Positions 1 through 64,000 of a DNA stretch of 64,000 bases are shown in pieces. Below the pieces are notes generated by a model, which ran no database searches, was not told the DNA's origin, and saw nothing but the letters and a program-made list of their open reading frames with translations. The DNA is from Spirochaetota bacterium (GTDB lineage: Bacteria; Spirochaetota; UBA4802; UBA5550). How positions within the stretch are numbered: position 1 is the first letter of the stretch; every line of letters begins with the position of its first letter. The stretch is taken from positions 480,001-544,000 of the forward strand of contig CAXXHB010000002.1 in the NCBI GenBank assembly GCA_963664815.2. Direction: 5' to 3'. Made by a program: the position numbers and the translations under genes.

Positions 1-168
1 CTTCATAAAAATTTGAAAGATGTAAATGAAGCTATGCTTAACATAAAATTTAAATATGAGATAGATGGTAAAATATACGAGCAGAAAATTAATAAAAAGA
101 TTTATCGGAGAGTTAAAAATATTCAGCTTGAAAGTGGGGTCGGTATACCTGATAAAGTTGAGGAATGA
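1..168 (+). CDS. 3' end of a gene running in from the left edge (possible immunity protein of the preceding cassette)
   Basis: Frame 1 is open from base 1 (LHKNLKDVNEAMLNIKFKYEIDGKIYEQK...PDKVEE) to TGA at 166-168. It is followed by the same repeat element that follows the 1864-2460 gene. Confidence 0.6.
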   Translation, partial: LHKNLKDVNEAMLNIKFKYEIDGKIYEQKINKKIYRRVKNIQLESGVGIPDKVEE

Positions 169-184
169 ATAAGTCCTATACAAT

Positions 185-317
185 AGCTCAGTTCACTTTC
201 ACAGAAATTCCCCATATTGCATAATTGAGTAGCTAGACCGACATCGCCGGGGCTGGATTAAGTTTCTGATACATGAGTCCGGCGATGTGCGTAGCGAACG
301 TCTAGCGACAATTATGT
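185..317. repeat. Structured inter-cassette repeat, copy A
   Basis: Shares AGCTCAGTTCACT, TTCCCCAT, ATAATTG, GACATC, CTGGAT..AGTTTCTGATACAT, CGATGT, GAACG and AATTATG with 2473-2607. Nested inverted repeats: CATAATTG/CAATTATG, GCTAGAC/GTCTAGC, ACATCGCCGG/CCGGCGATGT. Confidence 0.8.
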
Positions 318-391
318 TGAGTTGACATATTGATATTTTATTGATCTGTTCTATAATTCTGAATCAGTTAATTATTGATCTTTGAAAGTAA

Positions 392-1864
392 TTTTTTTAT
401 ATTATATACAGTGAAAAACCGTTTTCTCAGGATTGTATACGGGCAGATGTTGAAGAGGCAACAGAAACTACCAAAGCTAAAGAAGGTCTTGGATTCGCGG
501 GTACACTCGAGGCTGTAATTAATGCCCGTAAGGATGTATTAACAATAGCAGCCCTGGCAGAGAACAAGGCTTTAGCTGAAAAACTCGATAATGCACTTGA
601 TAAAGATGCGGCATCATTGGGAGAAGCGGTTAATAAGGTTTCTGAAACTGTTCAGAGCAGCGATGGAGTTAAGGATGATAAAATATCTCATGTAAATCTG
701 TATCAGGGTGATAAAACAGATAACGCGATGAATGGATATGCAGCAGCATATGACCAGAATAGTAATGAAACATATCTGAATACCGAAGGAACAGATATAT
801 CAAAGGGTGGAGATATTATTACATCACTCTTCTGGGAAGCCCAGAGGAAGGATAACACTACTAATGGGCTGGACCTTGATGCAGGACAGCAGCTAATACT
901 TGCATCTTCACGTGGAGAACAGGCGGGAAATTTATGGAACAGGTTTTCGGATACTGCTTCAATAACTACAAATCATGATGCTGTAATTAACTGGAATAAT
1001 GCGAATGCTGAATCAGATACACTGGTTAAGGGTAGCGAAAAGGCGAAAGAACTTGATACAAGTGAAGATGGTGGAGTAGTAGCGAGATCAAAACCAATGA
1101 TTTATAAAAAGACTTATCAGGAATATGATAAAAAAGTTACTATTGTAGTTACAGCTGAACGTGTAGATAAAGGTGACACGTTAGTTAATGATTTTATTGA
1201 AACTGACATGAAAGCTATATCAAAAGCCGGTGAGAAAACTGATTTTGAAAAAGTAAAGGCAATGTATTTAGAACGTAACCCTGATCTTGCTAATAACCCT
1301 GATAGTCTAAAAGAAGGGCAGATACTTATAACAGATGTTCGGATGTCAAAAGAAACTAATAAAACAATAATACCAATGGGTGATGTACTTATAAATGGAG
1401 GAGTGGATGCGACTCTTTCAATTGTACACACACTCGGTGAAGAAGTTTCATTAAATAAATATACACATTATTCGTTAGAAATAGATAATGAGAATCCGTT
1501 AAATTCATCATTTAATATAGAAACTACTCTCTTTCCAACTGTAACATATAAATCCGAAGTAGTAGGAGGTGGTTATAATTTTTCTAATAATGTTGGCATA
1601 AGTTATGGAAGATTTGAAAAAACTGAAGAAGGGTTAAACACATTTCTTGGTTCTTCAGAACAAGCAACTATTTCAATACCAGGTTTTAGCCTTTCATTAG
1701 GGAAAAGCAATCCAAGCGAAAATGGAAATTATTGGACATCAGGTTCAACAGGTATAAACCTTATTCCGGGTGCTTTAGTGAATTGGGGAGAAACCAATAC
1801 AAAACCATTTAAAATAATTAAACCTGTGACGGAAAAGAAAACATATTCACTTACGGGCGAATAA
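392..1864 (+). pseudogene. Orphan (start-less) C-terminal fragment of a large secreted polymorphic-toxin/haemagglutinin-like protein with a LysM-like segment
   Basis: The frame is open from 392, well upstream of the TTG at 617, with no ATG or SD. LysM-like motifs VDKGDTL...NPDLANNPDSLKEGQILI; G/S/N-rich variable C-terminus; overlaps the start of a small downstream gene (TAATG). Confidence 0.55.
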
Positions 1865-2460
1865 TGAAAATAAAAATTAGTGATATTCGGCTCCTTTTTG
1901 GATTAGTACTTCTCTTGATTTGTTTTTATTTTTATTTAATATCACCTTCCAAAAAAGAAGTGCAACAAAAGCAGGCTGTAATGTTACAGAATATTGTAAA
2001 CAGAGATGTAGATGAATTATCAATTGTAATAGATGTTCATAGTAAATATTCATATTTAAAGATTAAAGATAAAAAAATAATCAAAGAATTTATGGATGCA
2101 TTAAAAAACGATTCTTGTTTTCAATTCTCAATGACAGGTCAATACAACAGTGAATATGTATTGACATTACATAGCAAAAGTAATAGCGATTTGATTAAAT
2201 TAAGCAGTGACACTTTTAATAATAGTGTAAAAAGTGATTCAGTAAAGGTGACACTCTTTGAAGTTAAAAATATAGATATATTTGACCTTTATTATAAATC
2301 TATAATGGAAGGTGAAAATTTCTTTAGCCTTTTTATGGTGTACTATGGTTACGGTGAATATTATTATGAAAATTACAAATTATATAATATAATCGACAAG
2401 TATATTAAAGATAAAGGAACAGTATATAATCATTCTACGATACTGTGGGTGCGAAAATAA
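1864..2460 (+). CDS. Hypothetical membrane-anchored protein, putative cognate immunity protein
   Basis: 198 aa with an N-terminal hydrophobic helix, very low GC, translationally coupled to the upstream toxin-like ORF. Confidence 0.6.
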   Translation: MKIKISDIRLLFGLVLLLICFYFYLISPSKKEVQQKQAVMLQNIVNRDVDELSIVIDVHSKYSYLKIKDKKIIKEFMDALKNDSCFQFSMTGQYNSEYVLTLHSKSNSDLIKLSSDTFNNSVKSDSVKVTLFEVKNIDIFDLYYKSIMEGENFFSLFMVYYGYGEYYYENYKLYNIIDKYIKDKGTVYNHSTILWVRK

Positions 2461-2472
2461 ATTCGGTATAAA

Positions 2473-2607
2473 AGCTCAGTTCACTATAATAACAAGTTCC
2501 CCATGTTGTAATAATTGCATAGTTTGATGACATCAACAGTGACTGGATAGAGTTTCTGATACATTGAATCGTCGATGTACGAAAGTGAACGATCAGTAAT
2601 AATTATG
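2473..2607. repeat. Structured inter-cassette repeat, copy B
   Basis: Diverged copy of 185-317 lying 12 nt after the stop of 1864-2460. Stems: ATAATT/AATTAT, TTGAT/ATCAG, ACATCAAC/GTCGATGT, plus a TAC-GAAA-GTG mini-hairpin. Confidence 0.75.
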
Positions 2608-2749
2608 CGATATGAATATATAGAAAAAGATTTTCATTTGTTTTCAGTTAATTGTATTGTTCAAACGACTTAATTTTACTTAAGTTCTCTGTTATGAATT
2701 ATCAGCAGTAATTCCAGTTCCTTGAAAACCAACAATATAACAGCACACC

Positions 2750-2918
2750 GCGTGAGGGATTGCAGCGATATAAAACGGCAATCAATAAAGAGTAAATAGA
2801 AATCAACAGATTGGCCGTTTTATACAAGCAGAAAGCCCGGCCCTGACGAATGTGAAATAAACATTTCATATATAATAAAAAATATTAACAACATGTAGGG
2901 GCGTAAAACATTACGCCA
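2750..2918 (+). ncRNA. Flavo-1-like RNA motif / repeat element
   Basis: GCGTGAGGGATTGCAGCG - hairpin (TATAAAACGGC/GCCGTTTTATA) - AGCAGAAAGCCCGGCCC ... GGGCGTAA-AACA-TTACGCC. This matches my recollection of the Flavo-1 layout; not verified with a covariance model. Confidence 0.6.
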
Positions 2919-2939
2919 AATGATATTCAAGATCGTCAG

Positions 2940-3162
2940 TGTCACGTCCATAAACTACGGCTACACAGACAACAGAGGGCAGACAGACAAGCCTGGCCAC
3001 AATAGGAGCAGGAACAATAACCAAACCGGAAACATCGGCAGAAGGACTTGTCAACAGAGATGTAACAATATCACAATACAAACATACAGCGGAGGACTGA
3101 AAGGCGGAGTTACGGTAGATACGGCAACAGTAGTGTTGGCAACAGACAGGGAAAAGTGCTGA
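2940..3162 (+). pseudogene. Frameshifted remnant of a filamentous-haemagglutinin-like exoprotein stalk
   Basis: Joining frames gives TSINYGYTD..-SLATIGAGTITKPETSAEGLVNRDVTISQY-TYSGGLKGGVTVD, resembling the ATIGxGTI...GLNRD motif of haemagglutinin-repeat toxins. Two frameshifts. Confidence 0.55.
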
Positions 3163-3255
3163 CCGTGGGAAGCATAATTTTTTAATCAGTTCATTTAAAG
3201 AAAAGTTCCTTCTTTTTGAGGGTGTCTGTTTTTTTTGTAAGCAATTAAAACATTA

Positions 3256-4893
3256 TCATACTTTGAATTTAGAAATAATCAGCTGAAGTTCTTCTCCCGT
3301 TTTTGCCAGCGATGTAGCTGAATTAAAAGTTTTATCCATAAAAGACATCTGGGTATCAGCTACAGACCGGATCTTATTGGTCGCTGCTGTTGCACCATCA
3401 GACATTTTTGTAATCACGGAAAAGGATTTAACAACTCTTTCAGCGCCGTTTGCCATATTGTGAGTTGCAGATGAAACCTCATTAATTTTATTTACTACTC
3501 CATCAACAGAAACCTGGATCTGGCCGAATGAATCTCCGGCAATATTTACCATTTTAATTCCTTCAAGAACTTCTTTCCGGACAGACTCCATTGAATCCAT
3601 AACCTTATCGGTTTCAATCTGAATAGTTTTAATAAGTTTTGATATTTGAGAAGCTGACTGGGCTGACTGTTCTGCCAGTTTACCGACTTCGTCTGCAACA
3701 ACACCGAAACCGCGGCCATGTTCTCCAGCTCTTGCGGATTCAATAGCGGCATTCAGTGCAAGAAGATTGGTCTGTTCGGCAATGCCGGTTATTACCTCAA
3801 TTATCTGTCCAATTTCCCCGGATCTGTCTCCAAGCTCTTTTAGCCCATGTGCCAGTCCGTTGATTGTCTGATTAATAGAATTCATCTGTTGAATAACCTT
3901 CTGAATCGCATCATTTCCCTGAATAGCTTTACGTAAAGTCTCATCGGATGTTGAAGTCATTGCCTGGGCGTGCATATCAACCTGTTGTACATCTGTAAGC
4001 ATCTTGTTTATATCTGCAGAATTGCTTTCTATTATACCAATCTGTTCAGTAATTCCAATTGCAACCTGTTTGAGAATTTCAACAATTTTTCCGCTTGCCT
4101 TACTGGTTTCACCTGCATGACCAATCAACTCTTCTGATGAATTTGCAACCATGGTTGTATTAGATCCTACCTCTCTTATGAGATCACGCAGGTTTTCAGC
4201 CATTTCATTAAATTTTTTACCAAGCTCACCAATTTCATCATCAGTAGTAGCAGAGATCTCACATGTCAAATCGCCTCCTGCCATAATATCCATCTGACTT
4301 TTTATGGCAGCAATAGGGCGCGATAAAATACGTATTATGATAAATCGGCTGCATATGACACTTAAAAGAATCATAGTCATACTGACGATAACAATCTTTA
4401 ATAACAGCTGCCTTATAGGGACTATCTCCTGAGCAAAAGAGAGTTTTAATCCTGCAACATAGACAACTTTATCGTTTATATGCAGTGGAGCTGTAACATC
4501 AATAATACTCTCCTCTTCCTCGATAATTGGAACAATCTTATTTTCCTTGGCAGCCTCAAGATCTTCAGGGTCTGCTTCCTTCCCTATAAGATCGGGAGAG
4601 GTAGAAGCAATACATACGGGATGATCAGTAAGATTATAAATGTTAAATTCTTCTATGTCCGGTATATTTTTTTTCAGACGAACCAGGTCATTCTGAATAT
4701 CTTCGTTGTTTACTGTATCACTGATACTGGCATCAAATGTTGCGATGGTTTTTATAGCCTCATCTCTGACGGTATTAATAACCAGAATTCGGCTGTCATG
4801 ATAGATCATAAATGCACAAACGGTTATGATCATTACCAATATGGAATTGGAAGCAATAATTGTTTTACGAAATAAACTAATCGATTTTTTCAT
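3256..4893 (-). CDS. Methyl-accepting chemotaxis protein (periplasmic sensor, HAMP, signalling domain)
   Basis: Two TM helices, HAMP ([13 protein letters not shown]) and the hairpin motif [33 protein letters not shown]. Confidence 0.95.
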
Positions 4894-5121
4894 AAGCGCC
4901 TCATTGTGGTAAGTATAACAGGAAGGTAATTATAAAAAAAGTAATTGTCAACAGGATTGGTTTATTATGTTAAAAGACGTAGCATCCTGTGCAAGCATTG
5001 GTATTTACCGTTTATACATCAGAGGGAACAATATGATTATTCGAAAAATTAATTTTTCCCATGAAATTCGATAACTGGAATAAAGAATTGCAGAAAGGAA
5101 AAGACGTTTCGGATAAAACCG

Positions 5122-7581
5122 TCAGCTTGTTTTAAAGAATTCCAGCAGGTTCTTCATATTCTCTGCCTGGGCGCTTATCTGTTCTGCCGACGAAGCAATC
5201 TCCTCCGCACCTGCTGCCTGGGCCTGGGTTTGCTCATTTATCTGGTCCATGGTTCTGGATATTTCCGTATGGGTAATCGTCTGTTCATTTGTTGAAGTGG
5301 AAATACTGTCAGACATCTCCATAACCTGCTTTGTGGCGGCTACAACCTGTTTGCTTGATTTTTCCTGAGAATCTGATGAATTGGCGATTTTCTGAACAAG
5401 TTCTTTTGTATGAGTGATATAGTTTATGATCTTTTCAAGAGCTAGTGATGTCTCTCCTATATCGAGTATTCCCTGTTTTGCTGATTTTACCCCGTTGGAA
5501 ACAAGACCTGTAATACTTTTTGCTGATTCTGCAGTCTGCTCGGCGAGTTTTCCTATTTCATCTGCAACAACGGCGAAACCGCGACCATGTTCACCGGCGC
5601 GGGCTGCCTCTATAGCTGCGTTAAGAGCAAGGAGGTTGACTTTATCAGATATATCACTGATAAGAGTTACCATCTCTGCTATTTTAAGAGAATTCTGTTC
5701 AATGCTGTTAATCCCCTTTGTTGTGTTCTGCATAAGAAGATTTCCTTTACGTGCTTCATCAGCTGTTTCATTCGCGACGTTCAGAGCACCTATGGCATCG
5801 TCATTTACAGTTTTTATAATTGAACTAAGCTCTTCCATAGATTTATAGGTATTTTTTGAATGATCAGACTGGGCTTTTGCGCTGTTGGCGATTGATTCAT
5901 TTGATGCTGATATTTCTTCGAGTGATGCAGTGGCCTCTTCAACCGAAGCTGCCTGTGATTGTGCACTGTCGGAAAGAGCCGAACTGGTGGTGGCAAGTTC
6001 TTCAGCTGATGATGCGAGTTGGGTCGAAGCATTAAATGCCGAATCAACAACCTCTTTAATCTTATCCTGAAAATTTTTCATGTTCCTGATCATATCGCCG
6101 AATTCATCAGGGAGGTAATCGGTGGTTCTCGCTGTAAGATCCCCTTTTGAGAGAGCACTAAATACCTTCACTGTATTACGTATTGGAGTGGAAAAACTCT
6201 CACCCGATTTATAAACAATAACAGACACAATGATTGTGAGAAAGATCACTGCCAGAATAATTTTAATTACAACGCTGTTCACCGGTTTCATAAGAAATTC
6301 CTCGTAACTTACTGAAACAAGAAAGTGACCGGTTGATTGAAGTTTTGCTTTCCTGAGAAAAAGAGGTTTATTATTAATTATATATGCATGAAAATCTGTA
6401 TCGTTATTTTTTACAAATAGAGTAATATCTCTTCCTTTTTTATCAAGGAGATCAACTCCTACTACTTTGTTAAGAAGTCTGGCCTCTGGATGATATATTA
6501 TTTCACCAAGTCTGTTCATAATTAAAAATTTAGTCTCATCAGTTGTACTGGCATTTTTCACAATCTCGGTAATCCTGTCAGAATTAATTGTAGCACCTAT
6601 TGCGCCTTCTATTTGACCATTTTTTATATATGGTACAATACATACAATTATTTTGTTACCTGTATCCCTGCTTATAATAAGATCTGACCACTGCTGGGAT
6701 TTTTGTACGAACATTCTTTTAAAATAGTCCCTGTCAGAAATATTTATTGCTTTGCCATTATTTGTGTAACCCTCACCATTGGTCTTTGCCAGAAACAATG
6801 TCTCTATATCTTTATTAATCCTTGTGGCATAAAGTTTTCTCGACGTTGCAAGCGCATCAGATGGTGAAATTCTGCCGGCATCTACAATATTCATATATGA
6901 ATAAAGCTCAGTAGTTATATTGCTGAATGTACGATCAAGAGCAATCGATGCAGCTTCAGTCTGGAGGATTGTGTTTTTCTTATAATTTTCAACGGTCTTG
7001 TCTGCATTCATTGAATATACAGCAAATGCAGTATATAGAAGTATCAAAGTAAGAATGCTGAGAATCGGCGCAAGCAGTTTTTCAAATATTGATAAAGACC
7101 TGATGTTCAGAGCGCTGGTGACGGGGTACAGGATCATCCGGAACCTGTAGTAGTGAAAAAGGGTAAGACTACCTGATACAAGAAGGTCTTTAACATAAAA
7201 AAGGGCAAGCTGTTGATGAGTAACAATCAACCCCTGTAAGTAGGTTAAAGTTGAGAGTATAATGGCTGTAATTGTTATTGGTACAAAGAAAAGGATAGAT
7301 GCTTTAACAGATGCTCTCCTTGCAAATTTTACAGACTCTTCATCACTGGATTCATTGTCAATCATCTCCTGGATTCTGTTTGTCATAAAGTGATAGATGT
7401 AAATTATTACAGTTATAATTATAAGACAGATAAACAGGGTAAAAAAAACAGACTTTAATGCAGCTAATGTCTTCACTCTAAAAACTAATAACATCAAGTT
7501 GAGTACCGGAACCGAAGCAAGAATTAAGCCGAAGTTCCACAGTAACTGTTTTTTTACATTTGATAGATTGCTCGTATTCAT
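5122..7581 (-). CDS. Methyl-accepting chemotaxis protein with extra N-terminal TM helices and a dCache-like sensor
   Basis: Cache-type motifs ([26 protein letters not shown]), HAMP, and [29 protein letters not shown]. Confidence 0.95.
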
Positions 7582-7815
7582 TTTTTCTCCAGATTTGCAG
7601 ATGTTTGTTCTTTTTATTTTATATTAAGGCTTAAATGATAAATAATTTAATTAAATGAAATAGGGATTTATGTTCTGTCAAGAATGATATTCAAAACCGC
7701 TTTTTGAATAACAACAATTATTAGACTATGATGCGGAGATTTTTGTGAATTTGTAATGTTAAAGTGTTTTTAATGAGACTATATTGTATATAATAGAACA
7801 GTTATACTCTTCCGG

Positions 7816-8067
7816 TTAAAATCAGGAGTAAAATTAAAGCCAAATATTGCATATAATATTCAGGAATAATATACTTTTTCTCCTGATCATTCAGCACTAT
7901 TAAACTCGTCTATAGGAGATATTAAAGGGAGATGGGATATTAATGCAGACAATCTTATCCTCACGGACGACAAGCCTGCGGAAACTCATGTTATAGTCAA
8001 AATTGAGAAAGACAAAATCATAATTAAACGCAATAGACAGAATGAAATTACCCGGATAAGAAAATAA
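7816..8067 (+). pseudogene. Gene remnant with an internal stop (lipocalin-like beta-rich fragment)
   Basis: LKSGVKLKPNIAYNIQE*YTFSPDHSALLNSSIGDIKGRWDINADNLILTD...RIRK*, with in-frame TAA at 7867. The YTF..D...G.W.I...L.L pattern is lipocalin-like; no start codon found. Confidence 0.35.
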
Positions 8068-8184
8068 ATTTTAACATTTTTAAGCTTAATATAATAAAAA
8101 ACTGTTTCAGAATTATAATCTTAACCGAGCTTTTTATGCATTGCTTCTGTTTACGGCTTAGATTCAATTGTTGATAAAAGTATG

Positions 8185-9900
8185 TTATACCTTAAACTGT
8201 AATATCTTTTCACGAAGCTCCTCTGCCATTCCGGACATATCTTCGGAACTTGCGGCAATTTCTCCTGCACCTGATGTTACTGTTTCTGTATAGTCATCAA
8301 TGTTCTTTATTGAAGCTGTGATTGCCTCCAGTTCATCCTTTTGATTTGCGGCAGTGCTTTTAATCTCCTCAGCCCGAACTATAATATCTTTGGCTTTGCT
8401 GCGTAACATATTTGATGTTTCAAGCTGCTCTTTAGCGACTATGCTTATTGTTGTAACTTCTCCTTTCATCTGATCAACACCTTTTATAATAAGATTAAGT
8501 ACGGAGGTTGTTGAATCGAGATTATTCATCTCAAGGGAAATCTCGGAACTGTTTGCCTTTATGAGAGAATCAATATTCTTTGTTGATGATGCAGTCTGGT
8601 CGGCAAGTTTAGAAATTTCCTCAGCAACAACAGCAAATCCCCGTCCGGCATCTCCTGCCCGGGCTGCTTCAATTGCAGCATTAAGTGACAGGAGATTGAT
8701 CCTGTCAGAGATATCATTAATGATTTCTATGATGCCAATCATGTCGTTGGAACTCTTCATAACCCTGTTCATTGAAGAATTCATTGTTGAGATCGAATCT
8801 CCACCCTCTTTGGCGTGTCCTGCAACTGTTGACGAAAGAAATAATGTCTTTTCAGCCTGCAGGCTCATTGTCTGTATTCCGCCATAAAGATTTTCTATAA
8901 GCTGGCTCAGGGACACAAAAAGTTCAAGCTGCTCGTTTGAAAGAGTTGTAATGCGGTGTATAAGAACACTGACGCTGTTTGCTGTAAAACCGGATTCATT
9001 CATAATGTCGGTTTTAGTCTGAGCCAGGTTCATGCTGATAGAGGTGAACTCTTCTGAGGTAGCCGCAAGACGCTGAGATATCTCGGCAATCTGACGGATT
9101 AATGACTGGGTGCTTTCAACAAATCCGTTAAAACTATTTGCAAGAAGGCCGACTTCATCAGAACCGGAAACAGAAGTTCTCTTTGTAAGATCAGAAGAAT
9201 TAGCTACATCGGTAACATCTTTTATAATCTGGGTAATAGGATTAATTATAACAATCCGGAGCCTGTTAACTACTAAAAGTGTGATTAGTACAATAAAGAC
9301 AACTGTACCTGCAAAGATAAGCCATGCTTTTCGGATTGTTGAATTTACTTTATCTATACTATAATCAGCTCCTATGGCATATATGACTCTGCCGGAATTG
9401 TCTTTTACCGGTACAAAAACAGAGCGGACAGATCCCCACTTGTCAGTATATTCCGACATCTTCGACTCGCCAGTGCTCCATACTTCATCAAGTTCCGGTG
9501 GATGGTCGCTGTATATAGTAAGGAACGTATCAGCATAATCCGCTTCAGGTTCATAATTTTCAGAGTCATATACAAATATAAAATTTTCTTTCTCCTTTAT
9601 CATTATATATATGTACTTAAGTCCAAGGCTTCTTTCTGAATTTTTTATAAATTTCAGTATATTAATATATTCTTCTGATGTATTGTATCCAGGATCATGT
9701 ATTTTATCAAATTGTGATGAATCAAATCCTCTCTGTGTAATGGATGCTCCTATAATCAGTTTCTCATTGATACTGTTATTAAGCTCATTGCGGTATCGCA
9801 GAAAAAAGAAACCACTTGAAATAATAGATGTAATAATTATTGATAATCCGATATAAAGATAAAGTTTTTTCATTATAGATGTTTGCATGTTGACCTGCAT
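8185..9900 (-). CDS. Methyl-accepting chemotaxis protein
   Basis: TM-sensor (YTDKWG)-TM-HAMP, then [29 protein letters not shown]. Confidence 0.95.
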
Positions 9901-10173
9901 ATCTGTTGAAAATTTAGATAAGTTGACTGCTTTTTTCAGCAGATTTTAATACTTTTTGATAGAAGTTTTTCTGTCTAGTAAAAAACAGGTAATATTGAAT
10001 ATATTATTTTATGTATATATTTTATTATATGACTACATAATAGATTTTGCATCGCCAGCATAATGTCATTAATCAAGTCTTTCAATATCTATCATTATTT
10101 TTTAGATCAGTTGAATTAATATTTCATAATTAGATTCAATAATAGTTGTAACTTAAGGTTGTATTGAGTATCA

Positions 10174-12216
10174 ATGTTAAAAAATATTCATGGAAAGACT
10201 GCAATGAACAAATTTAAGGTTGTATCTCCATATAAATCGTCACCAGATCAGATCAAAGTAATCGATAGCCTTGTTAAAGGAATTAACTCCGGAAATAAGT
10301 TTCAGACACTAATGGGGGTAACCGGTTCCGGAAAAACCTACTCAATGGCCAGAATTATTGAATCTGTTAATAAACCGTCACTTGTTCTGACGCATAATAA
10401 AACACTTGCCGCACAATTATTCCGTGAGTTTAGTGAATTTTTCCCCGATAACGCTGTGGAATATTTCGTTTCCTATTATGATTACTACCAGCCGGAAGCA
10501 TATGTTGTATCTTCAGACCTCTATATAGAAAAAGATGCATCGATAAACGACGAGATAGACAGGCTAAGGCTCAAGGCATCATCATCACTGCTTGAGAGAA
10601 GGGATGTTGTTGTAGTCTCTTCTGTATCATGCATTTACGGCCTTGGTAGACCGGAGAATTTCGAAAAGTCACACATAGTAATCAGGAAGGGGCAGGAGAT
10701 CGTGAGAGATGATCTTCTGAGAAAGCTGATAGCTATTCATTATGACAGAAATGATATAGCTTTTACTCGTGGAATGTTCAAAGTGAAAGGGGATATAATT
10801 GATATATATCCGGCGTACCTTAAGCAGGAGGCTTTCAGAATTGAGCTTTTCGGAGATGAAGTGGAAAAGTTAACGATATTCGATCCGGTCAGTGGTGAGG
10901 TGTTACACGAAACTGATACCTGCATAGTATTTCCTGCAAAACATTTCATAGCTGATCCCGGAGATATGAAACTTTCTATTGAAATGATTGCGGCAGAACT
11001 TGAACAGAGGCTTGAAGTTTTCCGTAAGGAGGGTAAGCTTTTAGAGGCGCAGAGGCTTGAAAGCCGCACAAAATATGATATGGAGATGCTCATTGAAACA
11101 GGTTACTGCAGTGGAATAGAAAACTACTCCAGGATTATGGACAGAAGGGAGGAGGGGGAGAGGCCTGCTTGTCTTCTTGATTATTTTAAAAATGATTACC
11201 TTCTGCTTGTTGATGAGTCTCATGCGACTATACCTCAGGTTAGGGGGATGTATGCAGGGGACAGGGCAAGAAAGGAGAACCTGGTGAATTATGGATTTCG
11301 TCTACCTTCAGCGCTTGATAACAGACCTCTGGTATTTGATGAATTTGAATCTATAATTAAAAATGTGATATTCGTATCGGCCACTCCTGCTGAATATGAA
11401 CTTGAAAAATCTGAAAATATTGTTGAGCAGGTAATACGTCCCACGGGCCTTCTTGATCCTGAAATTGAAATAAGACCGGCAGCATTCCAGGTGGACAATC
11501 TTATAGGAGAGATCAGAAAAAGAGCGGAGGAGAAGGAGCGTGTACTTGTTACAACTCTTACCAAGAAAATGGCGGAGGATCTAGCACAGTATTTTGACGA
11601 AGTGGGAATAAAGTCGAGGTATCTTCATTCAGATATTGATACCATCGAACGGGTGGAGATTATCCGGGATCTCCGGAAAGGAGAGTTTGATTGTCTCATA
11701 GGAATAAACCTGTTACGGGAGGGGCTTGATATCCCGGAGGTTTCGCTTGTGGCGATACTTGATGCTGATAAGGAGGGTTTCCTGCGCTCCAAGCGTTCAC
11801 TTATACAGACTGCCGGGAGGGCGGCAAGAAATCTTAACGGGAAAGTAATAATGTATGCTGATAAAATAACAGGATCGATGCAGGAGGCCATTGATGAAAC
11901 AAACAGAAGAAGAAAAATTCAGAAAGAGCATAACAGGATTAATAATATAAAACCGGAATCGATAAAGAAAGATATTCTTGATATGCTTGAGAGAGAATAC
12001 ATCAAAGAAAACTCGTATATTAATTATGTTGCAGACAACTCAAATGCCTATAGAAGTAATAATATTAAAGACCTTGAGGATCTGAAACTCGAACTTAAAG
12101 AAAAAATGCTGATGTCGGCCGACAGTCTTGAATTTGAAAAGGCTGCAGCAATAAGGGATCAGATGATAGATATAGAAAGGAAAATTGAACTATTGAAAAA
12201 AAAGAAAAAAAATTAA
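10174..12216 (+). CDS. uvrB: Excinuclease ABC subunit B (real start possibly ATG 10204)
   Basis: [48 protein letters not shown] and a C-terminal UVR motif. Confidence 0.99.
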
Positions 12217-12280
12217 ATATTTTCCGTTTTTAATATCTACCGGAAAATATTTCAGAAGTGATAAGGCTGGTTCTCCGGCC

Positions 12281-12574
12281 TTATCGCTGTTTTCTGTCTG
12301 TTATATCTCTATGGTGTTCGCAAAGCCTGTAAAGTTTGCCTGTTTTAGTATTTTTGTCGGTAACTTTAACACCGCATCTTACACAGAGCCCCTGTTCTCT
12401 TCTTGATTTATAAAGGCGCATATATCTTTCTGTTCCTGATGATTTGTATTTACTCACCTGGATTCTGAAACCCTTGAATAGATAGTTTCCTATTGAACTT
12501 TCAGATCCTTCTTTAATATCTTCAAGGACTTTTTCAAGAGCTTTTATTGTTACTTTTTTAGGTTCCATAGACAT
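12281..12574 (-). CDS. Small basic conserved protein with a CxxC...CxxH zinc-binding-like motif (resembles Leptospira LIC10235-type proteins)
   Basis: YLFKGFRIQVSKY...GLCVRCG...GKLYRLCEHHR. Family assignment is from memory. Confidence 0.75.
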   Translation of the reverse strand: MSMEPKKVTIKALEKVLEDIKEGSESSIGNYLFKGFRIQVSKYKSSGTERYMRLYKSRREQGLCVRCGVKVTDKNTKTGKLYRLCEHHRDITDRKQR

Positions 12575-13173
12575 TTCCTGTGAAATTTTTTTAAATATAT
12601 TTAAAGATTTTTTTATAAAAACTGAATCTTTAACAGGAGTAAGATACCAACCTGTTTTAAATAATGCTGCTGGCGGTTAAAACACATTTACCGAAGACAA
12701 CATTTTATATTCCGGATGATATTCTTTTGTTTTAGAATTTCTCATTCAGGGAGAATCAGAGTTTTTAGTAAATTTCTTTAAAATTTTAATTAATGAACAT
12801 TAAAAAATTATAGTATATCTTTTCAATAAAAAAAAGTAGATGGAAATATTAAATTATTCTATCTGTAAAAATTATATATAAAAACTGGTGATTATTTTCA
12901 GAATTTTCATAAAAATGTATAAAATGTCCTTTTATTGCCTTATTAATTATGTTCTTCCTTGGTGATAGTGTTTTAGTTTATAATGAAATCCATAAAAATT
13001 TATAAAATGATAAAAAACCTGATTTTAATAATTTATATCTTAAATATCTGCCAAGTTTTACCAGCAATAATTTAAATGAAGAAAATTTCATTGCTATACG
13101 ATTTCTTGTGGAGATCATTATTTAACTTGACTGCGAAATTAAAATATTAAGTAAGTTATTTCAAATTTTAAAC

Positions 13174-13258
13174 AGAGCAAAATCGGATGTAGAAACATAT
13201 TTATATTCACATTTTCAAAAGTGAATATAAATCTTCTGCAGAGTTTGTCTTTTTTTTT
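13174..13258 (+). terminator. Long hairpin plus T-run upstream of 13293 (terminator/attenuator candidate)
   Basis: Perfect 12-bp arms ATTTATATTCAC (13199-13210) / GTGAATATAAAT (13221-13232), extended by TGTAGAA/TTCTGCA, followed by a run of 9 T. Confidence 0.55.
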
Positions 13259-13292
13259 AAAGTAAATTTTATTTTATCGGAGGGGTGATTTA

Positions 13293-13694
13293 GTGGAATG
13301 GTGGATATTGTATATAATACTGGCAATAGTAATCGGGGCGCTGGTTGCGGGATATTTCTTTCTTAAAAAAAAGATGGAAGCTAAAATGTCTGTTCAGAAG
13401 GAGCTTGTTGATCAGCATAAGATAACAACAACAATCCTTATCCTTGAAAAGCGGAAGGATAAATTAAAAAATGCAAATATACCGAAGTCTGTTATTGACC
13501 AGATACCTAAAATTTATAAAATAAGAAAAGTTCCAATTGTTAAAGCAAAGATAGGTCCGCAGGTTATGGATCTTTTGTGTGAAGAGGAAATCTATGATAA
13601 ACTTCCTGAGAAAAAGAGTATAAAAGTTGAGATGGCGGGAATTTTTATTGCAGGTATAAGTAAAGGGACAAATACAAATAAAGGACGCAGATAG
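13293..13694 (+). CDS. Conserved hypothetical protein with an N-terminal TM helix
   Basis: Strong SD (GGAGGGG) before GTG, N-terminal hydrophobic helix, basic cytoplasmic domain (PIVKAKIGPQVM). Confidence 0.85.
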   Translation: MEWWILYIILAIVIGALVAGYFFLKKKMEAKMSVQKELVDQHKITTTILILEKRKDKLKNANIPKSVIDQIPKIYKIRKVPIVKAKIGPQVMDLLCEEEIYDKLPEKKSIKVEMAGIFIAGISKGTNTNKGRR

Positions 13695-13751
13695 TTTTTA
13701 ACAGATGCCCCGTTTTATTTTAAAAAAAATTAAGTTAGTAAAAAAATTACG

Positions 13752-13915
13752 TTGACAGAAGTGTGAGTAGAAAACTATGGTCATTTTTGTTGGTGAGGGA
13801 GACTTTGCTGATGTGGAGTACCGGTAGGTGAGAAGGTAGAGAAAATTTTTTGTTTTACAAAAAATTTATAAAATACTGACAAAAAGCTTGACGGGAAAAG
13901 GGTGGTTGCATAATT
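13752..13915 (+). promoter_or_regulatory. Tandem sigma70-like rRNA promoters (candidates)
   Basis: TTGACA...TATGGT (from 13752) and TTGACG...CATAAT (from ~13888) upstream of 16S. Spacings are slightly non-ideal. Confidence 0.5.
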
Positions 13916-14052
13916 TGAAATCACGGTAAGCGAATAGCTTGCCAGAGTAAGAATCTGAAAACTACTAAGAGATTAGTAAAGTGTCGGAATCTCCATGGAG
14001 CCTGAGAGGGTATAGTTGGAGATTTTTTTTGCTCATTTAGAACCATCGGGTT

Positions 14053-14077
14053 TGCTCTTTGAAAACTGAGTAGTATT
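14053..14077 (+). promoter_or_regulatory. boxA antitermination site and 5' arm of the 16S processing stem
   Basis: TGCTCTTTGAAA (boxA-like). AAAACTGAGTAGTATT pairs with AATACTACTCAGTTTT at 15723-15738. Confidence 0.75.
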
Positions 14078-14148
14078 AGACAAAAGAAGTAAAGCTTACA
14101 AGAAAGCTAGAAGTTAAGTTTTGAAAATGATTTTCTATGAAAATAAAT

Positions 14149-15698
<1,550 letters not shown>

Positions 15699-15789
15699 AT
15701 AAGGATAGATAATAACAGTCAAAATACTACTCAGTTTTGAAATAGTAAACCCTGAAAAGGCCTTTATCTTAGTATAAATATAAGAAACA

Positions 15790-15863
15790 GGGCCTGTAGC
15801 TCAGATGGTTAGAGCGAACGACTGATAATCGTTAGGTAGGTGGTTCGACTCCACTCAGGCCCA
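15790..15863 (+). tRNA. tRNA-Ile(GAT)
   Basis: GGGCCTG/CAGGCCC acceptor stem, anticodon arm AACGA-CTGATAA-TCGTT, T-loop GGTTCGACTCC. CCA not encoded. Confidence 0.97.
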
Positions 15864-15883
15864 ATTGATATGAAAAATATCTT

Positions 15884-15956
15884 GGGGGTGTAGCTCAGCT
15901 GGGAGAGCATCTGCCTTGCACGCAGAGGGTCATCGGTTCGATCCCGTTCACCTCCA
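15884..15956 (+). tRNA. tRNA-Ala(TGC)
   Basis: GGGGGTG/CACCTCC acceptor stem with G3:U70, anticodon arm TCTGC-CTTGCAC-GCAGA. Confidence 0.97.
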
Positions 15957-16153
15957 AATGCCGGATAAATGTCCTGCTTAAAATCAGAAAAGCTTTCTGA
16001 TCTTAAATAGGGCCTTTAACCGGCCCGGATCTTTTAAAACGGTTAAGTCTAAAATGAAAGTCTCATTTAACTTAACAATACAATAGTAATCGAGTTGAAA
16101 ATTGATCGAGCGATTCTGCTATCGTACGTTTACGATAGCAGAAAAAATAATAT

Positions 16154-19158
<3,005 letters not shown>

Positions 19159-19166
19159 ATATTATT

Positions 19167-19197
19167 AAAAAACCCTCTGCAGCGCAGAGGGTTTTTT
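19167..19197 (+). terminator. Intrinsic terminator directly after 23S
   Basis: AAAAAACCCTCTGC-AGC-GCAGAGGGTTTTTT, 8 nt after the 23S end. Confidence 0.9.
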
Positions 19198-19963
19198 ATT
19201 TGCTTTTTTTTATGAATAAAGAAAACAAATAAAAAATATCCGGTCAGTTATTAAACCAATGCCTCAAGGTAAACAAGAAACAGTACACATAAAATCATAA
19301 GAACAGCAATGATTATCTTTGCATAAAAACAATTAGTCCCTTAAAAAGAAGATCCTGAAATGACGCTGTTCTATTTGATGTGATTTTCATGTACTTTTAA
19401 TAATATAGCCTGTCAATAACCGCCAGGTAATCAAAGTTAGATGAAATAATGCATAATAATTCATAATCATGGTTAATTATTGTTACCTCAATATTACAAC
19501 ACAGAAAAATGTTCACATACTGTTTCGGCGGATCGATATTTCGCGGAATGAGAGAACGTGATGTTTCAGGCGATTCCAGTGCAGCTTTTGTCTCGCCGGT
19601 CAACTGTAGTATCTGCACAGGAAAAGATTTTAAAGCAAGCCCTGTTCAAAACTTCCCATAACAGCAAGGTGATTTTTAAAGATTTCTGCATTTTCAAACA
19701 GAAATGAAAGTGAGAAAAGCATAAAATTCTTCAGCGTTAAGGAGAAAAGTCACTGTGTATTCATTTTTTGCAGAGAGGGAGATGGATAAATTGGTTTAAA
19801 CCCAATGTTTAAGAAGTCGATACTTTTAAACCTTATCGCAGGATTGCAAAGCCGCGATAATTGAAGTTTTTGTAAATATTGCATTAAAATCGCTTGAATT
19901 TTTTTATAAAGGTTTTAGTATTACTGTCATGCGGGTATTATTTTGTAAAATTTTCCCAAGCGC

Positions 19964-20192
19964 AAAGTTTAATTAACTGATAGTGACAGATAACAGATTT
20001 GTCAAGAGGGAATTACTTTTTTGCTTCCGACACTTCGATGTTGCTCAGTGCAAGTGCTTCGACCCGGTCGGTGAGCGTAGTCGAACCACAGCACAAGTAA
20101 GGTCTGGTATGTCCCCTGAATCAGGGGCGGGGCGGGGCGGGGCAGGATATTTTAAGTGTTTTAATTTTAATAAGAGGAGTTTCCTAAATCAA
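19964..20192. repeat. Direct repeat copy 1 (contains REP-like CTTCGA..GCTCAG / TGAGCGTAGTCGAA units and a TGACA-N11-TGTCA palindrome)
   Basis: About 150 nt nearly identical to 25821-25967, with similarity resuming to GAGGAGTTTCCTA.ATCAA. Confidence 0.9.
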
Positions 20193-20237
20193 AAATTAAA
20201 GATCTATTAATAGAATATTTCTTATGGAGAATATAAA

Positions 20238-21104
20238 ATGAATAATTTATTTAAATCAGTATCCGTAATCATTTTATTGAATGCAACTCTGTTTTCATGT
20301 GGACGTTTTTCGGTAAAAGACATACCTCCTCAGAACCTTTTATCAGGGACTTATGTTCTCAATGAAAAAGTAACTAATGATTCTAATAATAGTTTATTTC
20401 AAAACAGAAAAGGTGATTTTAAATTTAATTATGTTCAGGATATTAATTTATCATATAATAACACACAGATACAGGAGAGGGTTTCCGGAAAATATAATAA
20501 TTTATCAAATGATCCAAACGGTGGTGATATAGGCGTATCAGATGGAAATGAAAAACGTGAATTTAAAATCGGGAGTATCAATGCTGCTACAGAGATTATT
20601 TATAAAGTCGAATACTATAAGCTTTTAGGAAGTTATGAAAATTCTATCGATTACCGTTTTAATTATAATATTATTCATTTGTTAGATGGGAAAAAAATTC
20701 CCGGCACCCATTTGGTGAATGGTACTGGCTGGTGCGGTAGGGGGGATTGTAAAGTAGGTCTTGATTCAGAAGAAATAAATCTTAATTTGTTCGGTAAAGC
20801 TTTTATTGGAAAGATAACATATCCAGGGCATAAAGGACTTTATTTGCGTAATTATAATTTTAAATATGGTGATACTGTCATTACTGGTGTTATAGAAAGT
20901 CCCATTTATCATCCATATTTTGATTTTGATTTTAAGTTTGGTGAAAAAAAGCTAAGTGGTCGTTGCATCGTTATTGACGAAAAAACACCCGATACACCTA
21001 ATGTTGGTTTTAATGCAGAAAGCTTATCGAAGGAGGAATTAGTAATATTTATGCTATTTTTCTTTAATGCGATACCAAATAATTTTTATAGAATTTGGTA
21101 TTAA
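20238..21104 (+). CDS. Putative lipoprotein
   Basis: SD GGAG; signal peptide ending in the spirochaetal-type lipobox LFS-C. Confidence 0.8.
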   Translation: MNNLFKSVSVIILLNATLFSCGRFSVKDIPPQNLLSGTYVLNEKVTNDSNNSLFQNRKGDFKFNYVQDINLSYNNTQIQERVSGKYNNLSNDPNGGDIGVSDGNEKREFKIGSINAATEIIYKVEYYKLLGSYENSIDYRFNYNIIHLLDGKKIPGTHLVNGTGWCGRGDCKVGLDSEEINLNLFGKAFIGKITYPGHKGLYLRNYNFKYGDTVITGVIESPIYHPYFDFDFKFGEKKLSGRCIVIDEKTPDTPNVGFNAESLSKEELVIFMLFFFNAIPNNFYRIWY

Positions 21105-21545
21105 TTATTTTATTCCTGTAATATTTTATAACTTTTGCCGGAAGTACCCCAACTTTTATATCCTCCCGGAGGTTTTTTTACTACTTTGTTTAGTCGAGGC
21201 TTTCCCTTCGAATAAGCTCTCTGAATCTTTCAGCTCCCTCAAGTTCATGCTTATAAAACAACGCTTCAAATCCTTCACATTTTATTATGTTATCTTTTAT
21301 AACTTAATCTGTTTCATAATCTCAGTCTGCCTGAAACTTTACATGGTTGACAAAATTTCTTTTTTTAATCAATTAATCCGGATTATTAAGCAGAGGATTA
21401 CAAGTTTGTAAAACAGGCTTCATCAGGATTGCGTTCTTATTTATACTCTGTTAAATATAAAGTATAAAATTATCTTTCCTGAATATCTGGTTTTCAAAGT
21501 ATCAATTATCTTCTTAAATTATATAATTCAAGTTTAGGGTGATGA

Positions 21546-23321
21546 ATGAAAAAAATTGTTTTAATTACCATAACCATTCTTTCCTTCCTGGAAGCCGCAT
21601 ATGGAGAAAATGCAGTCATAGCTGACAAAAAAAAGGATATTATTTTCTGTAATTCATATGTGGATGTACTTGAAGATCCGGGACGGAACCTGGAATTTAA
21701 AGATGTGTTAGATTCCGGGAATTTTACCCGGAAGAACAGTCTCAATCTGGGCCTGACTGCATCACAGTACTGGATGAAGTTTACCATTGCAGTCCCTGCA
21801 GATAATACAGAAAAGCTGGTCATTGTAATTCCCAATACTAAACTTGATATCTGCGAGATATTTCTGCCGGAAAAGGGAGCATACAGATCCGTAATATTCG
21901 GAGAGGATTTACCTTACAATCACAGTAGTAGGGACTTCCACCTGTTCAGTGTTGATTTCAGCAGCTCCCCTGGCGAACACACCATTTATTTGCGCGCCAA
22001 TAATGAAGACTGGTTTGTTCTTCCTGTATTCCTTTTCACAAAGAGCAATTATGAGCGTTTCAGGAACAAAACGAATCTGCTGGACGGTTTGTTATTCGGT
22101 GTGCTGATAATTATGTTTCTTTATTATTCTTTCCTGGGGATTTCCACAAAAGATAAAACGAGTATTTTTTTCTCGGTATATATATTAATACAGGTATCCT
22201 TTGAATTTTTAACATCGGGGCATTTCCAGGAATATTTTCTTCCAAATGGAATTCTGCCTGATTATGTTCACTACACAATACAATTGTGCGGAGCCGGGTT
22301 TTTCCTGTTTTTTTTCAGGTCCTATGTATTTTCGGATCAGGAGAGGCAGCCTTTGTTTGTCAAGGCAATAATGCCGGCAGGACTCCTTGCGCTTTTTCTT
22401 TCACTTATTTCACCTTTTGTACCCATCACATTTGCGGTACTGTCTAATTCCATCATGGCAATCACACTCGCATTAATTGTTATTTTTATCGGGATATATG
22501 CCTGTGTAAAGAAGAACCGGCAGGCATATTTTTTAATGGCCGCACTTTTAGTCACTGCTATGGGGACTATAATTTATAATTCTTTATGGGCAGGTTGGCT
22601 GCCTTTCAACACCCTGACCCTGAGATCTTATCTTGTTGGTTTTATTTTCATGCTGGCTATTCTGGCCTTTGGTATGGCTGACAAGGTAAATATGATCAGC
22701 AGGGAAAACATAAGGCTTGCCAGGCTGGAAAAGGAATACGAGGGTCTGAAATACAGGGTTTTGCAGGAAAGAATAAATCCCCATTTCCTTTTCAATGCTC
22801 TTGCTACCCTGCACTCTATAATGAAAAAAGATATCGGACTTGCAGAAAAGGCTGTTATTTCCCTTTCTAAAATCTACCGGTTCCTGACAGATTCAGCAAC
22901 AAAGGAACTCATCACCATTGATGAAGAGCTGTTATTTGTCTCAAGTTATCTGGAGTTTGAAAAAATTTCATATATATCCGATCTTTCAGTGGAAATTATC
23001 AGAGAGGGATCATTCAGTGAAATTATGATTCCTCCTCTGATTGTACAATCTTTTGTCCGTAATGCTATCAAACATGGTCTTGAAAAACATGGCGGCAAAG
23101 AGCATGTAACGGTTATTGCAAAAAATAAAAATGACATTATAAGCTTTGAAATTCTTGATAATGGCCCTGGCCTGGAAACTGATGACATATATTCAAGGTC
23201 AATTGGCAATATCACTGATCTGCTTAAATACCATTATAAAACCGCACACATCATTGTCGAAAACCGCAATGAAGGGGGAGTCAGAGCCTATATTGAAATA
23301 TCTTTAAATAATGATAAATAA
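21546..23321 (+). CDS. 7TM-DISM sensor histidine kinase, LytS/YehU type
   Basis: Signal peptide, 7TMR-DISMED2-like domain (LNLGLTASQYWMKF), about 7 TM helices, INPHFLFNAL H-box, and PPLIVQSFVRNAIKHG / DNGPG ATPase motifs. Confidence 0.92.
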   Translation: MKKIVLITITILSFLEAAYGENAVIADKKKDIIFCNSYVDVLEDPGRNLEFKDVLDSGNFTRKNSLNLGLTASQYWMKFTIAVPADNTEKLVIVIPNTKLDICEIFLPEKGAYRSVIFGEDLPYNHSSRDFHLFSVDFSSSPGEHTIYLRANNEDWFVLPVFLFTKSNYERFRNKTNLLDGLLFGVLIIMFLYYSFLGISTKDKTSIFFSVYILIQVSFEFLTSGHFQEYFLPNGILPDYVHYTIQLCGAGFFLFFFRSYVFSDQERQPLFVKAIMPAGLLALFLSLISPFVPITFAVLSNSIMAITLALIVIFIGIYACVKKNRQAYFLMAALLVTAMGTIIYNSLWAGWLPFNTLTLRSYLVGFIFMLAILAFGMADKVNMISRENIRLARLEKEYEGLKYRVLQERINPHFLFNALATLHSIMKKDIGLAEKAVISLSKIYRFLTDSATKELITIDEELLFVSSYLEFEKISYISDLSVEIIREGSFSEIMIPPLIVQSFVRNAIKHGLEKHGGKEHVTVIAKNKNDIISFEILDNGPGLETDDIYSRSIGNITDLLKYHYKTAHIIVENRNEGGVRAYIEISLNNDK

Positions 23322-23338
23322 TATCTTTCATAAGGAAT

Positions 23339-23376
23339 TGCAGGTATGGAAAGAGTTGGTTTCTTTTCATACCTGT
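23339..23376. terminator. Hairpin between the convergent kinase and regulator genes
   Basis: TGCAGGTATGGAAAGA...TCTTTTCATACCTGTA inverted repeat. Confidence 0.6.
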
Positions 23377-23463
23377 ATTTGGAGGTCCAGGAACTATACA
23401 GTAATAAAATAGTTCAGGCTGCTGCAGGTTATATATCAGCCAAATGCAACATGCAGGACAGTG

Positions 23464-24192
23464 CTATCCCTTTTGATCCCTTAGAAGCAGATTCTTTACA
23501 TTACTCTGATATGATTTACTAACAGGTATGGGAGTATCATCATCATCCCTTAAAAACAAAAACATAGTGTTATGCTTTGATTTTATATATGACAAATAAG
23601 AAATATTCACAATATATTTCCGGTGGACCCTGAGAAAACGTTCCGGGGGTAGTTTATTTTCAAAAACCTTTAACAGGCATGACGCTTCAAAGTCCATGTC
23701 GGTTGTATGAACTATCGTATTTTTATCACATGCTGTAATGTATGATATTTGGTCATACCCAACATAATAGTTGCTTCTCCTGTTCCTGAAAGAAAGACCG
23801 AGTTCGCTTAAAGACTCCTTAATGCTTTTTTTATCTGTAAGTGAAAGAAATCGATTTATTGAAATATTCAGACGTTCGCTGGTAACAGGCTTGAGTATGT
23901 AATCAATAGCTCCCAGTTCAAATGCCTTGATGGCGTAATCATCATATGAGGTGATGAATACACAATAGGGTGGATTTTCAAGATTTTCAATGAGCTCAAT
24001 TCCGCTGCATCCAGGCAGGTTAATGTCCACAAGCAGCAGGTCTGCCGGGTTTTTACTGATAATATCAACAGCTTCAAGCCCATTCCTTGACCATCCTGAA
24101 AGAACGAGCATGGGATGACTGGCAACATACTCTCTAATCTCAGCAAGCTGATGAATATTGTCTTCGACAATAAAAATTGATTTTTTTTGCAT
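23464..24192 (-). CDS. LytTR-family response regulator
   Basis: Receiver domain (IVED, LVDINLPG, AFELGAIDYILKP) plus LytTR domain (FLRVHRKYIVN, IPVSKSY). Confidence 0.95.
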   Translation of the reverse strand: MQKKSIFIVEDNIHQLAEIREYVASHPMLVLSGWSRNGLEAVDIISKNPADLLLVDINLPGCSGIELIENLENPPYCVFITSYDDYAIKAFELGAIDYILKPVTSERLNISINRFLSLTDKKSIKESLSELGLSFRNRRSNYYVGYDQISYITACDKNTIVHTTDMDFEASCLLKVFENKLPPERFLRVHRKYIVNISYLSYIKSKHNTMFLFLRDDDDTPIPVSKSYQSNVKNLLLRDQKG

Positions 24193-24331
24193 ATTAATCC
24201 TGAAACATAAATCAAAAATGATAATTTTATTCGATGCATTAAGACCGGAATTAAAAATTAAAATACTTTCAAAATCGCATGATATGACAATTGTTTTTAG
24301 TTATTCATTCTTCATTTTGTAAAAAGACCGA

Positions 24332-24361
24332 CATTCACTCTGGATATAACACCATTCACTC
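24332..24361 (+). promoter_or_regulatory. Candidate LytTR operator (9-bp direct repeat, 12-bp spacer)
   Basis: CATTCACTC at 24332-24340 and 24353-24361, just upstream of a TTGTAA -35-like hexamer at 24380. Confidence 0.65.
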
Positions 24362-24636
24362 CAATGTAATAAATAAATCTTGTAAAAGTCTACTATTAAA
24401 ATTTAAATTAACTGGTAAAGGTAAATAGGGGTTTTGAGAATTAGTTTTTTTACTGACCTCTGTTAGGTACGGACTTTGTCCTGCCAATGCAGGCAGGTAA
24501 CGGTTTATCTCCTGAACCGGGCTGTGCAGGAGACTTTGAGTTTTTTAATATGAGATGTTTTCTATTTCGATAAAATATTTAATTAGTGTGGTTTTATAAA
24601 ATCTATTTTTTAACAACATAAATAAAGGAGAGTTTA

Positions 24637-25572
24637 ATGTATAAAGAAACTACAAAAAAAACAGTTTTCGGTATTGCAGCGTTGCTATTTTCAACAATAT
24701 TAATAGCTGCAGATTTTGCACCAAATGAAGTATGGACTGAAATCGGTTATTATGGCGACAAGGGTACATACTTTGCTGACGTAACGGGTGATGGTAAGGC
24801 AGATGCCATTGTTGTTAATAGCGACAAAGTTGTGGTGCGCCGGTCAACTGGTTCAGCCTTTTCCGCAAATGAAGTATGGACAACCAATCCGTTTTTCGGA
24901 GATAAGGGTACATACTTTGCTGACGTAACGGGTGACGGTAAGGCAGATGCCATTGTTGTTAATGGCGACAAAGTTGTTGTTCGCCGGTCAACTGGTTCAG
25001 CTTTTTCCGCAAATGAAGTATGGACAACCAATCCGTATTTCGGAGATAAGGGTACATATTTTGCCGACGTAACAGGTGACGGTAAGGCAGATGCCATTGT
25101 TGTTAATGGCGACAAAGTTGTTGTTCGCCGGTCAACTGGTTCAGCTTTTTCCGCAAATGAAGTATGGACAACCAATCCGTATTTCGGAGATAAGGGTACA
25201 TATTTTGCCGACGTAACAGGTGACGGTAAGGCAGATGCCATTGTTGTTAATGGCGACAAGGTTGTGGTGCGCCGGTCAACTGGTTCAGCTTTTTCCGCAA
25301 ATGAAGTATGGACAACCAATCCATATTTCGGAGATAAGGGTACATATTTTGCCGACGTAACAGGTGACGGTAAGGCAGATGCCATTGTTGTTAATGGCGA
25401 CAAGGTTGTGGTGCGCCGGTCAACTGGTTCAGCTTTTTCCGCAAATGAAGTATGGACAACCAATCCATATTTCGGAGATAAGGGTACATATTTTGCCGAC
25501 GTTACCGGCGATAAAATGGCAGATGCCATTGTTGTCAACACCGGAAGTGTAGTGGTTCGCCGTTCTCGTTGA
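24637..25572 (+). CDS. Secreted FG-GAP/VCBS-like repeat protein (six-blade beta-propeller, lectin-like)
   Basis: SD AAGGAG, signal peptide, and six 48-aa repeats with a FADVTGDGKADAIVVN Ca-binding-type loop. Confidence 0.9.
   Translation: MYKETTKKTVFGIAALLFSTILIAADFAPNEVWTEIGYYGDKGTYFADVTGDGKADAIVVNSDKVVVRRSTGSAFSANEVWTTNPFFGDKGTYFADVTGDGKADAIVVNGDKVVVRRSTGSAFSANEVWTTNPYFGDKGTYFADVTGDGKADAIVVNGDKVVVRRSTGSAFSANEVWTTNPYFGDKGTYFADVTGDGKADAIVVNGDKVVVRRSTGSAFSANEVWTTNPYFGDKGTYFADVTGDGKADAIVVNGDKVVVRRSTGSAFSANEVWTTNPYFGDKGTYFADVTGDKMADAIVVNTGSVVVRRSR
24715..25569 (+). repeat. Intragenic tandem repeat, about 6 x 144 bp
   Basis: GC(T/C)GACGT recurs at 24775, 24919, 25063, 25207, 25351 and 25495. 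Internal copies are nearly identical at the DNA level. Confidence 0.95.
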
Positions 25573-25820
25573 AAATACAGGGGGCTGTTTCTGCCTGGAT
25601 CAGTCCCCTCAGATTTTTATATATGAACCCTCTCGTATTGATACACTCAAAGTCCCCTGTGATCATTGATTAAATCATGTCTTTGCCGAACGCGAAAGCC
25701 TATATCTGATATCAGATCCGATCTCTCATTTGTCATCGAAGTTTATTTTTTTAATGGCTTTCTGTATCATAACAAATAAATCTAATTCATACATTCTGGT
25801 TCCGGATTATATTCCATGAA

Positions 25821-26088
25821 AAAGCTTAATTAACTGATAGTGACAGATAACAGATTTGTCAAGAGGGAATTACTTTTTTGCTTCCGACACTTCGTTGCTC
25901 AGTGCAAGTGCTTCGACCCGGCCGGTGAGTGTAGTCGAACCACAGCACAAGTAAGGTCTGGTATGTCAGTCGAAGTTTTTCAGCACATCCTGTACTACTT
26001 CGACACTGCGACATCCTGTCGGGAGCCTGAATCATGGGGCGGGACAGGATACGTTGAATGTTTTAATGCGAGGAGTTTCCTATATCAA
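25821..26088. repeat. Direct repeat copy 2 (with a ~58-nt insertion relative to copy 1)
   Basis: AAAGCTTAATTAACTGATAGTGACAGATAACAGATTTGTCAAGAGGG...GGTCTGGTATGTC matches 19964-20113. Confidence 0.9.
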
Positions 26089-26131
26089 TAAGAAATAATT
26101 GAGTATAAATTATATTTATATTTTATTCCGC

Positions 26132-27367
26132 TTAATCAACTGTAAAAAAATCATCCCATCGACGGTCGAGAATACTTATGCCATTCTGAATAGATATTGC
26201 AGTGAATTTTCCATTTACTTCATTTACCAGATTAAGCCTTGCCAGTTTATTCAAAGCGTCATCGATTTCGAAATCAACAGAGCAGTTCCATTTAGTTTCA
26301 AGCCAGTTTTCAACCTTGAGGTCAATTTCCTTCTTTTGCAATGGTGCTTCTGAAGTGAGAAGAAAATAATAAGCAAGAATCGCCTCCTTACATTCCTCTT
26401 CTTCGGCATCATCAATAATGCGGTGAAATACTCCGGAGTTATTGTCCAGGTTTTTGAAGTAGAGGTTTTGAGTAAGAGCCTGCATAAACATTAATTTCCG
26501 GTTTTTGAATGTGCTGATCTGTTTCCAGATGTAACCTCCAAATGCAGCCAGACCGGCAAACAGGACTAATATAACCGTTTTGTTTATTTCAACACTCTGA
26601 TTACTAAATCCCAGCCAGAAACGGATAAGAGATGCAAGCAACACAAGAGAGACACCAACTTTTGTAGTGAGAACTATAAAGCCGCTGACAGCTGCTGGTA
26701 TGCCAATCATCAGTTTGTCAATTGTGCGCATGCGTATGTTGGTATTCGGGAAAAGCATTTCAAGATCTGATTTTGGCACGTTTTGAAATAATTTAAGTAG
26801 TGTGAATCCATATTTCAATGATGGATACTGGACTTTTGATTTCCTGCGTTCTTCTCTGAAACGGATATACATTACCATGCGATCATAATTAATAAATTTG
26901 ATAGTTTTAGGGAAAAGACCCAGAAATCTGGGAATTGTTTCATATTTGATAGATTCACCACGGGAAAAAAGCATAAGTTCATCGAATTCATTGAAATCAA
27001 CATGCAGACGGATTTTAAAAAGAGAGTATTCTTTCATAGCCTGGTCTATATCTTCTTTTGTTATACACTCATAATTGGCTTTTTCAAGAAGGTCTCTAAG
27101 GAGATCTATAAATTTCGCTCCGGACGTTACGGCTGCATTCTCATATCTGCGGGTATCTGAATCGGGATCAAAGGGAGCGTAGGAATCCTTTAAAGATTCA
27201 AGAGTCTGATGAAATTCAAAATGAAAAGTACTGTCGAGTATCCGGTATAACTTCCGGAAGATTTCCTCTTGTCCCGGAAGAAGATTATCCTGCAGACACA
27301 TTTCAACGATATCATGTTTGCGATAAGGAATAAACCGGAACTTCTTATCTGTTTCTTGTTTAATCAT
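26132..27367 (-). CDS. DUF3754/TMEM143-like membrane protein
   Basis: RFIPYRK, LKDSYAPFDPD, LKLFQNVPKSDLEMLFPN, LYFKNLDNNSGV and EEEECKEAILAYYFL motifs. Confidence 0.85.
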   Translation of the reverse strand: MIKQETDKKFRFIPYRKHDIVEMCLQDNLLPGQEEIFRKLYRILDSTFHFEFHQTLESLKDSYAPFDPDSDTRRYENAAVTSGAKFIDLLRDLLEKANYECITKEDIDQAMKEYSLFKIRLHVDFNEFDELMLFSRGESIKYETIPRFLGLFPKTIKFINYDRMVMYIRFREERRKSKVQYPSLKYGFTLLKLFQNVPKSDLEMLFPNTNIRMRTIDKLMIGIPAAVSGFIVLTTKVGVSLVLLASLIRFWLGFSNQSVEINKTVILVLFAGLAAFGGYIWKQISTFKNRKLMFMQALTQNLYFKNLDNNSGVFHRIIDDAEEEECKEAILAYYFLLTSEAPLQKKEIDLKVENWLETKWNCSVDFEIDDALNKLARLNLVNEVNGKFTAISIQNGISILDRRWDDFFTVD

Positions 27368-27391
27368 TGGTATAAATCCGTGGTGGTTAAG

Positions 27392-28864
27392 TTATTTTCC
27401 GCATTTTTTGTGTATATTGTTCTGATTTATATAATTATCGATCTTTTTTCTCCGTTCTTCAAGGTTCCTGTCAGGATTCATTTTTTCAGATATGTCTTTT
27501 TCCTTTAGCAGGATATTAAGCGCATCACAGTATTTCTCTTTTTCCAGATAACCGCTTCCGATATTGTTTAAAAGATCAAGATAAAGTTTTGTATATGTCT
27601 GACCTCTTTTCTCCAGCGACTCTGCACCTTTCAGATAAAAAGGAAGTGATTTGTCTGCATTTGCCATCAGGCTCATTCCGTCGTATTCTTCGCCGATCCG
27701 GTTTAGAACTTTCGCATAATTCCATCCTGTATATCCGATATCTTCGAGTATTTTTTTTGCATGGAGAAGGTTTTCCAGTTTTTCCTCAGAGCCGTCAGCC
27801 GCAGTATTGAAAAGGACAAGAGCGTAACCTATGCTATTCTCCCTGCCGAGTTTTTCGAAGAGCGTTTTTGATTTTTTAAAAAATAAATTCTGTTTTGTCC
27901 GGTCCTTCATGTCGCCATATATTACACCAATCTGGTTGAGGAGTACCGCATATTCTGTACTTTCTGTTCTGTTTAAGTTTTCAAAAACAGCAAGTGATTT
28001 TAAGCTTAACTCAAGTGCTTCATACTTTTTATTTAAATATCTGAGTATTTTTGCGGTATTTTGAAGTATTTCGGCATATCGTACACTGGTTGTTTCACCT
28101 GTTTTTTCCAGCATAACGCGTGCGCGTGAAAAATATGCCAGGGAATCATCAAATTTTTCCATGTCAGAATATACCTGACCGGCAGCGGCAGCGGCAGCGA
28201 AATAGTCCGGATTAAGCTCAATCGCTTTCAGGAAAAGTTCAAGCGCTTCGCGTGGATTAGTTCTTTCGGCTGCAAGTCCCATTGCGTATAACCTGTATTC
28301 ATCCATGCTGCTGTGTTTTTGTTTTGAAATATCCTCCCGAAATATACCGTAATCACTAAATGACCCGTTTGATCTCTTTTCAAACTCCGCCAACAGTTTA
28401 TATGCAATAGTCTCCTGTAATTCAAAAATTGAGTCAATGCTTCCATTCATGTCAACGGCTGCTGCAGTTAAACCGCTCTCAACCCTGACAATTCTTGCTG
28501 ATACATGTAGTAATTTGCCGGAAATGCTGCATGATCCGGTTACCAGATAATCGGCGGCTACCATCTTTCCGGCTGTAACTGTTTTTTTTTCGTCAATCAA
28601 TCCGGTCATAGCGAGTTCCATTTCTTCTATCACTTTTATCCGGTCATCACGTGAAACAATCATGAAACGGGGTACCTTGCAGAGATCAGCGGTAATTGCA
28701 TCAGAAAGGCCTGCGGCGGTCCATGCGTATTGGGAATCACCGGTGAATATCAGGGGATATACAAGTATAACTTTCTGCGGTTCAAACGCAGTAAAAGCAG
28801 TTTCTGTAATTATTACTAAAATAATTGAAAATATTAAAACTCTTGCGCTTGATACAATATTCAT
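27392..28864 (-). CDS. Secreted CsgG/FlgO(TolB-N)-like domain plus TPR-repeat protein
   Basis: Signal peptide, AGLSDAITADL...ADYLVTGS...ARIVRVESG, then multiple TPR helices. Confidence 0.8.
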   Translation of the reverse strand: MNIVSSARVLIFSIILVIITETAFTAFEPQKVILVYPLIFTGDSQYAWTAAGLSDAITADLCKVPRFMIVSRDDRIKVIEEMELAMTGLIDEKKTVTAGKMVAADYLVTGSCSISGKLLHVSARIVRVESGLTAAAVDMNGSIDSIFELQETIAYKLLAEFEKRSNGSFSDYGIFREDISKQKHSSMDEYRLYAMGLAAERTNPREALELFLKAIELNPDYFAAAAAAGQVYSDMEKFDDSLAYFSRARVMLEKTGETTSVRYAEILQNTAKILRYLNKKYEALELSLKSLAVFENLNRTESTEYAVLLNQIGVIYGDMKDRTKQNLFFKKSKTLFEKLGRENSIGYALVLFNTAADGSEEKLENLLHAKKILEDIGYTGWNYAKVLNRIGEEYDGMSLMANADKSLPFYLKGAESLEKRGQTYTKLYLDLLNNIGSGYLEKEKYCDALNILLKEKDISEKMNPDRNLEERRKKIDNYINQNNIHKKCGK

Positions 28865-29036
28865 ATAACAATCCTCTTATTTATGTATTGGAAAATATGA
28901 TTTTTACAAATAATCAAGCATTTTTAATTTTGTTTGAACAGAAAACTGAAAGAAACAAATTCTGCTTGCGTTAATATATCATATAATAAAGATAAATGTC
29001 TTGGAAAAATAAATTGTTATTTATCAAGGAACATCT

Positions 29037-29663
29037 ATGACGTTACATGCGTTCATTGCATACTTTACTATTCTCATTATTGCTACGATAACTCCTGGGC
29101 CAAGTATGATTCTTGCATTGAACCACGGAGTGAATTATGGTTTAAAAAAAACATTATATAGTTGCGCGGGTAATGTTGCAGGGAACATTCTAATGGCTTT
29201 AATTTCTGTTACCGGACTTGGTGTGATTCTTGCAGTATCAGGGTTGATGTTCAACGTTATAAGATGGGCAGGTGCTATATACCTTGTTTACCTTGGTTAC
29301 AGGCTTATTACTGCACCTGTTGATGAAAAAATAGACGTAATGAATGAACATGACAATAAACATACGGGTAAACTTTTTATTGATGGATTCATCATAGCAA
29401 TAGGAAACCCTAAAGGTATTGTTTTTTTTACGGCGCTTTTCCCGCAGTTTATCATTACTGGAGGATCGTCAATGAATAGCTATATTATAATTTTTAGCGC
29501 ATTGGGTGGAGTTGCATTTGCATGTTACATGCTTTATGCCGCAGCTGGATCAAAATTGAAAGTTTTGTCAGGTATACGGAAATTCATGAAAAGATTTAAT
29601 TGCGTAAGCGGCATACTGATGATAGGATCCGGGCTTACTCTTGTTTTTACTGAGAAGGGGTAA
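29037..29663 (+). CDS. LysE/RhtB-family amino-acid exporter
   Basis: TPGPSMI, WAGAIYLVYLG and GNPKGIVFF motifs. Confidence 0.93.
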   Translation: MTLHAFIAYFTILIIATITPGPSMILALNHGVNYGLKKTLYSCAGNVAGNILMALISVTGLGVILAVSGLMFNVIRWAGAIYLVYLGYRLITAPVDEKIDVMNEHDNKHTGKLFIDGFIIAIGNPKGIVFFTALFPQFIITGGSSMNSYIIIFSALGGVAFACYMLYAAAGSKLKVLSGIRKFMKRFNCVSGILMIGSGLTLVFTEKG

Positions 29664-29761
29664 TACTCAGAAAAAATATGGTCATAACTATGTTAAGAAT
29701 GCAGAGGTCAGTATACATTCTTACCGGAATATCAAAAAAGATATGTTTTAATCAATTTTAA

Positions 29762-31852
29762 TCAGGGAGTGTCGTCCTCCGCTGCTCCATGTTTGTTGTC
29801 AGTTGTAGTTGACAGATCATCTTTCTTTGTGATTATTCTTGTAAGATAGGCTGAAAGCAACCCGGCGATGTTATCTCCCCCCTGAACAAGAAAATCGGGG
29901 GTTACTTTAACATTACCTGCTGCAATCTGCTTGGCAACCTCAATTGCAGTAACACCCTCGCGTCCTACGGCTTTGTTCTGCAGCTCATAGGCTTTTGCAG
30001 TTGATTCACCAATTGCAAGAATTTTTTGTCCTTCTGCCTCTCCAGTCATTGTAATTCCCTGTGCCTCGCCCTGTGCCCGCAGCCTTATACTCTCAGATTC
30101 ACCTTCGGCAAACCTTATTGCTTTCTGTTTGTTCTGTTCTGCAATCTTTACTCCTATCTCTGCTTCAACGAGATTTTTCTGCTGGTCCGCTTCGGCACGA
30201 GTTTTTTCCATGGCTATCCTGGTCTGTTCAGCCTTTTGCTGATCCTGATACATCGCCTGCTGCTGCTGAGCTATTATCTTCATGGTTTGTGTATCCATAA
30301 GATCCTGAGGGAGATTGATCTGACAGATCAGTACTGATACGCACTCAACGTGATACTTTTCGAGTTCAGCTCTTGCCCTGTCTTCAGCTTTACGCTGTTC
30401 TTCCTGCCTGTCCTGCATAAAGTTCATCGCAGATGTAGATGATGCCTGGTTTCTGAAACTTGAATCTATCATGGGGTGTATAACATGAAGTATCAGGTTT
30501 TCAATAGAACCTATTTTAGCAACCATATATGGCGCCTGATCCGGTCTGATTCTTATTACAACCTTGACAGCAACACTTATCTCAAATCCGTCTCTTGATA
30601 TTACTTTTAACGGGTCAAATCTGGTCTCTTTAGTGTTGTCCCAATCTATTGTAATATTTGTGGTATCCACAATATAAACAATAAATGCTCTCCGGTTAAG
30701 GTAATAAAATCCAGGTCCCGCAACTTCCTGCTGTATACCCCTGTAACCTTTAGGAACAACATAGCGTTCTATTCCGGTATCAAAACGACTCTCAATATCT
30801 TTATAGATTTCTGAACCAGGTGAAGCCTGTTCCTTTGCAGCCGTATCAGTTACAAGCTTCCTGATCTGTACCGGTTCTTCTCCAACATTGGAGACAACTA
30901 CTGCCACCTGTCCGCGCTGTACAATGGCCACATCATCAAGCTCAACCTTAAATATCATCGGGTTTATATAATATGTTCCTGGTTTTAAAACATCAAACTG
31001 CGGGCCTCTCTGACCACCGGATTTAAGAAATGCTGATGCGTTTTGATAATCGTTATGTCCTGATATTGATTTAGCCACGTATTCACCTTCGGGTAGTGGT
31101 TCGCCATCAAGAGCAGTTACAAGCCCAATCTTGTTTGCAGGTATTACTGTGGCTTCTGCGTATTCTACATGAAACAGGTCTGTATTAATTCTGTAGGTAC
31201 CGGGGAGTAGTATCTCTATCTGAGGTCCCTTTTGTCCTCTGTTATTTAAAAATGCCTGACCGTTTTCAAAATTGCTATGTCCATCTGTTTTTCCGGCAAG
31301 AAGTCTTCCTGATGGTATAGGTTCTCCATCCATTGCCGTTATGAGACAAATCCTGCCTTTGTCTACGATTATTGACTGGAGCTTTCTCACTCTGAAGAGT
31401 ACTGGATTTATTCTATAAGTACCCGGAGGAAGGATTTCTATCTGGGGTCCCTTTTGCCCGCTGTTTATCAGAAAAACTTCACCATCCTGAAATGAATTAT
31501 GTCCATCTACAACTTTTGCGAAAATTTTTCCAGGAGGTATCGGGTCTCCGTCAATTGATTCAACAAGGCCTATTTCCTCTTCGGCAATTGTTGTAAATGA
31601 AAGTTTACGTGTTGTGTAAAGGAAGGGTATTAAGAAATGAAGGCCGGGTCCCATTGTCCTGGCCTGGATTCCAACTTCATTGTTTTGTGCTATAACTCTT
31701 CCCTGCGGCATTTTTTTGCCGAAGTATCTTCTTTCAATGACAGCTATCTGTGTTCCGCCAACTATTATTACTGATTTCAGAATTACTACAAACAGGATTG
31801 AAGTGATGATAAGCGGATAAAAAGTTGTGAGGATGAAAATCATTGCAGACAT
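29762..31852 (-). CDS. SPFH/flotillin-family membrane protein with repeated N-terminal domains
   Basis: N-terminal TM; repeats ending G(Q/R)(K/R)GPQ..L.PGTY.IN; SPFH domain (SRDGFEISV) and an AEGE/AQGE coiled coil. Confidence 0.9.
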   Translation of the reverse strand: MSAMIFILTTFYPLIITSILFVVILKSVIIVGGTQIAVIERRYFGKKMPQGRVIAQNNEVGIQARTMGPGLHFLIPFLYTTRKLSFTTIAEEEIGLVESIDGDPIPPGKIFAKVVDGHNSFQDGEVFLINSGQKGPQIEILPPGTYRINPVLFRVRKLQSIIVDKGRICLITAMDGEPIPSGRLLAGKTDGHSNFENGQAFLNNRGQKGPQIEILLPGTYRINTDLFHVEYAEATVIPANKIGLVTALDGEPLPEGEYVAKSISGHNDYQNASAFLKSGGQRGPQFDVLKPGTYYINPMIFKVELDDVAIVQRGQVAVVVSNVGEEPVQIRKLVTDTAAKEQASPGSEIYKDIESRFDTGIERYVVPKGYRGIQQEVAGPGFYYLNRRAFIVYIVDTTNITIDWDNTKETRFDPLKVISRDGFEISVAVKVVIRIRPDQAPYMVAKIGSIENLILHVIHPMIDSSFRNQASSTSAMNFMQDRQEEQRKAEDRARAELEKYHVECVSVLICQINLPQDLMDTQTMKIIAQQQQAMYQDQQKAEQTRIAMEKTRAEADQQKNLVEAEIGVKIAEQNKQKAIRFAEGESESIRLRAQGEAQGITMTGEAEGQKILAIGESTAKAYELQNKAVGREGVTAIEVAKQIAAGNVKVTPDFLVQGGDNIAGLLSAYLTRIITKKDDLSTTTDNKHGAAEDDTP

Positions 31853-32080
31853 TTATTCCTCCATAGTGAATATGATATAGGATTAAGTATTGCCTGTATT
31901 GTACAAAGATAACCGGTTTGTAAATCAGTCAAAGCTTAAGCAGAAAAAGTAATATTTAAAAACTGTATAATAGAAACATTGTTATCTTCAGTCAAGTTTT
32001 TTATAATAGTAAATCACAGCCAAAGTAAAGAAAATCAGCTGTTTAAAACAGGAGATCAATGGATTTATTTAATTAAAAAC

Positions 32081-33421
32081 TCATATCTTGTTAGATCTTA
32101 CCCACAATTTCATCTCCTGGGCTTTCTGTATAAGTTCCTCCCGGAAATCGGGATGTGCTATTTTTATTAATGCTTCAGCTCGTTCCCATGTTGATAATCC
32201 CTTCAAAAAAGCAATTCCATATTCCGTAATAACATAATGTACAATGGATCTTGGTGTAGTTACAACTGTACCGGGTTGAAGAGCCGCGACTATTCTTGAT
32301 TTGAGATTTCCCTCTTTATCCTTATAAGTAGAATCAAGTGCAATGATACCCTTTCCTCCACTTGAATTGAAAGCTCCAAGAATAAAATCGAGCTGACCTC
32401 CTGTTCCGGATATCTGCCTGCTTCCAACCGATTCAGATGCAACCTGACTCAGAAGATCCACTTCAATGGCATTATTTATTGCGATTACTTTCGGATTAAG
32501 ACATATAATACGGGGATCATTTACATAGTTCACAGGATAAGAAGCGCAGGTTGGATTTCTGTCAAGGAAATCGTATAATTTTTTTGTGCCGAGTGCGAAG
32601 GTGTATGTCATCTTGAAATGATCTATCGATTTATTTCTTCCGGTAAATTTTCGGGCATTGTAAAGATCAACACATGAATCTGTAATCATTTCTGAATGAA
32701 ATCCGAGGTCCTTAAGGTCGCTGTCCGCAATCATTTTTCCGATTATATTAGGAAGACCACCTATTCCAAACTGCAGGGTGGAACCATCTTCAATTTCATC
32801 CAGTATAATTCGTGCGATTTTTTTTTCAATTTCATTTTCAGAAATCGGGGGGAGTTCAAGGAGAGGTTTATTTCTACCTTCAATTATGTAATCAATATTT
32901 GATATATGCACGGATTCAAAATTGCCACCGAGGCAATAAGGTACGTTTTCATTTATTTCGATTATTATCTTTTTAGCTTTACTCATGTATGAACCACATA
33001 CAGAATTAGATATACCGAAATTAAAGTAACCGTTTTTATCCATAGGAGTCGTGGTTATAACTGCCACATCAGTATGCTGATATTTTCTAACAATTCTTGG
33101 TCCCTGGTGGTAGGTTATCGGATTGTAGCTGCACAAACCAAGGTTGAAAAGTTTTCTTGAATGCGCTCCGAAATGCCAGTCCTGCATTTTAATATGTTTC
33201 CTCTCCGGATCTTTCATTACCATTTTGGGAATATCTGTAAAGCATACACTTCTGAGATATAAATCTTTTAAGTCTTCTATCCGTACAGCGAGAGCCTCAT
33301 CAAATACTTCCGGGAAAAGTGTAAACTCGCTGTAATAAATATAATCTCCTGATTTTACAATACCAGCTGCTGTTTTAGCATCAACGAGTTTGGATTTGTA
33401 TTCGTTCATTAACGTATTCAT
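32081..33421 (-). CDS. Acetyl-CoA hydrolase/transferase family; butyryl-CoA:acetate CoA-transferase-like
   Basis: EYKSKLV..A...VKSGD, QFGIGGLPN, DLGFHSEM, QISGTGGQLDF and IAHPDFREELI...W.RSNK. Confidence 0.9.
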   Translation of the reverse strand: MNTLMNEYKSKLVDAKTAAGIVKSGDYIYYSEFTLFPEVFDEALAVRIEDLKDLYLRSVCFTDIPKMVMKDPERKHIKMQDWHFGAHSRKLFNLGLCSYNPITYHQGPRIVRKYQHTDVAVITTTPMDKNGYFNFGISNSVCGSYMSKAKKIIIEINENVPYCLGGNFESVHISNIDYIIEGRNKPLLELPPISENEIEKKIARIILDEIEDGSTLQFGIGGLPNIIGKMIADSDLKDLGFHSEMITDSCVDLYNARKFTGRNKSIDHFKMTYTFALGTKKLYDFLDRNPTCASYPVNYVNDPRIICLNPKVIAINNAIEVDLLSQVASESVGSRQISGTGGQLDFILGAFNSSGGKGIIALDSTYKDKEGNLKSRIVAALQPGTVVTTPRSIVHYVITEYGIAFLKGLSTWERAEALIKIAHPDFREELIQKAQEMKLWVRSNKI

Positions 33422-33575
33422 AATTTTTCTCCCGTATTTTATTCAATAAATATAATTCTTAATTTGCTTAAAGGCAAGGTGTATTGAAAAAATATCTGAT
33501 CTGGCAATATCAGATTTTATTTGATAAAATAGACTTCAAAATGGTTAAAAAAGCCGGTAGAAATTGTAATAATAT

Positions 33576-35495
33576 TTAATGATGTTTCTTTTTTCTTATT
33601 AATTTTATCAGTGCATCTTTGGCGGAATTTTTTACAAATCTGTCCGGATCGTTTTTTGAAATTTTTTTTATAGCCTCAATCACTTCGTTTATGTAACCTT
33701 CTGGCCCGGTGATACTTTCAAGTGAGTTTACAGTAAGTATTCTCACAGAGACTTCTTTATCGGTTAGAAGTTTTAAAAGATGAGGTATTGCATTTTCAGC
33801 GTCTATTCCTAATGAACCCAGACTTCTTATTGTGCTGCTTCTTACCATGTCAGATTTATCCTTCAGTGATTTTACAAGTAGATCGACAATCTCACTTTTC
33901 TCCGCGATATTTAATTCACTGAGACCTGCTATTGCGGCACTTCTTATTTCCTGGTTATCTTCCTTTATGGCTTCTATGAAGAGTTTAAAGGATTCATCCG
34001 GAGAAAGTATGTTAATAATGGATCGGGATGCATTTCTCCTTATTACTTTTATATTGTCACTTAGTCTTTCCCTGAGAAGCGGAACTGATTCTTTTGCCTT
34101 TTCTCCAAGATTTCCAAGTTTTATAACTGCATTTACTCTTTTCATCGGGTCTTCTGAATTAAGTTCAGGGAGTATTTCATAAAACTCGCGGGTGAACAAA
34201 AAATCCGGATCAGACTCAACTTCGATTTCTTTATGCAAAATGGCATCAGGTGTATAATGGTTGTCATCCTGATTATATTGTGAAACGTTCTTTACTGTTT
34301 TTTTATGTTTAAAAGATGTCATAAAGTCTTTTTTTTTGTATGTCTGAACCAGGGAGGAAAACTCCAGCGGATTTGATACAGTTATTGTTCCGAAATTGAA
34401 AGATAAATAACGGCAACTGAGGAGCTCTGTTATTTCTTCACTGTTTTCTTCTTGTGACAGTTCATTCATTTCAATCAGTTCATCGAGACCGAACTGAAGC
34501 AGGGAGGGTTTTTTTCTTTTTAATGAAACTCCATCTTCAAGCAGCTTTGATTCAAGAAATGTAAACAACCTTGTGATGGGATTTTTATAACTCATCTGGT
34601 TTAATCTGACATGATTAAACCAGAGTCTCTGGCTTATGGATGTTATAATTTTTTTTATAAGATCCGGTGAATGTTTTATATGACTTTTAAAGATGTTCAT
34701 ATCAACTGGTGTAATTCTGGTTCCGCCGAAACTTACAGCAGTGGCGCTTCTTGGTGATTTTGTAAGAAGAGCCAGTTCACCGAAAATATCACCTTCGCCA
34801 AGTACTGCAAGCAGCATATCCCTGTTTTTGCTTTGCTTAATTATTTTAACCCGCCCTTCTACAATAAAGAAGAGATTTTCACCGGGTTCATATTCGCAGA
34901 AAATAACTGCACCGTCTCTGTAAAGAAGATCTCCTTTTTCATTTTCAAAAAAAAATGAATGATTAGATGGATCATCAGTATCATCTATATATTTTTGAAT
35001 GTCAGATATGTTTTCCGAATCAGGGAATAATTGCATATACCTGTTAAATACATAATTAGCCGGAGTGTTGCAGCCATTTTCAAGATAATATTCACCAAGC
35101 CGGAGAAGGCTCAGGCTCTGAGGATAGATGAGGCTAATAGGCTTTATACCCATAAGCACATTGTCGTATTTCTGCAACGCATGAGAATAGGAGTTCATTA
35201 TCTTCATTGCAATTTCTGTTTTATCATTGAGCATTTTGAAAAGAAGTTCACGGTCTATATCAACAACGATAGTATCCTGTATTGCAACTGCACTGCTCAG
35301 TCTGGGTTTGCCGGAAAATGCAGAGATAAAACCAAAAAAATCACCCTCTCCGGCGTCTTTCAATGCCGATGACAGTATCGGGGAGGAACAGATATGCGAT
35401 ACTTTTCCTTTTTTTACAAGGAAGACAGAATTAGTTTCTTCATCTCCTTCAATAAAAATATATGAACCTTTTTTGAAATATCTTTCATCTTGCAT
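33576..35495 (-). CDS. Tandem cNMP-binding (Crp-like) protein fused to HEAT/PBS repeats
   Basis: Two cNMP domains (GDFFG...PRLSSAVA; GDIFGELAL...PRSATAV) and C-terminal HEAT repeats (KRVNAVIKLG, VRSSTIRSLG). Confidence 0.88.
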   Translation of the reverse strand: MQDERYFKKGSYIFIEGDEETNSVFLVKKGKVSHICSSPILSSALKDAGEGDFFGFISAFSGKPRLSSAVAIQDTIVVDIDRELLFKMLNDKTEIAMKIMNSYSHALQKYDNVLMGIKPISLIYPQSLSLLRLGEYYLENGCNTPANYVFNRYMQLFPDSENISDIQKYIDDTDDPSNHSFFFENEKGDLLYRDGAVIFCEYEPGENLFFIVEGRVKIIKQSKNRDMLLAVLGEGDIFGELALLTKSPRSATAVSFGGTRITPVDMNIFKSHIKHSPDLIKKIITSISQRLWFNHVRLNQMSYKNPITRLFTFLESKLLEDGVSLKRKKPSLLQFGLDELIEMNELSQEENSEEITELLSCRYLSFNFGTITVSNPLEFSSLVQTYKKKDFMTSFKHKKTVKNVSQYNQDDNHYTPDAILHKEIEVESDPDFLFTREFYEILPELNSEDPMKRVNAVIKLGNLGEKAKESVPLLRERLSDNIKVIRRNASRSIINILSPDESFKLFIEAIKEDNQEIRSAAIAGLSELNIAEKSEIVDLLVKSLKDKSDMVRSSTIRSLGSLGIDAENAIPHLLKLLTDKEVSVRILTVNSLESITGPEGYINEVIEAIKKISKNDPDRFVKNSAKDALIKLIRKKKHH

Positions 35496-35757
35496 TCTGC
35501 AGGTATGTCTCCATTTTTTTATGAATATATAGTAATGAAATGAGGGACAGTTTTCTATAGGTAAAAATTTTTTAATTATATAAATATGAAAGAAGGGAGA
35601 TTATAATGAAAGATACTTGATATTTCTTGTAATATAGTATATAATGTCTTAAGCTTAAACTTTGGGTTGCGCCTGTTTAGTGGAAACTGTTTGCAATTAA
35701 ATTCCATTTATAGTAACGGCCTGAAAAAATAATTAAATCAACTACAGGAGTTATAAA

Positions 35758-36201
35758 ATGAAAAAGTTTCTGGTAATATTTATGGTTTCACTGTCAGTTA
35801 TTGTGTCTGGAATAACATTCAAGGCATCTGCAGCAGATGATACTAAAAAGGTAAAAAAAGCTGCAACAGAAGAGAAAAAAGACAAGAAAGAAAAGAAATC
35901 TAAAAAAAATGATGCTAAAGAAGACGACAGCAAATCTGATAAGAAAAAGAAAAAAGAGAAGGATGATGCTAAGGAAGGAGATAAAAAACCTGAAAAGTCG
36001 GATAAACAAGAGAAAAAAAACAAAGAAGATAAATCTGATAAAAAAGAAAATAAAGATGTTAAACATACAAAAACTGGCGATGAAAAAGAGATTGGAAAAG
36101 ATGATAAAGGCCGCATGATTTATGAAGGTCCAAAAGGTGGGCAGTATTACTATACAGACCACAACACAAAGGTATATCTTAAGAAGGATGAGAAAAAATA
36201 A
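35758..36201 (+). CDS. Secreted Lys/Asp/Glu-rich protein with a C-terminal PBCV-basic-adaptor-like motif
   Basis: SD AGGAG, signal peptide (ASA), low-complexity K/D/E body, DDKGRMIYEGPKGGQYY...KVY. Confidence 0.8.
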   Translation: MKKFLVIFMVSLSVIVSGITFKASAADDTKKVKKAATEEKKDKKEKKSKKNDAKEDDSKSDKKKKKEKDDAKEGDKKPEKSDKQEKKNKEDKSDKKENKDVKHTKTGDEKEIGKDDKGRMIYEGPKGGQYYYTDHNTKVYLKKDEKK

Positions 36202-36250
36202 CAATGAAGCATGAGAGCATGGGGATCAATTCTCTTTGCTCTCATTTAAA

Positions 36251-36585
36251 TTAAACTACATTTATCTGTTTCCATTTCCCGCCTTTATATCTGAATAACA
36301 GAACAGTACAGAAAATCATAAAGAATGAAACAAGTACTGTCTATGAGTATACAGCTGAAAGATTGAAAATATTAAACGTTATGTAGAGAACAGGTGCAAA
36401 AGACCAATGGAATATTACCGATGCGATCATTGTCCAGTGTGTATCACCAGCACCGCGGAGAACACCTAAAAGTGCAACCATCATAGCTTCTGCAAGGACA
36501 TAGATTGATGCAATTCTGATCATTGATATCGCCAGTGGAACAGAATTTTCAAAAACCGGATTTTGATTTGAGGTATGGAAGATCT
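36251..36585 (-). pseudogene. C-terminal remnant of a MATE-family transporter
   Basis: ...GVLRGAGDTHWTM...AVYS*TVLVSFFMIFCTVLLFRYKGGKWKQINVV*, with in-frame TAG at 36341-36343; the 5' part is missing. Confidence 0.8.
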
Positions 36586-36654
36586 ATACTAACTGGTTAA
36601 TACAGTGATGTTTTACTGTCAGTTATTATAGAGATTGAACTGATAAGTATTAAA

Positions 36655-36918
36655 TTATGAATTAACTGAAGCATAAACAGTATAAGTATCACAGTTTAAA
36701 CATCGTACTTCCATCGTATAATCCGTTATATTTTCTATGTTTGTTTCGTGGAACTTTGATGAATCATAAATAACTATTCCTTTTTTACTTCCGCATTCAG
36801 GGCATGGAATAAATGATTTCCGGCTGGCAGATGGATCAGTGTAAATTTTTGTATTAAATGAATTTTTGCCTGAGCAGACAACAGTCCATTCATCTGAATG
36901 GTCAAACTCTTTACTCAT
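36655..36918 (-). CDS. Small hypothetical protein with CPEC...CLNC (zinc-ribbon-like)
   Basis: SD AAGGAG upstream of ATG (MSKEF...); two CxxC pairs. Confidence 0.65.
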   Translation of the reverse strand: MSKEFDHSDEWTVVCSGKNSFNTKIYTDPSASRKSFIPCPECGSKKGIVIYDSSKFHETNIENITDYTMEVRCLNCDTYTVYASVNS

Positions 36919-37461
36919 GTTCAACTCCTTTGCATTATAACTAAGTGAAAATAATGCAATGATTTTTATCAAAGATACAGATTATGTTTGAATATTTAAA
37001 ATAATGCAGAAAAAAAGAAAGTAATAAACTATAGAAAAATAAAATATCAGATTTTAATTTGTTATAGTCAAATTTGATTTAAGAGAAATTATTGGTGTGA
37101 TTGAATAGTATGAGATTAATATATTAAATTCTTTCAGGAAAAGGTTCCAGCGAAGCCGGTTGTCTGCAAGGGTGTATCCAGTTTAAAATCTTATCCAGGT
37201 ATAGCTTATCGATGTCTGAACGATAAGGACTGTATTATGAAATTTTATAAGTATAAGGATGCCGTGAGATTACAGTATACAAAGCCGTGGACCTCATTGG
37301 CAGCATCGAAATATGATTTAACAGTATATTTTAAAAAAGACAGAAAGGCTATCTATATGGAACCATGTTTGGAATGCGGTAAAGAGTCATGAAACATACA
37401 GATTCAGGCACAGTATTTTAAACAGAAATGGAAATCTGATATGAGTACGGGAGAAGAGTTG

Positions 37462-38499
37462 TTATTCCATGTCCCAAAAAAAATCTTTATTTGTAAGTTC
37501 TTTCTCTCTCTCTTTTTCATTGTTGTGTTTATAATCATTGGTATTTCCTGAATAAATAACATTGACCTGTTCTTCTAGATCTGAAGTTTCATTCTGCCAG
37601 TATTCTTCTGTTCCGAAGTGAGGAAAGATGTGAGAGAATGCAGGATCCTTCCATCGCCTGGCAATCCATGCAGAATAGTTAATGTATCTTAATCCACGAA
37701 GAGGTTCAATAAGTTTTAGCCATGAATCATCAAATTCACGAAATTCTCTGTAACCCTGAAGAAACAGATCAATCTCTCTCCGGCAACCAGTATCTCTTGA
37801 GCTGATAAGCATCCATATATCTTGAACAGCAGGCCCGGTTAAAAAATCATCAAAATCAAGAAAAAAAAAGGAGCCATCTCTTCTCAATAAATTTCCGGGA
37901 TGACAATCCCCGTGAATCCTGTGAAAGGGAACTTCAGGAATAAGTGATTTGTAAAGCATTACTATTTCATTTACAGCATCAGAATATCTTTTAATGTAAA
38001 TTGAAGGAATAAAATTGTTTTTTATAAGATATAAAAGAGAATTGGTTCCATAAGATTCTCCAGTTAGTTTTAATCTGTACCGGCTTTCTCTGGAAGCACC
38101 ATTATTATGAATTCGAGCAATAAGTCTTCCGATAGTTATCATATCGCCGTCAGAAAGTTCTTCAGGAATTCTGCCTCCTGTCCTGGGCCATACTGCGAAG
38201 AAGATTCCATTTAAATCATGAATACTTTTACCATCAGAAAAAGTCAATGGTGCACAAACTGAAATTTCATCTTCAGCCAGTTCATACAGAAATTGATGTT
38301 CTTCCATAATTTGTTCAAGAGACCATCGGCCAGGCCTGTAAAATTTTACGATAATATGGCTATCGTTTTCCAGTTTAAGATCGTAAACCCTGTTTTCATA
38401 ACTATTGAGAACCATGTAATGCCCGGTTAAAGAAAACCCGCTCTCTTCAACAGCTTTTATAACACGGTCTGGTGTCAGGTTGTAGAAAGAATTGCTCAT
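37462..38499 (-). CDS. srkA: Ser/Thr protein kinase of the SrkA/RdoA (YihE) family
   Basis: LNSYENRVY, KFYRPGRWS, IHGDCHPGN, DFDD, GPAVQDIW and WIARRWKDPAF. Confidence 0.93.
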   Translation of the reverse strand: MSNSFYNLTPDRVIKAVEESGFSLTGHYMVLNSYENRVYDLKLENDSHIIVKFYRPGRWSLEQIMEEHQFLYELAEDEISVCAPLTFSDGKSIHDLNGIFFAVWPRTGGRIPEELSDGDMITIGRLIARIHNNGASRESRYRLKLTGESYGTNSLLYLIKNNFIPSIYIKRYSDAVNEIVMLYKSLIPEVPFHRIHGDCHPGNLLRRDGSFFFLDFDDFLTGPAVQDIWMLISSRDTGCRREIDLFLQGYREFREFDDSWLKLIEPLRGLRYINYSAWIARRWKDPAFSHIFPHFGTEEYWQNETSDLEEQVNVIYSGNTNDYKHNNEKEREKELTNKDFFWDME

Positions 38500-38728
38500 A
38501 CAAATCCTTTGTGTTTTTTGATTATTACTGAGTATATAAGCTATGTAAAATAAGGCAATCTGTTAATTTATGTTTTTCTTTTAAATTGCTTTCTGTTTTA
38601 TTATTAACTCTGTAATAGTAAATTTTTTATGCTGGCATATTTAGCGTGATCATTCAACAAAATGAAAATAAATGATCTGTCAGGGTGTTAAATTTTTTAC
38701 TGGAATGATAGTATATTATAAATTTAAA

Positions 38729-39412
38729 TTACTTTATTCCATAACAACATGGGCATATAGTTCTGCATGTTCTGCAGGTAGTAACTGGATATCCTTTTAG
38801 GGATAAACCCTCAGACGTATTACGGCATTTTTTTTGATCAACTGAATCATCTCTTATTGCTGAAGAGGGACAGTTTTTTCGACAGAGGAAACAGCTATCT
38901 TTACAGAAAGAGAAAGTTTGTATTTCATCCGGGTCAACTATGGTATCAATTAAGAGTGCTCCGAGTTTAATCATATTGCCATATTTATAATTGTATAAAA
39001 GATGATTCTTTCCGAAAACACCCAGTCCTGCATAATGTCCAGCATGCTTTAGAGACAGATCCCCCTTACCTGTCATTGTGTTTTTATCCCAGTAAGCATA
39101 TGGTTCTGTGTAAACCGGTATTGCTATAATACCTTTATTCTGAAGTATCAGTGAAAAGTTGTAAGTAATATTTTTTATCTGATCAGTCACTATTTCATCC
39201 GAAATGGAATAAGCAAAATTATTAGCGGAATTGACAGCTCCTGCAGGGAAACGGCGGGCGAATACAACAACTGATTTTGTATCTTTAAAAATATCTTGGG
39301 GATGAAATCCTGATGGAGCATTTTCAAATCTATCAATTGAAGCTATACCGCAGATATCTGAACCTAAAGAGAATGCAGTTTCTTTTATTTCGATGTTCGT
39401 TATCGTATTCAT
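38729..39412 (-). CDS. Epoxyqueuosine-reductase-like 4Fe-4S protein
   Basis: GIASIDRF, SLKHAGHYAGLG, CxxxCxxCxxxCP and CxxCxxxCP. Confidence 0.8.
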   Translation of the reverse strand: MNTITNIEIKETAFSLGSDICGIASIDRFENAPSGFHPQDIFKDTKSVVVFARRFPAGAVNSANNFAYSISDEIVTDQIKNITYNFSLILQNKGIIAIPVYTEPYAYWDKNTMTGKGDLSLKHAGHYAGLGVFGKNHLLYNYKYGNMIKLGALLIDTIVDPDEIQTFSFCKDSCFLCRKNCPSSAIRDDSVDQKKCRNTSEGLSLKGYPVTTCRTCRTICPCCYGIK

Positions 39413-39463
39413 TTTGAAATAAGCTAAAATTTACTTTTTGTCTAAAAATTCATGAATAAATTA

Positions 39464-41014
39464 TTACTCTTTTCGTTTAAGTATGCTGGTAAGCTGATCT
39501 GCAGAATGTGCCATATTTTCTGATGATCTGTTTATGTTTTCAGCACCGTTAGCCAGATTCTGAGTGGATGCGTTAATAACTGATATGGATTTAGTGATTT
39601 CTTCAAGTGCAAATTTTAATTCCTGCATGGAAGATTTTATTTCAGTTGCACCGTTAAGGACATGAGTCGCATTCTCCTGAAGTGTTATATTCATGTTAAG
39701 ATCTTCTTCAGATATTTTATTAACATCAACTACAATTTCACCGAACCGGGATGCAAGTTTCAAAACTTCTTCTGAAGATGTATGAACATTTTTTAATGCC
39801 TGGCTCGTAAGTTTCATCTCTTTATCGGTAGTCTGGACAAGTGCGGTAATATCTTTTGCGTTTATTTGTGTTTTCTCTGCCAGCTTTCCGACTTCATCTG
39901 CAACAACTGCGAATCCTTTTCCATGTTCACCTGCCCGGGCAGCTTCAATTGATGCATTAAGTGAAAGAAGATTTATCTGGTCTGAAACATCATTTATCAG
40001 TGAAGTGGAATCTGTAACTTTACCGCTGCTGAAGATAACATTATCAAGAGCTTTTTGACATTTCATTATTTCATCAATTGCCTCATTGATTCTGCTGTCG
40101 AGACTGGTCTTCAGATTCAGAGCAATATCCATCTTATTACGTCCCGCTGATACAAAATCAAACATTTTTTTAAGATCCTGTATCAGAAGTGTAATTTTCT
40201 CATTCTGTGTGACTGTCATTTCAGCAGATGATTCTGATGAAGCAGATATCTCTTCAAGTGTTGATGTAATCTCTTCAACGCTTGCAGCCTGAGTCTGTGC
40301 ATTATCATAGAATGAAGCTGCATTTGATGAGAGGGAATTAGCTGTTTCAGCAACTGTATCAGCCACTGTTGAACAGGTTTTAACAATGCTGTTTATTTCA
40401 TCGAGATATTTCTTCATCTGATAATTTTTTGTTTCTGCTTCAATGATTGTTTCTCTTACAATTCTGAAAATTAAAAAACAGAGAGAGGAAATTGTAAGAG
40501 AGATTACTGATAAATGAGAAATTGTAACACCAACAAAGCGATTTTCAATTAATCCTCCGGTCGTTTTTGTTATTGCTATTATAATACCGATTGTCAGAAC
40601 TGTTGTTACGCCGATTGTAATTGCATTTCCATAGAGTGCCGCCATTACAGTAAATATTGCGAGATATTGAAGAAATATAAATTTACCGACTTGTGTATGC
40701 ACGAGACTTGCCTGGAACGCCACAAGAAACATTGGAATAATTATTCCGACATAAACAGCGACATTATATGCTCCTCTCCGAAGAATTAAAAGAGGGATTA
40801 AGAAACCGAATGCTATTATTATCATACTTATATTATATTTAAAAGTATCAACTGTTGATGAAAAGATATTTGTGCTTATACAGGCCAGTGTTATTAAAAT
40901 AATAAAAATAAGCTGCATCCACATGAAAACAAAGGTTCGCTGTCTTTTCATGAAATTTTCATTTTCATATTTTTTCAGGAAAAATGATTTTAAGGAAGTA
41001 TTCAGATTATTCAT
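39464..41014 (-). CDS. Methyl-accepting chemotaxis protein with an integral-membrane sensor
   Basis: About six N-terminal TM helices; [29 protein letters not shown]. Confidence 0.95.
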
Positions 41015-41275
41015 AATTTTCTCACAAAAAAAAATTTATATATATTTATTAATTGAACAATTATCAGCAGAATAATAAAAGCTCAAAACTACAATATGTA
41101 TTTAAAATGGTTTTTTTGTCAATGTACAATTTGCTTAAGTATGATAAATAACATATCACTCTTTGACGGAACATTCATTTTTATGTTCATTATTATATAA
41201 AATTATCAAGTATATATCATGGAATTATTAATGATGTGCTTATTTTGAATCAGAACTGGCTTTATTTAACCAGGA

Positions 41276-41692
41276 GTGAGGAATAAATTATTTATGGCAA
41301 AAGGATACGAAGTGAGTAAAAAACGTCAGGAAGAGCTGAATATTCTTGGAAGAGTACTTACACGGAGATCAGGTTCAAAATGCGAGCTTTGCCTTATTTC
41401 GGGAGTCAGGTTGAATGTCTTTGAAGTTCCTCCAGTTTACGATAATCCGGAGTCCGGGAGATGCGTATTTATTTGTGATATCTGTTTTTCAGGAATATCA
41501 CAACCTTTAAAATTGAATGATCACTGGAGATGTCTTAATGAAAGTATCTGGAGTGAAATAAAACCTGTACAAATCATCTCGGCGATTTTATTAAAAAAAA
41601 TTTCTGAGGAAAAATCCTGGGCAAAGGATCTTCTGGATGAAGCTTACTTTGATGAAGATGATGAAGAGTGGATAGAAAAATCAGGATTGTAA
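41276..41692 (+). CDS. PhnA-like zinc-binding protein
   Basis: RRSGSKCELC...ICDIC...HWRCLNESIWSE pattern. Real start may be ATG 41294. Confidence 0.75.
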   Translation: MRNKLFMAKGYEVSKKRQEELNILGRVLTRRSGSKCELCLISGVRLNVFEVPPVYDNPESGRCVFICDICFSGISQPLKLNDHWRCLNESIWSEIKPVQIISAILLKKISEEKSWAKDLLDEAYFDEDDEEWIEKSGL

Positions 41693-43093
41693 TATTTCAT
41701 CTGGTTTATTATGCTCTGTTGGAAAAATAATTGTAAAAATTGTTCCATCTTCCGAACTGTTTATCGACACATCAGCATTATGCTCTTTTATAATTCTGTG
41801 GCTGAGCGACAGACCAATTCCTGTTCCTTTTCCTTTTTGTTTTGTAGTAAAAAATGGAGTCCATATTTTAGGAATTATATTTTCAGGGATACCACCTCCA
41901 TTATCCTGGATAATCAATTTTACCATATTGTCATTAAATGTGGTTGTGATTTTTATTGATCCGTTAAAATCAGTATTTGATTCCATTCTGGTAGATATCG
42001 CGTCTTTTGCATTTAGTATAAGGTTAATGAATAACTGCTCAAGCGAAAGATTGTCACCGTAGATTCTTGGTATTGAGTCATCAAGAACAAAGATAAGATC
42101 AATTCCGCTATTGTTAATCTGGTTATTAATGAGATCAATTGCGTTGAGAATACAAGCATTCAAATCTGCTTGCTGAAAAGAGAAGCCTCTTTTTCTGGAA
42201 AATGTTCTGATATGATCTATTATTGAAGAAGATCTGTCAACAAGAGATGAAATTTTAACAAGATCCGAAACGGCCTGCATATGGTCAAAATCGTTGTAAT
42301 TAATATCATCAATCATATTTTGTGAGATACATTTTATTCCGGTAAGAGGCTGTGTTAACTCATGAGCTATCCCGGTTGTTACTTCTGCAAGACTTGCATG
42401 TCTTGCAATTTGCAGAAGTTCAATATCTTTTTGTGATATGATTTTTTTCAGAGTATCATTACTCTGCTTCAATCTTGTAATAATCTGGTTTAGTCTTTTA
42501 TTGAGTGCATTTATGCTGAGCAGTCTTGAATTAATAAATTGAAGCCGTCGTGAATATTCATGATATGCAAAGAAAGTGGATATTACACATAAAAGAACAA
42601 GAGAAATCATAAGATGTTGTGCTTCATGATAATGATTGTAATAAAAGAAAAGCGATAGTGAGGGAATTATCATATAGATCAGAATCTGAAATTTATTAAT
42701 GAATTTTTCTTTTAATGAGATATAGAGATAAGTATAAAGAATAAAATGCTGAAGCATTATTATTGATAAGTTCTGATAAATAAAATATAAAATCATGAAA
42801 AGTACAGAAATCAGTAAAGATTCAAAGAGATGACTCTTTTTATCAACAGGATAATAATCTATCACAACAAAAATAAATGGAAAAGGATATATCAACATTG
42901 CGGCAGAAGCGGCGTGATTGATATATGGAGATTCAAAACCGTGGTTTTTAAAAAAAAGGGATAATATAATTATAAATGATGGTATTAAATTTAGAAGCAG
43001 TAACTTGGCTTTTTTATTTCTTATAAAAATAAAAAGTTGAATGGAAATATAAAAGAGTAGAACTAAAAGGATTTCTATAGGAGAGCTTGTCAT
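41681..43093 (-). CDS. Membrane sensor histidine kinase (NtrB-like)
   Basis: IAHELTQPL, QLFINLILNAKDA, DNGGG, PFFTTK and GTGIGL. Confidence 0.93.
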   Translation of the reverse strand: MTSSPIEILLVLLFYISIQLFIFIRNKKAKLLLLNLIPSFIIILSLFFKNHGFESPYINHAASAAMLIYPFPFIFVVIDYYPVDKKSHLFESLLISVLFMILYFIYQNLSIIMLQHFILYTYLYISLKEKFINKFQILIYMIIPSLSLFFYYNHYHEAQHLMISLVLLCVISTFFAYHEYSRRLQFINSRLLSINALNKRLNQIITRLKQSNDTLKKIISQKDIELLQIARHASLAEVTTGIAHELTQPLTGIKCISQNMIDDINYNDFDHMQAVSDLVKISSLVDRSSSIIDHIRTFSRKRGFSFQQADLNACILNAIDLINNQINNSGIDLIFVLDDSIPRIYGDNLSLEQLFINLILNAKDAISTRMESNTDFNGSIKITTTFNDNMVKLIIQDNGGGIPENIIPKIWTPFFTTKQKGKGTGIGLSLSHRIIKEHNADVSINSSEDGTIFTIIFPTEHNKPDEILQS

Positions 43094-43930
43094 TTAATCT
43101 TCCCTGGATATTTTACTATTCAGAATTATTAAATTTTCAGATATGGCAAAAAAATATGATACCCTCAATGTAAATGGTTTTTGTATTTTTTCGATTTTTA
43201 TTGTCCCGCTTGATGTTTTTTCTTTTATGTTTACATTTTTTACAATGAAAAATCTGTAAGCCATTTCTCCTTGTGTTATGTTCTGGTCGTTTATAAAACC
43301 GGAAAAAGGTTTCTGCCCGTCAAGAAGTAGGTTTTTTTCAGCATTACTATCTGATGTTATTATTTCTATGAGAAGCAGGCTGTTAGAAAATTTCTTAAAA
43401 TCAAGATCTCCATTAGTATTTAAACCTATAGTTATTTTAAGCGGATCGGAAGATATTTTTCTTAAAGTGAAAGGTAACCCTTTTTTTGAAACTCTGTTAA
43501 TATTGAAATCACCTGAATTATTAAAAGGGATGAGTACCTGGCTATTTGCAGTTGTTTTAATAAGTGGGGAAATTTGTTTTCCATCAATTGAAATTTTATT
43601 TCCGGTTAAGATTACTTTGAATGAGTCAAAAATATCCGAATTTCCATTTAAGTCGATATCCAGTTGTGAAAAAAGAAAATCTTTTTCTTTTAAAGTCCCG
43701 TGTTCGATTGTTCCATTAAGTAGATATTTTTCAAAAGGCAGGGTAATGTTTATTTTTGAAAACATATCATAATCGTAAGTGTTTTTTACCTGGTAATCCA
43801 GTAAAAAATTAAATGGTGAAACTTCAGATACATTATATTTGGAAATTGAAATTTCGTTTCCATCTGGAGTTAAAGCAATGGCGTATAGAGATATAGTTAG
43901 TATAATTATACTTATTATTCTGATTTTCAT
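43094..43930 (-). CDS. Hypothetical secreted protein
   Basis: 278 aa with a signal peptide; tightly coupled to its neighbours. Confidence 0.75.
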   Translation of the reverse strand: MKIRIISIIILTISLYAIALTPDGNEISISKYNVSEVSPFNFLLDYQVKNTYDYDMFSKINITLPFEKYLLNGTIEHGTLKEKDFLFSQLDIDLNGNSDIFDSFKVILTGNKISIDGKQISPLIKTTANSQVLIPFNNSGDFNINRVSKKGLPFTLRKISSDPLKITIGLNTNGDLDFKKFSNSLLLIEIITSDSNAEKNLLLDGQKPFSGFINDQNITQGEMAYRFFIVKNVNIKEKTSSGTIKIEKIQKPFTLRVSYFFAISENLIILNSKISRED

Positions 43931-44427
43931 AAAACTTTTAATAGAATTTCATTCATATTGAGTCGTTCACTCACTACAACTTCATCAGGATAACCGAATG
44001 CTATTAGAGCCATGAATTCATTGGAAAAATCTATTCCAAGTAAATCATTAATCTTTTCCCTGTTTTTAAGTATTTCACCAAGCCATACAGATCCAATTCC
44101 GATGCTGTGAGAATATAGAAGCATATTCTGAATGCAGGCACCTATACTCATGATATCTTTTTCTCTGTGATAACCTGCTTGTTTGTTGTAAAAGACGGCA
44201 ATACAGAAATCGGATCCTGATACTATATCTGAATAATGAGTCATTTCTGAAAGTCTGCTTTTAAAGGATTTGTCTTTTATTAATACAAATTTCCATGGTT
44301 GATTATTCTTTCCGGAAGGCGCCCATCTTCCAGCTTCAAGAATTTCATTAATAAGTAAATCGGAAACTGTTTCGTGTTTATATTTTCTGATTGATCTTCT
44401 TGAGTTTATTAAATCAAGGAGTTTCAT
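43927..44427 (-). CDS. Nitroreductase family protein
   Basis: RRSIRKY, APSGKNNQPW and QNMLL...GIGSVW. Confidence 0.93.
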   Translation of the reverse strand: MKLLDLINSRRSIRKYKHETVSDLLINEILEAGRWAPSGKNNQPWKFVLIKDKSFKSRLSEMTHYSDIVSGSDFCIAVFYNKQAGYHREKDIMSIGACIQNMLLYSHSIGIGSVWLGEILKNREKINDLLGIDFSNEFMALIAFGYPDEVVVSERLNMNEILLKVL

Positions 44428-44466
44428 TTTGTTTTCCTGTTTCTCTAAGATTCTTTATAATATCGA

Positions 44467-45198
44467 TTAATTAGGGGTTGCGGCAATAAAATTTTTAAGT
44501 TTTTCCTGTTTTTTATCAACAGCTGTTATATGGGCATTAATTATTTTCCCAAAATCAAGATCGCCTTTAATTATATTATACCTTTCAGATTCAATATTAC
44601 TGAGATGAGTGGTAATTTTAATTTTACTCGATTCTATGGCATATTTTTTGGCATCTTCCCAGTAGGGAATGGCCTCCTGGTATAGTTTTTTGGATATATC
44701 TAGACTGTTGTTAATATCTTTGGCAAAAGTAGAATCAGAAAATTTAATATTTTTTTTATCATATTTTGATCCGATTTTCAGATAGTTCCTCATGATCATA
44801 AGGTTAATATGCATAAACATCAGTTCTCTGTATTTACGATATTCATCATCGGATTCAACTTTTATCAACGCCAGTGATGGATGACGGAATTTACATTTAA
44901 GCCCTATTTTTAACATTTCAATATTTTTTCTTAAAGAAGATTCGTTATAGTATAATTTAATACCGAAAAGCAGATAATAATCTTCAAGGTAATGAGGTAC
45001 CGTTTCGTAATGTAATCTGACTTTTGGTATATAATCTGAAAAAGGAACAGACTCGTTTTTTTCACTGAAATATTGATATTGATAATCTTCACCGGAGAGA
45101 TTCATTCCGGAAAATAATACAATGGTGATAAGTATCAGTATTTGAAATTTTTTAATTTTTAAAATCATTATCGATGTTGATTCCCATAGAATAATCAA
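44467..45198 (-). CDS. Hypothetical exported protein (start uncertain)
   Basis: Long ORF with a signal-like N-terminus, co-oriented with the nitroreductase operon. Confidence 0.75.
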   Translation of the reverse strand: MIILWESTSIMILKIKKFQILILITIVLFSGMNLSGEDYQYQYFSEKNESVPFSDYIPKVRLHYETVPHYLEDYYLLFGIKLYYNESSLRKNIEMLKIGLKCKFRHPSLALIKVESDDEYRKYRELMFMHINLMIMRNYLKIGSKYDKKNIKFSDSTFAKDINNSLDISKKLYQEAIPYWEDAKKYAIESSKIKITTHLSNIESERYNIIKGDLDFGKIINAHITAVDKKQEKLKNFIAATPN

Positions 45199-45414
45199 AT
45201 AAAGAAATATGTCTGCTAGCCATATTAATATCGGAAGAAAAATGAACTGAGCTTATAATTAAATTATGGAAGCTATGGTTTTATATATTTACTTAGAAAT
45301 ATTCCTGTTAATTTATTAGAGCCGAAAAGGTATTAGATCAGTTTATTTTGTTTTTCCCCGGAGAAATTGCTAAATTGAAAAAGGAAACTGATAAATTTTC
45401 TGCGGGAGGTTAAA

Positions 45415-45870
45415 ATGAAGAATAAAAAGCTAAAATTTCTTGTCGCGATTGGTTTCAGTGAAAAACCACAAGATGTTCTTGAAAAAGCAGTTGAAGTTGC
45501 AAGAAAATATAGGGCAAGACTTTATGCTATTCATATTATAGCAGAGATGCCTAAGCTTACTTTTTATTATGATGCTTACAGGCTATGGGAGGATTTCAGG
45601 GAAAGTGCAGTAACAGAGGCTATGGATCTTATGAAAAGATATATTGGAAAGATGGCTGAAGATTACAGGGATATTGAACCGATAATTGAAGTTGGAGATC
45701 CTGGAGTAAAAATCCTGGAAAAAGCGGAAGAATTGGATGTTGATATGATTATTATGGGGCATCATGTGAGAAGCGGATTAACACATATATTGCATCAGAA
45801 CAGTTGCGAGAGGATTGTAAGGTATTCAAAAAAATCAGTATTAATATTTAATATTACCGGAGAAGAGTAG
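45415..45870 (+). CDS. Universal stress protein
   Basis: SD GGAGG; FLVAIGFS...GDPGVKILEKAEELDVDMIIMG...ERIVR. Confidence 0.9.
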   Translation: MKNKKLKFLVAIGFSEKPQDVLEKAVEVARKYRARLYAIHIIAEMPKLTFYYDAYRLWEDFRESAVTEAMDLMKRYIGKMAEDYRDIEPIIEVGDPGVKILEKAEELDVDMIIMGHHVRSGLTHILHQNSCERIVRYSKKSVLIFNITGEE

Positions 45871-46342
45871 ATTAAATATATTTTTTTTCTTTAAGTCCGG
45901 AGTCATGAGAGAATATTTTTATATCTCCCATAGCCAGAAGGTCTTTCATAGAATATTTTTTTATGTTGTTAAAATCATCTTTTACATGTCTTTTATACCA
46001 GTTATCAATAACAGGGAGAAGTTCATTTTTCCAGAAAAATCTACCCCCTTTTCTTGTTTTTTTAGATTAAAATCACTTTAGACTATTAGTCAAACTTTTA
46101 AATGTTTTCCGGAAATATGAATAACCGTAGTATGTCTTAAATGATTTCTAATTATAAATATACTGGAAATGTTCTTACTAGTGCATTACCTTCCTTTTTA
46201 TTGCTGGACAATCATAAACTATAAATTACTATATGAAGAAATTAAATAAACGCGCAACACTTTATGCAGTGAGAAAGGATACAGGGGTAAATTCTCTGTT
46301 TTTTAAATAATTTTATTACCTTTATAAACTTCTGGAGGTTTA

Positions 46343-47431
46343 ATGCCGGGGATATATACTCACAATTATATTTTTCGCAAATGCGTGGAAAATATTTCCA
46401 GAAACAGAACCAAATCATACATTAATAGGTCAATTGAAACTCTATTCGACACTCCTGAACATTTTAAAGCGGGACTGTTCGGTGCTATAGGTCCGAATAT
46501 ATTTGATTATATGTATTTTATGCGAAAAGGGGATGATTATTCAAACGAAATAACATTTTCGTTACATGATAAAAATTGCGCATCTTATCTTCAGCATTTG
46601 ACTGACATTGTAATGAACAGTAAAGATAGCAGAAATGAATGGTCCTCTGTCCAGCGGGGGTACCTTTTTGGGTATATCTCGCACATAATTTCTGACTCAA
46701 TTATTCACCCTTATATATTTTACAGTTCCGGCTTTCCTGATAAAATGAACAGAGGGGATATTAACTTTTACAGGAAAAGAAATTTGAAGTTTGAGTACAA
46801 TATTGATAATTATTTTCTCTACAGAGATGAACTGGGTCCTGTTATAAATGTTATTGATGAGATGCTTCCGGTCAGCATAATTAAGGGTAAAAAGGTTATC
46901 TGGCCTCCAATAAAATATCTTATTCTTGAATCATTGAAAAGAGAGAATGAGTTGTTCTTCTTGAAACATTTTAGGGATATAAAGCGGAATAAACTGGATG
47001 GAGATATAGGTCCGGTAAAAAACTTTGATAAAATCCCTGCGGGAATTTCTCTTAGTTACAGAATTAAACGTACCGTTAATCCTAAATGGATTAACGTAAT
47101 TGATAAACTGCATGATAATCCATTAACATATTCAGATTATCTGGTGAGATATCCTCCGCCTAAACGGGTTGATGAAGATGCTATGAATCTTCATCAGGGA
47201 AGATGGCAATATCCTGCACATCAGAGAGGATTCAGATATGAATCAGTTCTTCATCTGATAAAGCTTTCAATTGAACAGATTCTCAGAGTCTGGGAATCTA
47301 TTGAGCCTGCTGTTTATGGGGAAAAATCTTTCAGATTAACTGAATTTATAGCTTTAAGCGCTTATACAGGAGAAAAAGGGGTTTTTTTTGAGGATATGAA
47401 GATTAAAGACCCCGTTAAATTGAAGGTATAG
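46343..47431 (+). CDS. Zinc-dependent phospholipase C-family (Zn_dep_PLPC-like) protein
   Basis: MPGIYTH, GAIGPN and GYISHIISDSIIHPY motifs. Confidence 0.8.
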   Translation: MPGIYTHNYIFRKCVENISRNRTKSYINRSIETLFDTPEHFKAGLFGAIGPNIFDYMYFMRKGDDYSNEITFSLHDKNCASYLQHLTDIVMNSKDSRNEWSSVQRGYLFGYISHIISDSIIHPYIFYSSGFPDKMNRGDINFYRKRNLKFEYNIDNYFLYRDELGPVINVIDEMLPVSIIKGKKVIWPPIKYLILESLKRENELFFLKHFRDIKRNKLDGDIGPVKNFDKIPAGISLSYRIKRTVNPKWINVIDKLHDNPLTYSDYLVRYPPPKRVDEDAMNLHQGRWQYPAHQRGFRYESVLHLIKLSIEQILRVWESIEPAVYGEKSFRLTEFIALSAYTGEKGVFFEDMKIKDPVKLKV

Positions 47432-47450
47432 TTATTAATAAAAAAAACAG

Positions 47451-47517
47451 TTGAAAAAAAAGAGATAGATATGATAATGACAACTGGTTAGAGGAGTGGC
47501 GGCGCCACTCCTTTTTT
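47451..47517 (+). promoter_or_regulatory. Promoter and rimP-leader hairpin
   Basis: TTGAAA...TG-ATAAT, then AGGAGTGGC-GGC-GCCACTCCT-TTTTT immediately before rimP, like the GAGTGG..CCACTC rimP leader. Confidence 0.7.
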
Positions 47518-47521
47518 ATGC

Positions 47522-47971
47522 ATGGAAAGGCATATGCTGAGAGATGAAATTTTAGAAATTATAAATAAAGCTGCAGAAAATTCAGGTTACTCGATTTATG
47601 AATCATCTGTATATCTTAGCGGAGCCAATACAAAAATTACAGTCCGAATAGATTGTGAAAAACCGGTATCTCATAATGACTGTGAATTATACAGCAAAGA
47701 ATTAAGTTTATTGCTTGATGAGTGCGGAATTCTACCCGGCTATTTCCTTGAAATCTCTTCACCAGGTCTAAATAGAAAATTGAGGAATATTGAAGAACTG
47801 ATAAGGTTTAGGGAAGCACCGGTTAAGGTTATTTACGATTTTAATGGAGATCATAGAGTAGTAAAGGGAATTCTCTCCGGAATTGATGAAAATGGAATTG
47901 AAATTTCCGAAGAAAAGAATAAAGTATTAATAAGTCATAATGATATTATTAACGCCAATTTAGATTATTAA
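47522..47971 (+). CDS. rimP: Ribosome maturation factor RimP
   Basis: YFLEISSPGLNRKL; lies upstream of nusA. Confidence 0.93.
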   Translation: MERHMLRDEILEIINKAAENSGYSIYESSVYLSGANTKITVRIDCEKPVSHNDCELYSKELSLLLDECGILPGYFLEISSPGLNRKLRNIEELIRFREAPVKVIYDFNGDHRVVKGILSGIDENGIEISEEKNKVLISHNDIINANLDY

Positions 47972-47983
47972 AGGTTTAGTGAA

Positions 47984-49321
47984 ATGAGTAACAACTTTTT
48001 TGAAGCATTACATCAGATTGCAACAGATAAAGGGATCACCAGGGATGAGATAGAGAGCATTGTGGAATCTGCCATGCTTTCAGCCTTTAAAAAGCAGTAT
48101 GGTGCAGTGGAGAATGTAAAAGTCGCTTTTGACAGGGATAAAAACACTGTTAAAATTGTGACAAAGAAAATGGTCGTAAAAAAACCTACTCTCCCTGCTG
48201 AAGAGATAGCATATGATAGAGCTCTCAAAATAAAAAAGGATGTTGAGCTTGGCGACGAAATATTTGTTGAAGAGAATCCATTTGATTCATTCGGCAGAAT
48301 AGCAGCCCAGACGGCTAAACAGGTAATAATTCAGAAGATAAAAGAAGCTGAAAAGAATATCATTTTCAACGAATATAGTGGCAGAGAAGGGGATCTCATA
48401 AACGGATACCTTCAAAGAAGGACAAGAGATAATCTTTTTATTGATCTGGGAAAAACTGAAGGTTTACTTCCTTTGAGAGAACAAAATCCTCTTGAAAGAT
48501 ATAAAATTGGGGATAGGATAAAAGCTCTGATTCTTTCGGTAAAAAGCAGTGCCAAGGGTCCGGATGTAATTCTTTCAAGAGCTCACCCTAAATTTGTAGA
48601 AAAACTTTTTGAGATGGAGATTCCGGAAATTTATGATGGAATTGTAAAAATAGTCAAGATAGTCAGAGAGCCTGGTTTAAGGACAAAAGTGGCTGTTTCA
48701 AGCGACAGGGATGATGTTGATTCTGTTGGTGCATGCGTAGGGATGAAGGGAATCCGTATTCAGTCGATTGTCAGAGAACTTGAGGGTGAAAAAATAGATG
48801 TTGTTGCTTATTATGAAGATAAAAAGATAATGGCTGCAAATGCGCTTACTCCCGCTAAAGTAAAAGAAGTTGTACAGACTTCCACCGGAGGAGTTATTGC
48901 GGTTGTTGATAATGATCAGTATTCACTCGCAGTCGGACGTGCGGGGCATAATGTGCGTCTTGCTTCAAGGCTATGCGGATTTGAAATAGATATTAAGACA
49001 GAGGAATCGTATCAGGCTTTCCTCGGTTCCAGCGAATCAAGATCAATTGTTGAACAGCTTTTTTCAACAAGTGAATCTGACGAGACACCTCTTGAAGAAC
49101 TTGTTGATCTTGAACCAAGAATTGTAAAAATACTGGAGAAAGCAGGTATCTTTTCTGTTGAGGATCTTGTTGAGAGATCCATAGAGGATCTTATGAGAAT
49201 AGAAGGAATTGGCGAGAAAACTGCACAGAGAATTATGGAAATACTGGCTGATGTGGTTGATTTTGGAGATGGAGAAGACCAGGAAGCAGATGGGAATTCT
49301 ACCGAAGATGATCACATATAA
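47984..49321 (+). CDS. nusA: Transcription termination/antitermination factor NusA
   Basis: FGRIAAQTAKQVI, S1 and KH domains, GACVGMKG and GHNVRLASRL. Confidence 0.99.
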   Translation: MSNNFFEALHQIATDKGITRDEIESIVESAMLSAFKKQYGAVENVKVAFDRDKNTVKIVTKKMVVKKPTLPAEEIAYDRALKIKKDVELGDEIFVEENPFDSFGRIAAQTAKQVIIQKIKEAEKNIIFNEYSGREGDLINGYLQRRTRDNLFIDLGKTEGLLPLREQNPLERYKIGDRIKALILSVKSSAKGPDVILSRAHPKFVEKLFEMEIPEIYDGIVKIVKIVREPGLRTKVAVSSDRDDVDSVGACVGMKGIRIQSIVRELEGEKIDVVAYYEDKKIMAANALTPAKVKEVVQTSTGGVIAVVDNDQYSLAVGRAGHNVRLASRLCGFEIDIKTEESYQAFLGSSESRSIVEQLFSTSESDETPLEELVDLEPRIVKILEKAGIFSVEDLVERSIEDLMRIEGIGEKTAQRIMEILADVVDFGDGEDQEADGNSTEDDHI

Positions 49322-49337
49322 AATTTAAAAAACAGGA

Positions 49338-52253
49338 TTGTTCATGAAAGCTATTGACGTTGCGACAAAAAATTTTATTACTTTTGAAGATGTAATCGAA
49401 ATATGTAAAGAGCTGAATATTGAATGTAAAGATACTGCAGCTGAGTTGAGTGAACATGAAACTTTTCTTGTGGAAAGAAGAATTGAGAGCGTTAAAAAAA
49501 GACGTGTTGAAGATGCTGAGAAAGCAAAAAAAAATAAAAAAATTAAGCTTAAAAAGAAAGTAGATGTATCGAATGATATAAGGAAAAAGAAAGGTCTTGA
49601 ATTAAGGGAAGAGAAAGAAGAGGGAGAAGAGGATCAAGCCAGAGAAGATGTTCATGAATATGAAAAGACAGTTCCGAACACTGCGGTTGTACATGAAAAG
49701 GTAAGCATTCCTGAAGATAGAGAAAAGAGTATTGTATCCGGAGATGAGAATTTTCAAAAACAAGAAACAGAAAAAATAATACCGCATTCTCAACCGGCTG
49801 CGTTTGATAAAAAACCTGAATCAAGAACCGGCAGCGAAAGGACACCGTATGCGACAACTGGTTCAGAGAACAGGCCTTCACGCCCTCAGGTGCAGAGGAC
49901 TGACAACAGAACAGATGGAAGATCTCCTAGATCTCAAGGTCAGAAACCGGAGGGAAGAACGGATAGCAGACCTCCACGTCCGCAGGGGCAGGGGCAACGA
50001 CCATATAATCAGGGATCTTCGGATAGCAGACCTCCACGTCCGCAGGGACAGGGGCAACGACCATATAATCAGGGATCTTCGGATAGCAGACCTCCACGTC
50101 CGCAAGGACAGGGGCAACGACCATATAATCAGGGATCTTCGGATAGCAGACCTACACGTCCGCAGGGACAGGGGCAACGACCATATAATCAGGGATCTTC
50201 GGAAGGGAGATCACAGCGTCCTCAGGGACAGAGAACAGAAGGAAGGCCGGGGGGCGGAAGAGATGGTGCACAGAGGAGTGGTGGAATAGGAAGAAGGTTA
50301 AATGTAAAGGATGATACACCATCATCTATAGAAATAGATGATCAGGCGGCTAAAAAGAACAAAGGTTTAGATAAAGAAAAAGAAAAAGAAAAACATAAAG
50401 AGAAAGAATTCCGCAGATTAAACAAACGAGAAAAAGAAGAAGCTGAAAAAGCTCTGATCCTAAAGAAAAAACAGAATGCAGAAAGTAGAAAGGTTGCTAC
50501 ACCAGACAAAATAAATATTACCGAGAGTGTTACAGTCGGTGAACTTTCCAAAAAACTGAATGTCAAGGCAAGTGAGGTTATCAGTAAGCTGATGAAACTC
50601 GGCGTTATGGCAACTATAAATCAGGCAATAGATTCAGACACTGCATCAATCCTCGCAGCCGAATATAATACTGAAGTCGGAGTTGTTTCCCTTTTTGATG
50701 AAACTGTTATTAAAAACGAGCAGGAGGATAAGGCTGAAGACGCAGTAACACGTCCTCCGGTTGTAACAGTAATGGGTCACGTTGATCATGGTAAGACGAA
50801 ATTACTTGATGTGATAAGATCAACAAATGTAATAGATAGTGAGTTTGGCGGAATAACCCAGCATATAGGCGCATATACTGTTAATACCAGGAATAAGAAG
50901 ATAACATTTTTTGATACACCAGGCCATGCTGCTTTCACCACAATGAGGGCGCGAGGTGCAAGTATTACCGATATAGTAATACTTGTTGTAGCTGCGAATG
51001 ATGGTGTTATGCCTCAGACTGTTGAAGCTATAAGCCACGCGAAAGCAGCAAATGTTCCTATAATTGTCGCAATCAATAAAATAGATCTTCCTGAAGCAAA
51101 TAGAGACAAAGTCAGGCAGGAATTAACCGGTTATGGTCTTATACCGGAAGAGTGGGGCGGGACAACACTATTTGCTGAAATCAGCGCTAAGCAGAATTTA
51201 AATATTGATCAACTTCTTGAGCTTGTAATTATCCAGGCGGAAATGCTTGAACTTAAAGCGAATCCGAAACTCCTCGCAAAAGGAGCTGTAATTGAATCAA
51301 GGCTGGATCCGGGCAGAGGGGCGGTGAGTACGGTGCTTATACAGTCAGGAACACTTCATGTCGGTGATCCGTTTGTAGTTGGAGTATATTCCGGTAAAGT
51401 GCGGGCGATGTTTGATGATAAGCAAAATCCAATTGAGGAAGCAGGTCCTTCAATGCCGGTGGAAATTCTCGGAATATCAGGCGTTCCAGCTGCGGGTGAT
51501 CCGTTTGAAGGTGTTGAATCGGACCGTATGGCTAAACAGGTTTCCCAGAAGCGTCTTGAGTATAAGAGAATTGAATCTGCAAAAAAAGTGCGTAAAGTAA
51601 CACTTGAATCTCTTAACGAGATGATTAAAGAGGGTGAAGTTAAGGATCTTAATGTGATTGTCAAGGCTGATGTTGATGGTTCATCACAGGCATTGACTGA
51701 AGCTCTTGAAAAGCTATCGAATGAGGAAATAAGAGTAAGAGTCATTCATTCCGGTGCCGGAGGAATAAATGACTCAGACGTTATGCTGGCATCCGCTTCA
51801 AATGCAATAATAATTGGTTATCATGTTAGACCAACAGGTAAAGTATCGGATCTTGCTGATAAGGAAAATGTATCAATCAAGTTTTATAATATTATTTTTG
51901 AAGCTACAGATGATATCAAGGCGGCCATGGAAGGTATGTTGTCGCCGGTATTCGAAGAAAAAATTCTCGGATCTGGTGAGATAAAGCAGGTTTTTAAAGT
52001 ATCCAAGATCGGTTCAATTGCAGGTTCTGTCTGCATGTCAGGCAAGATAACAAGGAAGGCTAAGGTCAGAATAATGAGAGAGGGCGTAGTGGTTTTTGAC
52101 GGACCATTGGCTTCCCTCAAGAGATATAAGGATGACGTGTCAGTAGTTGAAGCGGGTCAGGAGTTTGGTTTCTCTACAGAGAATTTCAATGATATGAAAG
52201 AAGGTGATTCTTTCGAAGCGTATGAAATTATTCAGATAGCAAAAAAATTATGA
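49338..52253 (+). CDS. infB: Translation initiation factor IF-2 (start possibly ATG 49344)
   Basis: [34 protein letters not shown] and NKID. Confidence 0.99.
49961..50200 (+). repeat. In-frame tandem repeat in infB, 4 x 60 bp ([20 protein letters not shown])
   Basis: GGATAGCAGACCT recurs at 49961, 50021, 50081 and 50141. Confidence 0.95.
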
Positions 52254-52260
52254 AACAGAA

Positions 52261-52680
52261 TTGTCGATGAAATACAGAAAAGACAGACTTGAAGAACTTA
52301 TCAAACGGATAGTATCTGAAATAATAATGAGGGAGCTTAAAGATCCGAGAATTGGATTTATTACAATTACAGGAGTTGTACTTAATAAGGATTATACAGA
52401 AGCAAGAATAGGAGTATCTATACTTGGAACTCCAACTGATGTGCGCAAAAGCATGGAGGGAATAAGATCTTCAAGCGGATTTGTACAAAAGCTTCTTGGC
52501 AAAGAACTTAAAATCAGAAATCTCCCAAGAGTATATTTCTATCTTGATAAATCCGTTGAAGAGGGAGTGGATATGGTTAATAAAATTAGTAATCTCCCTG
52601 GTGTACTGGATAGAAAAGATAAAGATAATGAAGATTTAAAAATTAATGATGATGATTCAACCGGTGACGGGGAGTTATAA
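52261..52680 (+). CDS. rbfA: 30S ribosome-binding factor A
   Basis: ELKDPRIGFITIT, P...F..D.S.E.G; position after infB. Confidence 0.96.
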   Translation: MSMKYRKDRLEELIKRIVSEIIMRELKDPRIGFITITGVVLNKDYTEARIGVSILGTPTDVRKSMEGIRSSSGFVQKLLGKELKIRNLPRVYFYLDKSVEEGVDMVNKISNLPGVLDRKDKDNEDLKINDDDSTGDGEL

Positions 52681-52691
52681 GTTTTAGTTCT

Positions 52692-53615
52692 GTGAAAATA
52701 TGTGGTTTTAATAATGCGGTTATCCTGCTTGATAAACCCGAAGGTAAAACATCTTTTGATCTGATATCAGCCGTTAAGAGAATTACCGGAATAAAAAAAG
52801 TTGGTCATTCCGGAACTCTGGACAGATTCGCCACTGGCTTAATGGTTATATGTACAGGAAAGGCTACAAGACTTACGCAGTTTTTTCTTGAAGATGATAA
52901 AAGATATACTGGAAGGATTAAGCTCGGTTTAGAGACCGACACCTGTGATATAACCGGTGAGATAATATCAGAAAAATCGCTTTCATTACTGGATTGGAGT
53001 ACTGTTGCTGATACACTATCCGGATTTATCGGGAGTATAAATCAGATTCCACCGAAATATTCAGCATTGAAGATTGAAGGGAAAAGAGCTTCTGACCGAA
53101 TGAGGTCTGGCGAGGAGATTATTCTTGCCGGAAGGGATGTAGAGATATACAGTATAGATGTGAAAGGTATTGATTCTCTTGGAGGTTATATCGATTTTGA
53201 CGTTTCCTGTTCAAAGGGAACCTATATCAGGTCTCTTGCAAAGGATTTCGGCGAGAGTCTTGGGACTGGAGCGTGCTTAAGTTCATTAAGAAGAGTATCT
53301 TCAGGAAGTTTTAATATATCCCAGGCAGCAACAATTGAAGAAGTAGAGGAAACCGTCGTAAAGGGAGATTTTGAGAATAAATCGTTTTTACTTGATCCAA
53401 TAGAAGTTCTTAAAGGATTCAGCAGACTGGTTCTCAATGATTATGGAGCATCGAGAGTTTTAAATGGCGCTTTTTTCAGCAGAGAAGATGTAATTTTGCT
53501 TGAAAAGAGAGAGGAAGATTTTTTTACAGTAGCCGATAAACATCAAAATCTGATTGCAATAGCAGAGATAGATACTGATAAATGGCTGATTAATTATAAA
53601 TGTGTATTTAATTAA
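52692..53615 (+). CDS. truB: tRNA pseudouridine(55) synthase
   Basis: KVGHSGTLDRFATG, QIPPKYSALK and CSKGTYIRSL. Confidence 0.97.
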   Translation: MKICGFNNAVILLDKPEGKTSFDLISAVKRITGIKKVGHSGTLDRFATGLMVICTGKATRLTQFFLEDDKRYTGRIKLGLETDTCDITGEIISEKSLSLLDWSTVADTLSGFIGSINQIPPKYSALKIEGKRASDRMRSGEEIILAGRDVEIYSIDVKGIDSLGGYIDFDVSCSKGTYIRSLAKDFGESLGTGACLSSLRRVSSGSFNISQAATIEEVEETVVKGDFENKSFLLDPIEVLKGFSRLVLNDYGASRVLNGAFFSREDVILLEKREEDFFTVADKHQNLIAIAEIDTDKWLINYKCVFN

Positions 53616-53654
53616 AAAATGAATTAACGAATCATCAGGAGGATATAAGAAGAA

Positions 53655-53912
53655 ATGACAACCAAGACAGAGATAATTGGAAAGTACATGAGACATGAAG
53701 GGGATACAGGCTCTCCAGAGGTGCAGATAGCATTATTGACAGACAGGATTAACCTTCTTACAGAACATTTTAAGGTACACTCCAAAGACCATCATTCCAG
53801 AAGAGGACTTTTAAAACTGGTAGGACAGAGAAGAAGGCTTCTTGATTATTTAAAGGGGAAAGATCTGGAAAAATACAGAACCATGATCAAAGAATTGGGT
53901 TTAAGAAGATAG
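53655..53912 (+). CDS. rpsO: 30S ribosomal protein S15
   Basis: [13 protein letters not shown] and [20 protein letters not shown]. Confidence 0.99.
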
Positions 53913-53991
53913 AGGGTGTAGTTTATTCACAAATACTGTTATTGTTTTATTATAAGATGATGGTATTAAAAAAGTATTGTGAGAGGTTTTA

Positions 53992-56070
53992 ATGACATTG
54001 GATTATAGTTTGGAAATTGGAAAGGGAAAACTGAATTTCAATACAGGTTATCTTGCGAAGCAGGCTGATGGTGCTGTTGCTGTATCGTATGGTGAGACTG
54101 TTGTTTTTGCCAGCGCTGTTGCATCAAGGGATGTGAAGGAAGGGCAGGATTTTTTTCCGTTGACAGTTGATTACAGGGAAAAATCCTATGCAGCGGGGAA
54201 AATTCCGGGCGGTTTTATTAAAAGGGAGAGCAGACCAAGTGATAAAGAGGTGCTTGTTTCGAGGTTGACAGACAGACCTTTGAGGCCTCTCTTCCCTGAA
54301 GATTTTGTTAACGAAGTGCAGATAATAATATATGTTCTCTCTGCAGATGGGATCAATCAGCATGATATTGTTGCTATTAATGCAGCATCAGCTGCGCTCG
54401 TAGTTTCTGGTATGCCGTTTAATGGACCTGTTGGAGCAGTCAGGGTTGGAAGAATTAATGGTATCATGATTGTAAATCCGACTTTCAGAGAATCAGAGCA
54501 AAGCGATATTGATCTTGTTGTTGCAGGCACAAAAAAAGCTGTTACAATGATTGAAGGTTGCTCAAAAAATGTCTCTGAAGAAGACATGCTTGCAGCCGTA
54601 CAGTTTGCACATGAAAATATTATAAAAATCTGTGAAGTTCAGGAAGAGCTGAAAAGAGCAGTGAATAAACCGGCTTTTTCTTATAAGCCTTATCTGCCGG
54701 ATGTTGACCTGAAAAAATTTGTAAGAGAAAGATATTATTTTGATCTTGAAGAACTTAGACATATCACTGTTAAAAAACCGCGTGAAGATAGATGGAATGA
54801 AATTTATGTAAAGGCGAAAGAGGAACTGAAAGAAGGCTTTCCTGATACAATCGGCCAGTTAAGAGGAATCCTTGATGCGCTTGATGGCGAAATAATGAGA
54901 AAGAGATGTCTTGAGGGGGGGGCGCGTGCTGATGGACGCGGACTTAAAGATATCCGTCCCATAGATATAATGACTGGAGTTCTTCCGAGAACGCATGGGT
55001 CTGCAGTTTTCACAAGGGGAGAGACACAGAGTGTTGGTATTACTACACTCGGCACTCTTTCAGAAGCGCAGAGAATGGATAATCTTGAAGGATCCAGCGA
55101 AAAGAATTTTATGCTGCACTATAATTTTCCTCCTTTTTCTGTTGGTGAAACGGGTAGAACAGGGAATCCCGGAAGGCGCGAAATTGGTCATGGAATGCTT
55201 GCGGAGAGGTCACTGGAGTATGTAATTCCAGATATAAATACTTTTCCTTATACAATAAGGCAGGTTTCGGAGATTTTTGAATCAAACGGTTCATCTTCAA
55301 TGGCAAGTGTGTGTTCGGGATCACTTTCACTGTTTAATGCGGGTGTTCCAATAAAAGCAGCTGTAGCCGGTATTGCCATGGGACTTATTATGGAAGATGA
55401 AAAGTATGCAATACTCAGCGACATTCAGGGGTTGGAAGACCATCTTGGAGATATGGACTTTAAAGTAGCAGGTACAGAGACCGGAATCACCGCTTTTCAG
55501 CTGGATATTAAAATTGAGGGCATTACACCGGAGATAATGAAAGCTGCGCTGGAACAGGCAAAAGAGGGGAGACTTCACATTCTCAAGACTATGAGCTCAT
55601 TCATATCAAAACCTGAATCGGCCGTATCGGTACACGCACCGAAAATAAAGACTCTTAAAGTAAGAACCGAGAAAATAGGTGAAATTATAGGACCCGGTGG
55701 AAGAGTTATAAAGAAGATTGTTGAAGAGACCGGTGCCGAAGTAAATATTGATGACACAGGAAAAGTTGTAGTTTCTTCGATAAGCCAGGAGGCTATTGAT
55801 AATGCTGTTAAGATAATTCTTGGAATAGCCGAGGATATTGAGATTGGCAACATATACAATGGTACAGTTAAAAAGATTATGGAATTTGGAGCATTTGTTG
55901 AAATAGCACCGGGTAAAGAAGGTCTTGTTCACATATCGAACCTTGATAACGCCAGGGTTAAAGAAGTTACTGATATCTGCACTGTTGGTGATAAGATGAA
56001 AGTAAAAGTTATAAAAATAGATCGTCAGGGAAGAATCGACCTGAGTAGAAAAGAAGCATTAGAAGAATAA
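53992..56070 (+). CDS. pnp: Polyribonucleotide nucleotidyltransferase
   Basis: DFFPLTVDY, RREIGHG, SNGSSSMAS, EDHLGDMDFKVAG, plus KH and S1 domains. Confidence 0.99.
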   Translation: MTLDYSLEIGKGKLNFNTGYLAKQADGAVAVSYGETVVFASAVASRDVKEGQDFFPLTVDYREKSYAAGKIPGGFIKRESRPSDKEVLVSRLTDRPLRPLFPEDFVNEVQIIIYVLSADGINQHDIVAINAASAALVVSGMPFNGPVGAVRVGRINGIMIVNPTFRESEQSDIDLVVAGTKKAVTMIEGCSKNVSEEDMLAAVQFAHENIIKICEVQEELKRAVNKPAFSYKPYLPDVDLKKFVRERYYFDLEELRHITVKKPREDRWNEIYVKAKEELKEGFPDTIGQLRGILDALDGEIMRKRCLEGGARADGRGLKDIRPIDIMTGVLPRTHGSAVFTRGETQSVGITTLGTLSEAQRMDNLEGSSEKNFMLHYNFPPFSVGETGRTGNPGRREIGHGMLAERSLEYVIPDINTFPYTIRQVSEIFESNGSSSMASVCSGSLSLFNAGVPIKAAVAGIAMGLIMEDEKYAILSDIQGLEDHLGDMDFKVAGTETGITAFQLDIKIEGITPEIMKAALEQAKEGRLHILKTMSSFISKPESAVSVHAPKIKTLKVRTEKIGEIIGPGGRVIKKIVEETGAEVNIDDTGKVVVSSISQEAIDNAVKIILGIAEDIEIGNIYNGTVKKIMEFGAFVEIAPGKEGLVHISNLDNARVKEVTDICTVGDKMKVKVIKIDRQGRIDLSRKEALEE

Positions 56071-57336
56071 ATGGTAATAAAATACAAACAGGATAACGGA
56101 TTTTCTGTTCTCCTTGAACCTGTTGAAAGCTCAGTTTCAGTTTCTGTAGGTCTCTGGGTTAATAAGGGTTCAAGGGATGAAACCCAGGATCAATATGGAT
56201 ATGCTCACTTTGTTGAGCATATGCTGTTTAAGGGGACAGAAAAATATACGGCAGGAGACATTGCGAGAAGTATAGATCGTGTTGGCGGGCAGCACAATGC
56301 AGCTACTAACAGGGAATATACATGCTATTATATAAATGTAGTGTCGGATTATCTGGAGCTTGCCCTTGAGATTCTTTCCGACATGTACTATAACTCACTG
56401 TTTGATCCGGATGAGCTTGAGAAGGAAAAAAATGTTGTCGTGGAGGAGATCAGGATGTATGAAGATACGCCTGATGAGTTTATCCACGATTTTTTCATGG
56501 AAAAAATGATGCAGGGACATCCGCTGAGTCATTCTATTCTCGGCACTATTGAGGGGATAGGGAAAACATCACGTGAAACAATTACTACGTTTTATAATTC
56601 TCACTATGTGAATGATAACGCGATTCTAGCTATAGCTGGAAATTTTAATATTGAAAATGTAAAAGAACTTATTTCTTTGTACTTCGGAAAAGAAAAAAAT
56701 GCGGTACTTCCTGCAACTTCTCTGTTAACGGGTATTCCTGCAAGAATTTCAAGAGAGCACCTGGAGAAGGATCTTGAACAGGTTCATTTCTGTATGGGTC
56801 TCGAAGGAATAAAACGCGGTGAAGATGATCGCTGGGGTCTTTATATTTTAAGTACGATTCTTGGAGGGAGCATGTCTTCCAGGCTATTCCAGAATATCAG
56901 GGAGAAAGAGGGCATAAGCTATTCCATCTATTCTTTTCATTCATCCTATGTTGATTGTGGAGTTTTCGGAATATACTGTGCAACGTTACCGGAAAAATTC
57001 GGTTTAACAGTTGATCTCATAATGAAAGAGTGCCAAAAAATGTTTTATGACGGAATTACTGATGAAGAGTTCCGGGATACAAAGACATATATGAAAGGCA
57101 ATTTAGCGCTCAGCCTTGAAAGCAATGAAGTAAGGATGAGCCAGCTTGCAAGAAACGAAATGACATATGGCAGCTATTTCAGTTTTAATGATGTTGTGGA
57201 GATAATTGATAAAATTACTCAGGATGATTATATGAGGGTGTGTGACAGAATTTTTAAAAATAAAACTCTCTCGCTTGTTTCTGTAGGAAAGCTGAAAAAG
57301 AAAATAAAACTTGAAAGTCTTGATCTTGCTATATAA
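56071..57336 (+). CDS. M16-family zinc peptidase
   Basis: HFVEHMLFKGT inverted zinc motif; LGGSMSSRLFQNIREKEG. Confidence 0.95.
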   Translation: MVIKYKQDNGFSVLLEPVESSVSVSVGLWVNKGSRDETQDQYGYAHFVEHMLFKGTEKYTAGDIARSIDRVGGQHNAATNREYTCYYINVVSDYLELALEILSDMYYNSLFDPDELEKEKNVVVEEIRMYEDTPDEFIHDFFMEKMMQGHPLSHSILGTIEGIGKTSRETITTFYNSHYVNDNAILAIAGNFNIENVKELISLYFGKEKNAVLPATSLLTGIPARISREHLEKDLEQVHFCMGLEGIKRGEDDRWGLYILSTILGGSMSSRLFQNIREKEGISYSIYSFHSSYVDCGVFGIYCATLPEKFGLTVDLIMKECQKMFYDGITDEEFRDTKTYMKGNLALSLESNEVRMSQLARNEMTYGSYFSFNDVVEIIDKITQDDYMRVCDRIFKNKTLSLVSVGKLKKKIKLESLDLAI

Positions 57337-57537
57337 TTTGTGTTTTTAAATAGTATTTGACGTAAAATCAATTATTTGATTTCTATCGTATAGAAAGGTT
57401 TTTATATTTTTCTTTTTTACTAATACATTTTTTGCTATATGAATTTTCAGTTATATTGTTGAAGTTCTTTAATAATATGTGCAATGTCAGCAGAATAATG
57501 GTATAGTAATAATTTTTCCAGTTTAATGGAGTTTTAT

Positions 57538-57951
57538 ATGGCAACGAAACCTGAAGGAATAAACAGTACAATCGGAGAAGGCTCAGTATTTGAAGGGAAA
57601 TTCTATATCAGCGGTTCTCTTAAAATAGATGGTAAGTTTGAAGGTGAGATTAAAACAGACGAAGAGCTTGTTGTAGGGGAAAAAGGGCGAATTAAAACTG
57701 ATATTTTTGCAAAATCCGTCGTTGTTGCCGGAACAGTAGTTGGAAATATTACTGCGGAAAACGAGGTAAGACTTCTTGAAACGGCCAAGGTGCTTGGAGA
57801 TATTACAGCTCCAGCTATATCAATACAACGCGGTGTTGTAGCTCATGGTAAGATAACTATAACCGGATTGAATAAAAAAGACCCCAAAAAGTATATAGAA
57901 GAAGCGTATTCCGGCTCATCACAGGCTGCTAAAGTGCCGGATAAAAAATAA
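57538..57951 (+). CDS. Bactofilin (polymer-forming cytoskeletal protein)
   Basis: SD GGAG before ATG 57538; STIGEGSVFEG...LKIDGKFEGEI...V.GNI.A beta-helix repeats. Confidence 0.92.
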   Translation: MATKPEGINSTIGEGSVFEGKFYISGSLKIDGKFEGEIKTDEELVVGEKGRIKTDIFAKSVVVAGTVVGNITAENEVRLLETAKVLGDITAPAISIQRGVVAHGKITITGLNKKDPKKYIEEAYSGSSQAAKVPDKK

Positions 57952-58021
57952 ATGTTAAGTATATTTATTATAAAGGACGATAAGTAATTATTATTATTTT
58001 TTTATAAGCAGAATTAATAGG

Positions 58022-59125
58022 ATGTTTAAAAAAGGATTTAATACATATAAAATTGGTAAACTTACTGTAAATATTTTTACGAACGATATAGTTCTGATCT
58101 ATATAGGTAAAAATGGTACTTATATAAAAAATATTTATAAAAAAGATTTTTCACGTCTTACAAAGGCTGTGGCGATGACTGCAGGATTTATAATAATCTC
58201 ATCTATAATTATTACTGCAATTCCGTCAAGTGAAGCGTCTGCAGGATCATCCGGGAGTGAGTATGCTGAATCTGCTGATGAAGACAATGAAAATAATGGA
58301 CTAATGGTTCTTGGGACTTCTGATATTAAAAATATTGAAGAAGATGAAAAACTTAAAAATGAACTTCTTCTTTCTGATAAAACAGATTTTTCTCTGCCTT
58401 CTGTAAATACTCCGCTAAAAATCAAAACACATAAAGTAAAACAGGGTGAAAGTCTTAATGGTATAGCAAAAAAATATGGTGTTTCTATTGATACAATTTG
58501 TGGAAGTAATAATCTAAAGTCGTATGATTATGTAGATCCGGGAATAACATTGAGAATACCCAATAAAGAGGGAATTCTTTACAATATGAAAGAAGGAAAT
58601 AATGTGGCAGGTTTAGCCGCTAAATATAAAATACCGGTAGAGAAAATACTTGCTGAAAACAATTTTAAAAATCCTGATTTTGTTTCAGAAGGAGAACTGG
58701 TTTTTATACCTGATGCGAAACCACAGAACATCTTTTCCGGTTTTTTATGGCCTGTTGACAGCAGAAAAATTACATGTGGATATGGCTGGAGGAGAAATCC
58801 CTTTAACTATGAATATAAAGAGTTTCATAGAGGTATGGATATATGCGCCAGATATGAATGGGTCAGGTCAACTAAATATGGACAGGTGACTTTTGCCGGA
58901 TGGATGGGGGGATATGGGAAAGCTGTAATTATTGCTCATCCGGGAGGATGGAAGAGTTTATATGGACATCTGTCAAAAATTATCGTTAAAGAAGGGCAGT
59001 ATGTTAAACAGGGGCAGAATATTGCAAAGAGTGGAAATACGGGAAGATCAACAGGCCCCCATGTACATTTTGAACTTCTGAAACAGGGTGAATATACCAA
59101 TCCTAAAAAATATCTGAAAAAATAA
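58022..59125 (+). CDS. LysM-containing M23 peptidase
   Basis: TM helix, two LysM domains (HKVKQGESLNGIAKKYGV), HRGMD, YGHL and STGPHVHFE. Confidence 0.95.
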   Translation: MFKKGFNTYKIGKLTVNIFTNDIVLIYIGKNGTYIKNIYKKDFSRLTKAVAMTAGFIIISSIIITAIPSSEASAGSSGSEYAESADEDNENNGLMVLGTSDIKNIEEDEKLKNELLLSDKTDFSLPSVNTPLKIKTHKVKQGESLNGIAKKYGVSIDTICGSNNLKSYDYVDPGITLRIPNKEGILYNMKEGNNVAGLAAKYKIPVEKILAENNFKNPDFVSEGELVFIPDAKPQNIFSGFLWPVDSRKITCGYGWRRNPFNYEYKEFHRGMDICARYEWVRSTKYGQVTFAGWMGGYGKAVIIAHPGGWKSLYGHLSKIIVKEGQYVKQGQNIAKSGNTGRSTGPHVHFELLKQGEYTNPKKYLKK

Positions 59126-59492
59126 CATCATCAGCTTCAACATCTATATCTGTTTTAAAAACTAATTGACTCAAAAATAACCCTCTATGATATCACAATA
59201 TGTTTCATATTCATAAGTATAATATTTAGCGATTATTTGTTGTAAAACTAAAATCATCATAACTTATAGTTTTTGTGAATAATTAAGATAAAAATAGTCA
59301 TAATTTTTCTGTTTAATTTTTGATGTAATTTATATCATTATTGAGCCTTTTTATTTAACTCATTTCGACAAACTTAATACATGGCGTGGCCTTACATTGA
59401 AATGTATTGGTGATTAATTGTTCCGGGGCTTTCTATCAATCATTATAATCCCAACTATGCAAATTATATTAAATTATGTTCTGGAGTACGTT

Positions 59493-61571
59493 ATGCTGAA
59501 AGACGCGAATTTTTTATGTGAAATCGGAACCGAAGAGATCCCGGCAGGATATATTCCCCCTGCGATTAATTCTTTAAAAAATATATTTAAAGACAGATTT
59601 GCCGAGTTGAGAATTGATTTCAATAATATAGAAGTGTATGCGACTCCCAGAAGGCTGGTTGTTCTTGCTTCAGGTCTTGCAAAGTCGCAGAGGAGTGAGA
59701 CTGTAGAACTTAAAGGCCCATCGGCACAGGCTGCTTTTGATAGTGCAGGAAATCCGACAAGGGCCATGGAAGGCTTTTTAAAGGGAAACGGAATTGAGTT
59801 AAAGGATACATCTATCAGGGAAACAGATAAAGGGAATTATGTATATGCGTCGAAAATTCTTACTTCTGAAAAAACCGAAAAGATAATTCCTGAAATACTT
59901 GAAGGTTGCTTAATCAGTCTTCAGTTTCCAAAAAGAATGAAATGGAGCGATAAGAAAATAACTTTTCCGCGTCCTATTCAATACTTTGTGCTGATGTTTA
60001 ACAATGAAGTAATACCTTTTGAAATAGATGGAATTAAATCGGGCAATCTTACACGGGGGCATTTTGTACAGCATAACAAAATGATAGAGATAACTGACAT
60101 TTCAACTTATTCTGACAAGCTGAAGGAGAACGGAGTAATTCTTGATCAGGATGAAAGGAAAGATTTGATAAGACGAGAACTTGTTAAGGCAGCACAGGAC
60201 GCAGGTGGAATTCTTAATGAAGATGAGGAACTACTCGATACAGTTACATTCATTGTTGAAGATCCCCACATAATTACATGTGAATTTAACAAAGACTTTC
60301 TGGAAATACCAGATATTGTTCTTATTACTGAAATGAAGGAGCATCAGAAATATTTTGCGATACTGAGCAGCCAGGGTAAACTGATTAATAAATTTCTTGT
60401 TACGGCTAATAATCCTGAGAACAAAAATATTATAAAGGGTAATGTCAAGGTAATATCTGCAAGGTTTACCGATGCAAAATTTTTCTACAGAGAGGATGCA
60501 AAACTCAAGCTTGCACAGAGAGTTGACTCTTTGAAGAACGTTCTTTTTCACAAAGAGCTAGGAACTATTTATGACAAGATTGAAAGGATGAGGAAAGTTG
60601 CTTCGAATATATCCAATACACTGAATCTTGATGACAATTTAAAGGCGAAGATTGACAGGGCTGTTTATCTTTCCAAGGCAGACCTTGATACTGCGATGGT
60701 TTATGAATTTGCTTCTCTCCAGGGAAAGGTTGGCCGGATATATGCACTGAATGATGGTGAAGAAAAAGAAGTTGCAGAGGCTATCAATGATCACTACCGG
60801 CCGAGATTTTACGGGGATGCTGTTCCATCCGGAATTGTTTCTGTTGTACTTTCACTTGCGGAGAAGATTGATAATATTTTCGGTTCATATTCTGTAGGTA
60901 ATATCCCAAAGGGTTCTCAGGATCCGTATGCTTTGAGACGTCAGTCAAATGCAGTTGTTGAACTTATTATAAGAAACAATCTTTCGCTTGATTTGCATAA
61001 AATACTGGTGGATGTTTCGTCAAATTATAAAAACGGGAAAGAGATTGTTGATAAAATCGTTGAGTTTGTTAACGCCAGGGTGAAAACGATTTTTTCTGAT
61101 GAAGGATTCAGGTATGATGAGATTGATGCATGCATGATTGCAGGTAATACGAATTATCTTGAGCTTTACAGAAGAGCGAAAAGCCTCAACAGTTTCAGGA
61201 ATGATGAAAAATTTTCTGAACTTCTTCTTGGTTTTAAAAGAATGAACAATATAGTAAACGGATTCAGAAAAGAAAACAAAGATTATAAGCTTGTTTTCAG
61301 TGAGTCACTAATTGAGGGGAATGAAGAGAAAGAATTATTCAGTTTTTTCAGCACAAGGGAGAAAGAAATAGCAACACTCATTTCAGAGAGCAGGTATATT
61401 GATCTATTTAAACTTATATCTGAAGCGAAACAGTTTATTGACATTTTCTTTGATAAAGTCCTTGTTATGGATAAAAGGGTTGAAGTACGGGATAACAGGC
61501 TTTCAATTCTTGAGGGTATCCTGAGGAATTTTAAGAACCTTATTGATTTTTCAAAGATAAGTGACAAGTAA
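59493..61571 (+). CDS. glyS: Glycine--tRNA ligase beta subunit
   Basis: EIGTEEIP, ATPRRL, FPKRMKW, HQKYF and GSQDPYALRR. SD GGAG supports the start at 59493 rather than 59418. Confidence 0.97.
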   Translation: MLKDANFLCEIGTEEIPAGYIPPAINSLKNIFKDRFAELRIDFNNIEVYATPRRLVVLASGLAKSQRSETVELKGPSAQAAFDSAGNPTRAMEGFLKGNGIELKDTSIRETDKGNYVYASKILTSEKTEKIIPEILEGCLISLQFPKRMKWSDKKITFPRPIQYFVLMFNNEVIPFEIDGIKSGNLTRGHFVQHNKMIEITDISTYSDKLKENGVILDQDERKDLIRRELVKAAQDAGGILNEDEELLDTVTFIVEDPHIITCEFNKDFLEIPDIVLITEMKEHQKYFAILSSQGKLINKFLVTANNPENKNIIKGNVKVISARFTDAKFFYREDAKLKLAQRVDSLKNVLFHKELGTIYDKIERMRKVASNISNTLNLDDNLKAKIDRAVYLSKADLDTAMVYEFASLQGKVGRIYALNDGEEKEVAEAINDHYRPRFYGDAVPSGIVSVVLSLAEKIDNIFGSYSVGNIPKGSQDPYALRRQSNAVVELIIRNNLSLDLHKILVDVSSNYKNGKEIVDKIVEFVNARVKTIFSDEGFRYDEIDACMIAGNTNYLELYRRAKSLNSFRNDEKFSELLLGFKRMNNIVNGFRKENKDYKLVFSESLIEGNEEKELFSFFSTREKEIATLISESRYIDLFKLISEAKQFIDIFFDKVLVMDKRVEVRDNRLSILEGILRNFKNLIDFSKISDK

Positions 61572-61713
61572 CACATAGAAATCTCTCAGTGCTTGTAATA
61601 TGTTGTTAAGCATATGGAAAATTTTCTCGATAAACATGAGATTTAGTGATTGGAAAACTCCGCCCGGAACCATGATTAAAAACCGGTTGAGCGGAGTCAA
61701 AGCAAAATTAATA

Positions 61714-62193
61714 TTAAGGAATTACAATTTGACCGTAACCGCTTATTGCATCAATATTTGTATATTGGTTATATTGTGATTGATTACTTGCATTATATGG
61801 AATGTCATTATCATCAGTATCGATATGAATAATTCCAATTCTGTAAAAATAAACTCCAGAAGATGTTGGAGCATCAACATTACAGCTTGTTGTTAAGCCA
61901 GATGATAAATCACCACTATTTAGCAAACTAGTAGAATATCTGCTTGCAACAAGTTCATAACTAGAGTACTCATCGTCTTTTTGTGATGTCCGATAGACTT
62001 CAATTCCCGCAAAAGTATTTGAAGTGTCTGTTTTATCCCAAGTTAATATTACATTACCGCCGCTATATGTAGCATTAACGCTGAATGATGACCTCTTTGT
62101 AATTGCCCCTTCAGCCATATCGGATACATATGAACATCCGGTAAAAATGGAACTTAAAAATGCAGCTATAATTATCAGTTTAAAATATCTCAT
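61714..62193 (-). CDS. Putative lipoprotein with an FN3-like domain
   Basis: Lipobox FTG-C; VILTWD...EVYR...YFYRI. Confidence 0.8.
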   Translation of the reverse strand: MRYFKLIIIAAFLSSIFTGCSYVSDMAEGAITKRSSFSVNATYSGGNVILTWDKTDTSNTFAGIEVYRTSQKDDEYSSYELVASRYSTSLLNSGDLSSGLTTSCNVDAPTSSGVYFYRIGIIHIDTDDNDIPYNASNQSQYNQYTNIDAISGYGQIVIP

Positions 62194-62205
62194 ATTATTC
62201 CCTCT

Positions 62206-63480
62206 TTATATCCTGAAAAATAAACTACCTTCAACCGACCACTTATCAGATGCCTCCATAAGTTTTTTCAGCTCGGTTGAATAGTTATACTGGGTTTTTA
62301 AGTCGCCACCGTAATTTACAAAATCAGCTTCAGCGGCGAGAATCCATCCATATACAGCATTGCCTTTACTTGGTTTATCTCTATGTATCGCAATAGCCGG
62401 GTCCCAATACCAGCTCATACCTGTATATACCTTATATTTTGTATTTTCAGGCGGAGTGACAGGATCGAGGTTGATGAGGATATTCCACTCCTTTGATTTG
62501 GCGACATTTATTTTATTGCCGGTTGTTTTTGAGTATATATCTTTATTGATGTACTGGGCACCATAAAATCCTTCAATAGTAAAGAAATCGGATATTCTCT
62601 GAACCACTCTCGTTGAAAGTACATTAAGTGTGGCAGAATCTTTTACATAAGTGCTTGAAGAACCTTTTCCAGTTGCAGTATCAACCCACACAGAATCATA
62701 AAGTTCGTCGTTATATGCCATAGTTCGTTCATAACCTATTGAAAATACCGGATAGTATTTATTGGACACATCTTTTATATGGCTGAGAAGTTCGTTGATT
62801 TTGATTTCTGTTTTAGTTGATTGAGGTTTCCCTTCGTCTATATTCATGCTGAAGGCCATAAATTTCATCACACCGATGGCGTAGAAGAGTTTACTGTAGC
62901 TTTTAACAGGATCTGTATAATCCATGGTACCATCATTTTTAGGAGCGTATTCTTTGTTAAAAATCATTCCGCCATGAAAAGTAAAGTAATCTCTGTATAG
63001 CAATGAAAAAGCATATATGTCATCAAAAAACTGTGAATGTTTGTAATCGGTTACAGACTCGCTGCCGGCACTTCCCCTCCCTACTTCAATACTTTTAGTT
63101 AGGCCATAATGAAAACCGGTTGTTGTAAGGGCTAAAATAAAATCATGATCTTCTGCTTTTTCCCGGAAGCCGGTGATCGGTAATGCAACGGTCATACTTC
63201 CATATGTTCTTACAAGACGGAGTTCGGTAGATTCGGTTTTCCCGGTTCCGGCATTAACGGTATTTACATCAAAGTCGAAAACCCAGTTAATTTTTCCATA
63301 AATGTCGAAATAGAAATTCTTGTCCTGTAGAATGTCCCATCTTTTCATAAAAAGATCCTGAACAGTTTCCGATCTTGAAACGGAATTGTGAAGAGTTGAT
63401 GCTTCATACACCGCTGAAAATAGCGGGTTAAAAATAAACAGCTGAACTGTTATTGCAATGATTGTTAGTAGTTTTTTCAT
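62206..63480 (-). CDS. Hypothetical exported protein, possible outer-membrane beta-barrel
   Basis: Signal peptide from MKKLL (63480), aromatic-rich alternating strands, C-terminal VEGSLFFRI. Confidence 0.75.
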   Translation of the reverse strand: MKKLLTIIAITVQLFIFNPLFSAVYEASTLHNSVSRSETVQDLFMKRWDILQDKNFYFDIYGKINWVFDFDVNTVNAGTGKTESTELRLVRTYGSMTVALPITGFREKAEDHDFILALTTTGFHYGLTKSIEVGRGSAGSESVTDYKHSQFFDDIYAFSLLYRDYFTFHGGMIFNKEYAPKNDGTMDYTDPVKSYSKLFYAIGVMKFMAFSMNIDEGKPQSTKTEIKINELLSHIKDVSNKYYPVFSIGYERTMAYNDELYDSVWVDTATGKGSSSTYVKDSATLNVLSTRVVQRISDFFTIEGFYGAQYINKDIYSKTTGNKINVAKSKEWNILINLDPVTPPENTKYKVYTGMSWYWDPAIAIHRDKPSKGNAVYGWILAAEADFVNYGGDLKTQYNYSTELKKLMEASDKWSVEGSLFFRI

Positions 63481-64000
63481 AGTTTTACACTCATTTTTAA
63501 TTGATAGTAATAAAATAATAATAAGAATCAAAGAGAAAAAATTTTTTACGGATTTAAAAAAAAGAAATAAATTTATATCTTTCTATGAAGGAGTGAAATA
63601 TAGAAAGGTATAGTAATTCAGGGTGGTCAAAATTATTTTTCTGACTAAATAGAGACCAATTTGACCATCTGAACATGAGAAGCAAAACGTTGCAGAAGGA
63701 TCCATAATTTTACGAATCCTTAGACCCTCAATTATGGATTATTGTTCCTGACTTTTATTTTTTTTCAACAAAATTTTATCCGGAATTAATTATTTTATAT
63801 ATCATATTTAATTTAAATATGATATATAAAATATAGAGTTGATAGATGGTTCGCATTTGAAAAGTATAATATTGTTGAATATTTGTCTAAAAGTTCTAAT
63901 ATAGAGACATTTTGTTTTTAATAAATAAATAATATTTAAGATAACTGTGAAAAATGAATAAAAAATATAAGATAACTGACTGGCTACCTGTTTCAAAAAA

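Follow-up and report, generated by a model that had tools for sequence, protein, structure and literature searches.

The window, i.e. the whole stretch of 64,000 nt that was analysed, begins in an array of toxin-type and immunity-like genes, which ends with a decayed orphan at 2920-3162. The original prediction was that two diverged copies of a structured repeat punctuate this array, each a few nucleotides behind the stop codon of a small gene, and that they might be attC-like recombination sites. Both copies, here called A and B, are indeed at the predicted places. The ORF upstream of copy A ends at 168 and that upstream of copy B at 2460; with repeat starts at 185 and 2473, the intervening gaps measure 16 and 12 nt, respectively. 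The features, in window coordinates, are:

1..168, + strand: 3′ end of an immunity-like ORF of 225 aa (full ORF at G000:C2:479491-480168), taken from the ORF lists, without a Pfam family
185..218, + strand: copy A, 5′ extension, unpaired and semi-conserved (AGYTCAGTTCACT box ... CCCCATATNGC), from alignments
219..317, + strand: copy A, hairpin, from the fold, the consensus structure and pair counts
219-227/309-317, + strand: copy A, outer stem with the core ATAATTG/CAATTAT
between the outer and middle stems: copy A, internal loop AGTA/GA
232-238/300-306, + strand: copy A, middle stem
241-250/279-288, + strand: copy A, inner stem
251-278, + strand: copy A, loop
289-299, + strand: copy A, 3′ bulge (GCGTAGCGAAC)
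318..391, + strand: leader 1, a conserved non-coding module with eight copies in the genome
392..1864, + strand: orphan toxin-type ORF, 490 codons from stop to stop, without a Pfam family
1864..2460, + strand: immunity-like ORF, 198 aa long, N-terminal stretch hydrophobic
2473..2510, + strand: copy B, 5′ extension including the AGCTCAGTTCACT box
2511..2613, + strand: copy B, degenerate hairpin with the core ATAATTG...TAATTAT at 2511-2606
2614..2919, + strand: leader 2, about 300 nt, conserved and non-coding, five copies in the genome
2920..3162, + strand: decayed orphan, ATG-MIFKIVSVT fused to a frameshifted TpsA pre-toxin fragment (..YSGGLKGGVTVDTATV..)
3256-4893, − strand: convergent chemoreceptor gene, beyond the array end

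A comparison of junctions indicates that the conservation of copy A may start about 8 nt earlier, at TATACAAT. The GCGATAT behind the core of copy B is a remnant of an extended outer stem that is seen in most other genomes. The sole Pfam match of the 198-aa ORF is weak, YajC-like and below the cut-off. Leader 1 contains the best promoter-like site of window positions 1-3300, TTGATA-16-TATAAT (330-357, sigma-70-like 11/12), with its TATAAT at 352-357. A TTG mini-ORF begins at 375, and the 490-codon orphan opens on a run of seven T (392-398) in the −1 frame relative to it, the first ATG, GTG or TTG being codon 75. The first ~100 aa of this orphan are common to five other orphans and are missing from the three full-length TpsA genes. 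Leader 2 contains a TATAAT and a small hairpin at 2899-2917. A start-less toxin fragment, expected downstream of both copies, is found behind copy A in the form of the 490-codon ORF, but copy B is followed by ~310 nt of second leader and then by the decayed, frameshifted fragment, which has an ATG.

The two copies are confirmed as members of a wider family. Copy B is 74% identical to copy A across 132/133 nt by BLAST, and the sequence model R1 yields scores of 146 bits for copy A and 120 bits for copy B. The source genome (5.2 Mb) contains ten full copies and one fragment, all confined to two loci, each of which consists of a TPS (CdiA-like) toxin gene followed by orphan toxin/immunity cassettes. 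All copies are co-oriented with the genes, and their pairwise identities range from 72 to 100% over ~100 nt. The predicted tie to toxin/immunity cassettes is thus borne out by the collected genomic copies as well as by other genomes, and a genome-wide REP/MITE repeat could be ruled out. The repeats on contig C1 were considered as relatives and rejected, as they form an unrelated G+C-rich family. Among 121 other genomes of the same spirochaete order, 17 have the repeat, representing two of the seven families. The family alignment comprises 44 distinct copies from 18 genomes, with the copies at loci L075 and L089, which are the same copy, counted as one; this copy and that at L107 match only positions 40-131 of the model. 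Truncated and decayed copies occur in the family.

The stem base ATAATTG/CAATTAT is the most invariant part of the element. The 5′ end reads ATAAT[TG]G in 34 of the 44 copies and the 3′ end [CT]AATT[AG]T in 31, and terminal inverted repeats of up to 14 bp occur (CATATCGCATAATTG/CAATTATGCGATGT). The predicted conservation of a 5′ box applies to some copies only. The predicted conservation of the loop applies to the main subfamily, in which the unpaired bulge is conserved as well, but not to the second subfamily or to several copies that carry insertions in the loop. A search of the whole window against Rfam with gathering scores retrieved rRNA and tRNA only; with an E-value threshold, window positions 1-3300 gave only chance matches of <20 bits. 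Plasmid and phage collections had no match to the repeat.

The fold of the element exceeds the expectation by chance. Copy A alone forms the nested hairpin (−39.4 kcal/mol, z −2.41), with four of 200 shuffled sequences as good, and it pairs exactly as had been predicted. For copy B, the predicted hairpin is not the minimum-energy structure of the single sequence (−25.7 kcal/mol, z −0.54, with an equally good value in 57 of 200 shuffles), but it agrees with the consensus structure of the family. In the alignment of the 44 copies, which was fitted to the structure model, 89.3% of the paired cells can pair versus 76.2 ± 0.7% in shuffles, and controls in which the structure was slid along the alignment reached only 22-53%. 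Compensatory (double) changes were found at 20 of the 28 stem pairs, a value reached by none of 500 shuffles. The claim that pairing is kept while the stem sequence varies is thus strongly supported, although the inner stem and the bulge are also conserved in sequence. Because the members are related by descent, the shuffle controls and the Wilcoxon p-values overstate the significance.

The fold has a strand bias. The gene-sense strand has 113 G-U cells versus 27 A-C cells, and with RNA parameters it is the more stable strand in 35 of 43 copies, with DNA parameters in 40 of 43. GC skew indicates that both arrays are co-oriented with replication, so that the sense strand is the lagging-strand template. 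A T-rich tract follows only six of the 44 copies, and a terminator scan reported no site at either window copy, arguing against a canonical intrinsic terminator. Three further candidates were rejected: a group II intron domain V in subfamily 2 (GAGCCCGTAT), as this sequence forms the middle stem together with its 5′ arm; a promoter inside the repeat, as TTCACA-16-CATAAT of copy A is not conserved in other copies; and a small ORF in the repeat, because the pattern of indels and compensatory changes argues against coding.

The element is associated with immunity-like genes. For 33 of the 44 copies, a same-strand ORF has its end in the interval from 150 nt upstream to 45 nt downstream of the element start. 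Of these upstream ORFs, 20 are at least 150 aa long, compared with seven convergent ORFs of this length on the opposite side, and they include proteins with LRR (3), HEAT (1), and ankyrin (1) repeats. In other genomes, the element usually lies directly behind small LRR, HEAT, ankyrin or lipoprotein immunity-like genes, which come after toxin ends of the TPS or Rhs type. At L058, the end of an ORF without a Pfam match reads like what we take to be an Rhs core, and L064 has a weak RHS_repeat match just under the Pfam cut-off. The order toxin end, small ORF, repeat was found in eight of 17 metagenome loci; solitary immunity-like genes also precede the element (L059, L062), and several cassettes within the same arrays are without a repeat. 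In two sets of proteins encoded next to the element, 18 of 35 and 25 of 40 are without a Pfam family.

In the source genome, the Pfam families found in the two TpsA/TpsB loci are TPS (144.9 bits), Fil_haemagg_2 (155.8 bits), ShlB (276.7 bits), barnase/barstar, AHH with Imm11, and CPCC. Both loci therefore have the features of CDI/TPS orphan arrays, i.e. TpsA has both a TPS domain and FHA repeats, a transporter of the TpsB type is present, and start-less toxin-end/immunity pairs lie downstream. Leader 1 lies behind seven of the ten copies of the source genome; one leader 1 copy has unrelated sequence where the repeat would stand.

The breakpoints of deletions, conversions and fusions cluster at the two bases of the hairpin. 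At the 5′ base, a pre-toxin fragment is joined straight to ATAATTG in copy R10, a 5′ fragment of the repeat stops at GCATA, and copies R2 and R3 are 100% identical from ATAATTG on and diverged upstream. At the 3′ base, leader 1 begins immediately after ATTATG, and one copy stops at CAATT. Two “empty cassettes” have the common left breakpoint TACATACA; their right-hand breakpoints are 36 nt apart and both junctions have microhomologies of 2-5 nt, a pattern more suggestive of slippage or illegitimate joining than of a cut at a fixed position. The sample comprises about six events, most of them in one decaying array end, and it could partly reflect a single history.

Polymorphic toxins gain diversity through exchange of their toxin-tip/immunity cassettes. 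On the upstream side, the crossover is well known to lie in conserved pre-toxin motifs, e.g. VENN or the Rhs core; to our knowledge, no downstream delimiter of such cassettes has been recognized. The junction motif in the loci studied here is NTYSGGLKGGVTVDTATV, and the C-terminal 425 residues that were examined show no VENN. The element is a candidate for the downstream boundary, travelling with immunity genes across TPS-type and Rhs-type loci. The best reading is that it is a structured delimiter of exchangeable toxin-tip plus immunity cassettes; this part of the original interpretation stands, while the identity with attC-like sites is not supported.

As an explanation of its function, we tentatively favour a hairpin at the cassette end at which the immunity transcript stops and which also serves as the 3′ recombination joint, without a dedicated recombinase. 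The element would consist of the ~97-nt hairpin plus short conserved flanks, folded in the sense strand a few bases behind the immunity gene. It would be transcribed as the 3′ hairpin of the immunity mRNA, which it may terminate or protect and keep apart from the following cassette with its own promoter-like leader. At the DNA level, the palindrome-like sequence would be the downstream joint for the duplication, deletion and exchange of cassettes, with the conserved pre-toxin region as the upstream joint. The joining would be performed by the general recombination and repair machinery of the host, either via homology between copies or via slippage or breaks where the lagging-strand template forms the hairpin. 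The identity of 72-100% over ~100 nt is marginal for efficient homologous recombination. Cassette junctions would be expected a few bases from ATAATTG or CAATTATG and from TACATACA. If this explanation holds, the building, insulation and reshuffling of cassette arrays without an integrase becomes testable, and the element could help to find, as a sequence tag, toxin/immunity cassettes that belong to unknown families in metagenomes of spirochaetes. The reach is narrow, comprising one order of uncultured spirochaetes, which limits impact and testability.

A less probable, though credible, alternative, already raised in the original interpretation, is a purely RNA-level function, i.e. a 3′-UTR hairpin that stabilises the mRNA, is processed by an RNase, or terminates transcription without a U-tract; the breakpoints would then be incidental to a repeated palindrome. 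The bias toward the sense strand, the fixed orientation close behind stop codons, the position behind solitary immunity-like genes, and the conserved unpaired bulge and loop of the main subfamily are all compatible with this function, as are array ends between convergent genes (in seven of them, the convergent ORF has 150 aa or more) and the promoter-like site directly downstream of seven of the ten copies of the source genome. However, the U-tract is absent behind 38 of the 44 copies and Rfam has no match. Moreover, a role in RNA stability does not explain the invariant AT-rich stem base, its occurrence after dozens of immunity genes that are unrelated to each other, or its restriction to toxin/immunity genes among all operons of these genomes.

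Known 3′ elements were used for comparison. Rho-independent terminators and 3′ stabilising stem-loops are stable sense-strand hairpins just past the stop codon, and terminators have a G+C-rich stem followed by a U-tract. The element resembles them in its strand and its location behind stop codons, including sites between convergent genes, but differs in its length of ~97 nt, its internal loops, its 28-nt loop, the rarity of T-rich tracts, and the conservation of its sequence across genera. REP/BIME and Correia hairpins are intergenic and palindromic, are transcribed with the upstream gene, stabilise the mRNA or are cut by RNase III, and are hot spots of rearrangement. REPs are short and have an associated Y1 transposase, and the others are dispersed as tens or hundreds of copies that lie in either orientation. 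The element is likewise an intergenic palindromic repeat that is presumably transcribed, but it has ten copies in two loci and one orientation, in a genome without a match to Y1_Tnp.

The original suggestion of attC-like sites would require a dedicated recombinase that recognises the folded sense strand from a distance and excises or inserts cassettes at an attC- or Xer-like site, which we regard as rather unlikely. attC sites are imperfect hairpins of ~60-140 nt directly 3′ of each cassette ORF, with one site per cassette in one orientation; their ends are more conserved than the middle, the fold is kept by covariation, and the strand that folds and recombines is the bottom one, opposite to the cassette ORF. 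The element has the same layout, in that its stem base is conserved, an internal loop is present, the middle stem covaries and the top is variable, with one element per cassette in a single orientation, and the breakpoints at the hairpin bases, including the left breakpoint common to both empty cassettes, would fit as well. In contrast to attC sites, the sense (top) strand is the better folder, the inner stem and the bulge are conserved in sequence, and a large 3′ bulge takes the place of single extrahelical bases. The RYYYAAC/GTTRRRY pair is lacking: RYYYAAC was found in the 5′ stem of none of the 44 copies, and GTTRRRY at the 3′ end of five, all of them source-genome copies at one type of junction with leader 1, which reads G^TTGAGT.

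The recombinase that such a site would need was searched for in the source genome. No integrase, attI or Pc platform adjoins the element, and no recombinase or IntI is encoded in or beside either array; the arrays begin with tpsA genes. The integron integrase model TIGR02249 gave nothing above the 265-bit cut-off, and its top match (C3:1972142-1972951) is without model positions 180-234. The tyrosine recombinase family PF00589 had nine matches, none of them on contig C2 and all at least ~110 kb from the array on C3. A HUH nuclease of the Y1 transposase type was not found either; Y1_Tnp (PF01797) had no match at E ≤ 0.01 in this 96% complete genome, with a control search that matches six of 14 reference genomes. 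Across 35 context loci, 18 from other genomes and 17 from metagenomes, no recombinase recurs; one integrase-like ORF is present in the L111 context locus, and three tandem tyrosine recombinases in the context locus of one genome are presumably a RIT element.

The source genome does encode integron-like integrases and attC-like arrays elsewhere. Its own attC-like repeat has 31 copies with the ends GTCTTAAC...GTTAAGAC, none of them within the toxin arrays or in 116 loci (645 kb), i.e. the element never mixes with these repeats. In the IntI-like region C3:1935000-2010000, self-BLAST revealed few short repeats, and nhmmer detected attC-like copies at C3:1965152-1967922. The stem base CGCATAA...TTATGCG resembles what we take to be Xer-binding arms. 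A Xer/dif site was nevertheless rejected, since the half-sites are ~96 nt apart, the junctions are off the border between arm and centre, and the best dif-like site (C3:496468) has other arms; the similarity is probably a coincidence of AT-rich palindromes. A dedicated cut is also difficult to reconcile with the 36-nt difference between the right breakpoints of the empty cassettes and their microhomologies.

The hairpin might instead be the site of an integron-like, but differently built toxin cassette system, dedicated to polymorphic toxins, in which a recombinase or a structure-specific nuclease encoded at a distance targets the sense strand when it is folded as the lagging-strand template and joins the hairpin base to a fixed position, TACATACA^, in the pre-toxin region. 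Toxin-tip plus immunity units would then have been excised, leaving the two empty cassettes, and inserted behind TPS/Rhs delivery genes; we consider this, too, improbable. A selfish palindromic element of the MITE, PATE or Correia kind, inserting or hitch-hiking without a host function, is very improbable, because its inverted repeats, its patchy distribution and its decayed copies are outweighed by only ten copies at two loci in one orientation to the genes, flanks in which no target-site duplication was seen, the lack of a matching transposase (no Y1_Tnp, and different ends of the IS66, IS21-like and DDE elements in the arrays), and the compensatory changes, which indicate long-term selection for the fold.

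Two known types of arrays resemble the loci. The rAID-1 clusters of Bacteroidales are described as co-oriented small immunity genes with toxin remnants and conserved intergenic repeats called reminiscent of integrons, they are defined by a 5′ XerD-like recombinase, and their motifs were obtained with MEME (bioRxiv 10.1101/471110; 10.1101/2025.05.03.651265). Compared by description only, the arrays share with them co-oriented short immunity genes (barstar, Imm11, CPCC) and conserved intergenic repeats, but have no gene for a XerD-like tyrosine recombinase at their 5′ end, trail tpsA/cdiA-like genes of full length, and have retained the toxin ends. Arrays of the rAID type are also lower in G+C than the genome around them. 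The orphan cdiA-CT/cdiI and rhs-CT modules follow a TpsB/TpsA locus as toxin-end/immunity pairs, most of them without translation initiation signals, and keep a short stretch of the pre-toxin region of the main gene as upstream homology (Poole et al. 2011, PMC3150448). The same layout and a retained pre-toxin stretch are found here, but a structured repeat is present on the 3′ side of cassettes, and many orphans bear non-coding leaders of an origin other than the main gene; the terms direct repeat, stem-loop and intergenic do not occur in the main text of Poole et al. (PMC3150448).

Four DNA runs were compared with the array on C2. The IS66 element is missing in some of them (joint 5944->8324, on short Logan contigs). 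Joints inside repeats were dismissed as contigs from paralogous copies, e.g. 3941->11276, with loop letters of another copy between. In the genus-wide comparison of synteny, the flanking genes are only ~70% identical and belong to paralogous chemoreceptor genes. Without IS66, the C2 array has a G+C content of 33.0%, the contig one of 36.5% and the main gene one of 44.0%; that of the C3 array is 36.2% versus 38.0%.

Copies of the hairpin repeat were collected from the whole genome of the Spirochaetota bacterium (contigs C1, C2 and C3). BLAST, two nhmmer rounds and two covariance models agreed on 10 full copies and one fragment of 40-60 nt; every further match had an E-value of at least 0.27. 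The copies are found at two locations:

C2:472860-482608, plus strand: four repeat copies (BLAST, nhmmer and covariance models)
C3:2082236-2119031, minus strand: six repeat copies and the fragment (BLAST, nhmmer and covariance models)

Both are two-partner-secretion loci. The C2 locus has one gene, and the C3 locus two, for a protein of 2,175-2,308 aa in which a TPS domain is combined with haemagglutinin repeats; a ShlB/FhaC-type transporter is also present at the C3 locus. Downstream, both loci carry arrays of toxin-end ORFs ("orphans"), each followed by a small ORF, with barnase/barstar, an AHH nuclease with PT-TG together with Imm11, and a CPCC protein among their contents. Because all copies of this genome lie within these two loci, the repeat punctuates CDI-like orphan arrays and is not dispersed through the genome, and the original prediction that it is tied to toxin/immunity cassettes is borne out.

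Within the window, which corresponds to C2:480001-544000, copy A (185-317) and copy B (2473-2607) are 74% identical across 132 nt (BLAST), and their relatedness is also seen in a MAFFT alignment with the flanks. Gaps of 16 and 12 nt separate them from the stop codons of the small ORFs upstream (1-168 and 1864-2460, respectively), confirming the predicted placement of two diverged copies. Both had been expected to fold into a long nested hairpin. This is correct for copy A, for which it is the sequence's own fold (-39.4 kcal/mol, z -2.41); copy B alone does not form it (z -0.54), but the family consensus fold nevertheless fits. At gathering thresholds, Rfam yielded only rRNA and tRNA matches in the whole window and no family for the repeat; at E-value thresholds, positions 1-3300 gave chance matches only, below 20 bits.

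The anatomy of the element was read from alignments of 10, 38 and 44 copies:

5′ extension: ~35 nt, unpaired, semi-conserved (..AGTTC..CAAC.AGTTCCCCATATCG)
Outer stem: nearly invariant core ATAATTG/CAATTAT; 14 bp in most genomes (CATATCGCATAATTG/CAATTATGCGATGT)
Internal loop: small, above the outer stem
Middle stem: 7 bp, sequence free to vary, pairing kept
3′-side bulge: 10-11 nt, conserved (..AGCGAAC)
Inner stem: G+C-rich, conserved
Loop: ~28 nt, conserved across the main subfamily, exchanged for another sequence in a second one, with insertions in some copies

Among this genome's 10 copies, 90.7% of the cells are paired, and six pairs show double changes, compared with 2.0 ± 1.1 in shuffles. 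For 44 distinct copies from 18 genomes the paired fraction is 89.3% (76.2 ± 0.7 in shuffles, 22-53% in slid controls), and 20 of the 28 pairs have double changes, with 141 cells versus 38.9 ± 5.4, a value reached by none of 500 shuffles; these figures are generous, because the alignment is model-fitted and the sequences are related. Despite this, covariation of the middle stem is plain to the eye, e.g. one pair is AU in 12, GC in 11, CG in 10 and UA in 8 copies.

Leader 1, a conserved non-coding module (318-391 in the window), directly follows the repeat in seven of the 10 copies and is itself followed by a start-less orphan ORF. It carries the top sigma-70-like site of window positions 1-3300 (TTGATA-16-TATAAT, 11 of 12 matches). 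Behind two copies, B and R6, the sequence continues with CGATAT.., and R10 is the end of its array; a 963-aa piece of the main gene starts 12 nt past R6. At one additional leader 1 copy, ~90 nt of unrelated sequence stand in place of the repeat, and therefore repeat and leader 1 are separable modules. Six orphans starting with ..FSQDCIRA[DE]VEEATET.. have no counterpart in the three full-length genes.

Leader 1 also contains a mini-ORF with a TTG start (M-I-F-E-S-N-F-F) that reads into a T7/T8 tract (window 375-400; also at C2:473022, C2:478217, C3:2118839, C3:2111775, C3:2093582, C3:2089414 and C3:2086054). In seven of eight copies the "start-less" toxin ORF begins on this tract, in the -1 frame relative to the mini-ORF; in the T8 copy a deletion of 1 nt, 13 nt further downstream, compensates. 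There are thus hints that the leader 1 orphans may be translated via -1 frameshifting or transcriptional slippage. A second module, leader 2, of ~300 nt (window 2614-2919, C3:2109727, C3:2097905, C3:2091291, C3:2082521) comprises TATAAT, a small hairpin and ATG-MIFKIVSVT. Its ATG-MIFK(IVSVT), which resembles the start of the leader 1 mini-ORF, continues in frame into TpsA fragments of varied length, with joins near residue 1378 or 1858, so that those orphans have their own start codon.

Several independent junctions are located at hairpin bases. Copies R2 and R3 are 100% identical over the whole hairpin from ATAATTG on and diverge immediately upstream; R5 shares 95% hairpin identity with both. 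In R10, a leader 2/pre-toxin fragment (...CAATACAATACATACA) is joined straight to ATAATTG, and the 5′ fragment stops at ..GCATA and continues into the middle of a toxin gene. These two are "empty cassettes" with a common left breakpoint, TACATACA^, 8 nt past the join of leader 1 and pre-toxin; their right breakpoints are 36 nt apart, and both junctions have 2-5 nt of microhomology. Leader 1 starts immediately after ..CAATTATG, at which point other genomes have CGATGT. One copy of another genome terminates at CAATT, and the copies at loci L075 (the same copy as L089) and L107 comprise only model positions 40-131, i.e. the hairpin.

A model search retrieved the element from 11 of 63 other genomes of the same family. 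Order-wide, it is present in 17 of 121 other genomes: family f1 accounts for 14 (of 63 genomes) and family f3 for 3 (of 12), and the remaining five families for none (of 46). With one genome per species (185,579 species), a strict pattern matched nine stretches, eight in spirochaete-titled assemblies and the ninth in a Bacteroidales-titled one, on a contig of 2.1 kb. The same pattern matched 16 metagenome contigs and nothing in plasmid and phage collections.

Of the 44 distinct copies, 33 have an ORF of 70 codons or more on the same strand whose end falls in the interval from 150 nt upstream to 45 nt downstream of the element start; four of the 11 copies lacking one have <250 nt of upstream sequence. 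Such upstream ORFs reach at least 150 aa in 20 cases, compared with seven convergent ORFs this long located 3′ of the element. The products of the upstream ORFs include three LRR lipoproteins, one HEAT-repeat and one ankyrin-repeat protein, and many have no Pfam family. They are preceded by toxin-end ORFs that have the TpsA pre-toxin motif or resemble Rhs core ends; among these, RHS_repeat gave one weak match, just under the cut-off, and one ORF terminates in "..YYGARY", which we take to be the Rhs-core-end motif. The order toxin end, small ORF, repeat is found at eight of 17 metagenome loci, and two low-scoring metagenome copies lie in opposite orientation ~400 nt from an Rhs-type immunity gene. 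Behind the repeat, several metagenome copies share another conserved stretch, GCGAGGGTGTGGAACAGGTTCAGG...GCTCAGTGACCAGG (L113:325-400, L110, L116, L105, L101; also L050:9430-9454), which may represent either an additional module or a second family of repeats.

The element was compared with known kinds. The predicted attC-like identity is not supported, as core sites, platform, strand and interchangeability all fail. REP/RAYT elements and MITEs do not fit in copy number, dispersal, orientation or transposase, nor does an intrinsic terminator, with a T-rich tract behind just six of 44 copies. As described in two reports (10.1101/471110; 10.1101/2025.05.03.651265), rAID clusters of Bacteroidales are immunity arrays with integron-like intergenic repeats, a likeness to the present arrays; their defining feature, a XerD-like recombinase at the 5′ end, is absent from the present ones. 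We regard the element as a cassette-associated intergenic hairpin repeat; the sequence and structure family is well supported, and its function is proposed. Such repeats are a known kind; no description of a structured one 3′ of CDI or Rhs cassettes was found in the main texts of openly searchable papers. The main text of Poole et al. 2011 (PMC3150448) uses none of the terms direct repeat, stem-loop and intergenic, and Zhang et al. 2012 mentions neither integrons nor inverted repeats and uses "hairpin" five times, one such passage concerning a protein beta-hairpin.

The genome also has an attC-like repeat of its own (~130 nt, 31 copies, canonical-looking ends GTCTTAAC..GTTAAGAC):

C3:1965152-1967922, 1367574-1387131, 2541053-2566638, 3193398-3210142 and 3686981-3692517; C2:310730-310860: arrays of the attC-like repeat

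Some copies lie 4-7 kb from an IntI-like tyrosine recombinase gene (C3:1972142-1972951), which matches the IntI model without model positions 180-234. This repeat is absent from the toxin arrays and from all 116 collected loci.

Any reading must account for a repeat of fixed orientation that lies near the stop codons of immunity genes, for its folding on the sense strand, for the promoter-like leader that follows it, for the invariant AT-rich stem base beside a covarying middle stem, for one element behind dozens of unrelated immunity genes with differing delivery systems, and for hairpin-base breakpoints without a local recombinase. On the gene-sense strand, the paired columns have 113 G-U/U-G cells versus 27 A-C/C-A cells, and this strand gives the more stable fold of the two in 35 of 43 copies under RNA parameters and in 40 of 43 under DNA parameters. 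By GC skew, both arrays run in the direction of replication; the sense strand is therefore the mRNA strand and also the lagging-strand template, so that the strand bias cannot discriminate RNA from single-stranded DNA.

The reading we rate highest, and hold tentatively, has two levels. In the transcript, the element would form the hairpin at the 3′ end of the immunity mRNA; in DNA it would serve as the portable downstream joint at which cassettes are duplicated, deleted and exchanged by general recombination plus hairpin-provoked slippage or breakage. For E. coli SbcCD, cutting and recombination of long palindromes on the lagging-strand template are established. That the element acts purely at the RNA level, which the sense-strand fold would suit, appears rather unlikely. 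A dedicated recombinase acting in trans, which would address the hairpin-base breakpoints, is less probable still: no recurrent recombinase was found across the context loci from other genomes and metagenomes. One genome (G051) has three tandem tyrosine recombinase genes, presumably a RIT-type element, a few kb from repeat-bearing toxin cassettes (L050:17380-19900, L052:153-1109), with a HicB-type gene and, by eye, a ParE-like ORF also close by; on one metagenome contig, 3.4 kb separate the repeat from an integrase-like ORF. A selfish palindromic element is very improbable given its restriction to the two loci.

Several further features were observed. A complete rRNA operon (16S, two tRNAs, 23S) lies at window positions 14149-19160, 11 kb downstream of the array. 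An IS66-family element with three ORFs is located between the barstar gene and a lipoprotein gene (C2:475018-477316; 6018-8316 in L072, the C2 array), and this insertion is polymorphic, because contigs of three public runs join the sequences on either side of it (joint 5944->8324 in L072). Another IS of ~1.3 kb (frameshifted DDE transposase, inverted ends) lies within leader 1 right behind copy R7 (C3:2111775-2113100). The best dif-like site by a simple pattern is C3:496468-496499 (..TTTAACATAA-AATGAA-TTATGTTAAGT..); its role as dif is doubtful, because the cumulative GC-skew maximum is elsewhere, near 1.9 Mb. Contig C1 (93.5 kb, 40.8% G+C) is packed with unrelated G+C-rich short repeats (CCCCGCACCCCCGGAGGGGGCAAAG...; e.g. 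C1:5152-6819 and C1:83026-93510), which recur at a few places on C3.
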